64,000 nt of DNA from Chloroflexota bacterium (GTDB lineage: Bacteria > Chloroflexota > UBA11872 > VXOZ01), in the NCBI GenBank assembly GCA_963662335.2, contig CAXXVD010000001.1, positions 224,001 to 288,000 on the forward strand, given 5' to 3'. Numbering within the stretch: position 1 is the stretch's first letter; every line of letters starts with the position of its first letter. Below the pieces are notes generated by a model. That model saw nothing but the letters and a program-made list of their open reading frames with translations, ran no database searches and was not told the origin of the DNA. Shown in pieces: positions 1 to 64,000 of this stretch. The position numbers and the translations under genes are program-made.

Positions 1-492
1 GGCACCAACGACGAGGCGCTCTACGATCAGTTCCTGGAACTCATGGAAGAGGCGGCCGAATACGCCAAGAGCAAGGGCATCGTGGTGATGATGAAGCCCC
101 ACGGCGGCGTGACAGCCACGGCGCGCGGGCTGGTGGCGCTGATGCAGCGCATTAGCTCCGACAACTTGAAGGTCTTCTACGATCCCGGCAACGTGCTCTT
201 CTACACCGGCGAGCGGCCGGAGGATGACTTTGAGGAACTCGCGCCGTACGTGGCGGGGATGTCCATCAAGGACGAGACCGGCGGCGTGCAAGGCTCCGTG
301 GACGTGACGCCCGGCGACGGCGACGTGGATTTCCGGGCGCTCTTCACGATATTGCGCGACCACGACTTCGACGGTCCCTGCATGATCGAGCAACTCGGCG
401 AAGGCGCCATCGAAGAGGTGCACCATGAGGCCGTGCGGGCGCGCAACTACCTGCATGATCTGCTGGACGAACTCGGCGCGGACGTGGACTAG
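1..492 (+). CDS. Sugar phosphate isomerase/epimerase (xylose isomerase-like TIM barrel), 5'-truncated by window edge
   Basis: Frame open from base 1; motifs YDPGN, SIKD, PGDGDVDF and CMIE typical of the AP endonuclease 2/IolE family. Confidence 0.8.
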   Translation, partial: GTNDEALYDQFLELMEEAAEYAKSKGIVVMMKPHGGVTATARGLVALMQRISSDNLKVFYDPGNVLFYTGERPEDDFEELAPYVAGMSIKDETGGVQGSVDVTPGDGDVDFRALFTILRDHDFDGPCMIEQLGEGAIEEVHHEAVRARNYLHDLLDELGADVD

Positions 493-566
493 CGGCGGTC
501 TTTTGGCCGTAGTTCGGTACGAACGCTAACACCTAGAAGAAGAATGCGAAGGGAGAAGCGGGAAGC

Positions 567-1295
567 GTGGGAAGACTGGACAACACGGTGGCCGTCATCG
601 GCGGCGCGAGCAGCGGCATGGGCGCGGCCACGGCGCGGCTCTTTGCCCAAGAGGGAGCGACAGTGGTCGTGGCGGCGCGCAGCGGTGAAAAGCTGGCGTC
701 GCTGGTGGACGAGATTACCCGGAACGGCGGCACGGCCCGCGCAGTGCCGGTGGACGCGACCGACCGCGCGGCCGTAGACGCCATGGCCGCAAGCGCCCGT
801 GAGCAGTTCGGCACAATCGACGTCTTGGTCAACAGCGTGGGCACGAACATCAAGAACCGCGCCTTCACCGAGATGCGGCCGGCGGACTGGGACATGATGA
901 TCGCGCATAACCTCACCGTAGCCTACAATCTCGTGGACGCGGTCTTGCCCATCATGCGCGAACAGGGCGCGGGCACGATCATCCACTACTCGTCGGACGC
1001 CGTGCAGAAGCCCAACGTGGTCTCCGGCGTCGCCTACCAGGCCACCAAGCACGGCGTGCGCGGCCTGGCCCACGGCACGATGATGGAAGAACGGGAGCGC
1101 GGCATCCGCGTTTCGGTGGTCTATCCCGGCCCGTGCGAAACGCCGCTGCTGGAGAAGCGGCCGGAACCGCCGCCACCGGAAGCCTTTCCCAAGATGCTGC
1201 AACCGGAAGACGTAGCGGCGGCGGCGCTCTTCATTGCCTCGCTGCCGCCGCGCGCCTACGTGCCGGAATTGGTGCTGGCGGCGAGCCTCATGTAG
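567..1295 (+). CDS. SDR family oxidoreductase
   Basis: GASSGMG Rossmann motif, LVNSVG, catalytic YQATK (YxxxK). Confidence 0.9.
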   Translation: MGRLDNTVAVIGGASSGMGAATARLFAQEGATVVVAARSGEKLASLVDEITRNGGTARAVPVDATDRAAVDAMAASAREQFGTIDVLVNSVGTNIKNRAFTEMRPADWDMMIAHNLTVAYNLVDAVLPIMREQGAGTIIHYSSDAVQKPNVVSGVAYQATKHGVRGLAHGTMMEERERGIRVSVVYPGPCETPLLEKRPEPPPPEAFPKMLQPEDVAAAALFIASLPPRAYVPELVLAASLM

Positions 1296-1374
1296 CGCGC
1301 CCGTGAATGCCTGTGTCAGTGTGCACGTCCGGGGCTAGCCGTAGACTCTTGAATTCCTCTGCTCAACGCGCCCA

Positions 1375-2376
1375 ATGACCGCATCCGAAGCGCCCGCAGC
1401 CCTTGTCGCGATCGCCGGCTCCACCGCCGTAGGCAAGACGGCGCTTGCCGTCGCGCTGGCGGCGGAATTCAATGCGGAGATCGTCAGCGCCGACTCGCGC
1501 CAGGTCTACCGCGGCCTGGACATCGGCACGGCCAAGCCAACGATTGCGGAACGGGCGCGGGTCCCGCATCACGTCGTGGACGCCATTGCCGCTGACGACG
1601 CCTCTTTCTCGGTGGCGGTTTGGCGCGAGCGCGCGGAGAGCGCAAGGCAAGACATCCTAGCGCGGGGCAAGCGTCCGTGGCTGGTGGGCGGCGCCGGCTT
1701 CTACGTGCAGTCGCTCGTGGACGTACTGGCGCTACCCAACGTGCCGCCGCAGCCGGAATTGCGCGCCGAACTCAACGACACGCTCGCGCAAGAGGGCATT
1801 GACGCGCTGTTTGCGCGGTTGCAACGCTTGGATCCGTTGGCGGCGGCGCGCATCGACCGGCGCAATCCCCGGCGGCTCATCCGGGCCTTGGAAGTCTGCA
1901 TCGTCTCCGGCAAGCCGTTCTCCGCGCAGGGCGGACGGCGTCCGCCGCCGTATCCGGTCTTGCAGATCGGTCTGCATACCGACCGCGACGCGCTCTACCG
2001 GCGCATCGACCGGCGGGTTGACCGCATGCTCGCGAACGGCTTCTTGACGGAAGTCGAAAATCTGCTCGCTCGGGGCCTCACTACGGACTTGCCGAGTATG
2101 CAGAGCGCCGGCTACCGCCAGCTTGCCGCCTACTTGCAAGGGTCATGCACGTTGGCGGAGGCTATCCAACAGACGAAGTACGCCACCCACCAGCTTGCCA
2201 AACGCCAAGAAACTTGGTTCCGCAAGCAAAAGGGCATACAATGGATAGAGATAGGGCCTCACGCGGTGGCCTTGGCGCGGGAGCGAATTGAACGCTTCTA
2301 CGCGCTGTGTGCGTCGAGAACCGAATTGAGTTTGAAAAAGGGAGCTGCGAACGATGGCGGTGAGAGATACGCATAG
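1375..2376 (+). CDS. miaA: tRNA dimethylallyltransferase
   Basis: GSTAVGKT P-loop, SADSRQVYRGLDIGTAKP, RRLIRALEV, AKRQETWF. Confidence 0.95.
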   Translation: MTASEAPAALVAIAGSTAVGKTALAVALAAEFNAEIVSADSRQVYRGLDIGTAKPTIAERARVPHHVVDAIAADDASFSVAVWRERAESARQDILARGKRPWLVGGAGFYVQSLVDVLALPNVPPQPELRAELNDTLAQEGIDALFARLQRLDPLAAARIDRRNPRRLIRALEVCIVSGKPFSAQGGRRPPPYPVLQIGLHTDRDALYRRIDRRVDRMLANGFLTEVENLLARGLTTDLPSMQSAGYRQLAAYLQGSCTLAEAIQQTKYATHQLAKRQETWFRKQKGIQWIEIGPHAVALARERIERFYALCASRTELSLKKGAANDGGERYA

Positions 2377-2647
2377 GGCGTTCGAGCGGCTCACCAGCGC
2401 GGGCTGCAGTAAGGAGTTGACTGAAGCCTTGCTGGAAATCCTGGGTGATTCTTGGGATACGGTAGCCACCAAGGCGGATATAGCCGACATGGCGACCAAG
2501 GCGGACATTGCCGACACGGCTTCAAAGTCCGACCTGCGCGAACTAGAGTCCCGCTTGGAACTGCGCCTTACACTACGCTTTGGCGTCATGTTGGCGGCCG
2601 CCGTTAGCGTGTTGATCGCGGTGCTGCTGGTGCTGGAACTTGTGTGA
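2354..2647 (+). CDS. Small coiled-coil protein with C-terminal TM helix (DUF1640/CCDC90-like)
   Basis: ATKADIADM-type repeats, heptad coiled coil, hydrophobic C-terminus; GGGAG RBS upstream. Confidence 0.65.
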   Translation: MAVRDTHRAFERLTSAGCSKELTEALLEILGDSWDTVATKADIADMATKADIADTASKSDLRELESRLELRLTLRFGVMLAAAVSVLIAVLLVLELV

Positions 2648-2733
2648 CCGCGGTAGCAGGATACGCGCGCAACAAACCGCCTGCGACATGGGCGCGCCGA
2701 TTCGGAGCGATGTTGGTGAACAGGGAGCACACG

Positions 2734-3582
<849 letters not shown>

Positions 3583-3584
3583 GC

Positions 3585-3920
3585 ATGTCCGAAAACACCA
3601 AGCGCGCACTGCTCGTCATCGCAGCGCTCCTGCTCGGCATCGTCTCCATCGCCCCGTTTGGCAGGCTCAACCGCAGCGAACGGGCCGGCGTCTTAGCCGC
3701 GGTGGCTACCGCCATTGTGGGTCTGGTGGCGTTCACGCGCCGCGAGACCGAAGGCGAACTGCTGGGCATCCCCTATAGCTTCAGCCCGCCCACCCTGGAG
3801 CGCCTGAAGCGGCGCCTCTGGAACGCCGAGGACCCGCGCGTCTTTACGCCCCACATCTTCGGCTGGGGCTGGAGCATAAACTTCTACCAGATTGGGAAGC
3901 GCCTCGGCCTCATCGGCTAA
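3585..3920 (+). CDS. Small membrane protein, DUF5808-like
   Basis: Two TM helices, then WNAEDPRVFTPHIFGWGWSINF motif. Confidence 0.65.
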   Translation: MSENTKRALLVIAALLLGIVSIAPFGRLNRSERAGVLAAVATAIVGLVAFTRRETEGELLGIPYSFSPPTLERLKRRLWNAEDPRVFTPHIFGWGWSINFYQIGKRLGLIG

Positions 3921-3972
3921 CTCTACGTTCTCCAATTCGTCGCAACCGGCTTCGCAGTAAGAGTCATCGCAC

Positions 3973-6039
3973 ATGGGTTTGCTCGTTGGCGTGGACATTG
4001 GCGGCACGTTCACGGACGTGGTCGTGCTCGATGAGGCGCGCCGCCACCTCCAGATCGGCAAGGTTGCCACGACGCCCGACGATCAATCGCTCGGCTTCAT
4101 CGGCGCCTTGGACGGCATGAGCGTCTCGTACGCCGACGTGGACCTCGTTACCCACGGCACCACCGTTGCCACCAACGCCGTGCTGGAACGGGACGGCGGC
4201 CGCTGCGGCCTGATCGCCACGCGGGGCTTCCGGGACATTCTGGAGTTGCGCCGCCGCGACCGTCCCCACATGTACGGCCTTACCGGGTCGTTCGAGCCGC
4301 TGATTCCCCGCGACCGCCGCCTGGAGGTGACCGAGCGCATTGCCGCCGAAGGAGCCGTGTTAACTCCCTTGCAAGAAGAAGAGGTGTTGGCAGCGGGCAA
4401 GCTGCTGGTAGCGCAGTGGGTCGAGGCGATCGTCGTCAGCTTCATGAATGCCTACGCCAATCCCGCGCACGAACTGCGCGCCAAGGAGATCTTGCAAGCC
4501 GAGTGGCCGCATCTCTACGTGGTGACGTCCAGCGAGACGCTGCCGGTCTACCGCGAGTTCGAGCGCACGAGCACGGCGGTGGTGAACGCCTACGTGCAGC
4601 CGAACGTGGGCGAATACCTGGAACAACTGGAGGAGCGCCTCCAAGCGCGGGGCTACGGCAGCGACCTCTTCATCATGCAGTCGAACGGCGGCATGATGTC
4701 CGCCGCGACGGTGCGCAACTTGCCGCTCAACACCGTGCTTTCCGGCCCCGCGGCCGGGGTAATTGCCGCTACCCGCATCGCCGCTGAGGACGGATTTTCC
4801 AACCTGATTACGTACGACATGGGCGGCACCAGCCTGGACGTCTCGCTGGTGCAGGACGGCAAGCCCCTGCCGTCGAGCGGCATGGACCTGGAGTTCGGCA
4901 TTCCCCTCATGGTCTCGATGATTGACATTCACACGATCGGCGCCGGCGGCGGCAGCATCGCGCGCGTTGACCCCGGCGGACTGCTGCAAGTGGGGCCGCA
5001 AAGCGCGGGCGCGGACCCGGGGCCGGTTTGCTACGGCAAGGACGGCACGGCGCCGACGCTGACCGACGCCAACCTGATACTCGGCAGAATCAACCCCAAC
5101 TATCCGATCGCCGGGGTCGCGGGCGCGGCATTCGACGTTGCCAGCGCGCGCTCCGTGGTAGCGGAGACTATCGGCAAGCAGCTGGGACTCGCCACCGAGC
5201 AGGCGGCGCAAGCCATCGTGACGGTGGCGAACAACCGCATTGCGGGCAGCCTGCGCCGGGTTTCTATCGACAAAGGCCACGACCCCCGCGATTTCGCGCT
5301 CTTCTCCTTTGGCGGCAGCGGCCCGTTGCACGTAGGCTATCTCTTGCGGGAACTGAGCATCGGCCGGGGCATCGTGCCGTACTATCCGGGGATTGCCTCG
5401 GCGTGGGGCTGCGTGATTGCCGACCGCCGGCACGACTTCGTGACGATGCAGAATCGCCTGCTTAGCGAGTTAGACGTGGCTGAAGTGGAACGCGCGTTCG
5501 CCGAGCATCTGGCGGCAGGTGAGGAGATGCTCGCCGGGGAGAACGTGCCGCTGGCGCGCGTCAGCGTCATCCGCGAAGCAGACATCGCCTACGAGGGGCA
5601 GACCCACGTCATTCGCACGGCCCTGCCGGCGGGCGCACTCAGCCGCGAGACCATCGCCGCCAGTTTTCGCAGCGCCTACCTCCAGCACTATGGGCGCGTC
5701 GAAGAAGGATTTGGCGGTTTGGAGGAATTGCTCGCCCAGATTCCGATCCGGCTGCTCAACCTGCGCACGGCCGTTATCGGCGTCCGCGCCGACGTGCGGT
5801 TGAAGGACTTCGTGCACGCGCCGGAGACCACGTTGGCGGAGGCGCGCAAAGAGGAGCGTTCCGTATACGTTGACGATGGGTTCGTGACGTGTCCGGTCTA
5901 CGACCGCACCAAACTGCCGTGGGACACGGCGCTTGCCGGTCCGGCCCTCATCGAGCAGCCGGACACCACAATCTGGCTGGAGCCCGGTTGCGGCGCAACG
6001 GTCGCCCCGGGCGGCAGTTTGCTGCTGGAGGTGACGTAA
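3973..6039 (+). CDS. Hydantoinase/5-oxoprolinase subunit A
   Basis: GVDIGGTFTD, HGTTVATNA, SGPAAG, DMGGTS, GAGGGS, SAGADPGP. Confidence 0.92.
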   Translation: MGLLVGVDIGGTFTDVVVLDEARRHLQIGKVATTPDDQSLGFIGALDGMSVSYADVDLVTHGTTVATNAVLERDGGRCGLIATRGFRDILELRRRDRPHMYGLTGSFEPLIPRDRRLEVTERIAAEGAVLTPLQEEEVLAAGKLLVAQWVEAIVVSFMNAYANPAHELRAKEILQAEWPHLYVVTSSETLPVYREFERTSTAVVNAYVQPNVGEYLEQLEERLQARGYGSDLFIMQSNGGMMSAATVRNLPLNTVLSGPAAGVIAATRIAAEDGFSNLITYDMGGTSLDVSLVQDGKPLPSSGMDLEFGIPLMVSMIDIHTIGAGGGSIARVDPGGLLQVGPQSAGADPGPVCYGKDGTAPTLTDANLILGRINPNYPIAGVAGAAFDVASARSVVAETIGKQLGLATEQAAQAIVTVANNRIAGSLRRVSIDKGHDPRDFALFSFGGSGPLHVGYLLRELSIGRGIVPYYPGIASAWGCVIADRRHDFVTMQNRLLSELDVAEVERAFAEHLAAGEEMLAGENVPLARVSVIREADIAYEGQTHVIRTALPAGALSRETIAASFRSAYLQHYGRVEEGFGGLEELLAQIPIRLLNLRTAVIGVRADVRLKDFVHAPETTLAEARKEERSVYVDDGFVTCPVYDRTKLPWDTALAGPALIEQPDTTIWLEPGCGATVAPGGSLLLEVT

Positions 6040-6040
6040 G

Positions 6041-7786
6041 ATGTCCCTAGACCCCATTACGCTCGCGGTCATTCGCGGCGGCCTGGAGCAGATCGCCGAC
6101 GAGATGGACGCCACCCTGGAGCGCATGGCGTTTTCGCCGGTCATCTCTGACGGGTTCGACCGCGCCAGCGGCATCTACCACGTGCGCGACGGTGAGGTCA
6201 TCATGCAGGGGCCGCGCGGCCTGCCCAACTTCATCTGCGTGATGGAGTTCACCGTGCGCTCGGTAATCGAGCGCGTCGAGAATCCCACCGACGGCGACGT
6301 CTACATCGTCAACGATCCGTATCTGGGCGGCACCCACCTGATGGACGTAAAGATGGTGCGGCCCTTCTTCTACAAGGGGAAACTCACGGCGTTCCTGGCG
6401 AACAGCGGCCACTGGCCGGACATCGGTGGGCGCGTGCCGGGCGGCTTTTCGACGCGGGCAACGGAGATCTACCAGGAAGGCCTGCGCCTGCCGCCGGTGC
6501 GCATCATGGCCGGCGGCAAGCTGAACCAGGACGTGCTGGACATCATCCTCCATAACGTGCGCGTCTCCAGCGAGCGCCAGGGTGACATCATCGCCAAGAT
6601 CACCGCGCTCAACCTCGGCGCGGAACGGCTCACGAAATTGCTCGACCGCTACGGTGAAGCCACCGTCTTCGCAGCCGTCGATGAAATGAAGGCGCGCTCC
6701 GAGCAACTCATGCGCAGCCATATCGAGACCATCCCCGACGGCACGTACGAGTTTACCGATTACATTGACAGCGACGGCGTGGAGTGGGAGCCGCTGGCGC
6801 TGCGCCTGAAGCTGACCATCAGCGGCAGCGACGTGCACGTGGACTTTTCCGAGAGCAGCCCGCCCTGCCGGGGACCGCTGAACAGCGTCTTCAGCACCAC
6901 GTTGGCGGGCGTGTTCATTGCCTTCAAGCACATCTTTCCGGACGTGCCCATCAACGCGGGGTGCTTTGCGCCGATTGCGGTCGATATTCCGCCGACGACG
7001 TTTCTCCACGCCCAGCCGCCGCGGCCGGTGGCTGGCTGCGCCGCTGAAGTCTGCCAGCGCGTGATCGACGTGATGCTGGGCGCGTTGAGCCAGGCGATTC
7101 CGGATAATTCCTACGCCGCGCCCATGGGCACGGTCACGAATCTCTCGGTGGGCGGTGAGAATCCGGGCCGGGGATACTACGTCTTCTACTCGTTCATCGG
7201 CGGCGGCTACGGCGGCAATTTCGCCACCGACGGGCTCATCAACGGCAATCCCACCATCGCCGTGGCTCGCACCCAGGCGCTGGAAATCTTCGAGTTTCGC
7301 TATCCGGTGCTCTTCACGCGCTACGCCATCCGGGAAGGTTCGGGCGGCGCGGGCAAGCGGCGCGGCGGCTACGGCGTCATCTTCGAGTTTCAGATTCGGG
7401 ACGGTGACGCCAGCGCGTCGCTGCTGGGCGAACGCGGCCGGTTCGCGCCGTTCGGCATCCTGGGCGGTTCCTCAGCGCAATCGGCCGAGCACGTTTTCAC
7501 GCTGGCAGGAGAAGAATACCGCCCGGAACACGTCACGAAAGACGAGGGCGTGCACATGGAGCCGGGCGACGTGCTGAGCTTGCGGACGCCGGGCGGCGGG
7601 GGCTACGGCGATCCGTTCGCGCGGCCGGCGGCGCTGGTGCTCCAAGACGTGCGGCGCGGCTACTACGACCGCGCCACGGCGCTGCGCGAGTACGGCGTGC
7701 GCATCCAGCCGGATGCGTGGGTGGTGGACGAGGACTCTACGCGGGTGCTGCGCAGACGCAGCCGCGCACAAGAGTCGAGAGACTGA
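6041..7786 (+). CDS. Hydantoinase B/oxoprolinase subunit B
   Basis: NDPYLGGTHLMD, HWPDIGG, EIYQEG, TPGGGGYG; starts 1 nt after the subunit A stop. Confidence 0.92.
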   Translation: MSLDPITLAVIRGGLEQIADEMDATLERMAFSPVISDGFDRASGIYHVRDGEVIMQGPRGLPNFICVMEFTVRSVIERVENPTDGDVYIVNDPYLGGTHLMDVKMVRPFFYKGKLTAFLANSGHWPDIGGRVPGGFSTRATEIYQEGLRLPPVRIMAGGKLNQDVLDIILHNVRVSSERQGDIIAKITALNLGAERLTKLLDRYGEATVFAAVDEMKARSEQLMRSHIETIPDGTYEFTDYIDSDGVEWEPLALRLKLTISGSDVHVDFSESSPPCRGPLNSVFSTTLAGVFIAFKHIFPDVPINAGCFAPIAVDIPPTTFLHAQPPRPVAGCAAEVCQRVIDVMLGALSQAIPDNSYAAPMGTVTNLSVGGENPGRGYYVFYSFIGGGYGGNFATDGLINGNPTIAVARTQALEIFEFRYPVLFTRYAIREGSGGAGKRRGGYGVIFEFQIRDGDASASLLGERGRFAPFGILGGSSAQSAEHVFTLAGEEYRPEHVTKDEGVHMEPGDVLSLRTPGGGGYGDPFARPAALVLQDVRRGYYDRATALREYGVRIQPDAWVVDEDSTRVLRRRSRAQESRD

Positions 7787-8085
7787 CGCGCTTCTCCTCT
7801 TCCACCCGGCACACCCTATTGTGCCGTCGTTAGCCCTTGGGAGGGATTTGCCTACACAGGCCCTTCTGATGCGCGGCATGCCCGTCACGCGCCCAAGATC
7901 CATTGGCGCAGGGAGCGCACGCCAGGGTGAATTCGCAGTGCATTCATGCCCGCAGCGGTGCGGTAGCAGCCACAGGCTTCCGTAATTCCACCAAGCTCTA
8001 GCGCCGCTTGCCGCATTTCGCTACAGTATAGGCAGGCACGAATGGCGCGGCGAAGCCTGCGGCTTTCTCCGGCGGAGAGGAGGGT

Positions 8086-8550
8086 TTGCTCGTGAGCGTG
8101 TGGGGTAGGATACTTGTCGTCTGCATAGTGTTGGCGGTAGTGAGCGCCTGCGGCGACTCTGCTGAGGAAGAGGTAGTCCCCACGCCAGCGTCCGCGACTG
8201 AGACTCAATCCTCGCCCACTGCCGAGGCCGTTACGGAAGCGGAGCCAACGGCAACACCGACACCGGCGCCTGACGCCGCGCCCACGCCCGCGGTTGAGGC
8301 TGACGCCGGCACAGATGCCGCGCAGCAGGAGCCCGCGCCCACACAGGCGCAGAGCATCATCTTCTACGACCTCACGGCCATCGAGAAGACCTGTCCGGGC
8401 TACCAGGAGTTCACCGGCTTCCGGCAGACCGTTTCTCAGGTGAAGATTACGTGCACGAGCCCCGGCGTGGAGACGGTCTACTTCGTGGACTTGGATAACC
8501 TGGTAGTGACGGGCATCCGGGTGCCGCTGCTGGAACCGGAAATGCCGTAG
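8086..8550 (+). CDS. Lipoprotein, paralog 1 of a tandem trio (P/T/A-rich linker plus two-Cys C-terminal domain)
   Basis: Lipobox VSAC; C-terminal domain aligns by eye with the two downstream ORFs; start may be TTG 8086 or GTG 8092. Confidence 0.75.
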   Translation: MLVSVWGRILVVCIVLAVVSACGDSAEEEVVPTPASATETQSSPTAEAVTEAEPTATPTPAPDAAPTPAVEADAGTDAAQQEPAPTQAQSIIFYDLTAIEKTCPGYQEFTGFRQTVSQVKITCTSPGVETVYFVDLDNLVVTGIRVPLLEPEMP

Positions 8551-8601
8551 TCGCGCGGCGCAAGACTGGTAGGCGACCGCGATAGCGCGCGAGGGCGTGT
8601 C

Positions 8602-8991
8602 GTGAAATTGCCGCTCGGGCTCCTCCTTGTAATCCTCATCGCGGCGCTGTGCGGCTGTGGCGGGCAGCCGGCGGCGGAAGCCACGCCGCCGCCCAGTCCC
8701 ATGCAGGCGCCCCAGCCCACGCCGTCGCCCGCGCTTGCGCTTGGTCTGCGGAAGCAGGGCATCGTCTTTCACGATCTCACCCAGGGCGAACGGGACTGCC
8801 CCGGATTGGTGGAGATTCTGGCCCCGCAGGAGGTCTCGCCGGACGGGGCATCCGACTCGCCGGCGGAAGTGGTGCGGCAGGTGCGGCTCATCTGCACGTA
8901 TGAGGACAAGGGCACGGTTTACGTGGTTGATCTGGCGAATCAGACCGTGACCGTCACCCGCAAGCCGCCGCCCGTGCCGGGGATGCCGTAA
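8602..8991 (+). CDS. Lipoprotein, paralog 2 of tandem trio
   Basis: Lipobox LCGC; GIVFHDL...CPG...VRLICT...TVYVVD motif. Confidence 0.75.
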   Translation: MKLPLGLLLVILIAALCGCGGQPAAEATPPPSPMQAPQPTPSPALALGLRKQGIVFHDLTQGERDCPGLVEILAPQEVSPDGASDSPAEVVRQVRLICTYEDKGTVYVVDLANQTVTVTRKPPPVPGMP

Positions 8992-8995
8992 GCCA

Positions 8996-9355
8996 ATGGT
9001 CGCGCTTTCTCGCTGCGGAATCCTGCTCTTGAGCCTTGCGCTCGCGCTGTCCGGCTGCCGGAGCGCGCCGCAAGCGTCAACACCCGTGCCGACACCGACC
9101 GTGGGGCTCATCCAACCGCAGGCGCCGACCCGCGCGGAACGGCCTTGGCCGGAAGGCGTGCTCTTCTACGAGATCGAGGAGCCGGAACAGGCCTGCCTCG
9201 GCTACCAGGAGTACCTCTCGTTTAGCGAAACCATCACGCAGATCAAGATCGTCTGCACGCAAGCGGGCGTCGAGACCGTCTACTTCATCGACACGGAGAA
9301 GCAGACGGTAACCGTGGTGCGCATACCCATACCGCTGATCAAGCCGCAAGAGTAG
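8996..9355 (+). CDS. Lipoprotein, paralog 3 of tandem trio
   Basis: Lipobox LSGC; GVLFYEI...CLG...IKIVCT...TVYFID motif. Confidence 0.75.
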   Translation: MVALSRCGILLLSLALALSGCRSAPQASTPVPTPTVGLIQPQAPTRAERPWPEGVLFYEIEEPEQACLGYQEYLSFSETITQIKIVCTQAGVETVYFIDTEKQTVTVVRIPIPLIKPQE

Positions 9356-9473
9356 GTGTGTTCAGCGGTGTGGGGGCGGAGAAAGTATAGCAGCTAGCGG
9401 GTAGACGCGATTTCCGCGCTGAGGGATAGCGCTGCCGCCTACACCCATCCACCATTGCACAGCGATCGGACTG

Positions 9474-10325
9474 CTAGAGTCTGCCGCCGCTCTCCGCCGC
9501 GACGAGCACACGCCGGATGTCGTCGGCAAACGTGACTTCCGAGTCATCCTGCGGCGCGTAGCCGATGACCTTGCGCGCGTTGGCGATGCTCCAGAAGGCG
9601 CGGGCGTTGTTGGAGACGCCGTAGAAGATTTGGAACGGGACGCCGTGTTCGTTGGTAATGTCCGGCGTCTCGATTGACTTCACGAAGAGTTGTTGCAGGT
9701 CGCGGGGGCTGATATACGCGCCCAGGTTGCGCTTGTAGCCGGTGAAGTCCGCCGCCGCCGTTGCCGCCGGTATCGGCCGCGGCGCGCCGATGCGTATCTG
9801 CACGATTTCCAGCGCCCGCCCGTACCCGCCGGTGGCAAAGAGAAACCCCAGGTGCTCGTAGCAGGCTTTGGCCCAGCCGTAGTAGTTGTCCGAGAGCGGC
9901 GGCGCGGTCACGTCCAGCATCTCCATTTTGCGCTGCCGCAGCAGGTGTTCGTACCAATCGGCGGCGTGATTGGAACTCGCGACCACCACCCGCCGCGCGC
10001 CTTCTTCCCGCGCGGTCTGGTAGACGTGGAAGGCCAGGTCGAGATTGGCGCGCTCCGAATAGTAGTCGCCGTCGTTCATGGAGCGCCCCACCTTATAGTT
10101 GAACGCCAGGTGCACCACCGCGTCCGCCCCTGCAAAGAAGCGGCGGTACGTCTCCCGGTCCGGGTCGCGCAGGTCGGTGAGGGTGATTCCCTCCACCGGC
10201 GCGCCGTCCCGGGTTGTGTCCCGCGTATCCAGCAGCACCAGGTCGTACCGCTCCCGGAACGCGGGCAGAAGCTGTGACGCCACGTAGCCCGCGGCGCCGG
10301 TCACGACCACTTTCAAACGCGCCAT
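9474..10325 (-). CDS. NAD(P)-dependent epimerase/dehydratase (uronate dehydrogenase-like)
   Basis: TGAAGYVA, ASSNHA, YGWAK (YxxxK), YGVSNN. Confidence 0.85.
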   Translation of the reverse strand: MARLKVVVTGAAGYVASQLLPAFRERYDLVLLDTRDTTRDGAPVEGITLTDLRDPDRETYRRFFAGADAVVHLAFNYKVGRSMNDGDYYSERANLDLAFHVYQTAREEGARRVVVASSNHAADWYEHLLRQRKMEMLDVTAPPLSDNYYGWAKACYEHLGFLFATGGYGRALEIVQIRIGAPRPIPAATAAADFTGYKRNLGAYISPRDLQQLFVKSIETPDITNEHGVPFQIFYGVSNNARAFWSIANARKVIGYAPQDDSEVTFADDIRRVLVAAESGGRL

Positions 10326-10346
10326 GCGATCTTGCTCCTTGTTTCG

Positions 10347-11396
10347 CTACGCCAGCGAGACCATTTGGCCGGTATCGCCCGACTCGTAGATCGCGTCCAC
10401 AATGCGCTGCACCGTCAGCGCCTCTTCCGCTTTCACCAGCGGCGGCGTGCCCTCTTTCACATTCTTGACAACTTGGGCAAACTGGCCTTCGTGATTGTGC
10501 TCCTTGCCTTCTTCATGCCCCGGCGTGCTGTCCAGCAAGCCCACGTGCGGCACCTCTTTGAAGATCTTGAGAGGTCGCAGCGTCGCGCCGCCTTCGGTGC
10601 CGCAGAGATAGGCGTTGACTTCATTCGCGATGTTAAGCGCCCAACTGGTCTCCAGATTGATCACCGCGCCGGTGTCGAAGCGGATTTGCGCCGTGGTGAA
10701 GTCCTCAACCGTGTACCGCTCTTGGTCCGCCTCTCTGCCGCGCGTAAACAAGCCGGGCCGCTTTGCCAGTTTCGTGAAGACCGCGCCGGTCACCGCCGTC
10801 GGTTTGGGGTGCCCCATGAGCCACAACGTCAGGTCGAGGGTGTGCACGCCGATGTCGATGAGCGGCCCACCGCCGTTCTTGTCCTTCTCCACGAAGACGC
10901 CCCACCAGGGAATGCCGCGCCGCCGCAGCGCCAGCACGCGCGCGTAATAGATTTCGCCCAGTTCGCCTTGTTCGATGAGATGCTTGAGAAACTGCGCCCG
11001 CTCGCCAAAGCGCGACTGGAAGCCGATCGTCAGCATCTTGTCGTTCCGCTTGGCGGCGGCGATCATCTCCTCGCACTCGGCGGCGTTCATCGCCATGGGC
11101 TTCTCGCAGATGACGTTGGCGCCGGCATTTAGCGCCGCCACGGTCGCGTCCCGGTGCATGAAAGGCGGCGTGCAGACGCTCACCAGGTCCAGGTCTTCCT
11201 TGGCGACCATCTCGTTGAAGTCGGCGTAGACCGCGCCGACGCCAAATTCGTCCGCCACGTCCCGCGCGCGGGGCACGTCCACGTCGCTGATGGCGACCAC
11301 CGTCGCTTCCTCGGGAATCTTCGCGTACCCCGGCAGATGGGCGCCGCGGGCTATGCCGCCGGCGCCGATGACACCGACCCGCACCTTGCTGCTCAT
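10347..11396 (-). CDS. Gfo/Idh/MocA family oxidoreductase
   Basis: GAGGIA, CEKPMA, GGGPLIDIGVH. Confidence 0.9.
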   Translation of the reverse strand: MSSKVRVGVIGAGGIARGAHLPGYAKIPEEATVVAISDVDVPRARDVADEFGVGAVYADFNEMVAKEDLDLVSVCTPPFMHRDATVAALNAGANVICEKPMAMNAAECEEMIAAAKRNDKMLTIGFQSRFGERAQFLKHLIEQGELGEIYYARVLALRRRGIPWWGVFVEKDKNGGGPLIDIGVHTLDLTLWLMGHPKPTAVTGAVFTKLAKRPGLFTRGREADQERYTVEDFTTAQIRFDTGAVINLETSWALNIANEVNAYLCGTEGGATLRPLKIFKEVPHVGLLDSTPGHEEGKEHNHEGQFAQVVKNVKEGTPPLVKAEEALTVQRIVDAIYESGDTGQMVSLA

Positions 11397-11488
11397 TGCA
11401 TGCTCCTCGTTCAGCTTCAGGCCGATTGCGTTTCTCTAGTATACATTGACGCCGCCCAGACCGCCGCCGTACGATGAAAAGAGCACCA

Positions 11489-12673
11489 ATGAAGGGACGT
11501 TACGTGATTCTCCTGGCCGGCGGTACCGTCTACACCCCGCTGCAAGAACTTCCGCAGACCGGCGTTGCCATCGACGCGGGCCGCATCGCGCGCGTGGCGC
11601 CCGCCGCAGACTGCGCCGACCTTGCCGGAACTGCTGAAACAATCGACGTATCCGGCTGCATCGTCTGTCCCGGCTTCATCGACATGCACGTGCACGGCGC
11701 TTTGGGGGCGTCGTTCGGCGCCGGCGACGTGGCGGACGTCCACCGCATTACGGACTACCGCGCGCAGACGGGCACGACCGGACTCCTGGCTACGATTGGC
11801 ACCGCTTCTTGGGACGACACGGTCGCGGCATTGCGGGCCGTGGCGCAGGCTGCTTCCGCGCCGGCCGGCAGCCGCGTGCTTGGCGTCCACATGGAAGGCC
11901 CGTACCTCAGTCCCGAACGCCCTGGCGCGATGCGTGTGCCGCTCATGCGCGCGCCTGACCCGGATGAGGTCTCCTTGCTTCAGGACATCGCGCGCGGCAT
12001 GATAAAGGTGATGACCGTCGCGCCGGAGCGGGAAGGCGGCCTGGCGTTGGTGGAACACCTTGCCAAGCTGGGCATCGTGCCTGCCATCGGCCACTCCGAC
12101 GCCACGTTCGACCAGGTAGCGGCGGCGGTGCGCAGCGGCGCAAGCCAGGCCACGCACACCTTCAACGCCATGCGCCCGCTGCACCACCGCGACCCCGGCA
12201 CGGTCGGCGGCGTGCTGGCGCATCCGCAGATTACAGCCGAATTGATTGGCGACGGCGCGCACGTTGACCCCCAGGCGGGCAAACTGCTCATCGCGGCGAA
12301 AGGCTGGGAGCGCGTGGCGCTGGTCACCGACGGCGTGGAGTTTTCCGGCCTGGAGCCGGGCACGTATGAGCGGAAGAGCGGCGCTACGGTAACGGTCTCG
12401 GACGTGCTCGCCACCCGCGACGATGGTACGATAACCGGGAGCGCCTCGCCCATGAATCGAAACGTGCGGGTGTACGCGGAGACCGGCGTGCCGCTGCCCC
12501 ACGCGCTCGCCATGGCGAGTTTCGTGCCGGCGCGACAACTGGGCTTCGGCAATCGCAAAGGGACGATACGCCCCGGCGCGGACGCCGACGTGGCCGTGCT
12601 CAGCCAGGACTTTCAGGTGATGCTGACGATAATCGGCGGCGAGATTGCGTACCGCGCGGCGGAACTAGCGTAG
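11489..12673 (+). CDS. nagA: N-acetylglucosamine-6-phosphate deacetylase
   Basis: PGFIDMHVHG, HMEGPY, GHSDA, THTFNAM, VTDG; alternative start at 11474. Confidence 0.9.
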   Translation: MKGRYVILLAGGTVYTPLQELPQTGVAIDAGRIARVAPAADCADLAGTAETIDVSGCIVCPGFIDMHVHGALGASFGAGDVADVHRITDYRAQTGTTGLLATIGTASWDDTVAALRAVAQAASAPAGSRVLGVHMEGPYLSPERPGAMRVPLMRAPDPDEVSLLQDIARGMIKVMTVAPEREGGLALVEHLAKLGIVPAIGHSDATFDQVAAAVRSGASQATHTFNAMRPLHHRDPGTVGGVLAHPQITAELIGDGAHVDPQAGKLLIAAKGWERVALVTDGVEFSGLEPGTYERKSGATVTVSDVLATRDDGTITGSASPMNRNVRVYAETGVPLPHALAMASFVPARQLGFGNRKGTIRPGADADVAVLSQDFQVMLTIIGGEIAYRAAELA

Positions 12674-12678
12674 GGACA

Positions 12679-13629
12679 GTGAGCATGACCGGCATCGGCA
12701 TCGACATTGGCGGCACCAAAGTCGCCGCCGGCCTCGTGGATGCCAGCGGCGGCATCCTGGCCACCGCCCGCGCGCCCATCGCCAAAGACTCCCACGCCAC
12801 GATTATGGAGAGTATCTGCGCGGTTGTCGACGACCTGCTCGGCCAGGCGAGCGAGCAGCCAAGCGCGATCGGCATCGCCGTGCCCGGCACGGTGGACCGG
12901 GAGCGCGGCATCGCCGTGTCTGCCGTAAACGTCGGTTGGAAGAACCTGCCGCTGGTTTCCCTCTTGCAAGAGCGCTACGGCCTGCCCGGCGTGATCGCCA
13001 ATGACGCCAACGCCGGCGCGTGGGGCGAGTATGCGTTTGGCGCCGGCAAAGACAACGAGAACCTGGTCTACGTCACCGTTGGCACCGGCATTGGCGGCGG
13101 CATCATCGAAGCCGGACGGGTGGTGCGCGGCAGCGGCGCCGCCGGCGAGATCGGCCACATCCTGGTGCAGCCGGGCGGCCCGCTCTGCAACTGCGGCGTG
13201 CGCGGCTGTTTGGAATCGCTGGCCGCCGGGCCCGGCATCGCCCGCCGGGGACGGGAAGCCGCCACGCGGGAACCCACCGAGACGGTGCTGCGCCTCACGG
13301 ACGGCAACCTCGACAACCTGACCAGCGTCACCGTGCGCGACGCCGCCGCGGCGGGCGACCCGGTGATGCGGCAGGTGCGCGACGACACCGCCCGCTGGCT
13401 GGCGATCGGCTGCCAGATCTGCCAGCAACTCTTCGCGCCGGAGTGCATCGTGTTCGGCGGCGGCGTGATGCAGGACGGCGGAGACTTGATCCAGGGAATA
13501 CGCGCGTGGTTTCAACGGCTGGCCGGCAGCGAACATCCCGATATAGAGTCTTTCATCCGTCTCGCGGCGGTGGACGAGCACGCCGGCATCCTGGGCGCGG
13601 CGGCGCTTGTGCTCCAGCCGGAGGACTAG
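12679..13629 (+). CDS. ROK family sugar kinase
   Basis: GIDIGGTK, NDANAG, GTGIGGG, GEIGH, CNCGVRGCLE zinc motif; no HTH. Confidence 0.9.
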   Translation: MSMTGIGIDIGGTKVAAGLVDASGGILATARAPIAKDSHATIMESICAVVDDLLGQASEQPSAIGIAVPGTVDRERGIAVSAVNVGWKNLPLVSLLQERYGLPGVIANDANAGAWGEYAFGAGKDNENLVYVTVGTGIGGGIIEAGRVVRGSGAAGEIGHILVQPGGPLCNCGVRGCLESLAAGPGIARRGREAATREPTETVLRLTDGNLDNLTSVTVRDAAAAGDPVMRQVRDDTARWLAIGCQICQQLFAPECIVFGGGVMQDGGDLIQGIRAWFQRLAGSEHPDIESFIRLAAVDEHAGILGAAALVLQPED

Positions 13630-13681
13630 ACGGCGGGTCGAAGTGAGGGAGAGACCCGGTCTTGCGCTTGCGGCACGCATC

Positions 13682-14098
13682 ATGCTGGCGGCGCTTGCCA
13701 TTGCGGCCCTGGCCGCCTGCAACCCGCGCGGCGAACAGCCCGGCAATCTGGACGTGACTGTCGTTTCCGTTTCACCGCAGCCGGCGGCGGTGGGTGACGC
13801 GGAAATCACACTGGCAGTCCGCGACGCCGACGGCAACCCGCTGGAGGGCGCGACGCTCGAGGTGGAAGGCACGATGACCCACGCCGGCATGAGGCCCGTC
13901 ATCGTGGCCACCGAGTCTCTCGGCGCAGGCACATACGTCACCCAGGGCTTCACGTTCACCATGGGCGGCGACTGGGTCATCATCGTGCGCGCCACCCTCG
14001 CCGACGGCAGCACGGCGGAACAGCGCGTCGCTTTGAAAGGCGTCCAGGGCGAGATTCAGATGGACACGAGATCCGAAAAAGCCAAGGAGAGCAACTGA
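13682..14098 (+). CDS. FixH/YtkA-like lipoprotein
   Basis: Lipobox LAAC; EGTMTHAGM and FTMGGDW motifs. Confidence 0.7.
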   Translation: MLAALAIAALAACNPRGEQPGNLDVTVVSVSPQPAAVGDAEITLAVRDADGNPLEGATLEVEGTMTHAGMRPVIVATESLGAGTYVTQGFTFTMGGDWVIIVRATLADGSTAEQRVALKGVQGEIQMDTRSEKAKESN

Positions 14099-14100
14099 GC

Positions 14101-15690
14101 GTGGCTGCGGCGCGGACCCAGCCGTCGGGCCGGCGCGATCTCCTCGACGTGCCCGTAGTCGGGCGCTTTCTCCGCTGGAAGCACGCCCGCACGTCCATGC
14201 AGGCCGTGCTGCTGGCGGTTTCGGCCCTGATACTCTACGACGGCTTCTGGGGTCCGCAGCTTGCGCCCAAGAATCTCGCCGGTGTGCTCCCCTGGGTGCA
14301 CTGGCGCGGTTTCGCGGTGCTGGCGCTGCTGATCGCGGGCAACCTCTTCTGCATGGCCTGCCCGTTCATGCTGCCGCGCCGCCTGGCCAAGCGGCTCCTG
14401 CCCGCCAACCGCGCCTGGCCGCAGTTCATCCGCAGCAAGTGGCTGGCAATCGGCCTGCTCTTGCTCTTCTTCTGGGCCTACGAAGCGTACGACATCTGGG
14501 CCAGTCCCTGGCTGACCGCGTGGGTGGCGCTGGCCTACTTTGCCGCCGCCTTTGCCATCGACGGCATCTTCAAAGGCGCGGCCTTCTGCAAGTACGTCTG
14601 CCCCATCGGCCAGTTCCACTTCGTCAACGGGATGGTCTCGCCGCTGGAAGTCAAGGTGCGCCAACCTTCGATCTGCGGCTCGTGCCCGACGAAAGACTGC
14701 ATCAAGGGGCGGTACGCTCCGCGGTCCCAACTGCGTACCCTCCGTCATTCCGGCGAAAGCCGGAATCCATCTTCCGGCACACAGCTTCCTCGAGCCGCTG
14801 CACCCACCCCGTCCCAAACACCCGCCAAGTCTTCAACAGACGTCTCAACCCCTGCCGGCCTCCAGCTCGTCCAAACCGGCTGCGAACTCTGGCTCTTCCA
14901 GGAGCGCAAGTCCGGCAACATGGACTGCACCTTCTGCCTGGACTGCATCCAGGCCTGCCCATATGACAACGTGGGCATCCAACTGCGCGCTCCCACCAGC
15001 GAATTCCGCCGCCTGGACGCCTGGCGCTCCGGCGTCGGCGCGGCGGCGCAGCGCACCGACCTCGCGGCCCTGGTGGTCGTGCTCGTGTTCGCGGCCTTCG
15101 TGAACGCCTTTGGCATGGCGCCGCCGGTCTACGATCTGGAGCTGTGGCTCGCCGCGCAAATCGGCGTCGGCAGTGAGCCTGTCGTGCTTGCCGTGCTCTT
15201 CATAGCGGGCCTGGTGGCGTTGCCCTTTGCGCTGGTGGCGTCAGCGGCGTGGTGCAGCCGCGCCTTGGCCGGCGGCCCGGAATCAGTGGCGGCCACGGCC
15301 ACCCGCTACAGCTATGCGCTCGTGCCTATCGGCTTCGGCATGTGGCTGGCGCACTACGGCTTCCACTTCCTCATTGGCGCGCTAACGGCCATTCCCGTGA
15401 CGCAGAGCTTCCTGGCGGATTTCGGCATTCCCATTCTCGGCGCGCCGCAGTGGGAGTTGGCGGCCATTGTGCCCGATAGCTGGCTCGTGCCCCTCGAACT
15501 CCTGCTGCTGGAACTGGGCATGCTGGTCTCGTTGACGGTCGGCTACCGCATCGCGAGAGAACACCAACGCTCGGCGTCCGGCGCCGTCCGCGCGCTTGCG
15601 CCGTGGGCCGTGCTCATCGTGGCCCTCTTCGCCGTTGGCGCGTGGTTGATGATGCAGCCGATGGAAATGCGCGGCACGATGTTGGGGTAG
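14101..15690 (+). CDS. Membrane polyferredoxin (FesM/NapH/MauN-like) with in-frame palindromic insertion
   Basis: FCMACP, FCKYVCP, CGSCPTKDC, CTFCLDCIQACP, many TM helices; low-complexity insert at ~14715-14865. Confidence 0.8.
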   Translation: MAAARTQPSGRRDLLDVPVVGRFLRWKHARTSMQAVLLAVSALILYDGFWGPQLAPKNLAGVLPWVHWRGFAVLALLIAGNLFCMACPFMLPRRLAKRLLPANRAWPQFIRSKWLAIGLLLLFFWAYEAYDIWASPWLTAWVALAYFAAAFAIDGIFKGAAFCKYVCPIGQFHFVNGMVSPLEVKVRQPSICGSCPTKDCIKGRYAPRSQLRTLRHSGESRNPSSGTQLPRAAAPTPSQTPAKSSTDVSTPAGLQLVQTGCELWLFQERKSGNMDCTFCLDCIQACPYDNVGIQLRAPTSEFRRLDAWRSGVGAAAQRTDLAALVVVLVFAAFVNAFGMAPPVYDLELWLAAQIGVGSEPVVLAVLFIAGLVALPFALVASAAWCSRALAGGPESVAATATRYSYALVPIGFGMWLAHYGFHFLIGALTAIPVTQSFLADFGIPILGAPQWELAAIVPDSWLVPLELLLLELGMLVSLTVGYRIAREHQRSASGAVRALAPWAVLIVALFAVGAWLMMQPMEMRGTMLG

Positions 15691-15750
15691 GGAGACCATG
15701 GTCGCACGCTGCGGCGCAGTGCACGTACGGGGGACAAGGGGCAAGATTTA

Positions 15751-15978
15751 GTGAAAGGTTGGGGCTTGAGTCGCTTGCGAACCGCGATGCAGGCCGCCGC
15801 ACGGCGGCGCGGCAATCATCAGCGCCTATTCGCGGCGCCCCTGCTGCTGCCGGCGCACGGCGCGTTGGGCGTGTGGGACGAGGTAGCCGTGGGCGCGCTG
15901 CTGGTGGGCTGCGCAATCGCCTACGCGGTATGGTTCTACATCAGCGGACGCAATGAGAAGCCCGACGACACCGATTAG
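15751..15978 (+). CDS. Small single-TM membrane protein (start uncertain)
   Basis: AHGALGVWDE followed by a hydrophobic helix and charged tail; follows the FesM-like gene. Confidence 0.45.
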   Translation: MKGWGLSRLRTAMQAAARRRGNHQRLFAAPLLLPAHGALGVWDEVAVGALLVGCAIAYAVWFYISGRNEKPDDTD

Positions 15979-16074
15979 GCGCTGCTCGTCTAAGGGCCTG
16001 CTTATAATCGCCTTGACTGCACAAGCAACGTTCGCCCTGAGCCTGTCGAAGGGTGAACGAGACCGCCGCAAACG

Positions 16075-16983
16075 CTATTCGTCCGCCGTCAATTGCCGCA
16101 CCGGCGTTACAAGCAGTCCAATCTCGCCGATCTCGATCTCCACCACGTCGCCGGCTCGCAGCGCCGCCTCTTCCGTCACGATGATGCCCGTGCCCGTGCT
16201 CACCACCGTGCCCACCGGCGCCGGGTTATTGCGCACCAGGTACGCCGTCAGCGTCTCGAACGGATGCCGTATCTGGTCGGTATTCGCCGAGCCAGCAAAT
16301 ATCACCGCGCCGTCGCGGCGGATGCGCGCCGTAATCTCCAGGTGATACGGATCGGTAATCTCACCGGTAGTCACCAGCGTCGGCCCAAGAGCGGTACAAC
16401 CCAGGAAGATCTTGGACTGGGGCAGATAGAGCGGGTTCTCGCGTTCGATGTCCCACGCCGAGACGTCATCGCAAATAGTGTAGCCGATGATCTCGTTGTC
16501 GTAGCCGAGCACGTAGGCCAATTCCGGTTCCGGGGCCGTGAAGCGAGAGTCGACGCGGATGCCGATCGGCTCGCCGGGCCCGGCGCAGTGTTGCGTATCG
16601 CCCTTGTAGAAGATTTCCGGCCGCTCCGATTGGTAGACCTTGTCGTAGATGCCCATTGGCCCTTCCATGTCGGCGTCGCGGAACTCGGCGCTGCGCCGGT
16701 AGGTCACGCCGCAGCCCCACACCTGCGGCGGAAAGAGCGGCATGGTGAGCCGGGGTTCGCCCGGTTCCAGGAGTTCCTCGTAGGCGTGCGCCCCGCCCGT
16801 TGCCTCAGCCAGCCGGTCCGCGAGCACGTCATCCAGCGAGCGCCGCTGCCGGTGAGCCTCGTCCACGAAGTCAAGAGTCGTCGTCAGTTCCTGCGCAGGA
16901 TCAGTTATGTCGGTTACCCGTCCGTCCTCTACCACACCCACCCGCACGCTATTGTCTACTTCATAGAATTGGACCAGTTTCAC
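16075..16983 (-). CDS. Fumarylacetoacetate hydrolase family protein (XylX/KdaD-like dehydratase)
   Basis: WGCGVTY, ERPEIFYK, PEPEL, DVSAWDIERENPLYLPQSK, STGTG; GGAGAG RBS. Confidence 0.85.
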   Translation of the reverse strand: MKLVQFYEVDNSVRVGVVEDGRVTDITDPAQELTTTLDFVDEAHRQRRSLDDVLADRLAEATGGAHAYEELLEPGEPRLTMPLFPPQVWGCGVTYRRSAEFRDADMEGPMGIYDKVYQSERPEIFYKGDTQHCAGPGEPIGIRVDSRFTAPEPELAYVLGYDNEIIGYTICDDVSAWDIERENPLYLPQSKIFLGCTALGPTLVTTGEITDPYHLEITARIRRDGAVIFAGSANTDQIRHPFETLTAYLVRNNPAPVGTVVSTGTGIIVTEEAALRAGDVVEIEIGEIGLLVTPVRQLTADE

Positions 16984-17111
16984 GCTAACTCTCCTCCATT
17001 GACAGTTGGCTTCCCGCTTGCGCGGGAAACACGGACTGGAAGCGACTACGCAAGGGACATTATATGTCCTAGAAAGGCACTATCCTGGTAAGGGCGCTTG
17101 CGCGCGTGTCC

Positions 17112-17852
17112 CTATTCTACTGCTTTCACAATCCGCACTCCGTTGAGCGCCATGCTGTACAGAAAGACCAGGTGCAGCACGTCTCCGTCATGGGGCATCA
17201 CGCCGAGCGCCTGCGCCGCCGCTACCGGCAAGTCGTACGTCTGCACGCAGTCTTCCGGCACGACCACGTGGCAATCCCGCTGCGCGGCGTTGGCGGCCAG
17301 CCGCAAGTACATGGCCGTCTGGTAGACGCACAGATCGGTGCAGTCGCCCATAACGAGAAAGTACCGCACCGCGGGATGCCGTTCGAGCCAGTTCGCCAGC
17401 CCGGTGCCGTAAGCCGGGTGCAGCGAATTCTTGGCGATTACCGTGAAGGCCGCGGCGGCGGGCAAGGCCGTCAATTCCGGCACGGTGGCGGACTCCCGGT
17501 CACCGGCTACGCAGTGCGGCCCAAACTGCGCGAATTCCACCGCATCGGCATTGTGAGAATCTTGCGGTAACAGAAAGTGGCGCACGCCCAGCGCATGGCT
17601 GCGTTCGACGGCGTCCGCTACCGGAGAGATGAGTCCCTTGACCCGCTCGCCCGCCAACGGCCCGCTATGACAGAAGCCGTTGACCATGTCCACCACGAAC
17701 ACCGCGACGTTGCGCGCCGCGATGCCGTGAGCGGCCCAGTCGGCTGCCAAGTCAAGCGCTTCCAGACCGGCGCGCCAGTCCGCCAGGAACGCGAGAAACG
17801 CATCGCTGCTCGCATGCAGCGCTTTCGCCCGCTCCGGCATGAGCGTGCTCAC
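17112..17852 (-). CDS. Isochorismatase/nicotinamidase-family cysteine hydrolase
   Basis: VDMVNGF, QDSH, FGPHC, KNS, GDCTDLCV catalytic motifs. Confidence 0.85.
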   Translation of the reverse strand: MSTLMPERAKALHASSDAFLAFLADWRAGLEALDLAADWAAHGIAARNVAVFVVDMVNGFCHSGPLAGERVKGLISPVADAVERSHALGVRHFLLPQDSHNADAVEFAQFGPHCVAGDRESATVPELTALPAAAAFTVIAKNSLHPAYGTGLANWLERHPAVRYFLVMGDCTDLCVYQTAMYLRLAANAAQRDCHVVVPEDCVQTYDLPVAAAQALGVMPHDGDVLHLVFLYSMALNGVRIVKAVE

Positions 17853-17906
17853 GTGCCGCCTCCTGTCTTACAAATTGCGCCGCTCCGCCGCGTTCTGCCA
17901 CTCTTC

Positions 17907-18695
17907 TCAATCAGCCGGCGCGGGAAGGGTCACGCGAATCTCTTCACCCACGCCCACGTTCAGGGTACGCGCCGCGCTCTCGCTGGGCAAGGCTATTTCG
18001 ATACGTCCGCCGCTATTCACCACCGCCATCAGGCCATTGCCCGCGGCGTAGTGGGACATGATGCCGCATACCGCAAAGTCGCGCACACGAAAACCGGCGC
18101 GCTGCGGCTCCGGGCCGAGGTCTTCAAGCCGCAGGTTGGTAATCAAGTTCCCAAAGCGATCCACGTGGATTACTTCTGCCCTGATATCCTGGCCGCAGCG
18201 CTGCGGCCGCGGCCACGGCAGGCGCATCATGTCCGTACGCGTCGTTCCGAGTTCTTCAGCCTTAACGCCACGGGCGAGATGCGCGGCTACCGGCGCGAAA
18301 ACGTCGCGTCCGTTAAACGTGGCGCTGACCCGCGGCCGCCAGTACGCCGGCCTATCCAGCGTGAAGATGCGGGCCGCGCCGGACTCCGGGACTACGCCCG
18401 TCAACACGCCGTTGTCCGGCGCCGCGAACCGTCCCTGCTCAGTCTCGACCAGCAGCGCCGCCCGCGCGCTGCCCACGCCGGGGTCTACCACGACCACGTG
18501 TATCGAGTTTTGCGGAAAGTGCGGCAGCGCCGTCTCCAGCGCAAACGCCGCCGCCCGCACGTCCTGCGGCGGGACGTCGTGCGTGACGTCAACAATGCGC
18601 GCGTGGGGCGCCAAGCTCAGAATCACGCCCTTCAGCGCGCCCACGAACCCGTCCGCCGTGCCAAAGTCGGTGGTGAGGGTGATGATTGCTGCCAT
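17907..18695 (-). CDS. SAM hydrolase / SAM-dependent halogenase family (DUF62)
   Basis: TLTTDFG, VVDPGVG, APDNG, TFNGRDVF, DRFGN. Confidence 0.88.
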   Translation of the reverse strand: MAAIITLTTDFGTADGFVGALKGVILSLAPHARIVDVTHDVPPQDVRAAAFALETALPHFPQNSIHVVVVDPGVGSARAALLVETEQGRFAAPDNGVLTGVVPESGAARIFTLDRPAYWRPRVSATFNGRDVFAPVAAHLARGVKAEELGTTRTDMMRLPWPRPQRCGQDIRAEVIHVDRFGNLITNLRLEDLGPEPQRAGFRVRDFAVCGIMSHYAAGNGLMAVVNSGGRIEIALPSESAARTLNVGVGEEIRVTLPAPAD

Positions 18696-18734
18696 GAACC
18701 GTGAGGTGAGCCGGTTTTTCCGCGCGGCGCCTAC

Positions 18735-19469
18735 CTACGATTTCTCGCCCTCCGCTTTGCGTGTCGTCTGGGCACGGGAAGACGACCGTTGCCCTCGATT
18801 GGAGCCCGCCGACCGCCGACCGCCGCGCGAGCGGCCGGAGGCGGCCTGCCTCCCCCGCGACTGTCTGCCCCGCTGGACCGGCCGCGGCCACAGGTCCGCC
18901 GGCGTAAGCAGCGCCTTGAGATTCTCTTCCACCTGCTGGGCGTCGAGTTCTTCTGACTCCGTCGCCAACGCTACCGCTTGCTTGCTCAAGTTGCGGGTGG
19001 CGCGCTTCTTCCACACCTTGCCCAACGTCTCGACCAACTGTGTCTCGTACTGCTGTCGCCACTCCGCTTGATAGTGAAAGTCGACCGGCTGCGCCATGAC
19101 GCCCGTCTGCGCCAGGCAGCGCGCCATGACGGTATTGGCAAGCTCTTCCCACTTCTTCCCCCGTGCGGCGGCGGCAAGCGCGAACAGGGCCGGCGGCTGC
19201 TTCGCTAGGGCTTCGGCGGCGTCCTGCGCCAGTTGCTCGTCATCCAATGCCGCCAGCGCCGCGGCGAGAGCCTGATACGGACCCAAGTCGCATTCGCCCG
19301 GCTCGAGCGCGGCCGCGGCCGCAATCGCGGCCCGCGCCCAACCCTGCGCCGCGTCCTTGTCCGCTTCCGCTTCCGCCTCCGCCAGCCGCTGCGCCTCCTG
19401 CGCGGCCACCACCACCTGCGTGGCCGGAACGTCATTCCAAACCAACGCCGGCAAACTCGTCGCATTCAT
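18735..19469 (-). CDS. Hypothetical helical protein with basic disordered C-terminus
   Basis: 244-aa ORF with coding-like GC3, co-oriented between valS and the DUF62 gene. Confidence 0.6.
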   Translation of the reverse strand: MNATSLPALVWNDVPATQVVVAAQEAQRLAEAEAEADKDAAQGWARAAIAAAAALEPGECDLGPYQALAAALAALDDEQLAQDAAEALAKQPPALFALAAAARGKKWEELANTVMARCLAQTGVMAQPVDFHYQAEWRQQYETQLVETLGKVWKKRATRNLSKQAVALATESEELDAQQVEENLKALLTPADLWPRPVQRGRQSRGRQAASGRSRGGRRSAGSNRGQRSSSRAQTTRKAEGEKS

Positions 19470-19682
19470 CGTATCGTCTCATCCTTCTGTATTTCGCTTG
19501 GAGCGATTCGGTTCAATTCTCCACTGCAACGGCCGTCAAATGGCTTCGCAATCCGCGCTTCGTGCGCGCCGGCCCTGCCACGGTACCGCGCGTTTGCTAC
19601 GTGCGTCCGCCGGCACGCTACCAACAATCCGCATTATCCCAGGCTTCACGACGGAAGGCTACCGCCCAGAGGCGGACAGCCT

Positions 19683-22379
<2,697 letters not shown>

Positions 22380-22440
22380 CCTCGCGCTGTCCTCTCTGGT
22401 ATTCACCGTGTCGAGCGGCACTGATTCTCGCGGTCTATAC

Positions 22441-22478
22441 AACAAAAAGCCCGCTCTCATCACCTGACGAAAGCGGCC
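22441..22478 (-). terminator. Intrinsic terminator-like hairpin between tRNA-Glu and valS
   Basis: Minus strand GCCGCTTTCGTCA-GG-TGATGAGAGCGGGC followed by TTTTTGTT. Confidence 0.55.
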
Positions 22479-22678
22479 AAACTACAGTAGAAATGGAGAG
22501 CCGCGCTGCTGCGCGCGCAGCCGAGCGCAACGCGGCCAGCCAATCAGAATCCTCGCAACTCTTTCTGTATGCGCGATACCCCACAGTCCATTGGAACCTA
22601 CCATGCAGATTACGGGCAATAGCCTCTACGCAAACAGACTTCACAACGAGCCGCCCGGCCGCTGTGAAGCCCCCACCT

Positions 22679-22755
22679 TGGTAGCGCATACGGGATTCGA
22701 ACCCGTGATCTCCGCCTTGAGAGGGCGGTGTCCTAGGCCTCTAGACGAATGCGCC
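22679..22755 (-). tRNA. tRNA-Glu (anticodon CTC)
   Basis: Minus strand GGCGCATTCGTCTAGAGGCCTAGGACACCGCCCT-CTC-AAGGCGGAGATCACGGGTTCGAATCCCGTATGCGCTACCA; cloverleaf, T-loop GTTCGAAT, encoded CCA. Confidence 0.96.
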
Positions 22756-23112
22756 ACACCTGTATCCCCACACAGGCCGTATATTTCGAGTATAAGCGAA
22801 ACCGTTCAGCCAGTCAAGGTTGGAAAACTGACGGCCATAGGCAGGCGCATTCATAGTCAAGCTGGTACACAAACACACTTAAACCGAGTGACTCACACAC
22901 AGTCTCGACCGTCAATGCCTCTTTTGGGTCTATTCCGACTGTTCTACGGGGGCGCAAAAACTGCCGCGCCACGCGCCTGCGCCTCGACGGCGTCGGCTTG
23001 GCGCTTGCCCTACATTCCGTACCTGGAATATGATGCGCCCAAGCCTTGAGACGTCGAATGTCCGAACGAGGACGTGCGCCCGGATGAATTGTGAGAGGAT
23101 AGGGTCAGTCAA

Positions 23113-23448
23113 GTGTGTGGACGCAAACCGTTCAGTGACCTGACCAAAGACTTCACGCCGGCGCGCCGCCGGCGCATCGAGAACTTGAAGCGGCAATTGC
23201 TCGCGGAAATGCCGTTGCACGAGTTGCGCCGGGCGCGCGCGTTAACCCAGCGAGACCTCGCCGAGGCGCTGCGGGTGAATCAGCCCGCGATCTCCAAGCT
23301 GGAACAGCGGGCCGACGTGTACGTCTCCAGCCTGCGCTCGTACATCGAGGCGGCGGGCGGCAAACTGAAGATCGTCGCCGAGTTTCCCGAAGGCGAAGTG
23401 ACAATCACGAACTTCTCCGACGTGGGAGATGGGGAGCAAACCCCGTAG
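23113..23448 (+). CDS. XRE-family HTH protein (HigA-like antitoxin), no adjacent toxin seen
   Basis: LHELRRARALTQRDLAEALRVNQPAISKLEQRADVYVSSLRSYIEAAGGKL. Confidence 0.85.
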   Translation: MCGRKPFSDLTKDFTPARRRRIENLKRQLLAEMPLHELRRARALTQRDLAEALRVNQPAISKLEQRADVYVSSLRSYIEAAGGKLKIVAEFPEGEVTITNFSDVGDGEQTP

Positions 23449-23552
23449 CCCGCGCCATGCATGAAGCTTCGCGCACTGCCCCGGTCCGGGCCGCCATGCG
23501 GCAAACCGGTGGATACGCGCGGGGCATCGCGGTTTAGGACACCAAGAGAAAA

Positions 23553-24671
23553 ATGCGAACCGTGCGTGCAGCCGTCCTCCTGCTGCTGACCTTTGGCTTG
23601 CTGCTGACAAGCTGCCTGAGTCCCGCGGAAGAGCGTTCCGTCTTCAAGGCGGCGCTGCTGCTAACCGAGGTGCTGCCGCAGATACCCATCAAACCGCTCA
23701 ACGCCGCCGGCAATCCTATCCGCCAGGAGCGCACGTTCTACGACGGCACAGACGCAGCGCTGGTGGGCGACCTCTACCTGCCCGACGGCGAGGGCCCGTA
23801 CGGCGCAATCCTCATCTACCTGGGCATCGCCTCACCCGCGGACGATCCCTATGCCCAGGCGCTGGTGCGCGGCCTGGCGCGGCAAGGCATCGTGGTGCTC
23901 GTGCACCAATCGCGCCGCATGGAAGCCGGCATCATCGACCCTGCGGAGATCGAAGGCGTCGTGCAAGCGGTGCTCTACTTGCGCGCGCGGCCTGAGGTTG
24001 ACCGCGAGCGGATCGGTATTCTGGGGTTCTCCGTCGGCGCGGGCCTGGCGCTGCGGGCGGCGGCCGATCCCCGCGTCCGCGACCACGTGGCGTTCGTGCA
24101 CAGCTTTGGCGGCTACTATAACGCGGCGAACGTGCTCAGCGCGGTAACTACGCAGCAGGTGCTTGCCGGTGATAGGGCTGTGTCGTGGCAGCCTGACCCG
24201 CTGGCCGCGGACCTATTCCAACACGCCCTCTTGGCCACGGTAGAGAGTGATGCGGAACGGGCGCAGTTGCAGGCCGCCCTTGCCGGTGACGCCGAGCCGC
24301 CGGACATGCTCTCGCAGCGCGGACGCACCCTAATCGCTCTCTACGCAAACACAGACCCGCGCCGCACCCGGGAAATCCTCGCGGGCGACCCCACTCTGGT
24401 GGGTTGGCTGGAGGACATCTCGCCCGCCCCCGCCATGAAGGACGTGCGCGCGCGCCTCTACGTCGCCCACGACCACGCCGACGCCTTTCTGCCCTACAGC
24501 GAGTCGCTGCTCCTGGCAGAGGCCGCCCAAGAGCACACGACCGTGGTCTTCCAGTCGTTCGTGCTCTTTGCCCACCTCTATCCCACCAACGACGCCAACC
24601 GGCTCATCTTCCTGCGCGAAGTGTGGAATCTTTACTGGCACGTGGTGGCGGTGCTGGCGGAAGTGGCCTGA
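23553..24671 (+). CDS. Alpha/beta-hydrolase fold lipoprotein
   Basis: Lipobox LTSC; nucleophile elbow GFSVG; distal Asp and His candidates. Confidence 0.75.
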   Translation: MRTVRAAVLLLLTFGLLLTSCLSPAEERSVFKAALLLTEVLPQIPIKPLNAAGNPIRQERTFYDGTDAALVGDLYLPDGEGPYGAILIYLGIASPADDPYAQALVRGLARQGIVVLVHQSRRMEAGIIDPAEIEGVVQAVLYLRARPEVDRERIGILGFSVGAGLALRAAADPRVRDHVAFVHSFGGYYNAANVLSAVTTQQVLAGDRAVSWQPDPLAADLFQHALLATVESDAERAQLQAALAGDAEPPDMLSQRGRTLIALYANTDPRRTREILAGDPTLVGWLEDISPAPAMKDVRARLYVAHDHADAFLPYSESLLLAEAAQEHTTVVFQSFVLFAHLYPTNDANRLIFLREVWNLYWHVVAVLAEVA

Positions 24672-24692
24672 TTTGCCTGCCCGCCGGGCGGA

Positions 24693-24929
24693 CGCAGGTT
24701 GCAAACCTGCGCTACCGGAGAGGACGGCGTTCGCTCTTTCCAGATTGCTCCGCACTCCCGGCTAGCGTAGCGCGGGGGCTTGTCCCCCGCCTCTTGGATC
24801 CACCATGCCAGCCGTAGCGCGGGGGCTTGTCCTCCGCTGGCGTCGCGTTGCGTTGAACGGGCGTCGCATGAATGCCAGTATTCAGCCTGCCAAAAGGTGT
24901 AGGGGCACGACATGTCGTGCCCCTACACC
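24693..24929. repeat. Composite cluster of REP-like palindromes
   Basis: CGCAGGTTGCAAACCTGCGCTAC (24693-24715); GTAGCGCGGGGGCTTGTCCCCCGC (24767-24790 and variant 24814-24837); perfect 34-bp palindrome GGTGTAGGGGCACGACATGTCGTGCCCCTACACC (24896-24929). Confidence 0.85.
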
Positions 24930-24994
24930 CTCATGCCAGCGTCCTAGGAGTCATGGCAGTTCGCTGCCGCCGGGCGCGGCAGGTTCGCGTATTC

Positions 24995-26662
24995 CTACAT
25001 GCGTTCCGGCGCGGACATGCCCATCAAACTCAGGCAGCGCGCCAGCACGAGTTTGGCGGCTTGCGCCAACTCCAAGCGCGCGCGGGAAAGCGCCGCGTTC
25101 TCCGGGTCTATCACCCGGCAATCGCGGTAGAAGGCGTGGAAGAGCGCCGCCAACTCCTGCGCGTAGAACGCCAGCCGGTGGGGCGCATGTTGCAGCGCCA
25201 CGTCCTCGATGAGTTCAGGCAGGCGGATCATCAGCCGCAGCAGCGTCAGTTCCGCCGGATGCCGCAGGAGTTCCAAGTCGGCGGCGCCCGGCGCAATGCC
25301 CTCGCGCCCGGCGCGTTCCAGGATACTCGCCGTGCGCGCGTGGGCGTACTGGATGTAGTACACCGGGTTCTCGTCGGACTCCTGCTGCGCCAAGTCCAGG
25401 TCGAAACTCATCGCCGTATCGGGCGAGCGCGCCACCAGGAAGTAGCGGCTGGCGTCCACCCCGACCTCTTCCACCACCTCGCGCACGGTCACCACGTCGC
25501 CGGTGCGTTTGGACATGCGCACCTCTTCACCGCCCCGCAGCACGCGCACGAGTTGGTAGAGCAGAATCGTCAGCCGCTCCGGGTCGTGGCCGAGCGCCGC
25601 CAGCGAGGCTTTCACCCGCGGCACGTGGCCGTGGTGGTCCGCGCCCCAGACGTCGATGAGGCTGGTGAAGCCACGCTCCAGCTTGTAGGCATGGTACGCG
25701 ATGTCGGCGGCAAAGTAGGTCGGTTCGCCGTTGCTGCGCACGAGCACGTTGTCTTTGTCTTCCTCGACGTCCGTTGAAACGAACCAGGTCGCGCCCTCCC
25801 GCTCGGCCACCCGCCCGCGTTCGCGCAGGGTGTCGATGGCGGCCTGTACCCGGCCTTCATCCTCCAGCCACGCCTGCGAGAGCCACTCGTCGAACTCCAC
25901 GCCTAAAAGCGCGCAGTCCTCGCGGATGGAATCCAGCATCAGCGCCAGGCCGCGTTCGTGCAGCGCGTTCAGGGCCTCGTCCTCGGGGAGCCCCAGCAAG
26001 GCGTTTCCTTCTTCCTTGTCGATCTGCGCGGCAAGTTCCACCATGTACTCACCGGCGTAGCCGTCCGGCGGCACGTGGGCGTCGAGACCGTGCAACTGCT
26101 GGTAGCGCGCCAGCAGCGTGCGGGCAAAGGTGTCCATCTGGCTGCCCACGTCGTTGACGTAGTACTCCCGCTGCACGCGGTAATTCGCGGCCGCCAGCGC
26201 CCGCGCCAGGGTATCGCCCAGCACGATGTTGCGTCCGCTGCCGATGGTGAGCGGGCCGGTGGGGTTGGCGCTGCAGAATTCGATTTGCAAAGCCGCGCCG
26301 CCGCCCATGTCGCAGTTGCCGTAGGCGGCGCCCTGAGCGACGATCTCGCCCACCTGCCGCGCCAGCCACGTTTCGCTCAAGTGAAAGTTGATGAACCCCG
26401 GCGGCGCCACGCTCACCTCGGCCAGATAGTCACTCTCCGGCAGCGCCGCCGCGATCACCGCGGCAACCTGCATGGGCGGCATGCGCACGGCGCGCGAAAG
26501 CCGCAACGCCAGGTTGGAGGCGTAATCGGCCTTCTCCGGCGGGGCGTACTCCACCGTCACGTCGGTGTTCGCCAACGGCGGCAGTTTGTTCTGCTCTTGC
26601 GCAACGCTCAAGGCCTGCGCCAGAAGCCCGCGAATGTGCGCGCGCGCTGATTGTCTACTCAT
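24995..26662 (-). CDS. argS: Arginine--tRNA ligase (HIGH motif reads TIGS)
   Basis: ADYASN, PGFINF, EFCSANPTGPL, WGADHHG, MSKRTG, YYIQYAHAR, C-terminal APERM. Confidence 0.95.
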   Translation of the reverse strand: MSRQSARAHIRGLLAQALSVAQEQNKLPPLANTDVTVEYAPPEKADYASNLALRLSRAVRMPPMQVAAVIAAALPESDYLAEVSVAPPGFINFHLSETWLARQVGEIVAQGAAYGNCDMGGGAALQIEFCSANPTGPLTIGSGRNIVLGDTLARALAAANYRVQREYYVNDVGSQMDTFARTLLARYQQLHGLDAHVPPDGYAGEYMVELAAQIDKEEGNALLGLPEDEALNALHERGLALMLDSIREDCALLGVEFDEWLSQAWLEDEGRVQAAIDTLRERGRVAEREGATWFVSTDVEEDKDNVLVRSNGEPTYFAADIAYHAYKLERGFTSLIDVWGADHHGHVPRVKASLAALGHDPERLTILLYQLVRVLRGGEEVRMSKRTGDVVTVREVVEEVGVDASRYFLVARSPDTAMSFDLDLAQQESDENPVYYIQYAHARTASILERAGREGIAPGAADLELLRHPAELTLLRLMIRLPELIEDVALQHAPHRLAFYAQELAALFHAFYRDCRVIDPENAALSRARLELAQAAKLVLARCLSLMGMSAPERM

Positions 26663-26760
26663 ATTCCCAGTCCCACCCGGTTCCGCCCCGCATCGGCGAA
26701 GGGCTTACTCTACGGTTCCCCTGCTCTCGGCAGCCTAACTCCAACCCGCCCCCGCCATCC

Positions 26761-26823
26761 GTACGCGGGCTTCTCCCCCGCAATCGTCCCGCGTCTGTCG
26801 TAGCGCGGGGGCTTGTCCCCCGC
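26761..26823. repeat. GTAG-type REP-like element plus degenerate copy
   Basis: GTAGCGCGGGGGCTTGTCCCCCGC at 26800-26823; degenerate copy at 26761-26781. Confidence 0.8.
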
Positions 26824-27039
26824 CCCTTGGCGTCAACACAACCCCAAATAAAGATAGCGACCGCATCGTGGCCGCTATTCGTACTCTCTATACTACGTCC
26901 TCGCGCCGCCGTTTTCAAGCCATTGGCGTGTTTAGACAGGCTACAAACCCATCCGCGTGCCGCCACTCAATGCGTGGTATGCTAGTGCTACCGCTGCGGC
27001 GGTTAGGTCTCTGCGCCACCAATGAGAGAAGCAACTACC

Positions 27040-27879
27040 ATGATCGTAGACGTACACTCCCACTTATCGGATGCCGCGCTGCACCTCACCGACGAATTCA
27101 AGGCGGATCTCGGCAAGTCGTGGCAAGGGCTCACGATCGACGCGCCGCCCGCGGTCCACCGCCAAGCCGCGGACGCCGTGGACGCCATCATCGTCTTCCC
27201 ACTCTGGGCGCCGCACAGCGGCATCGTGGTGCCCAACGAGTACGTGGCCGACTACGTGCGCGGCGCCGGCGAAAACGTGATCGGCTTTGCCAGCGTGGAC
27301 GCCAACGACGCGGACGCTCCCGACCAACTGGAGCACGCGGTGAAGCAACTCGGGCTGCGCGGCCTCAAGATCGGCCCCATCTACCAGGGCTACGACCCCC
27401 TCTCCGACGGGGCGCTCGCCATGTTCGCCAAGGCCGAGGCGCTCGGCCTGCCCGTCATGTGGCACCATGGCACGACCTTCGTGCGCAAAGCGCCGCTAAT
27501 GTACGCACAGCCCTGGCAGGTGGATGAGGTGGCCATACGCTTTCCGGACCTCAAGATCATCGTGGCCCACATGGGGCATCCTGGCGTAGGCGAGACCGTC
27601 TCGGTGGTGCGCAAGCAGCCCAACGTCTACACCGACATCAGCGGCCTCTATCCCCGGCCCTGGCAGTACTACAACGCCCTGATCACCGCCATCGAGTACG
27701 GCGCGGCGCACAAGCTACTCTTTGGCACGGACTTCCCGCTCTTCTCCGCCGCCGACACCATAGCCGGCCTGCGCAACGTGAATGCCCTGGTGGCAGGCAC
27801 GTCGCTGCCGCGCGTGCCGGACAACGTGATCGAGGAGATCATCCACCGGGAGAGCTTGTCGTTGCTCGGGCTGGAGTAA
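27040..27879 (+). CDS. Amidohydrolase family protein (Amidohydro_2)
   Basis: DVHSH, GLKIGP, WHHG, AHMGHP, FGTDFP. Confidence 0.9.
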   Translation: MIVDVHSHLSDAALHLTDEFKADLGKSWQGLTIDAPPAVHRQAADAVDAIIVFPLWAPHSGIVVPNEYVADYVRGAGENVIGFASVDANDADAPDQLEHAVKQLGLRGLKIGPIYQGYDPLSDGALAMFAKAEALGLPVMWHHGTTFVRKAPLMYAQPWQVDEVAIRFPDLKIIVAHMGHPGVGETVSVVRKQPNVYTDISGLYPRPWQYYNALITAIEYGAAHKLLFGTDFPLFSAADTIAGLRNVNALVAGTSLPRVPDNVIEEIIHRESLSLLGLE

Positions 27880-27988
27880 TCCCGATTGTCGGCCGGGCTT
27901 TTCTGCCGAAGGTGGCCCGCCGAGACTCGTTCCTGCTGAAGCCACTCGCTCTGCCCGTTCCTGGTCGTTCGCGCTGAGCCGCACTTGG

Positions 27989-28089
27989 CCGTTCGTGCTG
28001 AGCCTGTCGAAGCATGAACGGCCAAGAGCGGCGGCGCTGCCCAGCAACCGTCCCCGCCGTTCACCCTTCGACACGCTCAGGGCGAACGG
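27989..28089. repeat. Inverted pair of REP-like elements (CTGAGCCTGTCGAAG family)
   Basis: CCGTTCGTGCTGAGCCTGTCGAAGCATGAACGG (from 27989) and inverted CCGTTCACCCTTCGACACGCTCAGGGCGAACGG (28057-28089); other copies at 16029-16059, 31789-31837 and 63439-63479. Confidence 0.8.
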
Positions 28090-28168
28090 CTCCGGTATCC
28101 CGCCCAAACGGCGACCTGCGCTACTGGCGCACGGCTTTCGCAGTCGGCGCGAAGGGCCTGCCTGCCGT

Positions 28169-28612
28169 TCACTCTTCCGAGGGTTTTTCAGCGTGCCCTG
28201 CCGGCTCCCGGCCAAAGAACCGCCCCATGACCCAGTCATTCACGCCCCAGGCGCGCAGGGCCGAGTAGAGCACCCAGAGGCTGAACACCCGCTGCAACGT
28301 GGCCTGCGAAAGCTGCTGCGCGACCGCAGCCGCCAGCAGTCCGGCCGCCACCGCGCCAATCGCGATCAAGAGCACCGGCTTCAGTTGCAGGTTCTTCATG
28401 CGGTAGTGGGTGATCGCGCCGGCGAGCGTGGTGGGAATCATCACCACCAGCGAAATGCCCTGGCCGATGTGCTGGCCGTAGCCCAGGATGAGCACCGCCG
28501 CCGGCACCATGATGATGCCGCCGCCCACGCCCATGGTGCCGCTGAGCAGACCCGCGCCAAAGCCGATGAGCAGGCTGAAGAGAAAGACGCCGAGTTCCGG
28601 CTCCAGGGTCAT
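28169..28612 (-). CDS. TauE/SafE (TSUP) family permease, half-size unit 2
   Basis: GLLSGTMGVGGGIIMVP, QHIGQGISL, about 4 TM helices. Confidence 0.85.
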   Translation of the reverse strand: MTLEPELGVFLFSLLIGFGAGLLSGTMGVGGGIIMVPAAVLILGYGQHIGQGISLVVMIPTTLAGAITHYRMKNLQLKPVLLIAIGAVAAGLLAAAVAQQLSQATLQRVFSLWVLYSALRAWGVNDWVMGRFFGREPAGHAEKPSEE

Positions 28613-29151
28613 TCCGCCGCCTCCTCAGCCGCCTCTTCTTCATTCGCCTCTTCTTCAGACGGCGCGCTCTCAACCAGGTCTTCGCGGTGGAATATCAGGC
28701 TCCACGCCGTCATGACCGCCAGGAGAACCAGACCGGCAATCAGGATCGCGTTGCCAAGCACCGGATGCTGCAACAACATGCGCAGGCCGACCGCCGTCAA
28801 CAAGATGGCAAAGAGGCGGCGCAACTGCTTTTGATTGATGCGGTGGGAGATGCGCACGCCAAGCGGCGCGGCAATGACGGCGCTAATCATGAAACCGGCG
28901 CCGGCGATGTACGCCGGCACGTCATTCCCAGGCGGCTCGTCGCGCGGCCACAGGGCGTAGACCAACGCCGCGGCAATAGCGGTGGGCACGATTGCGCCCA
29001 GGCTGACCGCATGGGCCTCGCGCTGCGAGAGGGCCAGATAGGCCGTAATCAAGGGCACGATGACGACGCCGCCGCCCACACCGGCAAGACCGGCCAGCGT
29101 GCCGCCGGCCACGCCGACGGCAACGTAGCGCCAAAGGGGAATTGCGTTCAT
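28609..29151 (-). CDS. TauE/SafE (TSUP) family permease, half-size unit 1
   Basis: GTLAGLAGVGGGVVIVP, QREAHAVSL; ATGA overlap with the next gene. Confidence 0.85.
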   Translation of the reverse strand: MNAIPLWRYVAVGVAGGTLAGLAGVGGGVVIVPLITAYLALSQREAHAVSLGAIVPTAIAAALVYALWPRDEPPGNDVPAYIAGAGFMISAVIAAPLGVRISHRINQKQLRRLFAILLTAVGLRMLLQHPVLGNAILIAGLVLLAVMTAWSLIFHREDLVESAPSEEEANEEEAAEEAAE

Positions 29152-29248
29152 GGCTTCCAAATGGTAGCACGGCGTCCCCGCGCCCACAACGCGGCCCAGA
29201 ACTACGGCGCACGTCTACTTTCCGGCGGACGAAAACCACACGGAGCCA

Positions 29249-29366
29249 TGTCATTCCGAGCGCAGCGAGGAATCTAGGGCGTCCATTCTGGATTCCGGCT
29301 TTCGCCGGAATGACGGAAGGCCAGACTCCGGCGTGTAGGGGCACGACATGTCGTGCCCCTACACGC
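29249..29366. repeat. Composite cluster of three palindromic families
   Basis: TGTCATTCCGAGCGCAGCGAGGAATCT (29249-29275); TGGATTCCGGCTTTCGCCGGAATGACGG (29289-29316); perfect 36-bp palindrome (29331-29366). Confidence 0.85.
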
Positions 29367-29386
29367 GGCGGAACGGTTGCCCGGAA

Positions 29387-30409
29387 TCAGGCGGGACAGA
29401 ACACGTCGCGCGGCACAATGCTCAGGCGCAAGTCGTGCGCGCCGTCGGCGCGGGCGCACTCGTAGTAGAAATAGAGGTTTTCACCTACCGGCAGCGCATC
29501 CACGTAGCGCACCGAACGCGAGCCGCCGCGCGACTGCACCACCGGCCCGTTAACACTCAAGCGGGTGAAGCGGCGCAGGTCCGCGGAAAGCGCCAGACCG
29601 CACTGCTCCTCGTAGTTCTCGGAAACGTCCGCCGAGCCGTCGTAGAACGCGAGCCATTGCTGGCCCACGCGCGCGAGGGAAGAGATGCGGCTGCAGTAGC
29701 TATCCCAGCCCCGCTCGCGGGGCGCGAACACGTCGCCCTGCCACTCCCAGTTGCGCCCGTCGCCGCTCACGGCCAGGCCCGTGCTCGACTTGGCGATGCC
29801 GGTGTTATAGACGTCGGCGGTGGCGTGCATGGCCTCGCGCGCGGGCGCGTCCGCCAGCGTGGGCGTAGGAGCGTAACTCACGAACATGTGCCACAGGCCG
29901 CCCACGTTGACGACGTACGGGTCTTTCACACCCTCGGCGTGGATGTCCGCCGCCGTCAATACCGGCCGCCGCGACGCGGGATCAAAGTCGGCCGGCGAGT
30001 CGGCTTCCAGCACGTCGATCCGCCAGCGGTTGTCCGCGCTATCCACAAACGAGACGTAGAGCAGAAAGCGCCCGTCCGCGTCCCGCACCAGGCTGCTCTT
30101 CTCCACGGAAGGAGAGCCGCCAAAGGCGTCTTTGGCAGCCGACCACACCGTCTCGAAGCGCTTCCCGTCCTCACTGCGCGCCACGTAGCACGCGAAGCCC
30201 CGATCCGGCTCCTTTCCGCGACTGGGCGCTGCGCCACGCGGACGCCGCCGCCGGTAGTAGAGGTAGAACGCCCCTTCATCGGGCAGGTAGAGCGCGCACG
30301 GCGCGCCGGCCCAATGCCCGTTGCCGGCCGCTAGCGGTTCGACCACAACGTGGGCCGCATCGGGGTCGAAAAGCGTAACCGGAAAGTGGTAGGTCTTGGC
30401 GTCGCGCAT
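29387..30409 (-). CDS. Five-bladed beta-propeller glycoside hydrolase-like protein (GH32/43/130-like)
   Basis: WAGAP, SxDG boxes (RSEDG, VSGDG, LSADL), GVKDPYV, RYVD. Confidence 0.65.
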   Translation of the reverse strand: MRDAKTYHFPVTLFDPDAAHVVVEPLAAGNGHWAGAPCALYLPDEGAFYLYYRRRRPRGAAPSRGKEPDRGFACYVARSEDGKRFETVWSAAKDAFGGSPSVEKSSLVRDADGRFLLYVSFVDSADNRWRIDVLEADSPADFDPASRRPVLTAADIHAEGVKDPYVVNVGGLWHMFVSYAPTPTLADAPAREAMHATADVYNTGIAKSSTGLAVSGDGRNWEWQGDVFAPRERGWDSYCSRISSLARVGQQWLAFYDGSADVSENYEEQCGLALSADLRRFTRLSVNGPVVQSRGGSRSVRYVDALPVGENLYFYYECARADGAHDLRLSIVPRDVFCPA

Positions 30410-30465
30410 CGTTGGCTTGACTTTCGCGAACCGGCACGCCGGATAGCGCGCCGGCCGGGGGAAGA

Positions 30466-31464
30466 CTAGGCGAAGATTTCCGCTTCGATCTCTGACGGCG
30501 CCACCGGCCGGCTCTCCGTCGTGGAGCGATTGAACGCAAGGGTGAACGCGAGGGTCTTGAGGGCATCGTCCAACGGCGACTGAATCAACAATTCGTCGTC
30601 TTCCGCAACCGCCGCCAGGAATGCCCGCGCCATCGCCACTTCGGCTGATGGTCCCGCGGCGGCATGGACTTCGGTCCCCTGCGGCGTTATCTGCTGCAAT
30701 TCTCCCCCTGAGAAGCGCAGCAGCATCTCCTCGCTCACCAGGTCCAGCCCCGAACTCTGCGGCAGGCCGAAGAAGAGCGCGTAGGTCGTGGCCACGCTGC
30801 CCACCGCGCCGCTCTTGTAAGCAAAGACGCCGGAATAGACGTCCCAGTTTTGGAACGACTCATCGTCCTTCCACGCGCTCCGCCCAAATTCCGCAAAGAC
30901 GTTGTCCACCTCGCCTCCCAGGAGCCGGCACAGGTCGAGCAAGTGCGTGGCCTGCTCGACGATCTGGCCGCCGCCCTGGGCGGAGTCGAGATTCCACGGC
31001 ACTTTCGGCACGCCCTGATACCACCAGATGCGTGCCAGGCCGAGTTCGCGCCCGGCCAGCAGTTCCCGCGCGCGGCTCGCTAAGCTGCCGTAGCGGTGCT
31101 GGTAGCCGACGGCGCAAAGCACCCGGCCCTGCGCCACCGCCATGCGAATGCGGCGGGCGTCGAGCACGCTGAGGGCGACCGGCTTCTCCACGAAGATCGC
31201 GGCTCGCTGCGCGGCGGCGTACTCCACCTGCTCGGCGTGTAGATTAGGCGGCGTGATTATGTAGACCGCGTCGGGCTGCTCGGCGTCGAGCATGTCGCGG
31301 TAGTCGGCGTAGGCCTGCGCGCCAAAGGGCGCGGCGGCCTCCTGGGCGCGGGCTTCGTCCACGTCGCAAATCGCCGCGACCTCCGCGTTCGCCACCTGCC
31401 CCAACGCGCGATAGTGCGCCTGCGCCCGCCGTCCCGCGCCTATCCCCGCCACCCGCAAGTCCAT
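30466..31464 (-). CDS. Gfo/Idh/MocA family oxidoreductase
   Basis: GIGAG, FVEKPV, GGGQIVEQATH. Confidence 0.88.
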   Translation of the reverse strand: MDLRVAGIGAGRRAQAHYRALGQVANAEVAAICDVDEARAQEAAAPFGAQAYADYRDMLDAEQPDAVYIITPPNLHAEQVEYAAAQRAAIFVEKPVALSVLDARRIRMAVAQGRVLCAVGYQHRYGSLASRARELLAGRELGLARIWWYQGVPKVPWNLDSAQGGGQIVEQATHLLDLCRLLGGEVDNVFAEFGRSAWKDDESFQNWDVYSGVFAYKSGAVGSVATTYALFFGLPQSSGLDLVSEEMLLRFSGGELQQITPQGTEVHAAAGPSAEVAMARAFLAAVAEDDELLIQSPLDDALKTLAFTLAFNRSTTESRPVAPSEIEAEIFA

Positions 31465-31503
31465 TATGTCACCTCGATCTCAATCTGATCGTGCCGCTCA
31501 ACC

Positions 31504-31837
31504 GTAGCGCGGGGGCTTGTCCCCCGCCGGAGCCATTGAAACTGATAAACAAAGGATTGACCTAACAATTTCGCAGGTTACAAACCTGCGCTACCGGGGA
31601 CTTTGGAGGCGAGTCTTGCCGCCGTTCTGTTTAATGCGACAGCATTAGGCCTTGTCCCCCGCTCCTTGCCGCGCCTACGTAGCGCGGGGGCTTGTCCCCC
31701 GCACTTGGCCGCTCCTACGTAGCACGAGTCTTGTCCCCCGTTTCCTTCCACCAACGCCCGGGCAAACTTGCTTCGCGTACAAGAAATGGACTGCTTCCGT
31801 TCGTGCTGAGCCTGTCGAAGTATGAACGGAAGCAGTC
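31504..31837. repeat. Composite REP-like cluster
   Basis: GTAG elements at 31504-31527 and 31679-31702, degenerate copy from 31719; CGCAGGTTACAAACCTGCGCTAC at 31572-31594; CTGAGCCTGTCGAAG element with extended arms at 31789-31837. Confidence 0.85.
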
Positions 31838-31883
31838 AATCTCCGCGCCGGAACAGCGCGAGTCTGCAACACGGGGCAAGCGC

Positions 31884-33191
31884 TCACGCCACCGCCGTAC
31901 CGCGCAGCGAATACGCCGTCGTCTCCTCGATGCGCACCGGCAAAATCTCGCCCACCAGATTCTCGCGGGCGTCGCTGAAGAACGTCACCCGGTCGGTGCG
32001 GATGCGGCCCCACCACTTGTCGTGCTTGCGGCCTTCCACCAGCACGTCCAGTGTGCGGCCCCGCAGCCGCGCGTTCTTGGCGCTTACGATGCGTTCCTGC
32101 AAGGCTTCCACCGCCAGCAGTCGCCGGTGCTTCTCGGCGCGCGGCACGTCGTCGGCCATCTCCTCCCCGGCTTTCGTGCCCGGCCGCGGCGAGTACATCG
32201 CGGTGTGCACCACGTCCAGTTCAAGTTGCCCCAGCATCGCCAGCGTATTCTCAAACTGCGCTTCGGATTCGCCGGGAAAACCCACGATGACGTCCGTGGC
32301 AATCGAGGCGTGGGGAATATACCCACGAATGCGCGCCACCAAGTCCACGTAGCGGCGGGCGGGATAGCCGCGCTTCATGCGCCGCAATACCAGGTCGTCG
32401 CCGCTCTGCACGGCAATGTTGAAGTGCTCGCAAACGTTGGGCAGGCTGCCCACCGCCTCGATGATGCGGTCGGACATGAAGAGCGGGTGCGAGGTGAGAA
32501 AGCGGATGCGTTCCAGCCCCGGCACGCCGCTGCACGCCGTGAGCAGGTCCGCCAGGTCCGGCCGGCCTTCCAGGTCGCGGCCGTAGTCGTCCACGGTCTG
32601 CCCCAGCAGGGTCACTTCCCGCGTGCCGTGGCGCGTCAACCAGCGCAACTCGCGCACCACCTCGGCAATCGGACGGCTGCGCTCCGGCCCCCGCCGGATC
32701 GGCACGATGCAGAAGGCGCAGCGCATGTTGCAGCCGTAGATTACCGGCACCCAGCGGCACGGCCCGCCGTTCGCCAACGGCGAACCCTCCAGGCAGCCCT
32801 CGTCCAACATGCCCCGGTTGCCGGCCTTTTGCTGGGCAAACTCCAGAATCGGTTCGTACTCCACCGGCTTGGTGAAGACGTCCACCTGCGGCAGGCGCGC
32901 CTGCAAGCGCTCCAGGCTGTCGTCGCCCACCATGCAGCCCATCATGGCAATGCCGAGATCGGGATTCTTCTTCTTCATACCCGAGAGCCAGCCAAGCTGC
33001 CCCAGCGCCCGGTCCTCGGCGTTCTGGCGCACGGCGCAGGTGTTCACCACCACCAGATCGGCCTGCGCCGGCTCGTCGGCCCAGGCGTAGCCCAGCGCCT
33101 CCAACGAGCCGCCCAGCCGCTCGGAATCGGCCTTGTTCATCTGGCAGCCGTACGTGATCAGGTGGTAGCGCAAGTCCGTGCCGTTGGGCAC
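31884..33191 (-). CDS. miaB: tRNA-2-methylthio-N6-dimethylallyladenosine synthase
   Basis: TYGCQMN, NTCAVR, GCM, radical SAM CNMRCAFC, IVGFPGE, C-terminal TRAM domain. Confidence 0.95.
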   Translation of the reverse strand: MPNGTDLRYHLITYGCQMNKADSERLGGSLEALGYAWADEPAQADLVVVNTCAVRQNAEDRALGQLGWLSGMKKKNPDLGIAMMGCMVGDDSLERLQARLPQVDVFTKPVEYEPILEFAQQKAGNRGMLDEGCLEGSPLANGGPCRWVPVIYGCNMRCAFCIVPIRRGPERSRPIAEVVRELRWLTRHGTREVTLLGQTVDDYGRDLEGRPDLADLLTACSGVPGLERIRFLTSHPLFMSDRIIEAVGSLPNVCEHFNIAVQSGDDLVLRRMKRGYPARRYVDLVARIRGYIPHASIATDVIVGFPGESEAQFENTLAMLGQLELDVVHTAMYSPRPGTKAGEEMADDVPRAEKHRRLLAVEALQERIVSAKNARLRGRTLDVLVEGRKHDKWWGRIRTDRVTFFSDARENLVGEILPVRIEETTAYSLRGTAVA

Positions 33192-33334
33192 CGCGAGGAT
33201 CCTTTTCCCTATATTCTAGGGTGATGAAACCGTCCCAAACGTCCGCCCTCCATTGTAGCAAGCGGCGGCAGCGGCGTGAAGAAGCCGCAGACAACCCCCT
33301 CCTGCCTGAGGTGTGGTTGACAGGGATTCGGAAA

Positions 33335-33428
33335 TGTCATTCCGAGCGCAGCGAGGAATCTAAAGCTGATGGCATACAGAGGCAGTGCCCTAGATTCCTC
33401 ACTCCGCTGCGCTCCGCTCGGAATGACA
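33335..33428. repeat. Inverted doublet of TGTCATTCCGAGC-family palindromic elements
   Basis: TGTCATTCCGAGCGCAGCGAGGAATCT (33335-33361) and inverted AGATTCCTCACTCCGCTGCGCTCCGCTCGGAATGACA (33392-33428). Confidence 0.8.
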
Positions 33429-33572
33429 CGTTCAGTCGAACATAGAGTGCCCACCTCTGTCGTCAAGGTAAGGGAACTCATGTATTGCCCGGCTTCTCAC
33501 CGCAGGTTCGTTTCGGTTACACAAGTGTCTCCAAGAGAGAGGCAATTGGCTTCGCCAACGATTCGTCTCGTC

Positions 33573-34337
33573 CTACCGCGCCAGCCAGCCGCCGTCGATG
33601 GGCACGATCGACCCGTGCATGAAGTTGGACTCATCCGAAGCCAGATAGACCGCCAGTTTGCCGATGTCCGCCGCCGTTCCCCAGCGGCCGGCGGGCGTGC
33701 GCAGCCGGATTTCGGGCGCGCGCGCGGGATTCTGTTGTAGCGCCTCGGTCAAATCCGTGTCGATGTAGCCGGGCGCAATCGCGTTCACGTTGACCCCGTG
33801 CGGGGCCCAATCGGTCGCCAAGGCCCGCGTGATGCCGGCTACCCCGTGCTTGCTTGCCACGTACGGCGCGATCTGCACGCCGCCCTGGTACGACATGAGC
33901 GAGGCGATGTTGATGATCTTGCCCCGGCCTTGCGGCACGAAGTAGCGGCCCGCCGCCTGGCAGAGGAAGAAGACGGCGTTGAAATTCACCTGCAAAACCG
34001 TGTTCCAATCTTCTTCAGTCAGTTCCAACGCCGGCTTGCGGCACGTGACGCCGGCGTTGTTCACCAGGATGTCGAGCCTGCTGAAGTGCGCTGCCGTTTG
34101 GCCCACGAGCGCATTGAGGTCGGATACCGTAGCCGTCGCCAGGTCGGCTTGCAGCGAGAGATAGCGCCGCCCCGCTGCCTCTACCTGGGCCTGCGTCTCG
34201 GTGGACGCCGAACGCGACACGCCGGCCACGTCCGCGCCGGCCTCCGCCAGCGCCCGCGCAATGCCCTGTCCGATGCCCCGGCTCGCGCCCGTAACCAGTG
34301 CGACCTTGTTCGTTAGGCAAAATGCTGGCGCGGTCAT
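33573..34337 (-). CDS. kduD: SDR oxidoreductase, 2-dehydro-3-deoxy-D-gluconate 5-dehydrogenase-like
   Basis: TGASRGIG, NNAG, KIINIASLMSYQGG, YVASK, DGGWLAR C-terminus characteristic of KduD. Confidence 0.75.
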   Translation of the reverse strand: MTAPAFCLTNKVALVTGASRGIGQGIARALAEAGADVAGVSRSASTETQAQVEAAGRRYLSLQADLATATVSDLNALVGQTAAHFSRLDILVNNAGVTCRKPALELTEEDWNTVLQVNFNAVFFLCQAAGRYFVPQGRGKIINIASLMSYQGGVQIAPYVASKHGVAGITRALATDWAPHGVNVNAIAPGYIDTDLTEALQQNPARAPEIRLRTPAGRWGTAADIGKLAVYLASDESNFMHGSIVPIDGGWLAR

Positions 34338-34698
34338 AGCAGAACTCTCCTTGTATCGGGCCTGTAGTCTCCGCTTGCATTGGTAAGCGCGGCCGCCGTG
34401 TTGTTGATGATTCGTCGCATTGAAGAGAATACCCTACGCGGCCCGGCGCTTCCCGCGCGCGCTCTTGCCTTGACGCGCGGCGCGAGTCCGTGACAGAATG
34501 CCATCTGTGAGAGTAGCTTGCGCGGGCCCTGCCTTGCGCCGCCGGCGCTGCTCTCCGGCTACGCGCATTCGCCCGCGCGCGGCTTTTTTCAATGCAACGT
34601 GACCCAAAGACACCTTCCGCGCCGCAATGGCCATGGGCTGGCGGTGACGGCATTACATAGTTCTACCGACTAGAAAGACGCTAACGAGGAGGCGCTTG

Positions 34699-37600
34699 GT
34701 GGCCGGGTTCAAGGATGTCAGCAGCAACCTCGACTTTCCCAGTATGGAGCATCGGATCCTAAAGTTTTGGGAGGATACCGATGCCTTCAAAAAGCTCGTA
34801 GAGAAGAACCGCGACAATCCGCGCTGGTCTTTCATCGACGGCCCCATTACCGCCAACAACCCCATGGGCGTCCACCACGCCTGGGGGCGCACCTACAAGG
34901 ACGTGTACCAGCGCTTTAAGGCCATGCAAGGCTACGCGCAGCGCTACCAGAACGGCTTCGATTGCCAGGGCCTGTGGCTGGAGGTCGAGGTGGAGCGCGA
35001 CCTCGGTTTCGACTCCAAGCACGAAATCGAGGAATTCGGCCTGGACAACTTCTCCCGCGAGTGCCGCAAGCGCGTCGAGCATTTTTCCACGGTGCAGACG
35101 AACCAGTCCATCCGCCTCGGCCAGTGGATGGATTGGGACAACTCGTACTACACCATGGACGATACCAACATCGAGCACATTTGGCACTTCTTGAAGCGCT
35201 GCCACGAGAAGGGCTGGCTCTACAAGGGCTGGCGCTCCATGCCGTGGTGCATCCGCTGCGGCACCAGCCTCTCGCAACACGAACTGGTCGGCACCGACAC
35301 GTACCGCGAGGTCACGCACCCCAGTATCACGCTGCGGCTGCCCGTGAAAGGCCGCGCCAACGAGTATTTCCTGGTGTGGACGACCACGCCGTGGACGCTG
35401 GCGGCCAATACCGCGCTGGCGGTGCATCCCGACCTGACCTACGTGGCTGCTGAAGCCGATGGGAACACCTATTACCTATCCAAAGGCACGTTCGAGAGCG
35501 TGGGACGCGGCAAACTCACCGCCGTCCGCGAGTTCGCCGGCGCGGAGCTTGTTGGTTTGGAGTACGTTGGCCCCTGGCATGAACTGCCGGCGCAGCAGGG
35601 CTTTCCCACCACCGTCGTCGGCTGGGACAGCGTGGGCGAGGAAGAAGGCACCGGCATCGTGCACATCGCGCCCGGCTGCGGCGCGGAAGACTACGAACTC
35701 TCGCAGGAGCACGGCCTCCACGTCATCGTGCCCATCGACGGCGACGGCAATTACGGCGACGGCTTCGGCGCGCTCTCGGGCACGAACATCACCGAGACCA
35801 ACGAGCCGATCTTCGCCGCGCTGGAAGAAGCCTGTCTGGTCTATCGCATCGAGGATTACACCCACCGCTATCCCGTCTGCTGGCGCTGCGGCGAAGAGGT
35901 GGCTTTCCGCTTGGTTGACGAGTGGTTCATCTCCGCCGACGAAATCCGGGAACGGATGCTGGCGGAGAACCAGACCGTCGCGTGGGCGCCCGAGTACGGC
36001 CGCAAGCGCATGGACGATTGGCTCAACAACATGGGCGACTGGTGCATCTCCCGCAAGCGCTTCTGGGGCCTGCCGCTGCCGTTCTACCACTGCGCGGACT
36101 GCGATCACGTCACCATCGTCGGCACCGTGGCCGAGCTAGCAAAGCGCGCCGTAGATCCCGCCAAGGTGCGCGCCCTGCCGGAACTGCATCGTCCCTGGAT
36201 CGACGAGGTCACCATCCGCTGCGAGCAGTGCCAAAGCGAGACGCCGCGCATCCCGGAGGTCGGCGACTGCTGGCTGGACGCCGGCATCGTGCCGTTCTCC
36301 ACGCTCGGCTACCTGGAGGGCAGCAACGCGTGGGGCAAGTGGTACCCGGCCGACTGGGTGAGCGAAATGCGCGAGCAAATCCGCCTCTGGTTCTACGCCC
36401 TCGCCTTCATGAGCGTCACCCTGGAGGACGTGCGCCCCTACCGCAGCGTGCTCATCTACGAAAAGGTCAACGACGAGCACGGCAAGCCGATGCACAAGAG
36501 CCACGGCAACGCCATCTGGTTCGACGACGCCGTGGAGAAGATGGGCGCGGACGTAATGCGCTGGCTCTACTGCGAGAGCAACACGCAACAGAATCTCAAC
36601 TTCGGCTACGGCGTCGCCAACGACGTCAAGCGCCGGCTCCTGCTCTTCTGGAACGTCTACAATTTCTTCGTCACCTACGCCCGGCTGGAGGAATTCGATC
36701 CCACCAAAGTTTCCGTGCCGCTGGAAGTGCGGTCGCTGCTGGACCGCTGGCTCACCGCGCTGCTCCACAAGCTGGTGCGGGACGTGACCGCCGACCTGGA
36801 ACGCTTCGACGCCTATAGCGTCTCGCGGCGGATCAATGACTTCATCGAGCAGTTGTCCACGTGGTACGTGCGCCGGGGCCGCCGCCGCTACTGGAAGTCC
36901 GGCCAAGACCGGGACACGCTCTCCGCGTATGTCACCCTTTATGAGGCGCTTACCACGCTTACGCGCCTCATTGCGCCCATCATGCCGTTCCTCAGCGAAG
37001 AGGTCTACCAAAACCTGGTGCGCGCAGTGGACGGCGGCGCGCCGGAGAGCGTCCACCACACCGAGTGGCCGCGCTACAATGCGGCCCTCATCGACGAAGA
37101 CCTGCTGGCGCACATGGAATTGGCGCAGCGCGTGGTCAGCCTGGGCCGCGCCGCCCGCAGTTCCAGCAAGATCAAGGTGCGCCAACCGCTGCCGGAGATG
37201 CTGGCGCACGTCAAGTCCGCCGGCGAGCAAGCCGGTTTGGAGCGCCTACAGGAGCACATTCTCAACGAACTCAACGTCAAGGCGCTGCGCTTCGTCGGGC
37301 CGGAAGAGGAGTTGGTTACCTACGAACTCAAGCCGCGCTTCAACCTGCTCGGCCCCAAGTACGGCCGCCAGGTCAAGGCAATCGCGGCGGCGTTGCGGCA
37401 GAGCGACGCCCAGGCCGGCGCGCGGCTGGCTGCGCAGGGCGAGTCAATCGCAGTGCAGGTGGACGGGCAGACGGTCGCACTTCTGCCGGAGGAAGTGGAC
37501 GTGCAAGCGCGGGAGCGCGCCGACTACAGCGTGGCGACCGAAGAAGGCTACCTGGTGGCGCTCCACACCGAGATTAGCCCCGCGTTGGAGTTGGAAGGCA

Positions 37601-37869
37601 TGGCCCGCGAGTTGATCCACCACGTGCAGAACCTCCGCCGCGCGGCAGATTTCTCTCTCTCCGACCGCATCGTAACGTACGTAACGGTTGCCGACGGCGC
37701 TGACGGCCGCGCGAGCCTGGCGGAGATGCTGGGCGCACACAGCGCCGCGGTCGCGCAGGAGACGCTCTCCCTGCGCGTGGAACCGGCCGTCGCGCCGGAC
37801 GAAGCCCACCAGGAAGTCGTCGATCTCAACGGTGTTGCGGTGGCGCTGGGCGTGGCGCGCGCTTCATGA
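34699..37869 (+). CDS. ileS: Isoleucine--tRNA ligase, type 2, GXHH signature
   Basis: DGPITANNPMGVHH, WTTTPWT, GTGIVHIAP, DWCISR, PMHKS, long C-terminal region; AGGAGG RBS 6 nt before GTG 34699. Confidence 0.95.
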   Translation: MAGFKDVSSNLDFPSMEHRILKFWEDTDAFKKLVEKNRDNPRWSFIDGPITANNPMGVHHAWGRTYKDVYQRFKAMQGYAQRYQNGFDCQGLWLEVEVERDLGFDSKHEIEEFGLDNFSRECRKRVEHFSTVQTNQSIRLGQWMDWDNSYYTMDDTNIEHIWHFLKRCHEKGWLYKGWRSMPWCIRCGTSLSQHELVGTDTYREVTHPSITLRLPVKGRANEYFLVWTTTPWTLAANTALAVHPDLTYVAAEADGNTYYLSKGTFESVGRGKLTAVREFAGAELVGLEYVGPWHELPAQQGFPTTVVGWDSVGEEEGTGIVHIAPGCGAEDYELSQEHGLHVIVPIDGDGNYGDGFGALSGTNITETNEPIFAALEEACLVYRIEDYTHRYPVCWRCGEEVAFRLVDEWFISADEIRERMLAENQTVAWAPEYGRKRMDDWLNNMGDWCISRKRFWGLPLPFYHCADCDHVTIVGTVAELAKRAVDPAKVRALPELHRPWIDEVTIRCEQCQSETPRIPEVGDCWLDAGIVPFSTLGYLEGSNAWGKWYPADWVSEMREQIRLWFYALAFMSVTLEDVRPYRSVLIYEKVNDEHGKPMHKSHGNAIWFDDAVEKMGADVMRWLYCESNTQQNLNFGYGVANDVKRRLLLFWNVYNFFVTYARLEEFDPTKVSVPLEVRSLLDRWLTALLHKLVRDVTADLERFDAYSVSRRINDFIEQLSTWYVRRGRRRYWKSGQDRDTLSAYVTLYEALTTLTRLIAPIMPFLSEEVYQNLVRAVDGGAPESVHHTEWPRYNAALIDEDLLAHMELAQRVVSLGRAARSSSKIKVRQPLPEMLAHVKSAGEQAGLERLQEHILNELNVKALRFVGPEEELVTYELKPRFNLLGPKYGRQVKAIAAALRQSDAQAGARLAAQGESIAVQVDGQTVALLPEEVDVQARERADYSVATEEGYLVALHTEISPALELEGMARELIHHVQNLRRAADFSLSDRIVTYVTVADGADGRASLAEMLGAHSAAVAQETLSLRVEPAVAPDEAHQEVVDLNGVAVALGVARAS

Positions 37870-38028
37870 ACGGCGTAAAGCCGTGCGGCAAGAGTTGGCG
37901 GGTGTCGGGGCCACTCAGCGAGGCTTTGGCGCAGCCCGCACGCGCGGCTACCGCACGCGCAACGTGCTGAAAGCAAGAGGTGGCGCGCGCGAATCGTGCG
38001 CCCAAGATTACTTCGCAGCGAAAGGAGT

Positions 38029-38499
38029 ATGACCGTGCCTGAGAGTCAGAAAACCCTCCCCCGCGTTTTCAAGTGGTTCGGTGAAGGGAAAGTCGCCTCC
38101 TCCGGTTTCCCTGAAACCGAGGAGCAGTTGTGCGCGGTGGCGGAACAGGGCATCAAGCACATCGTTGCCGCCTCCCGCAAGACGCCGGATACCGAGACCA
38201 TCGAACGCCTCGGCATGACGGTCGACCGCTTCAGTGGCGTCAGCAGCGACGTGGCAACCCTGGACGCCGCCGTGGAGTCGCTCCACGCGGCCGCCCTGCG
38301 CGACGAGAAAGCCCTCGTCCACTGAGGCTCCGGTTTCGGCGGGGCCGGTACGGTCCTGGCAGGATACTTGGTGAAGCACGAAGGTTTTTCCCCGGCGGAC
38401 GCGGTGCAGGCGCTGCGCGATTTTCGCCCCGGCGACTTGAAAGGCGGTGAGGTGGACGCGCTCATTGCCGAGTATGCGGAGAGCCTCACGTCTGGGTGA
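38029..38499 (+). CDS. Dual-specificity-phosphatase-fold protein with in-frame TGA (38323-38325) at the catalytic Cys; candidate selenoprotein
   Basis: AAGGAG RBS; read-through gives VH-U-GSGFGGAGTVLAGYLVKHEGFSPADAVQALRDFRPG, collinear with the DSP/DUSP23 P-loop and following helices; terminator after the second stop. Confidence 0.75.
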
Positions 38500-38521
38500 C
38501 ATGGCGCTAACTTTGAGTGAG

Positions 38522-38554
38522 AGAAGCCCGCTACGTTTGCCGTAGCGGGCTTCT
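38522..38554. terminator. Intrinsic terminator, probably bidirectional
   Basis: 14-bp stem AGAAGCCCGCTACG/CGTAGCGGGCTTCT, T-rich tail, between convergent genes. Confidence 0.8.
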
Positions 38555-38619
38555 ATTTCTTCGTTTGTACTGCCCTATCGCGGGGAAAAGCGTTTGGCCC
38601 GGCATTCATCTGTGCCGGA

Positions 38620-38835
38620 CTATTCGCCCTTAGTTGGCGTATTGGCGTCCGGCCCCCTGGCGCTGGCAAAGTAGCCTTCCAACAAACCTTCGATGCGGGC
38701 TAGCCGCTGCTCAATGTTAGAAACGCGACTCTCAAGACTAGACATTCTTCCATCCAGGCTGCGGATTTGCAGCATGAGAAACCCGCCGACCGCAACGCCT
38801 GTGACAACAATGGTTGCAGCAGATTCCCAGTTCAT
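38620..38835 (-). CDS. Small protein with N-terminal TM helix and coiled coil
   Basis: AGGAGAGG RBS; heptads LDGRMSSLESRVSNIEQRLARIEG. Confidence 0.7.
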   Translation of the reverse strand: MNWESAATIVVTGVAVGGFLMLQIRSLDGRMSSLESRVSNIEQRLARIEGLLEGYFASARGPDANTPTKGE

Positions 38836-39040
38836 AGTCCTCTCCTTTGCTAGTTCACTTCAATATATCAAACAATGCGCGAGGGAGCAAACCTAGTTTC
38901 AGGGAAGCCCCATTTGGTAGGCCAATGCGCAATTGGCTTTACACCCAAAGATGGAACGATGCAAAAACCGTGACCGACGTTCTGCGTCGGCTCGCCAACT
39001 TGCCGGGCGGCCATAACCCAGAGAGACAATCTACGCTCCG

Positions 39041-40393
39041 CTAGCCCGTTGGCAAATCAGGATTCGGTTCCGGTCGCACGTGCTGCGCCAGAAACGCCGT
39101 CAACTCCCCAATCGGCACCCGTTCCTGCTCCATGCTGTCCCGGTGGCGCACGGTCACCGTGTGGTCGTCTTTGGTGTCGAAGTCCACCGTAATGCCGAAC
39201 GGCGTGCCCACCTCGTCCTGCCGCCGGTAGCGGCGGCCGATGCTGCCGCTCTCGTCGTAGAAGACGTCCCAGTGCAGTTGCAGTTCCGCCACGATCTCTT
39301 TGGCAATGTCGGGCAGGCCGCCCTTCTTCACCAGCGGCAGAATCGCCGCCTTGATCGGCGCGAGAAACGGATGGAAGCGCAGCACCACCCGGGTATCGCC
39401 TTTGGCGTCCTCGTCCTGGTCGTAAGCGTCCAGCAGAAACGTTAGCAGCGCCCGGTCGGCCCCGGCGGCCGGCTCGATCACGTAGGGCGAGATGTGCTCC
39501 TTCTTCTGCTCATCGTAGAAGGTCAATTCCTGGCCGGTAGCCTCACCATGGTTGCGCAGGTCGTAGTCGGTGCGGTTCGAGACGCCTTCCAACTCGCCCC
39601 AGCCAAAGGGAAAGTGATACTCGATGTCCCAGCAGTACTTGGCGTAGAACGCCAGTTCGTCGTCCCCATGCTGCCGTAACCGCAGGTTCTCTTCCTTGAC
39701 GCCGTACGCCGCGTACCACTGCCGCCGCGCCTCCAGCCAGTAGGCGTGCCAGCGGTCGTCCGTGCCCGGCTCGCAGAAGAATTCCAGTTCCATCTGCTCG
39801 AACTCCCGCTGGCGGAAGATGAAGTTGCCCGTCGTAATCTCATTGCGGTACGACTTGCCGATCTGCGCGATGCCAAAGGGCAGGCGCAGCCGCGACGACG
39901 TGAGCACGTTCTTGAAGTTCACGAACATGCCCTGCGCGGTTTCGGGCCGCAGATAGGCCACGGCAGAGTCATCCTCCACCGGCCCCACGAACGTTTTGAA
40001 CATAGTCAGGAAGCGGCGCGGCGCGGTGAATTCCCCGCCGCAATTGGGGCAGTCCTCGCCTTCCAGATGGTCCACGCGAAAGCGCTGGTGGCAACTCGTG
40101 CAATCAACCAGGGTATCGGCAAAGTGGGAAGCGTGGCCGGTGGTCTGCCACACGCTGGGATTCATGACCACGCCGGTCTCAATGCCCACCACGTTCTCGC
40201 GCGTGCGCACGGTATTGTGCCACCAGGCCTCGCGCACGTTGCGTTTCAAGGCAATGCCCAGCGGCCCGTAGTCCCAAAAGCTCTCGAAACCGCCGTAGAT
40301 TTCGCTGGAGGGATAGACGAACCCCCGCCGCTTGCACAGGCTGACGATCTCTTCCATAGTGTCGGTTTTCGCTGCCAACGTGATTCCCTTCAC
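39041..40393 (-). CDS. glyQS: Glycine--tRNA ligase, alpha2 type
   Basis: KRRGFVYPSSEIYGG, YLRPETAQG, FRQREFEQME, IEPAAG, IGRRYRRQDEVGTP. Confidence 0.95.
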   Translation of the reverse strand: MKGITLAAKTDTMEEIVSLCKRRGFVYPSSEIYGGFESFWDYGPLGIALKRNVREAWWHNTVRTRENVVGIETGVVMNPSVWQTTGHASHFADTLVDCTSCHQRFRVDHLEGEDCPNCGGEFTAPRRFLTMFKTFVGPVEDDSAVAYLRPETAQGMFVNFKNVLTSSRLRLPFGIAQIGKSYRNEITTGNFIFRQREFEQMELEFFCEPGTDDRWHAYWLEARRQWYAAYGVKEENLRLRQHGDDELAFYAKYCWDIEYHFPFGWGELEGVSNRTDYDLRNHGEATGQELTFYDEQKKEHISPYVIEPAAGADRALLTFLLDAYDQDEDAKGDTRVVLRFHPFLAPIKAAILPLVKKGGLPDIAKEIVAELQLHWDVFYDESGSIGRRYRRQDEVGTPFGITVDFDTKDDHTVTVRHRDSMEQERVPIGELTAFLAQHVRPEPNPDLPTG

Positions 40394-41154
40394 GACTCTG
40401 TCTTCAACGCGCGCATACGCTCCAGAAAGGGTGTGGTCTTCAAGTCCTGTTCCGCAACGTAGCGCACGAACGCGTCCGCGGCCTGTTCCAGTTCAGTGGT
40501 TGTGGCCGGATCGGCCTGCAGGCGCTCCACGCTAGGCAGCGGCTCCCGCGCTAGCCACCGTAAGCACTTGATGGCGCGCACCCCAATGCGCAAGCCGGAA
40601 ACGCCCCCGCAGGAGGCGCACACCACCCCGCCAACATCCGGGCGCATGCGGCTGCCCTTTGCGGAAAGCGGCCCGCCGCACTGGGCGCACGCTTGGAGTT
40701 GCGCCTGGTATCCCAGGGCCGCCAATAGCTGTAGTTTATAGGCAACCAGGACCAGCGGCAAGGCGGCGCTCGCCGCCAGCGCGCCCAGCGCCTTGACGAG
40801 CAAGACGAATTCCGCGTACGCCTCCACCTCTTCCTCGACCAGGAGATGCGCGGTTTCGACCGCCTGGTAGGCGTACGGCAAGCGGTCGAGTTCGGTGCGC
40901 AGTTCCGGAAAAGTCTGCACGGTCTCCGCCTGCACCACCAGGTCCAGGCTGCGGCGGCGCACCACGAAGACCTTGGCCAACGTAAAGAGTTCCAGGTGCC
41001 CCGCCATGCGGCTCGTCGGCCGCCGCACGCCTTTCGCCACCACGTTCAGGCGTCCCCGGTCGGGCGTGAGCAGCGTCAGACGCCTATCGGCCTCATAGAA
41101 ATCCGACCGGCGCAGCACGATCGCTTCCGCAATGTAGGTGCGTTCTTTCGCCAT
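40390..41154 (-). CDS. recO: DNA repair protein RecO
   Basis: AIVLRR..FYEADR, AKGVRR, CAQC...CASC zinc finger; overlaps the glyQS start. Confidence 0.92.
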   Translation of the reverse strand: MAKERTYIAEAIVLRRSDFYEADRRLTLLTPDRGRLNVVAKGVRRPTSRMAGHLELFTLAKVFVVRRRSLDLVVQAETVQTFPELRTELDRLPYAYQAVETAHLLVEEEVEAYAEFVLLVKALGALAASAALPLVLVAYKLQLLAALGYQAQLQACAQCGGPLSAKGSRMRPDVGGVVCASCGGVSGLRIGVRAIKCLRWLAREPLPSVERLQADPATTTELEQAADAFVRYVAEQDLKTTPFLERMRALKTES

Positions 41155-41254
41155 GAGCGTTCAACGGGCCGGCGCGCGGGCGGTTCCCCGGCCGTCGCCC
41201 ACGCCGTCTCATGCTTTACCGGCCGCGGCCCGGCGGTGCGCGCAACCCCAGCGG

Positions 41255-42580
41255 CTAGCCGCTGCCGTTCCCTTCATTCGCCTCGGCGCCGCCTGCATCG
41301 GGTTCCGGGCGCGGCTCCTTGCGCACCAGCGCCTTCTTGATGCGCGTGCCTTCCACGGCGAGCACCGAAACCGTAATGCCGTCAAGCTGAATTTCGTCGC
41401 CTTCGTCCGCCATGCGGCCCAGTTGCGCGTAGATCACGCCGCCCAACGTATCCACCTCTTCGTTCTCCAGGCTGATGCCGAGCACGTCGTTGAGGTCGTT
41501 CATGCTAATCGCCGGGTCCACCACGGCCTCGAGTTCATTCACCACTTCCACCTGCGGCTCTTCGGCATCGTGTTCATCCTGGATCTCGCCCACGATCTCC
41601 TCCAGCACGTCCTCGATCGTCACCAGGCCGGCGACGCCGCCGAACTCGTCCACGCAGACCGCCGCGTGCACGCGCTTCTGCCGCATCTCTTGGAGGAAAT
41701 CGCTTAATTTCTTCGACTCCGGCACGAAGTAGGGCTCGCGCATCACATCCCGCACCAGGGTGTCCAGCCGGTTGGACTCCACGTAGGGCAGCACGTCCTT
41801 TATGTAGACCACACCCTTGATGGCGTCGATCGTCTCCTCGTAGACCGGAATGCGCGAGTAGCCGTGTTCTGAGGACGCGCGGATAGCGTCAACCAGCCTG
41901 CTGTCGCCCTCCAAGGCCACGATGTCTACGCGCGGAGACATGATCTCGCCCACCGTCAACTCGCCCAATTCGAAGACGCCGTGTATCATCTCGCGTTCGC
42001 CCTCTTCGATCACGCCCTCCTTGCCGCCGGCGTCCACCATCATCTTGATCTCTTCCTCCGTCACCGTGGGCACGGTGGTCAGCGCCTCCTGCCCAAAGCG
42101 GTGCGTGATCAGGTTGCTGGTACGCGAAATCAGCCAGACAAGCGGATAGAAGACCGACTGGATGACCCGTATGACCCGCGCCGAGAGAAGGGCAAAGCGT
42201 TCGGCGTGGGTGATGGCCATCGTCTTGGGCACGATCTCGCCCAGCACGATGCTGACGAAGGCGATGGCCAGGGTGATGAGAATGACGGCAATTACCTGGT
42301 TGCCAATGATTGCGCCCAGATCGTCCGCAAAGCTGACCGCGCCGATAGCGGAAGCGAGAAAGCCGACCGTCGTGATAGCGATTTGGATCGTCGTCAGGAA
42401 GCGCTCGATGTTCTGGTGAAAGCCGTGAACGATGCGCGCGTTGACGGAGCCGCCGTCCGCCAGTTGCTGGATGCGCGCGCGGCTCACGGATATGACCGAG
42501 GTTTCTGTCGCTGCAAAGAACCCGTTGAGAAGCGTTAGGATGAGAATGCCGAGAATCTGACCCCAACTTGACGGATCCAA
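41255..42580 (-). CDS. Hemolysin-family CNNM/CBS/CorC transporter
   Basis: NGFFAATETS, GEIVPK, tandem CBS (YSRIPVY, VDEFGG, EDVLEEIVGEI), CorC C-terminus. Confidence 0.9.
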   Translation of the reverse strand: MDPSSWGQILGILILTLLNGFFAATETSVISVSRARIQQLADGGSVNARIVHGFHQNIERFLTTIQIAITTVGFLASAIGAVSFADDLGAIIGNQVIAVILITLAIAFVSIVLGEIVPKTMAITHAERFALLSARVIRVIQSVFYPLVWLISRTSNLITHRFGQEALTTVPTVTEEEIKMMVDAGGKEGVIEEGEREMIHGVFELGELTVGEIMSPRVDIVALEGDSRLVDAIRASSEHGYSRIPVYEETIDAIKGVVYIKDVLPYVESNRLDTLVRDVMREPYFVPESKKLSDFLQEMRQKRVHAAVCVDEFGGVAGLVTIEDVLEEIVGEIQDEHDAEEPQVEVVNELEAVVDPAISMNDLNDVLGISLENEEVDTLGGVIYAQLGRMADEGDEIQLDGITVSVLAVEGTRIKKALVRKEPRPEPDAGGAEANEGNGSG

Positions 42581-42711
42581 AGTCGATTGCTCCTTACTAC
42601 GCTAACCGGACGCGCCGCGCGCGCCCGCCCTGCCTGCCGCCCTACCGCCGTCATCATACACGGAAGCGCCCATGAGATGCCCTTTGCGCGCCTCACGCGC
42701 CTTTCCGCATC

Positions 42712-44247
42712 TCATGTGCCTTGCCGCTCGTCCGTTCGGTTCTCTTCCCGCTTCTTGTTTGCCCGCGCGCCGCGCACCCGCGCCGGCACGCCGTAGGCCT
42801 TCGTTTCCGGCGGCACGTCCCGCGTGACCACCGCGCCGGCGCCCGTGAGCGCATTATCCCCCACCCGCACGGGCGCTACCAGCAACGTGCCGCTGCCAAT
42901 GAACGCGCCCGCGCCGATTTCGGTCTCATGTTTCGCCGCGCCGTCGTAGTTGCACGTGATCGTGCCCGCGCCGATATTCGCGCCGCTGCCAACGACCGCA
43001 TCGCCAAGGTAGCTTACGTGGTGTATCTTGGCGCCGGCGTGGACACGGGTGTTCTTGAGTTCCGCGTAGTTGCCTATTTCCACGTCCCGGCCCACCACGG
43101 TGCCCGGCCGCAGGTGGGCAAAGGGGCCGATGCGCACGTTCTCGCCTACCGCCACGCCTTCCAGCACGGACTCCATGACCGTAACGTTAGCCGCAAGCCG
43201 CGTATCCTGCAAGCGCGTACTGGGTCCTAGCGTACAGTTGTCCCCGACGTGGGTATCGCCGTAGAGGTGGCAATTCGGCAAAACCGTAACATCTTGCCCG
43301 AAAGTGACCGTATCGTCGATCCAGACGGTCGCCGGGTCGGCCAGGGTCACGCCGCGTCGCAGCGCCCGCGCGCGTATCCGCGCGCGCAGCACACCCTCCG
43401 CCCGCGCCATATCCCCGCGGTCCGCAACGTACAGCAACTCGCCGTCCCCGCCGGCAGGGCATACCGTCTCGATTGTGTCTCCCTCGGCAACCGCCAACGC
43501 GGTGAGAGTGGTGACAAAATCCTCACTATGCGCGACGAAATCTTCACCTTGCGCCAGGAAGGCGTCCCGATGCTCCCAAAGCCACGCGCGGGAAACGCAC
43601 ACCGCGCCGGGGCTTGCGGCCTCCGCCGCCGCACCCTGACCAGGCGCATCCGCCGCGGGGCCGCCGCACATTACGCCCTCACCCTGTACAGAAACGCCAA
43701 TTGGCGCTCCCTCTCCCTGGGGCGGGCCGCCAATCTTTACCCCCTCTCCCTGGGGAGAGGGCCGGGGTGAGGGGAAATCTCCACCGCGCCGTCCATCCTG
43801 CGCGTGGCCGTCAGCGTTTCGCCTGGAACTGTCCGGGGAGTGAGCGTTGAGCACAATAAGCGGACCGGACGTCTCTCGCTGCCGACGGACAAGCCGGGAG
43901 AGTGTTTCAGAAGTAAGGAGCGGCATAGCGCCGGAGACAATCAATACCGAACTCACGGTCTCCGGAATAGCGGAAAGAGCCGCCTCCAGCAGGCCCATGC
44001 TCGTCTCTGCCACACACACAGTTGCCGAAATAAGGCCATCGCGCAGAGCCGCCGCCTCAGGGGCGCAGGCCACCACCACCGGCGCGCAGCCGGCCGCGCG
44101 CGCCGACCGCGCCGGATAGTAGCCCAGGGGGCGGCCCGCCACCGGATGCAGGACGGCGGCGCGCCGCGACCGCATCCGCTCTCCCCGGCCGGCGGCCAGG
44201 ATGATGGCGGCAGAAGGTTGGTGAGGGTCTGGGTCGCTCTCTGTCAT
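42712..44247 (-). CDS. glmU: GlmU homolog: intact acetyltransferase domain, degenerate uridyltransferase domain with palindromic insertion
   Basis: C-terminal GPFAHLRP, GNYAELK, HVSYLGDA, NIGAGTITCNYDG; N-terminal ILAAGRGERMRS with several catalytic motifs altered. Confidence 0.85.
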   Translation of the reverse strand: MTESDPDPHQPSAAIILAAGRGERMRSRRAAVLHPVAGRPLGYYPARSARAAGCAPVVVACAPEAAALRDGLISATVCVAETSMGLLEAALSAIPETVSSVLIVSGAMPLLTSETLSRLVRRQRETSGPLIVLNAHSPDSSRRNADGHAQDGRRGGDFPSPRPSPQGEGVKIGGPPQGEGAPIGVSVQGEGVMCGGPAADAPGQGAAAEAASPGAVCVSRAWLWEHRDAFLAQGEDFVAHSEDFVTTLTALAVAEGDTIETVCPAGGDGELLYVADRGDMARAEGVLRARIRARALRRGVTLADPATVWIDDTVTFGQDVTVLPNCHLYGDTHVGDNCTLGPSTRLQDTRLAANVTVMESVLEGVAVGENVRIGPFAHLRPGTVVGRDVEIGNYAELKNTRVHAGAKIHHVSYLGDAVVGSGANIGAGTITCNYDGAAKHETEIGAGAFIGSGTLLVAPVRVGDNALTGAGAVVTRDVPPETKAYGVPARVRGARANKKREENRTDERQGT

Positions 44248-44375
44248 AGGTAATCAAGCAGCGCGGCTCACGCATCGGCGCCGCGGCCCACTCCGTGCCG
44301 CCAGGCGTTCCCGCCGGCTTGCGGACACAGCCCGCCTACCCTCTGCCTCCTTCAGCGCCGCACGCATTCCCGCGG

Positions 44376-44447
44376 CTGGGGCGGTAGGATTCGAACCTAC
44401 GAATGCGGGCTCCAAAGGCCCGTGCCTTACCGCTTGGCGACGCCCCA
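44376..44447 (-). tRNA. tRNA-Gln (anticodon TTG), CCA not encoded
   Basis: Minus strand TGGGGCGTCGCCAAGCGGTAAGGCACGGGCCT-TTG-GAGCCCGCATTCGTAGGTTCGAATCCTACCGCCCCAG. Confidence 0.95.
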
Positions 44448-44710
44448 CCAAGTTCAATCTTAATCTGCGCACTAGAGGAGCGTCAAGTACCTTTCCAGTC
44501 AGGGTGCCATCTTGCCGGGGCACAACCCTACGAAATGAAGTAGGGCAATTTGCGCCTCTTGGCAATCTAATCGCTAACCAATTGCAAAAGGACTTGCGAC
44601 TAGGAGCAAGTTAACGACTGCTCTCGGAATGAGCCTAGTGATCCCAACCAGAGATGGCAGGCCAGTAGCGCGGCTAGAGTCCACCAGTACGGCCTTGCAA
44701 GCAAATGGGT

Positions 44711-45415
44711 CTATCTAATCGGACAACCCTTACTGCTAAACCAGTTGCCCACCACTTCATCTGTATGTCTGCAATACAACTTCACCAGACTATACATGTC
44801 CTGCAAATCGCTCGGGGCGCCAAGCGTGAGGCTTTCGCCGTGTGCAATCTTATTCCGTTGGTCTACCATTTGATTCACCATATTGACACAAGGCCTAAAG
44901 TTGCTCTTTAGACGGCTTCCCAACTCGCCTTCAAAGTTTTCGAAGCCAAACCGCCCAAAGAAACCCTTGATGTTGCTGTGGTCCGGTGTAGCAAAGTTAC
45001 CGACAAACATTTCAACTAGCAGTGGTTGCGAGAAGTGTGCGCTGCCATCCCAAATGTGAATGTCTCTTCTGACGAGATTCTCTATTTTGAGTGCCAGCCC
45101 CTCTTTGTCTGAGGTATTCTTGATCTCATTGATTATGTCACGAGAAAAGTAATACCTAAACTTCCGGGCAATCGAATTCTTAGGGATCGACCTTTCGGCA
45201 AGTTGAACTACCGCGATTCTCCCCAGAGCCTCTATGTAGCCCTCCAAATGGCTACACAGAAGTACAATGCCCGCTCTACTCAAGACATTTGTCCGAGTCA
45301 AATGGTCTCTAGGTCTCGGCCTCTGCCCATCTACCTCACGAGCCAAAGTCAAAATGGACTCGATCTCTTCCATACTGCGTATTAGATCGGAATAGGCAGA
45401 AGAATACCTGGCCAT
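44711..45415 (-). CDS. HEPN-domain protein (MAE_28990/RiboL-PSP-like), predicted RNase
   Basis: SHLEGYIE conserved-Glu helix and RNKIAH (Rx4H); lower GC than flanks. Confidence 0.8.
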   Translation of the reverse strand: MARYSSAYSDLIRSMEEIESILTLAREVDGQRPRPRDHLTRTNVLSRAGIVLLCSHLEGYIEALGRIAVVQLAERSIPKNSIARKFRYYFSRDIINEIKNTSDKEGLALKIENLVRRDIHIWDGSAHFSQPLLVEMFVGNFATPDHSNIKGFFGRFGFENFEGELGSRLKSNFRPCVNMVNQMVDQRNKIAHGESLTLGAPSDLQDMYSLVKLYCRHTDEVVGNWFSSKGCPIR

Positions 45416-45422
45416 GACTCAA

Positions 45423-46520
45423 TTAGAATAAGCCTGAAGTGACTTTCTCTGACCAAAGTTCGAACCGCCGATTTGTCCTAGACTTGTGGTCGATGGATCG
45501 GGTAATCAGGTCTTCAAATTCAGCATTCCTAAGCAGGTCTACATACCTCTCGTAGAACCTCTCCCTCTGGTGTTCGACAACTTCAGAATCTACACGGGCG
45601 AGACTGTACATAGTTAGGTCCATCAAGGCTCTATTGATTACACTTCGACCATTTGAGGGCAGTCTACGAAAACACTCTTCAGGTCTAAAGACCAGAAGGC
45701 ACCTGTCTATAGTTTGCTTCCAAAGCTGGCCAAGACGCCCTATGTTATCAGGACTGTAATTGCGTCCAATACTTGCAGCGTCATTGAGCCAGTTTTTTTG
45801 TGGAGTTCTGTAGTTTCTTTGACCATGAATTTGAAATGCAAAGAAGCGCAGAATCAACTCCTGGTCCCTCATTCTCTTGTCTGGCTTCCCACGATTGAGA
45901 ATCTTAAGCCAAGCGGGATATTCCGCAAGTTCACCAAGTAGATCGATTAATGCACCCCGGGCAATGCTATTCCTCAGCTCTTGTGCATTAAGTGGCACAG
46001 TGTTTGAATTCAGCCTCTCGAATACCTCGAATCTGATATCAGGGTCTGAGTCATTGGTCACAATCACGCAACGCAGAGAATAAGTCTCAATCTTTCGTTG
46101 CAGAGTTTGAGGCAACTGAAAAAACCTCTTCTTGTTGTGCTCTGCTAGGACATCCAGGTCCGAGAGCGCAAACTCATTATTAACAAATCGGTAGATTGAA
46201 TAAATCCTCTGCTGGCCGTCGATTACGTCTAGCTTGTAGTCCTCATCCTGAGCAAAGTAGCAGGGCGGTATGGGTACGTTAATCAGAATGGATTCTATTA
46301 GCTTCGAAGCCATGTCATCTTCCCAAACATACCAGCGCTGTGATTCAGGTCTACCACTGAGCTGCCGAAGATGCACGGTTCCATCTTCAATCTGGTCCAT
46401 CAATGAGGTCACTACCAAATCGTACGGCTGTGTAAACAGCTTAGGGTTGGAGATTTGATCCCGCTGTGGATCACGTTCTTGCTCTTTCTTCTCATCTTCA
46501 AAAAGCCGAACTTCAGCCAT
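45423..46520 (-). CDS. DUF262 (ParB-like, GmrS-type) domain protein
   Basis: QRWYVW, LIESILINVPIP, VIDGQQR, FERLN motifs; lower GC than flanks. Confidence 0.88.
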   Translation of the reverse strand: MAEVRLFEDEKKEQERDPQRDQISNPKLFTQPYDLVVTSLMDQIEDGTVHLRQLSGRPESQRWYVWEDDMASKLIESILINVPIPPCYFAQDEDYKLDVIDGQQRIYSIYRFVNNEFALSDLDVLAEHNKKRFFQLPQTLQRKIETYSLRCVIVTNDSDPDIRFEVFERLNSNTVPLNAQELRNSIARGALIDLLGELAEYPAWLKILNRGKPDKRMRDQELILRFFAFQIHGQRNYRTPQKNWLNDAASIGRNYSPDNIGRLGQLWKQTIDRCLLVFRPEECFRRLPSNGRSVINRALMDLTMYSLARVDSEVVEHQRERFYERYVDLLRNAEFEDLITRSIDHKSRTNRRFELWSEKVTSGLF

Positions 46521-46786
46521 TGTTATCCACTCTCTATCACTGGCGACTATCTGAGGTTCAAGTGTGCACGAATTCGTTATCCATTTGGGCCATTGTGTTC
46601 AAGCAAGTTCCCATTGTACATGAGCAACTCCACTAGCCTACTAGAACTCGCTCCAATTCACGCCAATTAGTGATAATACCGGCGAGTACCAAATGCCGGC
46701 ATCCAAGTCCTGATCCTTTGCTACCTGACTCAGTTGGCCCTATTGCGGCAACCAAAACCAACAAGCCAAGACCTGTCAATCTTGAT

Positions 46787-47860
46787 TCAGTTGATCACCA
46801 CCGCTTCTTGCCCGGCGATGCTGATCTGCTGCGCCACCGCGCCGGCAACTTCGCGGTAGACGGCGGCGATGGCCGAGTCGGGTTGGGTGGCGGCTATTGG
46901 TTTGCCGTTGTCGCCGCCTTCGCGAATAGCGACATTCAGGGGCACCTCGCCGAGGAAGGGCACGCCCATGGCTTCCGCCGCCTGGCGCGCGCCGCCGTGG
47001 CTGAAGATTTCCGTGCGTTTGTCGCAGTGGGGGCAGAGGAAGTAGCTCATGTTTTCCACGATGCCCAGGATCGGCACGCGCAGTTGTTGGAACATGCCGA
47101 TGGCCTTGCGGGCGTCGGACAGTGCCACGTCCTGCGGGGTGCAGACGATCACCGCGCCCGCGCCGGGGATGGACTGCGCCAGGCTCAGCGGCGCGTCGCC
47201 GGTGCCGGGCGGCAGGTCGACCACCAGGTAGTCGCGCTCGCCCCAGTGCACGTCGCCAAGGAACTGGGTGAGCAAGCGGTGGACGATCGGCCCGCGCCAG
47301 ATAATGGCCTGTTCCGGCTTGATCACGAATCCCGCCGACATAATCGTAATGCCGTACGCCTCGGCGGGAATCACCTTATTGCCCGCGCCGCGCAGTTGCG
47401 CCTGCGACCCCATCATCTGGGGCACGTTCGGGCCGTAGACGTCGGCATCCAGCAAGCCCACTTCCGCGCCGGACTGCGCCAAGGCGATTGCCAGGTTCAC
47501 GGCGGTGGTGGACTTGCCCACGCCGCCCTTGCCGCTGGCCACGAAGAGCACGTTCTTCACGTCGGTAAGGATGTCCGCTGATTCCGGCGCCATGCGCTTG
47601 GCCACCTCGGAGCGCGTGTCGATCGCCACGGCCTGCACGCCGGGCACCGCCAGCAGCGCCTTGCGGCACTCGTTCTCCAGGTGCTCTTTCATGGGGCAGG
47701 CGGGCGTGGTCAACACCAACTGAAACGCCGCCGTGCCCTTGTCAAACGTCATCTCCCGCACCATGTTCAGCGTGACGATGTCCTTGTGCAGATCGGGGTC
47801 CTGCACCACGCGCAGCGCGTCGACCAGGTCTTCGGTTCGGGGGGTCCCATTCGTTGCCAT
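46787..47860 (-). CDS. mrp: Mrp/NBP35 Fe-S cluster carrier ATPase with N-terminal DUF59
   Basis: DPDL, LTTPACP, SGKGGVGKST, DADVYGP, DLPPGTGD, ENMSYFLCPHC. Confidence 0.93.
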   Translation of the reverse strand: MATNGTPRTEDLVDALRVVQDPDLHKDIVTLNMVREMTFDKGTAAFQLVLTTPACPMKEHLENECRKALLAVPGVQAVAIDTRSEVAKRMAPESADILTDVKNVLFVASGKGGVGKSTTAVNLAIALAQSGAEVGLLDADVYGPNVPQMMGSQAQLRGAGNKVIPAEAYGITIMSAGFVIKPEQAIIWRGPIVHRLLTQFLGDVHWGERDYLVVDLPPGTGDAPLSLAQSIPGAGAVIVCTPQDVALSDARKAIGMFQQLRVPILGIVENMSYFLCPHCDKRTEIFSHGGARQAAEAMGVPFLGEVPLNVAIREGGDNGKPIAATQPDSAIAAVYREVAGAVAQQISIAGQEAVVIN

Positions 47861-48223
47861 GCCGTCTCACCTCTCTAGCGGCGTTGCGTTGCCTGCATTT
47901 CTACGACTGGCACGGGAAGAAGAGCCACTCGGGAGGGAGTCGCGCAGCGCGCATCCCTCCCGGTATTGCCGGCTCGCAACTACCGCGCTCCCATAACTTC
48001 AATTCTTGTAGTACTGTCCTTTCTCTACGGTAGCATGGCTGAAATCGCGGCGCAAAGGACTCTCTAGCCGTCACTTCTTAGTCGTGCGGGCGCGACACCG
48101 TGGGCATCGCATTCGATTTCGCGTCGTAGAGTACAATGGTTCTAAGCGAGGGCGACGCGCGGGGATAGATTTCGCGCGTGTTCTCGCGGCGCGGAAGTTC
48201 AAATACGTAAGGATAATGCATCT

Positions 48224-49489
48224 ATGTTCGAGAAGGCCACGTTGGAAAACGGTATGAGGGTTGTGACCGCCACACTGCCCCACACGCGCTCGGTATCGGT
48301 TATCCTGCTGGTGCGCGCCGGCTCGCGTTACGAACACGACCCCGAGGCCGGCATCGCCCACGTCTTCGAGCACATGCTCTTCAAGGGCAGCACGCGCTTT
48401 CCCACGGCGCAGATCGTCAGCGAGTCGATCGAGGGCGTCGGCGGTTCCATGAACGCCGCCACCGACAAGGAGACCGTGGACTACTGGTGCCGCGTGGCCC
48501 AGGACCATTACCCGCTGTCCATGGAATTGCTGGCCGACATCTTCCTGAACCCGCTGCTGGATCACGATGAACTCAAGCGCGAGCAAGGCGTAATCCTGGA
48601 AGAGTTGCGCATGTACCACGACGACCCCCGCAGTTGGGTGAGCATCCTGAGCGACCAGATTTGCTGGCCGGGGCATCCCCTGGGCCGGGACATCGGCGGC
48701 AGCCCGGAAACCGTCCAGGGCATTACGCCGGAGATGATCCACGACTACCGCGGCCGCATGTACAGTCCGCAGAACACGGTGCTGGCGGTGGCCGGCAACG
48801 TCACCCACGAGCAAGTGGCCGCCGACGCGGCGCGCCTCTACGGCGCGTGGACGAACGGCGCGCCGGCGGACTACGCGCCCTGGCAAGCGCCCGCGCCGCA
48901 GCCGCAGGCCGTCGGCGAAGGACGGGAATCGGTGGAACAGATGAGCCTGCTGCTCTCCTTCCCCGGCATCTCGATGTTCGATGAGGACCGCTACGCCTTG
49001 GGACTGCTCAATACCGTGCTGGGTGAAGGCATGAGTTCGCGTCTCTTCCTGGAGGTGCGCGAGAAGCGCGGCCTGGCGTACAGCGTCGGCTCGTTCCCGC
49101 ATTACCACCAGGATACCGGCCTCTTCACCGTCTACGGCGGCGTCGATCCCGACCACGCGCCGGACGCCCTGCGCTGCATCATGGACCAGATCGGCGGCCT
49201 GCGCGAACCCGTGCCGGAAACGGAAATGCGCAAGGCCAAGGAGTTCACCAAAGGCCACCTGCTGCTCCGCATGGAGAGCACCCAGAGCGTGGCCGGCTGG
49301 GGCGGCGCGCGCGAACTGCTGCACGGCGAACTCATCACGCCCGATGAGGCCGTAGCCCGCATCGAGGAGATAACGGCGGACGACATCCAGCGGGTCGCCG
49401 CGCGGCTCTTCACCGCCAACGCGGCCAAACTCGCCGTCATCGGCCCGCGCGATAGCAGCCAAGAACTCCTGCCGCTGGTGACCCAATAA
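48224..49489 (+). CDS. M16 (pitrilysin-family) zinc peptidase
   Basis: HVFEH inverted zinc motif (HxxEH), SSRLFLEVREKRGLAY. Confidence 0.92.
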   Translation: MFEKATLENGMRVVTATLPHTRSVSVILLVRAGSRYEHDPEAGIAHVFEHMLFKGSTRFPTAQIVSESIEGVGGSMNAATDKETVDYWCRVAQDHYPLSMELLADIFLNPLLDHDELKREQGVILEELRMYHDDPRSWVSILSDQICWPGHPLGRDIGGSPETVQGITPEMIHDYRGRMYSPQNTVLAVAGNVTHEQVAADAARLYGAWTNGAPADYAPWQAPAPQPQAVGEGRESVEQMSLLLSFPGISMFDEDRYALGLLNTVLGEGMSSRLFLEVREKRGLAYSVGSFPHYHQDTGLFTVYGGVDPDHAPDALRCIMDQIGGLREPVPETEMRKAKEFTKGHLLLRMESTQSVAGWGGARELLHGELITPDEAVARIEEITADDIQRVAARLFTANAAKLAVIGPRDSSQELLPLVTQ

Positions 49490-49507
49490 GGCGCGAGTGA
49501 GGGTACC

Positions 49508-50020
49508 ATGCCTTCGAACGGAGAAGCACCCCTACCGCAACGGAACCACCCTCTTGGGCCGCTGCGCGCGTTGCCATACTTCCTGCTGCTCACGTGCGCC
49601 CTCCTGGCCGGCTGCCTGCCCGGCGGCGAAGACGACCGCCGCTTGGCGTTTGCAGGCGGCGTGCGTCTGGATAGCGAAGGGAGTGCGGAAATAACCATTG
49701 TGGCGCGCAACGTCAGCGACCGTCTGTTTGCCCAAGACGACCATCTCGACGGGCGCGGCGAGGTGTTCAACAGCGCCCAGCAATTGCTGGATCGATTCAC
49801 GCAAGAGTCCATTGCCAAACTCACCGCCGGTGAAGAAACCACAGTCGCCACCTGGCAGGGCGTCCTGGAACCGGACACATACGTCATGCGCTGGACGACG
49901 GCCCGTTACGGCGGCGTGGAATTGGAATTCACGCTGCTGAAGCGCTTTGGGGTGTTGGAAGTCAGCAACGTGCGGGAGCGGCAACTCGCGCCCGAGCCTG
50001 CCGCGCAGTCCCCCGGCTAA
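49508..50020 (+). CDS. Hypothetical lipoprotein
   Basis: Lipobox LAGC followed by a beta-rich domain. Confidence 0.6.
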   Translation: MPSNGEAPLPQRNHPLGPLRALPYFLLLTCALLAGCLPGGEDDRRLAFAGGVRLDSEGSAEITIVARNVSDRLFAQDDHLDGRGEVFNSAQQLLDRFTQESIAKLTAGEETTVATWQGVLEPDTYVMRWTTARYGGVELEFTLLKRFGVLEVSNVRERQLAPEPAAQSPG

Positions 50021-50038
50021 GCGCGCAGCCGCTCACGC

Positions 50039-50863
50039 TCACCCCGGCTTGCGCGCCTTCAGCACCAGGCCGACGGAAGCGGTCTCAGTTGTGCGCGCCG
50101 GATTCGGGTCGTCGAACGCATACAGCAGCCGCCGCGCCCACGAGGAGAGGCGAGAGCCTTCCTCCGCACCGAACCGGTTGCATGACCCGCAGACTCCCCG
50201 CTCGACCAGGTTCTTGCCGATGCCGTAGAGGGCGAAGTGCGCAAACGGCAGGCAGCGCGGGGTGGTAAACCACACGTTCTCGACCGCAAACCCGGCAGCG
50301 CGCACCGCGTCCGTGAGTTCCGCAGCCGTGTAGAGCCGCACGTGGTCGGCCCAGATGCCGGCGAGCCACCAGATATGGGCGGGCACGTGCGCGCCAAAGG
50401 CGCGTTCCAGTATCCAGTTGAGCGGATCCCACAGAAATGGATACCGCCGGTGGGGCACCGAGATGAGGAGCAGCCCGTCGGCGCTGAGCACGCGGCTGAT
50501 TTCGCTGAGGGCGCGGTCGTCTTCCACGATGTGCTCCAGCACCTCGGAGCAGACGACGGCGTCGAACGCGCCCGCGGGAAAGGGCAGCGTGCGGGCGTCG
50601 GCGCGGGCGAAGTTCGCGGCCGGCGCCTGCGCCCGCGCTACCGCGAGATGAGCGGGGCTATAGTCCACGCCGACCACGGCGGCGCGCGGGTAGAGCGCGG
50701 CAATGGCCCGGGCGTAGAAGCCGCGGCCGCAGCCCACGTCGAGAATGCGGCCGGCCCCGGCCGCACGCACGTGGCGCAGGAGCAACGATGCCCGGCAGGC
50801 AAACGCCGGATCGATCTCGCGCGCTAGGAGAGCGGCAATATCCGCATCCAAAGAGGTCTTCAT
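50039..50863 (-). CDS. Class I SAM-dependent methyltransferase
   Basis: ILDVGCGRG, ADARTLPF, CSEVLEH. Confidence 0.9.
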   Translation of the reverse strand: MKTSLDADIAALLAREIDPAFACRASLLLRHVRAAGAGRILDVGCGRGFYARAIAALYPRAAVVGVDYSPAHLAVARAQAPAANFARADARTLPFPAGAFDAVVCSEVLEHIVEDDRALSEISRVLSADGLLLISVPHRRYPFLWDPLNWILERAFGAHVPAHIWWLAGIWADHVRLYTAAELTDAVRAAGFAVENVWFTTPRCLPFAHFALYGIGKNLVERGVCGSCNRFGAEEGSRLSSWARRLLYAFDDPNPARTTETASVGLVLKARKPG

Positions 50864-51156
50864 GGTGAGATAGTGTGCACGATGCCGGCGAGCGGCGCTA
50901 GAGCGCGCACGAATGGGCGTGGGGTCGTTGCCGCTCTTGCGTGCGACGGTCTTTACGCGGTTCTTACCGGCGGTGACGCGGAACGAGAACCTGTCGAGAC
51001 CAGTCTACTCCACGTTACCCGCCGCGCGCTCACCGCGCGCGTTCCGCTGCCTTGATCCCCCGGCCGCGTCCCGCTGCGGCGGCGTTTCCTGCCGTGAAGA
51101 TGACACGGGCAAGCCAAAGACGTATCGTAGAGTGAGCGCGTCCGGCCGGAGCGATT

Positions 51157-52362
51157 ATGCGAATCCTCTATCTGACAACGTACTATCTTCCCCACAGCAG
51201 CGGCATCACGGCCTACATGCACCGCGTCGCCCGGGGGCTTGCCCAGCGCGGCCACACCGTCACGGCGCTCACGTCCCAGCACCACCCGTCGCTGCCGGCG
51301 GAGGAGTGGCTGGAGGGCGTGCGCGTTGTGCGGCTGCCGGCGCTCTTTCGCGTGAGCAAGGGGCCGGTCATGCCCGCGTTCTTTACGGCGCTGAGCCAGC
51401 ACCTCGCCGCCCACGATGTTGTGCACGTCCACCTGCCGTACTTCGAGGCGGCGTACGCGGCGCTGCTGAACCGGGGGCGCAGACCGCTCGTACTGACCGC
51501 CCATACCGACCTCTACCTGCCGGCCGGCATCGTCAACCGGGCGGCGAGCGCCGCCGTCAATCTGATGCAAGGCATTGCCGCGCGCCGCGCCGACTGGCTC
51601 TGCTCCTATACTTGGGACTTTGCCGCGCACTCCTATTTGCTCTCCCGATTTCTTGAGAAAGCGCTCGTCATCCATCCGCCGGTGGAGATAGAGACCGTGA
51701 CCGCGGCGGACGCCGCCGCTTTCCGCCGGGACTATAACTTGGAAGGGCCTATCATTGGCTTTGCCGGTCGCTTTGCCGAACAGAAGGGCCTCCACGTCCT
51801 GCTCGAGGCTTTCGCCGCCGTGCGCCGCCGCGTGCCGCAGGCGCGCCTGGTCATCGCCGGTGAGTACCGCAACGTCGTCGGCGAGAGCTACTACGCGCGG
51901 TTGCGCCCCCGGCTCGAGGCGTTCGGCGACCGCGTCGTCTTGCTGGGACACCAAGAGGGCGCGGCGCTGGCCGCCTTCTACGCCGCGTGCAACGTGCTCA
52001 CTTTGCCAAGCGTCAATCCCATGGAGTCATTCGGCATCGTGCAGGTGGAGGCCATGCTCTGCGGCACGCCGGTGGTCGCTTCCGACTTGCCGGGCTGCCG
52101 CCAAGCGGTGCGACTCACCGGCATGGGACGCATCGTGCCGCCGGGCGACGGCGCCGCATTGGCGGAGGCGTTGCTGGCGGTGTTGGCTGATCCCGCGCGC
52201 TACGCGAAACCGCGCGACGAGGTAGCACGAGTCTTCGACTACGAGCGCACGGTAGACTTGCATGAAGAACTCTATCGCACGAACCAAATCGTCCACGATG
52301 ACCGCGCGCCCGAGCTGGAGACAGCTTCGCAGGCGGCGCGCCAAACGCTGGAGGTGGAATGA
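51157..52362 (+). CDS. Glycosyltransferase family 4
   Basis: GFAGRFAEQKG, ESFGIVQVEAM (Ex7E), SDLPG. Confidence 0.9.
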   Translation: MRILYLTTYYLPHSSGITAYMHRVARGLAQRGHTVTALTSQHHPSLPAEEWLEGVRVVRLPALFRVSKGPVMPAFFTALSQHLAAHDVVHVHLPYFEAAYAALLNRGRRPLVLTAHTDLYLPAGIVNRAASAAVNLMQGIAARRADWLCSYTWDFAAHSYLLSRFLEKALVIHPPVEIETVTAADAAAFRRDYNLEGPIIGFAGRFAEQKGLHVLLEAFAAVRRRVPQARLVIAGEYRNVVGESYYARLRPRLEAFGDRVVLLGHQEGAALAAFYAACNVLTLPSVNPMESFGIVQVEAMLCGTPVVASDLPGCRQAVRLTGMGRIVPPGDGAALAEALLAVLADPARYAKPRDEVARVFDYERTVDLHEELYRTNQIVHDDRAPELETASQAARQTLEVE

Positions 52363-55300
52363 GTCGCCGCGCCGCTTCCGCACGATCGCGCAGATCTTCC
52401 CGCCGCTCCACACGGGCCGCGCCGCGGTTCATGTCGTTCTTCACCCTCTCCGCGCTTCCCCGGCACGGGCCGTGGCTGTTGCTCGCTCTGTTTCTCCTGG
52501 TGGGCGCGTGGTTTCGCTTCACCGGCCTGGACTGGGATTCCGGCGCGCATCTCCATCCGGACGAGCGGCACATCACCATCACACTTGCGCAGGTGCAATG
52601 GCCGGACTCCATCCCCCAGTACTTCGACGCGGCGACCTCGCCGCTGAACCCCTATAACCAGGGCATCGGTTCGTTCGTCTACGGCACGCTGCCGCTGTTC
52701 ATCACGAAGGCTGTGGCCGGGCTTGTAGACAAAGACGTCTACGACGGCGCGCATCTCGTCGGCCGCTTCCTTACGGCCGCGCTGGATGTGCTCACGATAC
52801 TCTTCGTCTTCCTCATTGCGCGGCGTTTGGGCGGCCTCTGGGCCGGGGCGCTGGCCGCCGGACTCTATGCCGGCGCGGTGCAGGCGATCCAGCAGGCGCA
52901 TTTCTATACCACCGACATCTGGGTGACGTGCTTTGCCACCGCCGCGCTCTGGTGGGCGCTGCGCTGGCAGGAGGAAGGGCGCTGGTACAACCTTGTCGGC
53001 GTCAGCGTCGTCGCCGGCCTGGCTCTGGCGAGCAAGCTGGGCGTGGCGATGCTGGCGTTCGGCATTGGCGCCGCCTTCCTGCTGCGGGCCTGGCGCGAGA
53101 CCCAGCCGACTGCGTCGAAGGCGCCCCCGGCTTTGGCCCTCACCACGCGCCTGCTGGCGCGTCTTGGCGGACACCTGCTTCTGGGCGGCATTCTGGTCTA
53201 TGGTGTCCTCCGCCTGCTCTTGCCCTACGTCTTCCGCTCGCCCTTCTGGTGGGATCCCCGGCCCGATGAGCGCTACACTCACGATATCGAGACGCTGCGC
53301 TTGTTGGCGGGAGGCACGGTGGACTTTCCCCCGTCGTATAGCTGGGCGCTGGCGGACTACGCGCTCTTTCCCCTGGAACAAATGTTCTTCTGGGAGATGG
53401 GCTGGGCCTTTGCGACCATAGCCTGGCTTGGATTGCTGTGGGGCGCGTGGCGCATTGCGCGGCACGGCGCGCCGGTGTTCGTTCCCGTCGTCGTGTGGGT
53501 GAGCGTTCATTACGTCTATCAAGCCATCCAATTCGCCAAGCCCGGCCGCTACTTCCTGCCCATCTACCCGGCTTTCGCCGTGCTGGGCGGGGTATTTCTC
53601 TGTTGGCTGGCGTACCAGATCGCACAGGGCAACGCGCACGCCTGGGCGCGACGGCTCATGTCGTACCTGCGTCCTTCCCAGGCAGAGAGATTCTTGCGTA
53701 ACTTCGCCACGCAGGCGGGATTGGGCCGCCTTGCGAAGATTCACCCTCACCCTCTCCCTCTCCCTCGAGGGAGAGGGGATTCTTCCGCTTCTGACCAAGG
53801 GTATGCACAGCATGCCGCGAACCCCAATGCAAAGGCTTCCGCAGGTGAGAAACCGCCATCCCGTCATTCCCGCGAAAGCGGGAATCCATCCTCCCGCAGG
53901 CGCTTCCTGCCCCACCTAGCCGTCGGCGTCGCCGCGCTCGTACTGCTCGGCACTTTGGCCTGGGCCTTTGCCTACACCCGCATCTACACCCAACCGACCA
54001 CGCGGGTACACGCCAGCCAATGGATATACCAAAACGTCCCGGCCAACTCGGTCCTGGCGGTAGAGCATTGGGACGACGGGCTTCCCCTGCGGCTGCCCAC
54101 GCCGGGCGTAGCGCCGGAGCAGTTTCGGTACGTCCAGCTTCCCGTCTTCTATCCCGACAATGCCGGCAAGCTGGATGAGATGATCGCGGCGCTGAATCAG
54201 GCGGACTACGTCGTGATTAGCAGCGGCCGCACCCACACCACGCTCTCAGGCCTGCCGGCGCGCTTCCCTATGATGGCCCACTACTACCGCCATCTCTTCG
54301 CAGGCAGCCTGGGCTTCGCGCGAGCGCAGGCCTTCACAAGCTATCCCCGGCTCTTCGGCTGGGAGATCAACGATAGCCGGGCGGAAGAGCAATTCAAGGT
54401 CTTCGACCACCCGGCGGTCTATCTCTTTAGGAAAACCGCCGACTATGATCCGGCGCGGGTGCGCACGCTGCTGGCGCCGCACCTCACGACGCTGCCCCAA
54501 GCGCTCGCGCCTCTACAGTTGACCTACAACGGCCTCTTGCTCACCGACGCGCGGCGCGCGGGACTCGAAGCCCAGGGCACGTGGTCCAGCTACTTCAACC
54601 GGGACAGCATCGTCAACGCCGCGCCGTGGCTGGTCTGGTGGCTGGCGGTGCTCTTCCTCGGCTGGATTGCGTGGCCGCTGCTCTGGCGCATGCTGCCCAT
54701 GCTCCCGGACCGCGGCTATCTGCTGGCGAAGAGCGTCGGGCTGCTCCTGCTGGCGTACCTGCCCTTCCTATTAGGGAGCAGCGGCGCGCTGACCGCCGGC
54801 CGCGCCGGGACGTGGCTCACGCTCGCGCTGCTCGCCTGCGCAGCCGCTTGGGCCGCGCGGCGCGCGTGGGCGCCGTTCACCGCGTTTCTGAGAGAACACC
54901 GCGCGGAAATCCTCATCAGCGAGGCGATCTTCAGCGGCGCCTTTCTCTTCTTCCTCTGGGTGCGCCTGACCAATCCCGACCTCTGGCACCCCTACTTTGG
55001 CGGCGAGAAGCCCATGGACTTTGCCCACATGAACGCGCTCGTCAAAGCCGGTCAGTACCCGCCCTACGACCCCTGGTTCGCCGGCGGCTACATCAACTAC
55101 TACTACATGGGACACCAGGTGTTCAGCACCCTGATTCGCCTGCTCGGCATCGTGCCGTCCGTAGCCTATAACCTGGTCGTGCCGCTGGTGGCGGCGCTGT
55201 TCGCGGCGAACGTCTACACGTTTGGCAGCGCGGTGTGGCGCCAGGCGGAGCGCGGCCTGCGGCTGCTGGCCGGAATCGGCGCCATCGTCTTTGCCGCGCT

Positions 55301-57011
55301 CCTGGGCAACGCGGACGGCGCGCTGCAATGGTTCTCTCGCCTGCGCGGTGAGGACGGCGCCGCGCCCGCCGGCCTCGCGTGGCTGGGAGAGGCCCTGGGC
55401 AACATCCTGCGGGGCGAGCCGCCCCCGGGCTTCGACTACTGGCACAGCACGCGCCTGATCGAGGGCGCAATCCATGAGTTCCCCTTCTTCAGTTTTCTCT
55501 ACGGCGACCTCCACCCCCACGTGCTGGCGCTGCCGTTCACCATGCTCATGCCCGCGCTGGCGCTGGCATTCGTCTTGAGCTACCGCAATGACCAGGACGA
55601 CGCGGCGCGGGCCGCCGGCTCCTCCGTGCTGGCGTGGCTGCGTCCGCTGCTGCGCTTTCCCACCTTGCCGCTGCTGCTGCTCGGCGGCTTCATATTAGGC
55701 TTCCTGCGCACGGCGAATACGTGGGACTACCCCACCTATGCTCTCCTAATTGGCGGAGCGGTGGTGTTGGTGGAGCGCCGGGGGCTGCTGCGCCTGGAGA
55801 TACCGGCGTGGGTGCGCGTGGGAACGGCTGCCGTCGGGCTGTTTCTGGTCGGACGCATCGCCTTTAGCCCCTATCTGGACCACTACCAAACTTTCTTCCT
55901 GGGCGTGGTCGGCGTGGACGAAAAGACTCCGCTTTGGGAGTACCTTGTCATTCACGCCGTGCCCCTCTTCTTCGCGGCAGTCTTCCTGCTGTGCACGCTG
56001 CCCCGCTGGCGCGCCACCGTGGACCTGCGCCTGGTGGGCGGGTTGGTCCTGCTGCTGGCGGCGCTTGGCATCTGGCTCGTGCAGCGGCCGCTCGTGCCGG
56101 CGCTCCTCGTCACCTTGGCGCTGGCGCTGGTGGTGGCGTTAGCGCCTCACGCCGCCCCGGACGCCCGCAGGACGCCGCCCCGCTCGGGCAAACGACGGCA
56201 GAGAACGCCGCAGCCCTTCCCACCTCTCGGCGCGCGTCCCGCGCGCCTGCTGGCCGGCATGGTAGCGCTAGCGGCGCTGCTGGGTATCTTCCCGGAGTTC
56301 TTCGCCATCGAGGGTGACGTGGGGCGCATGAACACGGTTTTCAAGTTCTACTTGCAAGCCTGGAACCTGCTGGCGCTCGCGGCCGCCGCGTCGCTGCCGC
56401 TGCTCTGGATGCGCTTCCCCGCAATTGCGCGGCGCGTTCTCGTGCCAATAGGCGCGGCGCTCGTCCTCCTAGCGCTCATCTATCCGCTCTCGGCTATACC
56501 CGACCGCGCCGAGCAGCGGTTGGTACCGGGACTGCGGACGCTGGACGGCGCGGCATTCATGGAGGAGGCCGTTATAGTCGACCAGGGCCGCCAAATACCG
56601 CTCACGTGGGACCTGGAGGCGATTCGCTGGCTGCAAGACCACGTGGCAGGCACGCCCACGGTCTTGGAAGCCACAATTCCGTATTTCCGCTGGGGCGCGC
56701 GGGTCGCGATTCATACCGGCCTGCCCACCGTGCTGGGGTGGGACTCCCACCAATGGCTCCAACGCGCGGAATACCGCCCCATGATCGAGCAGCGCCGGCA
56801 GGACGTGCAGACGATCTATGAGACCGCCGACCCATCCGAGGCGTTGGCGCTGCTGCGGCAATATGGCGTGGACTACCTCTATCTGGGCGACCTGGAACGC
56901 GCCTACTACACGGGGCCGGGCCTTGGAAAATTCGAGCAAATGGCGGAATTTGGCGTCATTCCCGTCTTCCGCAACGAGCGGGTGACGATCTACCGCATAG
57001 AACGGAGTTGA
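52359..57011 (+). CDS. Large membrane protein: GT-C/PMT-like N-terminus plus DUF2298 (Chlor_Arch_YYY); in-frame palindromic insertions
   Basis: HLHPDER, GGEKPMD, PPYDPWFAGGYINYYYMG, EFPFFSFLYGDLHPH, RMNTVFKFY, TGLPTVLGW; ATGA overlap with the GT4 gene. Confidence 0.88.
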   Translation: MSRRAASARSRRSSRRSTRAAPRFMSFFTLSALPRHGPWLLLALFLLVGAWFRFTGLDWDSGAHLHPDERHITITLAQVQWPDSIPQYFDAATSPLNPYNQGIGSFVYGTLPLFITKAVAGLVDKDVYDGAHLVGRFLTAALDVLTILFVFLIARRLGGLWAGALAAGLYAGAVQAIQQAHFYTTDIWVTCFATAALWWALRWQEEGRWYNLVGVSVVAGLALASKLGVAMLAFGIGAAFLLRAWRETQPTASKAPPALALTTRLLARLGGHLLLGGILVYGVLRLLLPYVFRSPFWWDPRPDERYTHDIETLRLLAGGTVDFPPSYSWALADYALFPLEQMFFWEMGWAFATIAWLGLLWGAWRIARHGAPVFVPVVVWVSVHYVYQAIQFAKPGRYFLPIYPAFAVLGGVFLCWLAYQIAQGNAHAWARRLMSYLRPSQAERFLRNFATQAGLGRLAKIHPHPLPLPRGRGDSSASDQGYAQHAANPNAKASAGEKPPSRHSRESGNPSSRRRFLPHLAVGVAALVLLGTLAWAFAYTRIYTQPTTRVHASQWIYQNVPANSVLAVEHWDDGLPLRLPTPGVAPEQFRYVQLPVFYPDNAGKLDEMIAALNQADYVVISSGRTHTTLSGLPARFPMMAHYYRHLFAGSLGFARAQAFTSYPRLFGWEINDSRAEEQFKVFDHPAVYLFRKTADYDPARVRTLLAPHLTTLPQALAPLQLTYNGLLLTDARRAGLEAQGTWSSYFNRDSIVNAAPWLVWWLAVLFLGWIAWPLLWRMLPMLPDRGYLLAKSVGLLLLAYLPFLLGSSGALTAGRAGTWLTLALLACAAAWAARRAWAPFTAFLREHRAEILISEAIFSGAFLFFLWVRLTNPDLWHPYFGGEKPMDFAHMNALVKAGQYPPYDPWFAGGYINYYYMGHQVFSTLIRLLGIVPSVAYNLVVPLVAALFAANVYTFGSAVWRQAERGLRLLAGIGAIVFAALLGNADGALQWFSRLRGEDGAAPAGLAWLGEALGNILRGEPPPGFDYWHSTRLIEGAIHEFPFFSFLYGDLHPHVLALPFTMLMPALALAFVLSYRNDQDDAARAAGSSVLAWLRPLLRFPTLPLLLLGGFILGFLRTANTWDYPTYALLIGGAVVLVERRGLLRLEIPAWVRVGTAAVGLFLVGRIAFSPYLDHYQTFFLGVVGVDEKTPLWEYLVIHAVPLFFAAVFLLCTLPRWRATVDLRLVGGLVLLLAALGIWLVQRPLVPALLVTLALALVVALAPHAAPDARRTPPRSGKRRQRTPQPFPPLGARPARLLAGMVALAALLGIFPEFFAIEGDVGRMNTVFKFYLQAWNLLALAAAASLPLLWMRFPAIARRVLVPIGAALVLLALIYPLSAIPDRAEQRLVPGLRTLDGAAFMEEAVIVDQGRQIPLTWDLEAIRWLQDHVAGTPTVLEATIPYFRWGARVAIHTGLPTVLGWDSHQWLQRAEYRPMIEQRRQDVQTIYETADPSEALALLRQYGVDYLYLGDLERAYYTGPGLGKFEQMAEFGVIPVFRNERVTIYRIERS

Positions 57012-57017
57012 ACACGC

Positions 57018-57198
57018 GCCCGGGGTGTGCGGTCTCCGCCGGGCGTTACCTCGCTCACCGGTGTGACCGTAGCGCGGGGGCTTGTCCCCCGCTTCTTGGG
57101 CCGAACATGCGCCCAGGGTTTGCCGTCTCCGCCCGGCGCTAGCCGCTCACCGATGTGACCGTAGCGCGGGGGCTTGTCCCCCGCTTCTTGGGCCGAAC
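57018..57198. repeat. Two ~92-bp direct repeats, each carrying a GTAG REP-like element
   Basis: TGTGACCGTAGCGCGGGGGCTTGTCCCCCGCTTCTTGGGCCGAAC repeated (REP cores at 57069 and 57161) with similar upstream halves. Confidence 0.8.
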
Positions 57199-57419
57199 GC
57201 ACGCGCCGCGCCGGGAAGGCGCTCAGACGCGCATCTACGCGAAGCGTCCGGGCAGGCGCGTCTGAACCTTGCCGCCTCGACTCTTTCGGTTTCCCATGCT
57301 CTCTCCGCGTGCGCGCGACCGGCCCTTTCACGGAGTTGACGCTTGCGTTAAAATGATAAGAGTAGGGCTTTCTCTATTTCTCGCATTTCACCCAGCGCAT
57401 TCATGAAGGAATCGGCAAC

Positions 57420-57905
57420 GTGGCAACGGTACGACTCATCGACACTGGCACGGCGGAGCGGGCGCAGGTAGCGGACGTGCCCGCGATGAAGCAAATCATC
57501 GACTACTACGCCAAGCAGAACCGCATGCTCTTCCGCTCGCTGGCGGAGCTTTACGGCGGCATCCGCGACTACGTGGTCTGGCGGCAAGACGGCGCGGTGG
57601 CCGGCTGCTGCGCCCTGCACGTCATGTGGAAGGACCTGGCCGAAGTGCGCGGCCTGGCGGTGCTGCCGGAGTACCAGGGTCAGGGCATTGGACGCCAACT
57701 CGTTGACGCCTGCGTGGCCGAAGCCCGCGAGTTGGGCATCAAGACCGTCTTCACGCTGACGCTGGAACCGCGCTTCTTCGAGAAGTGCGGCTTCCGGCGC
57801 GTGGAACGCGATACGCTCTCCATCAAAGTGTGGCAGGAGTGCTACCGCTGCCCGAAGTTCTCCAAGTGCGACGAGATCGCCATGATTCGCACGCTGCGCG
57901 AGTGA
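57420..57905 (+). CDS. GNAT N-acetyltransferase (short ArgA-like)
   Basis: MLFRS, LAEVRGLAV, QGQGIG, FTLT, KVWQECYRCPKFSKCDE. Confidence 0.85.
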   Translation: MATVRLIDTGTAERAQVADVPAMKQIIDYYAKQNRMLFRSLAELYGGIRDYVVWRQDGAVAGCCALHVMWKDLAEVRGLAVLPEYQGQGIGRQLVDACVAEARELGIKTVFTLTLEPRFFEKCGFRRVERDTLSIKVWQECYRCPKFSKCDEIAMIRTLRE

Positions 57906-58128
57906 CGCGAAAGCCGCCCTGCCACGCGGGTTAACACGGTCTTGCCGTGATTTGAAGAGAAATACCGTTGCGTTCTGCGGCCCGCCCTTCCAGATTCATA
58001 CTTTCTTTGCAATTCACACGTACGCTTAACTGTCAGAGCGCCAGAGCGGGCAGGAGTACACCCGCCAAGGGCCCCGGAGAGCGACGAGAGGTAAGCGTCC
58101 GCCACTGCGGAAGTGAAAGGTGCGCACT

Positions 58129-59619
58129 ATGTCCATGACGCGACGGTCGTTTCTACGTATTGCCGGCGGCGTGCCGCTGGCGGCAAGTCTCGCTTCCGGC
58201 TGCGGCTTCTTCGAAGACCTGGTCGGCGGGGACTCCGGCGACAAGACGGTCAACGTAGCGGTCTTCATTGCCCAGGGACAGGGGCAGGGAGGGAATTTCC
58301 AGGCGGCGCAGGCCGGCAACATCCTCGCCAACGTCCAGTCCGCGATCAACGAGATCAACGACCAGAATCTCGGCTTCCAGATGGACGTAAACCTGACGGT
58401 CGTGCCGCCGGGGCCAAACTTCAACTTTGCCGCCTTCTTCGGCCAGGCCAATAGCGCCGAACCAACGCCCACCCCCTTCAGCCCGATTGCCGAAACGCTT
58501 AACGAGGCCGCGGCGAGCGGGGCATTGGCCAGCGGCGATCCGCTTCCGGATCTGCTGATGATCAGCGACATGCGCGAACTGCCGCTCCTCTACGATGAAC
58601 GCATCATCGAGCCGTTCGAGCAGGCCACCCGCGTGGACGGCAGCATCGACCTCTCGGCGTTTGCCCCGGGCGCGCTTGAGGCCGTGACGTGGCAGGGGCA
58701 GGTGCTCGTCCTGCCGCTCTCCAGTTCCATCAACACCCTTACCTACGACGAGACTCTCCTGACCGACGCCGGCGTGCCGGCGCCCACCAGCGCCTGGACG
58801 TGGAACGAGATGATCGAGGCCGGCAAGCGCTTGACCTTTAGCGACGATACGGGCGGCCAGTGGGGAACGTACGCCCACGCCTCGGTGCCAATGCTGCTCA
58901 GCCTCATCTGGAGCCACGGCGGCGAGGTGTTCGACGCCCAGAACGGCGCCGTGCGGCTTTCCGAACCCGCCGCAATCAAGGGCATAGAAATGTGGCGCGA
59001 CATGATAACGTTCCACCAGATCGCGCCGAATCCGCCGGCCGGCACCTTTGCCTTCATGCGCTCCACCCGCAACGGCATGCAGGTAGTGAGTTTCGATGAA
59101 CTGCCCCAGCGCGGCGGCGGGGGTGGCGGCGGGGGCGGCGCGCAGCCCAGCGCCACCGCGCGCCTGGCAACGGCCGTGCGCTCCGGCGGCGGGCAGGGCC
59201 TGGGCGCGCAGCAAATCCACGCCGCGCCCTTGCCGGTTGATGCGCGCCAGGCCACCCAAGTGGCCCCGGCCGCGGGCATCGGCGTGGGCGCGCAGGCCAA
59301 GGATACCGGCCTGGCGGCACAGGCGGCAATGGTGCTCTCGCGGGAACTCTCCCAGTTGCCCGTGTCATTCTTCGGCTACCCGGTCTATAACGTCAGCGGC
59401 GAGCGCATCAAACAGGTGCGGCCCGGCTTGACTATCGAAGACGCCACCATCATCGCCGATGCGCTCGGCTACAGCCGCGGCCTCCCGCCCTTGATTGCGC
59501 CCTACTTGCAGTCCCTGTTCATGCAGCACCTCATGAACCCAATCTTGAGCGGCGAGAACACGGTGGCCGACGCGGCCCAGCAGATGTCGATCGCGCTGCA
59601 GGAGATGCTGCGGCAGTAG
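58129..59619 (+). CDS. Tat-exported lipoprotein, extracellular solute-binding protein (sugar-binding family 1-like)
   Basis: TRRSFL Tat motif, ASGC lipobox, PDLL, LTYDETLL..AGV..P..WTW. Confidence 0.75.
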   Translation: MSMTRRSFLRIAGGVPLAASLASGCGFFEDLVGGDSGDKTVNVAVFIAQGQGQGGNFQAAQAGNILANVQSAINEINDQNLGFQMDVNLTVVPPGPNFNFAAFFGQANSAEPTPTPFSPIAETLNEAAASGALASGDPLPDLLMISDMRELPLLYDERIIEPFEQATRVDGSIDLSAFAPGALEAVTWQGQVLVLPLSSSINTLTYDETLLTDAGVPAPTSAWTWNEMIEAGKRLTFSDDTGGQWGTYAHASVPMLLSLIWSHGGEVFDAQNGAVRLSEPAAIKGIEMWRDMITFHQIAPNPPAGTFAFMRSTRNGMQVVSFDELPQRGGGGGGGGGAQPSATARLATAVRSGGGQGLGAQQIHAAPLPVDARQATQVAPAAGIGVGAQAKDTGLAAQAAMVLSRELSQLPVSFFGYPVYNVSGERIKQVRPGLTIEDATIIADALGYSRGLPPLIAPYLQSLFMQHLMNPILSGENTVADAAQQMSIALQEMLRQ

Positions 59620-59674
59620 CTGCGGCCGGTTCACGGCGCTGTGCAGAACGCGGCTTTCGTTGCGGCACGAAAAG

Positions 59675-59706
59675 AGGAAGGGGCGGTTTGCGAACCGCCC
59701 CTTCCT
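59675..59706. terminator. Hairpin terminator between convergent genes
   Basis: 14-bp stem AGGAAGGGGCGGTT/AACCGCCCCTTCCT, A-tract on the left (U-tract on the minus strand). Confidence 0.75.
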
Positions 59707-59741
59707 GAGTCTGCGCTTCTGAATATGGAGCCGCCGCGCAA

Positions 59742-60479
<738 letters not shown>

Positions 60480-60696
60480 CGTTGCTGCTCCCTTGCGAAT
60501 GCGGCGCGTCTTTCTGCGCTGCGCGCGCAGACGCGCCAATAATCGAACTGAAGTCTGTTAGCTAGCGAAGAGACTTTCGCTATTGGGCACAGTAGCATCA
60601 TACACAACCATAGGACCGCACACACCCTCAAGAATCCAAGCGCTACGCCTGCAGGCAAGACACTCTCAGGCGCAGTGCTATAGTAAAGGTCTGCGT

Positions 60697-61248
60697 CTAG
60701 GCGCACGACAAAGTGGCAAGGGAAACCCTTGGCCCAACGAGTGTGTTGATAGTTATGTTCCCGTACTCTTCGGGCTCGAAGATCCGGTCCGGCCCTACCT
60801 TTACAGGCTGCTTGTCAAACTTGGGCGACAGTTTCTCGCCAATGCAAAAGTACCGGACGCGCACATCTGAATGGTCGGTCTCATTGCCGTACTCGATGTC
60901 ACAGACCGAGCGTAGATACTCCAGAAACGGCAGTGACCGTCGTAACTGTTCTCTGTAACTGGTGTCGTTGCTCAAAGTCTTCTTCAATTCGATTAGCACC
61001 GCATAGTTGTCGCCGTTCAAGGCATAGACGAGCAGATAGTCGCAGACTTGCTTCAATGAGCCTTCTCTTAGAGCTGAAAGATGACTAAACTTACTAAGGC
61101 GAATTGCCGCAATCGAATCGGAAAGCTTCACCACCGAGACTTCCATCTTGGACTTTGGGTCACGCTCACGAAGGACAATGGTGTCGCCTATTCGCGGCTC
61201 CAACACGCGCTGAGCCAAGACATCCGTCAACTTGCTACTCAGCGACAT
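60697..61248 (-). CDS. Hypothetical protein with PD-(D/E)XK-like motif; partner of the adjacent ATPase
   Basis: CDYLLV...VLIELKK...EQL; overlaps the ATPase stop; lower GC than flanks. Confidence 0.6.
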   Translation of the reverse strand: MSLSSKLTDVLAQRVLEPRIGDTIVLRERDPKSKMEVSVVKLSDSIAAIRLSKFSHLSALREGSLKQVCDYLLVYALNGDNYAVLIELKKTLSNDTSYREQLRRSLPFLEYLRSVCDIEYGNETDHSDVRVRYFCIGEKLSPKFDKQPVKVGPDRIFEPEEYGNITINTLVGPRVSLATLSCA

Positions 61249-62722
61249 CTGACGTTTCCACGTCTTCTACTAGTCGCGACGCCAGTTCGTTGGCGACGTT
61301 GTTGATACTATCGATAGTCTCGTCGAAGACCGGCATGTCGATGCCAAATGTATCCACTTCGCATTCGCGCAGCGTGCTGTCTTCAGCAACGTATGCCCGT
61401 ACAGTCTCTGGTGCAAGGAATTCGTCATCCTGATACTTTAGCCTCTTGACAACATCCCCTTTCTTTGGAAAGGAGTTGCTGAGCATAATGAGGTTGTTAA
61501 ACTCCTTAATGAGATAGTCACTGTGTGTCGTGATCAAGACTTTCAAGCCGGCACGCACGCAGCGTGCGAGCAGCCGAGCTAGCTGAATCTGGTTCGCTGT
61601 GTCGAGATGACTTTCCGGTTCATCTATGATGAGTAGATGGTTCTTCTGCGCAATGTGCCTAAGAAAGAAGTACAGGTCAGAAAGTCCGCGAGACGACGAC
61701 GACGCGCGATGCAAGGGTATTGTAAAGCGCCGACTCTTGCGCGCCTTGGAGATGAAACGTGTGCCATCGTCGGATGCCCTATAGTAGCCCTCCATCATAT
61801 CCTTAATGAAGTCGAACAGTTTTTCTTCGTAGAGTTCGCTCCTCTGATTCAGGAAATCGGGAATGCTTCTGGTGTAGTCAATGTTGTCCTTAATGGGCAG
61901 CGCATATCGGCTTGTCGTGCGGTCAATTATGAAGAATGGCGAGTACCGCTCACTATTCTTGTCGTCTCCCATCTGCTGCAACAATTCCACGAGCTTATTC
62001 TTGGTGAAGTCAAGCTCCCTGTAGAATAGCGAAATGCCAAAGCGCTCTGCGGAGAGCACGAACGGCTCATAGGAAAGTTCAGGAAGCAGAAACTGAAGGT
62101 AGAGGTGGGCGAGGTCTGTTCTGCTCTGAGCAGTTTCTTCAGGTCGTTTCTTGGCCGACCCTCTAGCCATAACTACATCGTTGCCATCGTATCCTATCGA
62201 AGTTACATCGCCTGTCGGGCTAGTAAAGCTAAGCACTCTTTCGCCGGCGGGAAACCCATCGGTCAACTCTATTTCAATCAATGCTTCTTTGAAGTCGTCC
62301 TGGGAAGCGCTAAGTGTGTCTGCTAGGGCTATCTCAGAAAAGGCGCTGGCCAAGAATTGAGCAGTTGCTCTCCTGACATCATCAAGTGTCCTTCGATTCA
62401 CCGCACGCTTGGCAATACCCTCTTCTATCGCATCCCCGGCAAGCCCTAGTCTGTAGAAATACGCCTCATCTGTTGCTTGGGGGTCTTTTCCGTTTTCGCC
62501 GGTGTCTTCATCGTCACCGAATAGGAAATTCTCAGTATACGGCCACCACTTCCACATCTTTAGGAATCCATACAGCGTATACACCAAATAGGTCTTGCCG
62601 GTATTGTTGTGACCGGCAATCACCGTAAGATCGCCCAATTGCAATTCAGCCTCATCTATGGGGCCAATGTTTCGAAAGCGAAACTTCGCCCGGCTCGACG
62701 GCGGCTCATTGATTGATGACAT
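61235..62722 (-). CDS. ABC-type ATPase (AAA_15/AAA_21-like), predicted defence sensor
   Basis: FRNIGPI, Walker A GHNNTGKT, Walker B/D-loop IIDEPESHL, H-loop ITTHS; lower GC than flanks. Confidence 0.85.
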   Translation of the reverse strand: MSSINEPPSSRAKFRFRNIGPIDEAELQLGDLTVIAGHNNTGKTYLVYTLYGFLKMWKWWPYTENFLFGDDEDTGENGKDPQATDEAYFYRLGLAGDAIEEGIAKRAVNRRTLDDVRRATAQFLASAFSEIALADTLSASQDDFKEALIEIELTDGFPAGERVLSFTSPTGDVTSIGYDGNDVVMARGSAKKRPEETAQSRTDLAHLYLQFLLPELSYEPFVLSAERFGISLFYRELDFTKNKLVELLQQMGDDKNSERYSPFFIIDRTTSRYALPIKDNIDYTRSIPDFLNQRSELYEEKLFDFIKDMMEGYYRASDDGTRFISKARKSRRFTIPLHRASSSSRGLSDLYFFLRHIAQKNHLLIIDEPESHLDTANQIQLARLLARCVRAGLKVLITTHSDYLIKEFNNLIMLSNSFPKKGDVVKRLKYQDDEFLAPETVRAYVAEDSTLRECEVDTFGIDMPVFDETIDSINNVANELASRLVEDVETSDVAE

Positions 62723-62827
62723 TGTGCTTTCTCTTGCCGGTCTACAACGCTCCAAGTAGAGCGAAGATTTCCGTACTCAATGCTCTTTCCGCCGTTAACA
62801 CAGCTAAATCCTAACGCTTGAGCGTTC

Positions 62828-63271
62828 TTACCGCGCGGCGGCTTCCTTATTCAACCGCGTGAAGAACTGCTTCATCAGCAGTTTGGCCGCTTGGAGCATC
62901 AGGCGTTGGCCCACGCGGGCCAGGGTGCCGCCGGCTTGGCCTTCGCCTTGCACGTGGATGGTGGTGACGCCCGCTTTCTTTTCGGTAAGGGCAAAGGCGC
63001 CCTCGCCTTTCACGAAGCCCGGGCCGCCGCTGCCCTCCACGATCATGCGGTAGCCGTTTGGCGGATCGCGGTCCGCCACCGCCACCGTGCCCTGGTAGCG
63101 TCCTTTGATGCCGGCCACACCCACGTTCAGAGTCGCCGCGTAGGTATCCGCGCCGGTCGGTTCCAGCTTCTCGCAGCCGGGAATGCACGCCGCCAGCACG
63201 TCCGGGTCTTGCAGCAACTCCCAGACGCGGTCTTGCCCCGCCTTGATCGTAAACGTGCCTTCTACCTTCAT
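62828..63271 (-). CDS. coxG: Carbon monoxide dehydrogenase subunit G (SRPBCC)
   Basis: VWELLQDPDVLAACIPGCE, GGTLARVGQR. Confidence 0.88.
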   Translation of the reverse strand: MKVEGTFTIKAGQDRVWELLQDPDVLAACIPGCEKLEPTGADTYAATLNVGVAGIKGRYQGTVAVADRDPPNGYRMIVEGSGGPGFVKGEGAFALTEKKAGVTTIHVQGEGQAGGTLARVGQRLMLQAAKLLMKQFFTRLNKEAAAR

Positions 63272-63501
63272 GCGCCGTTCCCTTGCTCGGAATGCGTGGC
63301 TGTCAGTTTCTCCAATGATACCGCCAATGCCGGTCGGCATTCCAATCAGCGGTACCCCGGCAGCCGTTCACGAGTATTGGTTTGGCGATGGCGCTCATAT
63401 CGGAACTCGCCCTACCGATCATATTCCGCGATGCTCGCCCAACCGTTCACGCTTCGACAGGCTCAGGGCGAACGGTTGGCGGGCGCTCCTGGGAACACAC
63501 G

Positions 63502-63654
63502 GTGGGCTGCTGCGGGATAGATGGGCTGCTGCGGGATAGGTGGGTTCTTGCGGGATAGGCGGGCTGTTGCGGGATAGGCGGGCTGTTGCGGGATAGGTGG
63601 GCCGCGGCGGGATAGGCGGGCCGCTGCGGGACTTGGCGGGCTGTTGCGGGATAG
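63502..63654. repeat. Tandem array of 8 x 19-bp units (consensus GYGGGCTGYTGCGGGATAG)
   Basis: Units start at 63502, 63521, 63540, 63559, 63578, 63597, 63616 and 63636; no spacers. Confidence 0.9.
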
Positions 63655-63785
63655 AAGCCAAGCAAACTCAACTCTTGGACAGTCCCGCGTGTGCAATTGA
63701 AACGCACTTGGTATACTAGTCCCATAAATTGGCGCATCGTGCTTATCTGCGCGCCCACGCGCGCATTGCAAAAGGGGGTAGCAGT

Positions 63786-64000
63786 ATGCCCAATGAAATC
63801 ACGGTAACGGTGAACGGCGCCCGCCACACGAGCAGCGTCGAGCCGCGCACGTTGCTGGCGCACTACCTGCGTGACGAGCTCGGTCTCACCGGCACGCACG
63901 TGGGCTGCGACACCAGTCAATGCGGCGCGTGCACGGTGGTGGTGGACGGCGCCGCGGTCAAGTCCTGCACCATGCTGGCCGTGCAGGCCGACGGCAGCGA
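63786..64000 (+). CDS. coxS: 2Fe-2S small subunit of a molybdenum hydroxylase (CoxS/CutS), 3'-truncated by window edge
   Basis: [11 protein letters not shown]...[24 protein letters not shown]...[12 protein letters not shown]; absent from the ORF track because it runs off the end. Confidence 0.9.

Follow-up and report, generated by a model that had tools for sequence, protein, structure and literature searches.

Natural selenoproteins are concentrated in the thioredoxin-like and a few other redox folds. STYX-type pseudophosphatases, for their part, possess a phosphatase fold with catalytic residues replaced, having lost the nucleophile whilst keeping the residues that bind phosphate. The architecture closest to the protein described herein is that of the DUSP23/VHZ-type atypical dual-specificity phosphatases, with solved examples in human DUSP23 (2img, 4erc) and, from a Chloroflexota phototroph, CCaDUSP (25xa). 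For the closest solved homologue, the roles of C97, R103, D67 and E135 are set out in the available portion of PMC13687992, with the Glu serving as second acid in 25XA. Amongst catalogued selenoproteins, the nearest in concept are the rhodanese-like and arsenate reductase forms (Table 1 in the accessible text of PMC13188914), in which a helix N-terminus likewise carries an anion-binding loop that starts with the Sec nucleophile. Their folds and families (PF00581 and TIGR00014/NF041106) nevertheless differ from PF22784, to which the present protein belongs, and the motifs given for them in that text are UxxS, UxxG or UxxC, not HUGxGxGGAG; the present protein matches none of them.

The window analysed, a stretch of 64,000 nt of Chloroflexota DNA, contains a previously unannotated gene that, on the sequence evidence below, very probably encodes a true selenoprotein, decoded with Sec, that has a phosphatase fold in which the helper residues of the phosphatases are replaced. 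The frame runs from 38029 to 38499 on the forward strand and is interrupted after ...KALVH by an in-frame TGA, beyond which 57 sense codons (GSGFGGAGT...TSG) lead to a second TGA (Table 1). A preliminary description of this DNA had reported the same interruption and read-through, as well as an AAGGAG ribosome-binding site and a terminator located only after the second stop. All of these were recovered when the frame was re-read, with no terminator sited between the two TGA codons, and an AGGA/GGAG equivalent also precedes the start in the remaining 25 orthologues. It had further proposed a Sec enzyme of 156 aa, and here the Sec reading stands but the length probably does not. GTG 38035–38037 is more likely to be the homologous start than the upstream ATG: the distance from GGAG is 7 nt for the GTG and only 1 nt for ATG 38029, and it is the GTG that aligns with the ATG of the orthologues. 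Initiation at this GTG would give a product of 154 aa.

Table 1. Features of the candidate selenoprotein gene, in window coordinates
Feature	Position	Strand	Remarks
Shine–Dalgarno-like AAGGAG	38022–38027	+	Read from sequence; GGAG at 38024–38027
N-terminal coding part, residues 1–98 counted from ATG 38029	38029–38322	+	
Active-site loop codons H98-U99-G-S-G-F-G-G105-A106-G-T108	38320–38352	+	
Sec codon UGA	38323–38325	+	TGA in 26/26 orthologues; aligned to the catalytic Cys of 2img, 4erc and 25xa
Coding part downstream of the Sec codon (C-terminal, 57 codons)	38326–38496	+	dN/dS; no frame break
SECIS-type hairpin	38339–38360 (includes two basal pairs)	+	Core stem–loop 38340–38358; apical loop GUA 38348–38350
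True stop codon TGA	38497–38499	+	Orthologues end at or near the same position with TAG, TAA or TGA
Intrinsic terminator, 14 bp stem, 5 nt loop, T-rich tail	38522–38564 (14 bp terminator 38522–38554)	+	

The orthologue set comprises all 17 genomes of one Chloroflexota genus (g1, the present genome included) and all nine of a second (g5). Across these, identity to the protein ranges from 44 to 86 % and the TGA is kept in every member, a level of conservation that, like the single compensatory pair described below, rests on approximately two deep lineages plus shallow variation within each genus. The preliminary description had suggested seeking homologues with TGA or Cys at this site and a conserved downstream sequence; the homologues carry TGA, with purifying selection acting after it. 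Median dN/dS is 0.110 before and 0.125 after the codon in g1, and 0.172 and 0.188, respectively, in g5; over the comparisons, values after the TGA span 0.10–0.19. No extra stop or frame break occurs in any of the 26 genes. When a motif pattern admitting TGA, TGC or TGT was applied to 185,579 species genomes, 26 sites were returned, of which 24 are TGA, every one in a family member, and the remaining two are TGC within frames of 17 and 38 aa in unrelated bacteria. A Cys-containing orthologue was found neither in this search nor amongst database protein relatives. A quick tree places all 26 Sec proteins on one side of a branch with an SH-aLRT value of 99 and a length of 1.08; as far as these sequences indicate, the Sec proteins share one origin. 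Three more distant truncated representatives (P0007, P0013 and P0020; 41–48 % identity) would appear to carry the TGA as well, judging only from the fact that their proteins end at ...H.

Assignment to the phosphatase fold is supported by matches to the Pfam families PTP-SAK (PF22784, 1.2e-14, 55 bits against a cut-off of 27) and DSPc (PF00782, 1.1e-9, 38.6 bits against a cut-off of 33.5). An AF2 model (pLDDT 91, pTM 0.86) has 2img and 4erc as its best Foldseek matches (TM 0.80–0.85), and in it the region after the TGA completes the fold at high confidence. The protein thus resembles the DUSP23 type in fold, in length and in a His-nucleophile-xxGxG loop, and also in scaffold residues that include F14, W16, P28, G41, Y113, R130 and R133. 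As originally proposed, the TGA falls on the nucleophilic Cys of HCx5R, aligning with the catalytic Cys of DUSP23 and CCaDUSP, a residue present in 65/65 canonical homologues. A stop-free paralogue in the g5 genomes shows 31–37 % identity to the Sec protein.

Beyond the nucleophile, the active site departs extensively from that of the canonical enzymes, as is apparent from a 91-row alignment of the 26 Sec proteins with 65 canonical ones. The invariant Arg of the P-loop, which had already been noted as Gly in the present protein, aligns with Gly105 in comparison to 2img, 4erc and 25xa, and is Gly in 26/26 Sec proteins against Arg in 65/65 canonical homologues. The loss extends to the following residue (A106 in 26/26, Thr in 60/65 canonical), the general acid (S72 in 25/26, Asp in 50/65) and the second acid (Lys138, or Pro138 in g5, where 53/65 have Glu). 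Two further conserved positions are also replaced, with D136 in 26/26 standing for Ser in 63/65, and V142 in 25/26 for Gln in 63/65. The acid loop is, as first suspected, shortened, by about three residues relative to DUSP23 and CCaDUSP; the canonical Asp position corresponds to Ser72 in two alignments and to Gly70 in a third. Two residues after Ser72 lies an invariant Asp74, which could be a displaced general acid. The helix Cys of the DUSP23-type LACYLV segment is absent, and most family members are without any cysteine. Set against the canonical HCxxGxGRTGT, the family motif is H-U-G-[SAG]-G-[FY]-G-G-A-G-T, such that the His98-Sec99 pair is retained, along with the glycines that scaffold the phosphate-binding loop. 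Taken by the signature of the Cys-phosphatases (HCx5R[S/T]), the protein has the fold but lacks the Cys nucleophile, the P-loop Arg, the Ser/Thr, the acid Asp and the second Glu. This is the opposite of the STYX arrangement, in that the nucleophile is upgraded to Sec whilst the binding and acid residues are lost. Because the Arg and Thr positions both sit inside the hairpin described below, their loss could in part reflect constraint on the RNA instead of function.

From these residues, the protein is probably a selenol enzyme other than a phosphatase, with redox chemistry the likeliest. We consider it an even call whether it is the first natural Sec member of the Cys-phosphatase superfamily, existing only in Sec form and carrying out non-phosphoryl chemistry, in which a single selenolate, seated in an anion cradle made of glycines only, would form a peroxidase- or reductase-type redox centre. 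Rather more tentatively, phosphate esters may no longer be hydrolysed, and the selenolate, held in a cradle of backbone amides, may act alone as the centre of redox or transfer chemistry. An external thiol or thioredoxin would then resolve a selenenic acid or an Se–S or Se–X adduct.

An unlikely, though the strongest, rival to this reading is that the protein still handles oxyanions with a Sec nucleophile, its activity being that of a phosphatase, of an arsenate-reductase-like enzyme or of a sulfo- or phospho-transferase, and with residues such as Asp74, Lys15, Arg133 or His86 compensating for what was lost. The retention of the fold, the His-Sec pair, the loop length and the glycine scaffold would suit such an enzyme, as would an invariant Asp close to the canonical acid position, and Sec forms of arsenate reductase and rhodanese do exist (Table 1, accessible text of PMC13188914). 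The uniform exchange of Arg for Gly argues against it, as does the replacement of Thr, of the Glu that is the second acid in 25XA and of Gln. Moreover, no invariant basic residue specific to the clade is available as a substitute: K15 is Gln in one member, K138 is Pro in g5, and R130 and R133 are common to the canonical proteins. More remote still is a chemistry proposed by analogy with the deiodinases, which attack a halogen on an aromatic substrate; here, Sec might attack a halogen or other soft electrophile of an aromatic substrate in the former phosphotyrosine pocket, although we regard this as improbable.

How the UGA would be decoded is indicated by the RNA that follows it. Bacterial SECIS elements of the E. 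coli fdhF type, by the Zhang and Gladyshev consensus as reported in the available text of PMC13188914, are intracoding hairpins located just after the UGA, and the present gene has a conserved hairpin, GGGGCCG-GUA-CGGUCCU, in the corresponding place. It lies 22 nt downstream of the UGA, with a stem of 7–8 bp and a 3 nt loop beginning G-U, and agrees with the bSECIS model in all four of its features as quoted in section 5 of that article. The spacing and the small apical loop starting G-U are thereby shared with the known elements; unlike these, the hairpin has a very short triloop on a perfect, GC-rich stem and overlaps the active-site loop codons, which form the most conserved motif of the protein. 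RNA and protein constraints consequently fall on the same codons. Hairpins, with the loops GUG and GGUCU, likewise stand after the TGAs of selD and of the fdhA-like gene in this genome, so that the comparison with other selenoprotein genes recommended at the outset reveals a resemblance.

Evidence for selection on this structure comes from the orthologues, for which RNAalifold yields nine pairs. Between g1 and g5, one pair changes in a compensatory manner from C-G to A-U and another from G-U to G-C. In 44 columns the amino acid is invariant but could be encoded by more than one codon. Only five of these use a single codon across all 26 genes, namely the His immediately before the Sec codon and four consecutive codons of the hairpin core (GGG GCC GGT ACG); outside the latter, 39 of 40 comparable columns vary in codon. 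Folding energies are −11.1 to −12.9 kcal/mol for the core (−11.1 for its 19 nt form) and −14.9 kcal/mol for a 26 nt segment with an 8 bp stem, the latter with a z-score against shuffles of only −2.6. Total folding energy was rejected as a discriminator, since stop-free paralogues reach −13 to −21 kcal/mol across the equivalent 48 nt and thus fold about as well, without having a hairpin in common. The preliminary description was correct that the RNA folds 3′ of the TGA in the manner of a SECIS element, but the arms it named are not conserved: both GGCUCC/GGGGCC and CCGG/CCGG were discarded, as the first arm reads GGGUCG in g5 and is left unpaired by RNAalifold. A search of the whole genome for TGA codons with a G-U triloop hairpin behind them produced 37 candidates, of which three look coding by eye (the present gene, selD and a thioredoxin-like candidate), and is too noisy to serve as a census of SECIS elements.

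The genome also encodes the full set of Sec machinery that the preliminary description had named as worth seeking, namely selA (562 bits), selB (381 bits), selD (380 bits) and a tRNA-Sec (67.8 bits against a cut-off of 47); within the class, 86 of the 98 genomes have selA. The selD gene itself contains an in-frame TGA, and in both it and the fdhA-like gene this codon lies at the classical Sec position. SelB carrying Sec-tRNA(Sec) would bind the hairpin whilst the ribosome is positioned at the UGA, and selenocysteine would be inserted. The sequence data show only that the codon is translated, and aragorn lists, at another place in the genome, one odd 87 nt tRNA whose anticodon has four bases, so that insertion of Cys or Ser by a tRNA-Sec-like tRNA, or near-cognate read-through, may be envisaged in place of Sec. 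We consider this very improbable given the complete machinery, the classical positions of the selD and fdhA-like TGAs and a hairpin that fits the SelB-dependent model. In addition, the gene's own terminator is TGA, hence this codon is not generally reassigned.

It is less probable again that the TGA is an ordinary stop, and that the gene functions through its N-terminal fragment of 98 residues or as two separate polypeptides. A TTG-started frame of 43 aa does exist after the TGA, and one database entry (P0024) is a C-terminal fragment derived from downstream of it. Such a break would, however, strike the nucleophile exactly and fall in the middle of a single domain; inspection of the sequence ahead of the TTG revealed no ribosome-binding site, and the codons between TGA and TTG are conserved both as protein and as RNA. 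Finally, although gene calls stop at the TGA in all 25 database relatives and long spurious open frames do arise in GC-rich genomes, a nonsense pseudogene or sequencing error with a chance downstream frame is ruled out by the conservation of the TGA in 26/26 species genomes and the dN/dS values after it, and is further opposed by the unbroken frame, the completed fold and three public assemblies that show TGA at the site, not the TGC or TGT that had been named in advance as refuting a Sec codon.

With regard to novelty, the initial impression that no described selenoprotein family bears this signature agrees with the sources consulted. The 2026 catalogue (PMC13188914), which covers 119 prokaryotic selenoprotein families, lists no phosphatase-fold family in its accessible text, a search of the available text of PMC12013277 and PMC9312934 for the term 'phosphatase' gave no occurrence, and the phosphatase mentioned in the accessible part of PMC2398784 is the PP2C domain of a fusion with a peroxiredoxin. 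No such family appears in the portions available of the literature searched (including PMC13326102), whilst BSepDB or supplementary files could list it under a generic name. A scan of NCBIfam matched no selenoprotein family model, returning only a partial match of 17 bits to PRK12361 (cut-off 505). If the reading of a Sec-decoded phosphatase-fold protein is true, it provides a natural experiment for phosphatase enzymology, in which the nucleophile remains in place, upgraded to selenium, in a site that has lost the arginine, both acids and the hydroxyl, and selenium biology would gain a family for which no Cys-form orthologue was found.

The surroundings of the gene give no functional hint, and no neighbour is common to g1 and g5. 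In g1 the neighbours are housekeeping genes (ileS in 16/17 loci and glyS in 17/17), and in g5 they are unrelated genes, a GFO_IDH_MocA oxidoreductase and an Asp-protease-like ORF. PADLOC returned no match. In practical terms, all 25 close proteins in public records are cut at the UGA (24 of 96 aa and one of 114 aa) and the sole named one is a 'hypothetical protein'. A metagenome scan with the N-terminal alignment identified only one relative (L105, with 85 % identity) amongst 596 candidate stretches.

Orthologues of the Sec gene were sought in all six frames with stop codons read through, and were recovered with exactly one TGA from each of the remaining 16 genomes in the window's genus (76–86 % identity) and from 9/9 genomes of a second genus, which belongs to another family of the same class (44–48 % identity). 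The TGA immediately follows the His of ...[VIL]H in all 26 orthologues, a sample that amounts effectively to two deep lineages, and none of the 26 contains a further stop or frame break. Median pairwise dN/dS before and after the TGA is 0.110 and 0.125 in the window's genus, and 0.172 and 0.188 in the second, the downstream part being conserved in both; values between the genera are uninformative because synonymous sites are near saturation (pS 0.64–0.70). Three public assemblies from one study that cover 38000–38441 display 7–9 differences, with none in the hairpin described below, and all three read TGA, rather than TGC or TGT, at this site. The universal TGA, the low dN/dS on both sides and the agreement of the public assemblies exclude a nonsense pseudogene and a sequencing error alike. 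On this comparative evidence the UGA is translated.

The codons for Gly105-Ala106-Gly107-Thr108 (numbered from ATG 38029, with Sec as residue 99) are GGG GCC GGT ACG in every one of the 26 genes. Amongst 44 columns combining an invariant amino acid with a degenerate codon, a single codon is used in five, namely these four and that of the His preceding the TGA; codon choice differs in the remaining 39, among them six Gly columns dominated by GGC, and the chance of finding these four columns among five drawn at random from the 44 is 5/135,751. The hairpin built round them has 8 stem base pairs in the window's genus and 7 in the second; its core folds at −11.1 to −12.9 kcal/mol and a 26-nt segment at −14.9 kcal/mol (z = −2.6 versus shuffles). 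RNAalifold lengthens it to 9 pairs (38339–38360), one of which changes from C-G (17 sequences) to A-U (9), and a second from G-U (17) to G-C (9); this covariation represents a single compensatory change between the two lineages, and lends support, if thin. The loop at the apex opens with G-U, 22 nt past the UGA, and the hairpin agrees with each of the four criteria that section 5 of PMC13188914 quotes for the consensus bacterial SECIS model. No common hairpin was found at the equivalent place in stop-free paralogues, the overall folding energies of which are similar to those of the Sec genes, so folding energy alone proves nothing. The frozen codons show a SECIS-type hairpin that is under constraint at the RNA level. 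The preliminary description had placed a SECIS-like fold 3′ of the TGA, and such a fold is present, but the arms it proposed are not conserved.

The window's genome (3.23 Mb in 5 contigs, 64.5 % G+C, 96 % complete) harbours all four components of the Sec machinery that were sought: tRNA-Sec (67.8 bits against a cut-off of 47, and also called by aragorn), selA (562 bits), selB (381 bits) and selD (380 bits). The last has one in-frame TGA of its own, in the context ...LAACAG-U-AGKLGP, and a molybdopterin oxidoreductase carries another in the classical CNRT-U-HAPS context; FdhA-like is an approximate label for the latter, as its 82 bits against TIGR01553 lie far under the cut-off of 814. Both are followed by GC-rich hairpins resembling that of the Sec gene, of 7 bp with a GUG loop beginning 33 nt past the UGA in selD, and of 6 bp with a GGUCU loop beginning 18 nt past it in the FdhA-like gene. 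This complement argues that UGA is decoded as Sec in this organism, and SelB would mediate its insertion at residue 99. Elsewhere in the genome, a possible further selenoprotein (L107) has a hydrophobic N-terminal segment, a TGA in ...VVYSNF-U-GGSLAARP..., a hairpin with a GUU loop starting at +30, and only sub-threshold Pfam matches to Thioredoxin_2 and Thioredoxin_9. A tRNA left unassigned by aragorn, with a four-base anticodon (ttgg), may be a false call or an unusual tRNA.

Features of the Sec gene, its flanks and other loci of the window's genome (G000, contigs C1, C2 and C5); positions without a contig are those of the window
Feature	Position	Strand	Remarks
GGAG upstream of Sec gene	38024–38027	+	
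Sec gene, open frame	ATG 38029 to first TGA 38323–38325	+	ends ...KALVH before TGA
Post-TGA coding part		+	57 sense codons in frame, GSGFGGAGTVLAGYLV...AESLTSG
Hairpin core	38340–38358	+	C-GGGGCCG-GUA-CGGUCCU-G, round the four frozen codons
Second TGA	38497–38499	+	end of read-through frame
Intrinsic terminator	38522–38554	+	14-bp stem
ileS	34696–37869	+	1057 aa, C-terminal DUF5915
71-aa ORF	38620–38835	−	between terminator and glyS
Class II glycyl-type tRNA synthetase	39041–41154	−	Pfam tRNA-synt_2b and HGTP_anticodon; range includes the next ORF
recO-like ORF	40390–41154		as read from sequence alone; end overlaps synthetase start
selD	G000:C1:382996–383925		TGA at C1:383026
FdhA-like oxidoreductase (L108)	G000:C5:266596–267045		TGA at C5:266710
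Possible selenoprotein (L107)	G000:C1:724361–724885	+	TGA at 724646
Unassigned tRNA	G000:C2:501869–501955		87 nt

The in-frame TGA, the sense codons after it and a terminator only past the second stop are all present in the window as initially outlined. The 156-aa product holds as a read-through frame from ATG 38029, but not in length: the start is probably GTG 38035, giving 154 residues, because GGAG lies 7 nt from this codon (versus 1 nt from the ATG) and the ATG of the orthologues aligns there. The flanking ileS and synthetase arrangement is kept in 16–17 of the 17 genomes of the genus, and gives no help on function. The intervening 71-aa ORF has no Pfam match, and carries a hydrophobic N-terminal stretch and then a heptad-like LESRVSNIEQRLARIEGLLE segment.

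The Sec protein falls within PTP-SAK (1.2e-14) and DSPc (1.1e-9), both over Pfam cut-offs, and is the sole PF22784 match in its genome. Amongst PDB sequences it is closest to a bacterial DUSP (25xa, 3.9e-16) and to human DUSP23 (2img/4erc, 2.7e-14), and the TGA aligns with the catalytic Cys of each, as had been proposed for DUSP23-type phosphatases. An AlphaFold2 model (91-row alignment; pLDDT 91, pTM 0.86) most closely matches DUSP23 (TM 0.80–0.85), then archaeal PTPs. When the 26 Sec proteins are set against 65 canonical single-domain homologues (HCx5R), His98, the nucleophile position, Gly102, Gly104, Gly107 and scaffold residues prove common to both groups; the replacement of the invariant P-loop Arg by Gly, already remarked upon, extends throughout the clade and is accompanied by other changes.

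Residues distinguishing the Sec clade from canonical homologues
Position	Sec clade	Canonical
72	Ser 25/26	Asp 50/65
105	Gly 26/26	Arg 65/65
106	Ala 26/26	Thr 60/65
136	Asp 26/26	Ser 63/65
138	Lys or Pro	Glu 53/65
142	Val 25/26	Gln 63/65

According to PMC13687992, CCaDUSP (25XA), the closest solved and assayed homologue, uses Cys97 as nucleophile, Arg103 to bind phosphate, and Asp67 and Glu135 as its two general acid/base residues; by alignment these become U99, G105, S72 and K138. Pairwise alignment with DUSP23 sets its Asp opposite Gly70 rather than Ser72, there being no Asp either way, and the acid loop is ~3 residues shorter, in keeping with the shortening suspected earlier. RNA and protein constraints overlap, since the four frozen codons encode exactly the residues replacing R-T-G-T; the hairpin is well clear of positions 72, 136, 138 and 142, and the functional shift is therefore not only a SECIS by-product. 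As aligned, the residues that bind and protonate the phosphate ester in relatives are gone, and the nucleophile position has been retained, for which Sec decoding is the price paid.

We infer that the Sec enzyme is not a phosphatase. It may, on a reading that we favour but hold tentatively, act through a single selenol in redox or transfer catalysis; the glycine-only loop would stabilise the selenolate through its backbone amides and helix dipole, and an external thiol or thioredoxin would recycle it. Any additional Cys is non-conserved, occurring in 9/17 members of the window's genus (one, L036, has a second in a C-terminal extension), and all 9 proteins of the second genus have none. The main functional rival, in which displaced helper residues would serve an oxyanion enzyme, is improbable. 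An invariant Asp74 that follows the acid loop speaks for it, but no invariant clade-specific basic residue was found (26 versus 65 proteins). Binding of a metal or metalloid, or dehalogenation, is given less weight.

Both the recoding mechanism and the phosphatase fold are already known; what appears new, and not described, is their combination, with Sec on a phosphatase fold, no Cys orthologue found and the catalytic helpers removed. Table 1 of a 2026 review (PMC13188914) gives 119 prokaryotic selenoprotein families or subfamilies with domain identifiers, none of them a DSP/PTP domain; the term phosphatase is absent from the review, as it is from the main texts of BSepDB, deep-Sep and a 2022 review. 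In the GOS paper (PMC2398784), phosphatase refers to a PP2C domain fused to peroxiredoxin. A literature search for selenocysteine together with CX5R returned no paper, and an NCBIfam scan matched no selenoprotein model, in agreement with the original impression that no such family had been described.

With regard to distribution, amongst 98 species genomes from six families of the class, the Sec gene occurs in 16/16 and 9/9 genomes of two families and in 0/72 of the others at E ≤ 1e-10, with selA present in 86/98. In a phylum sample of 401 genomes the TGA form is confined to the window's genus. A scan of 185,579 species genomes for the Arg-less motif, with TGA, TGC or TGT permitted as the nucleophile codon, yielded 24 TGA sites, all in full-length family members from records titled Chloroflexota or Chloroflexi MAGs; two TGC sites, which lie in frames of 17 and 38 aa and belong to unrelated bacteria, were taken as chance. 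The best 150 HMMER matches against 1.84 billion representatives comprise 140 with HCx5R, 3 with Cx5R lacking the His, 6 of 96–99 aa that end ...H and are 41–75 % identical to the N-terminal part, and one C-terminal fragment; neither of the two matches at E ≤ 1e-30 is a full-length Cys orthologue. Every one of the 25 matches at E ≤ 1e-8 in a set of 5.8 billion proteins is truncated, at 96 aa in 24 cases and at 114 aa in one, with hypothetical protein as their sole name. In a quick maximum-likelihood tree all 26 Sec proteins fall to the same side of a branch of length 1.08 (SH-aLRT 99), as would be expected of a single origin. The window's genus has the Sec form alone, without a canonical DSP paralogue, and genomes of the second genus also possess a canonical Cys/Arg paralogue (loci L056–L061; VHCAAGLGRTGT, PVxDF) of 31–37 % identity.
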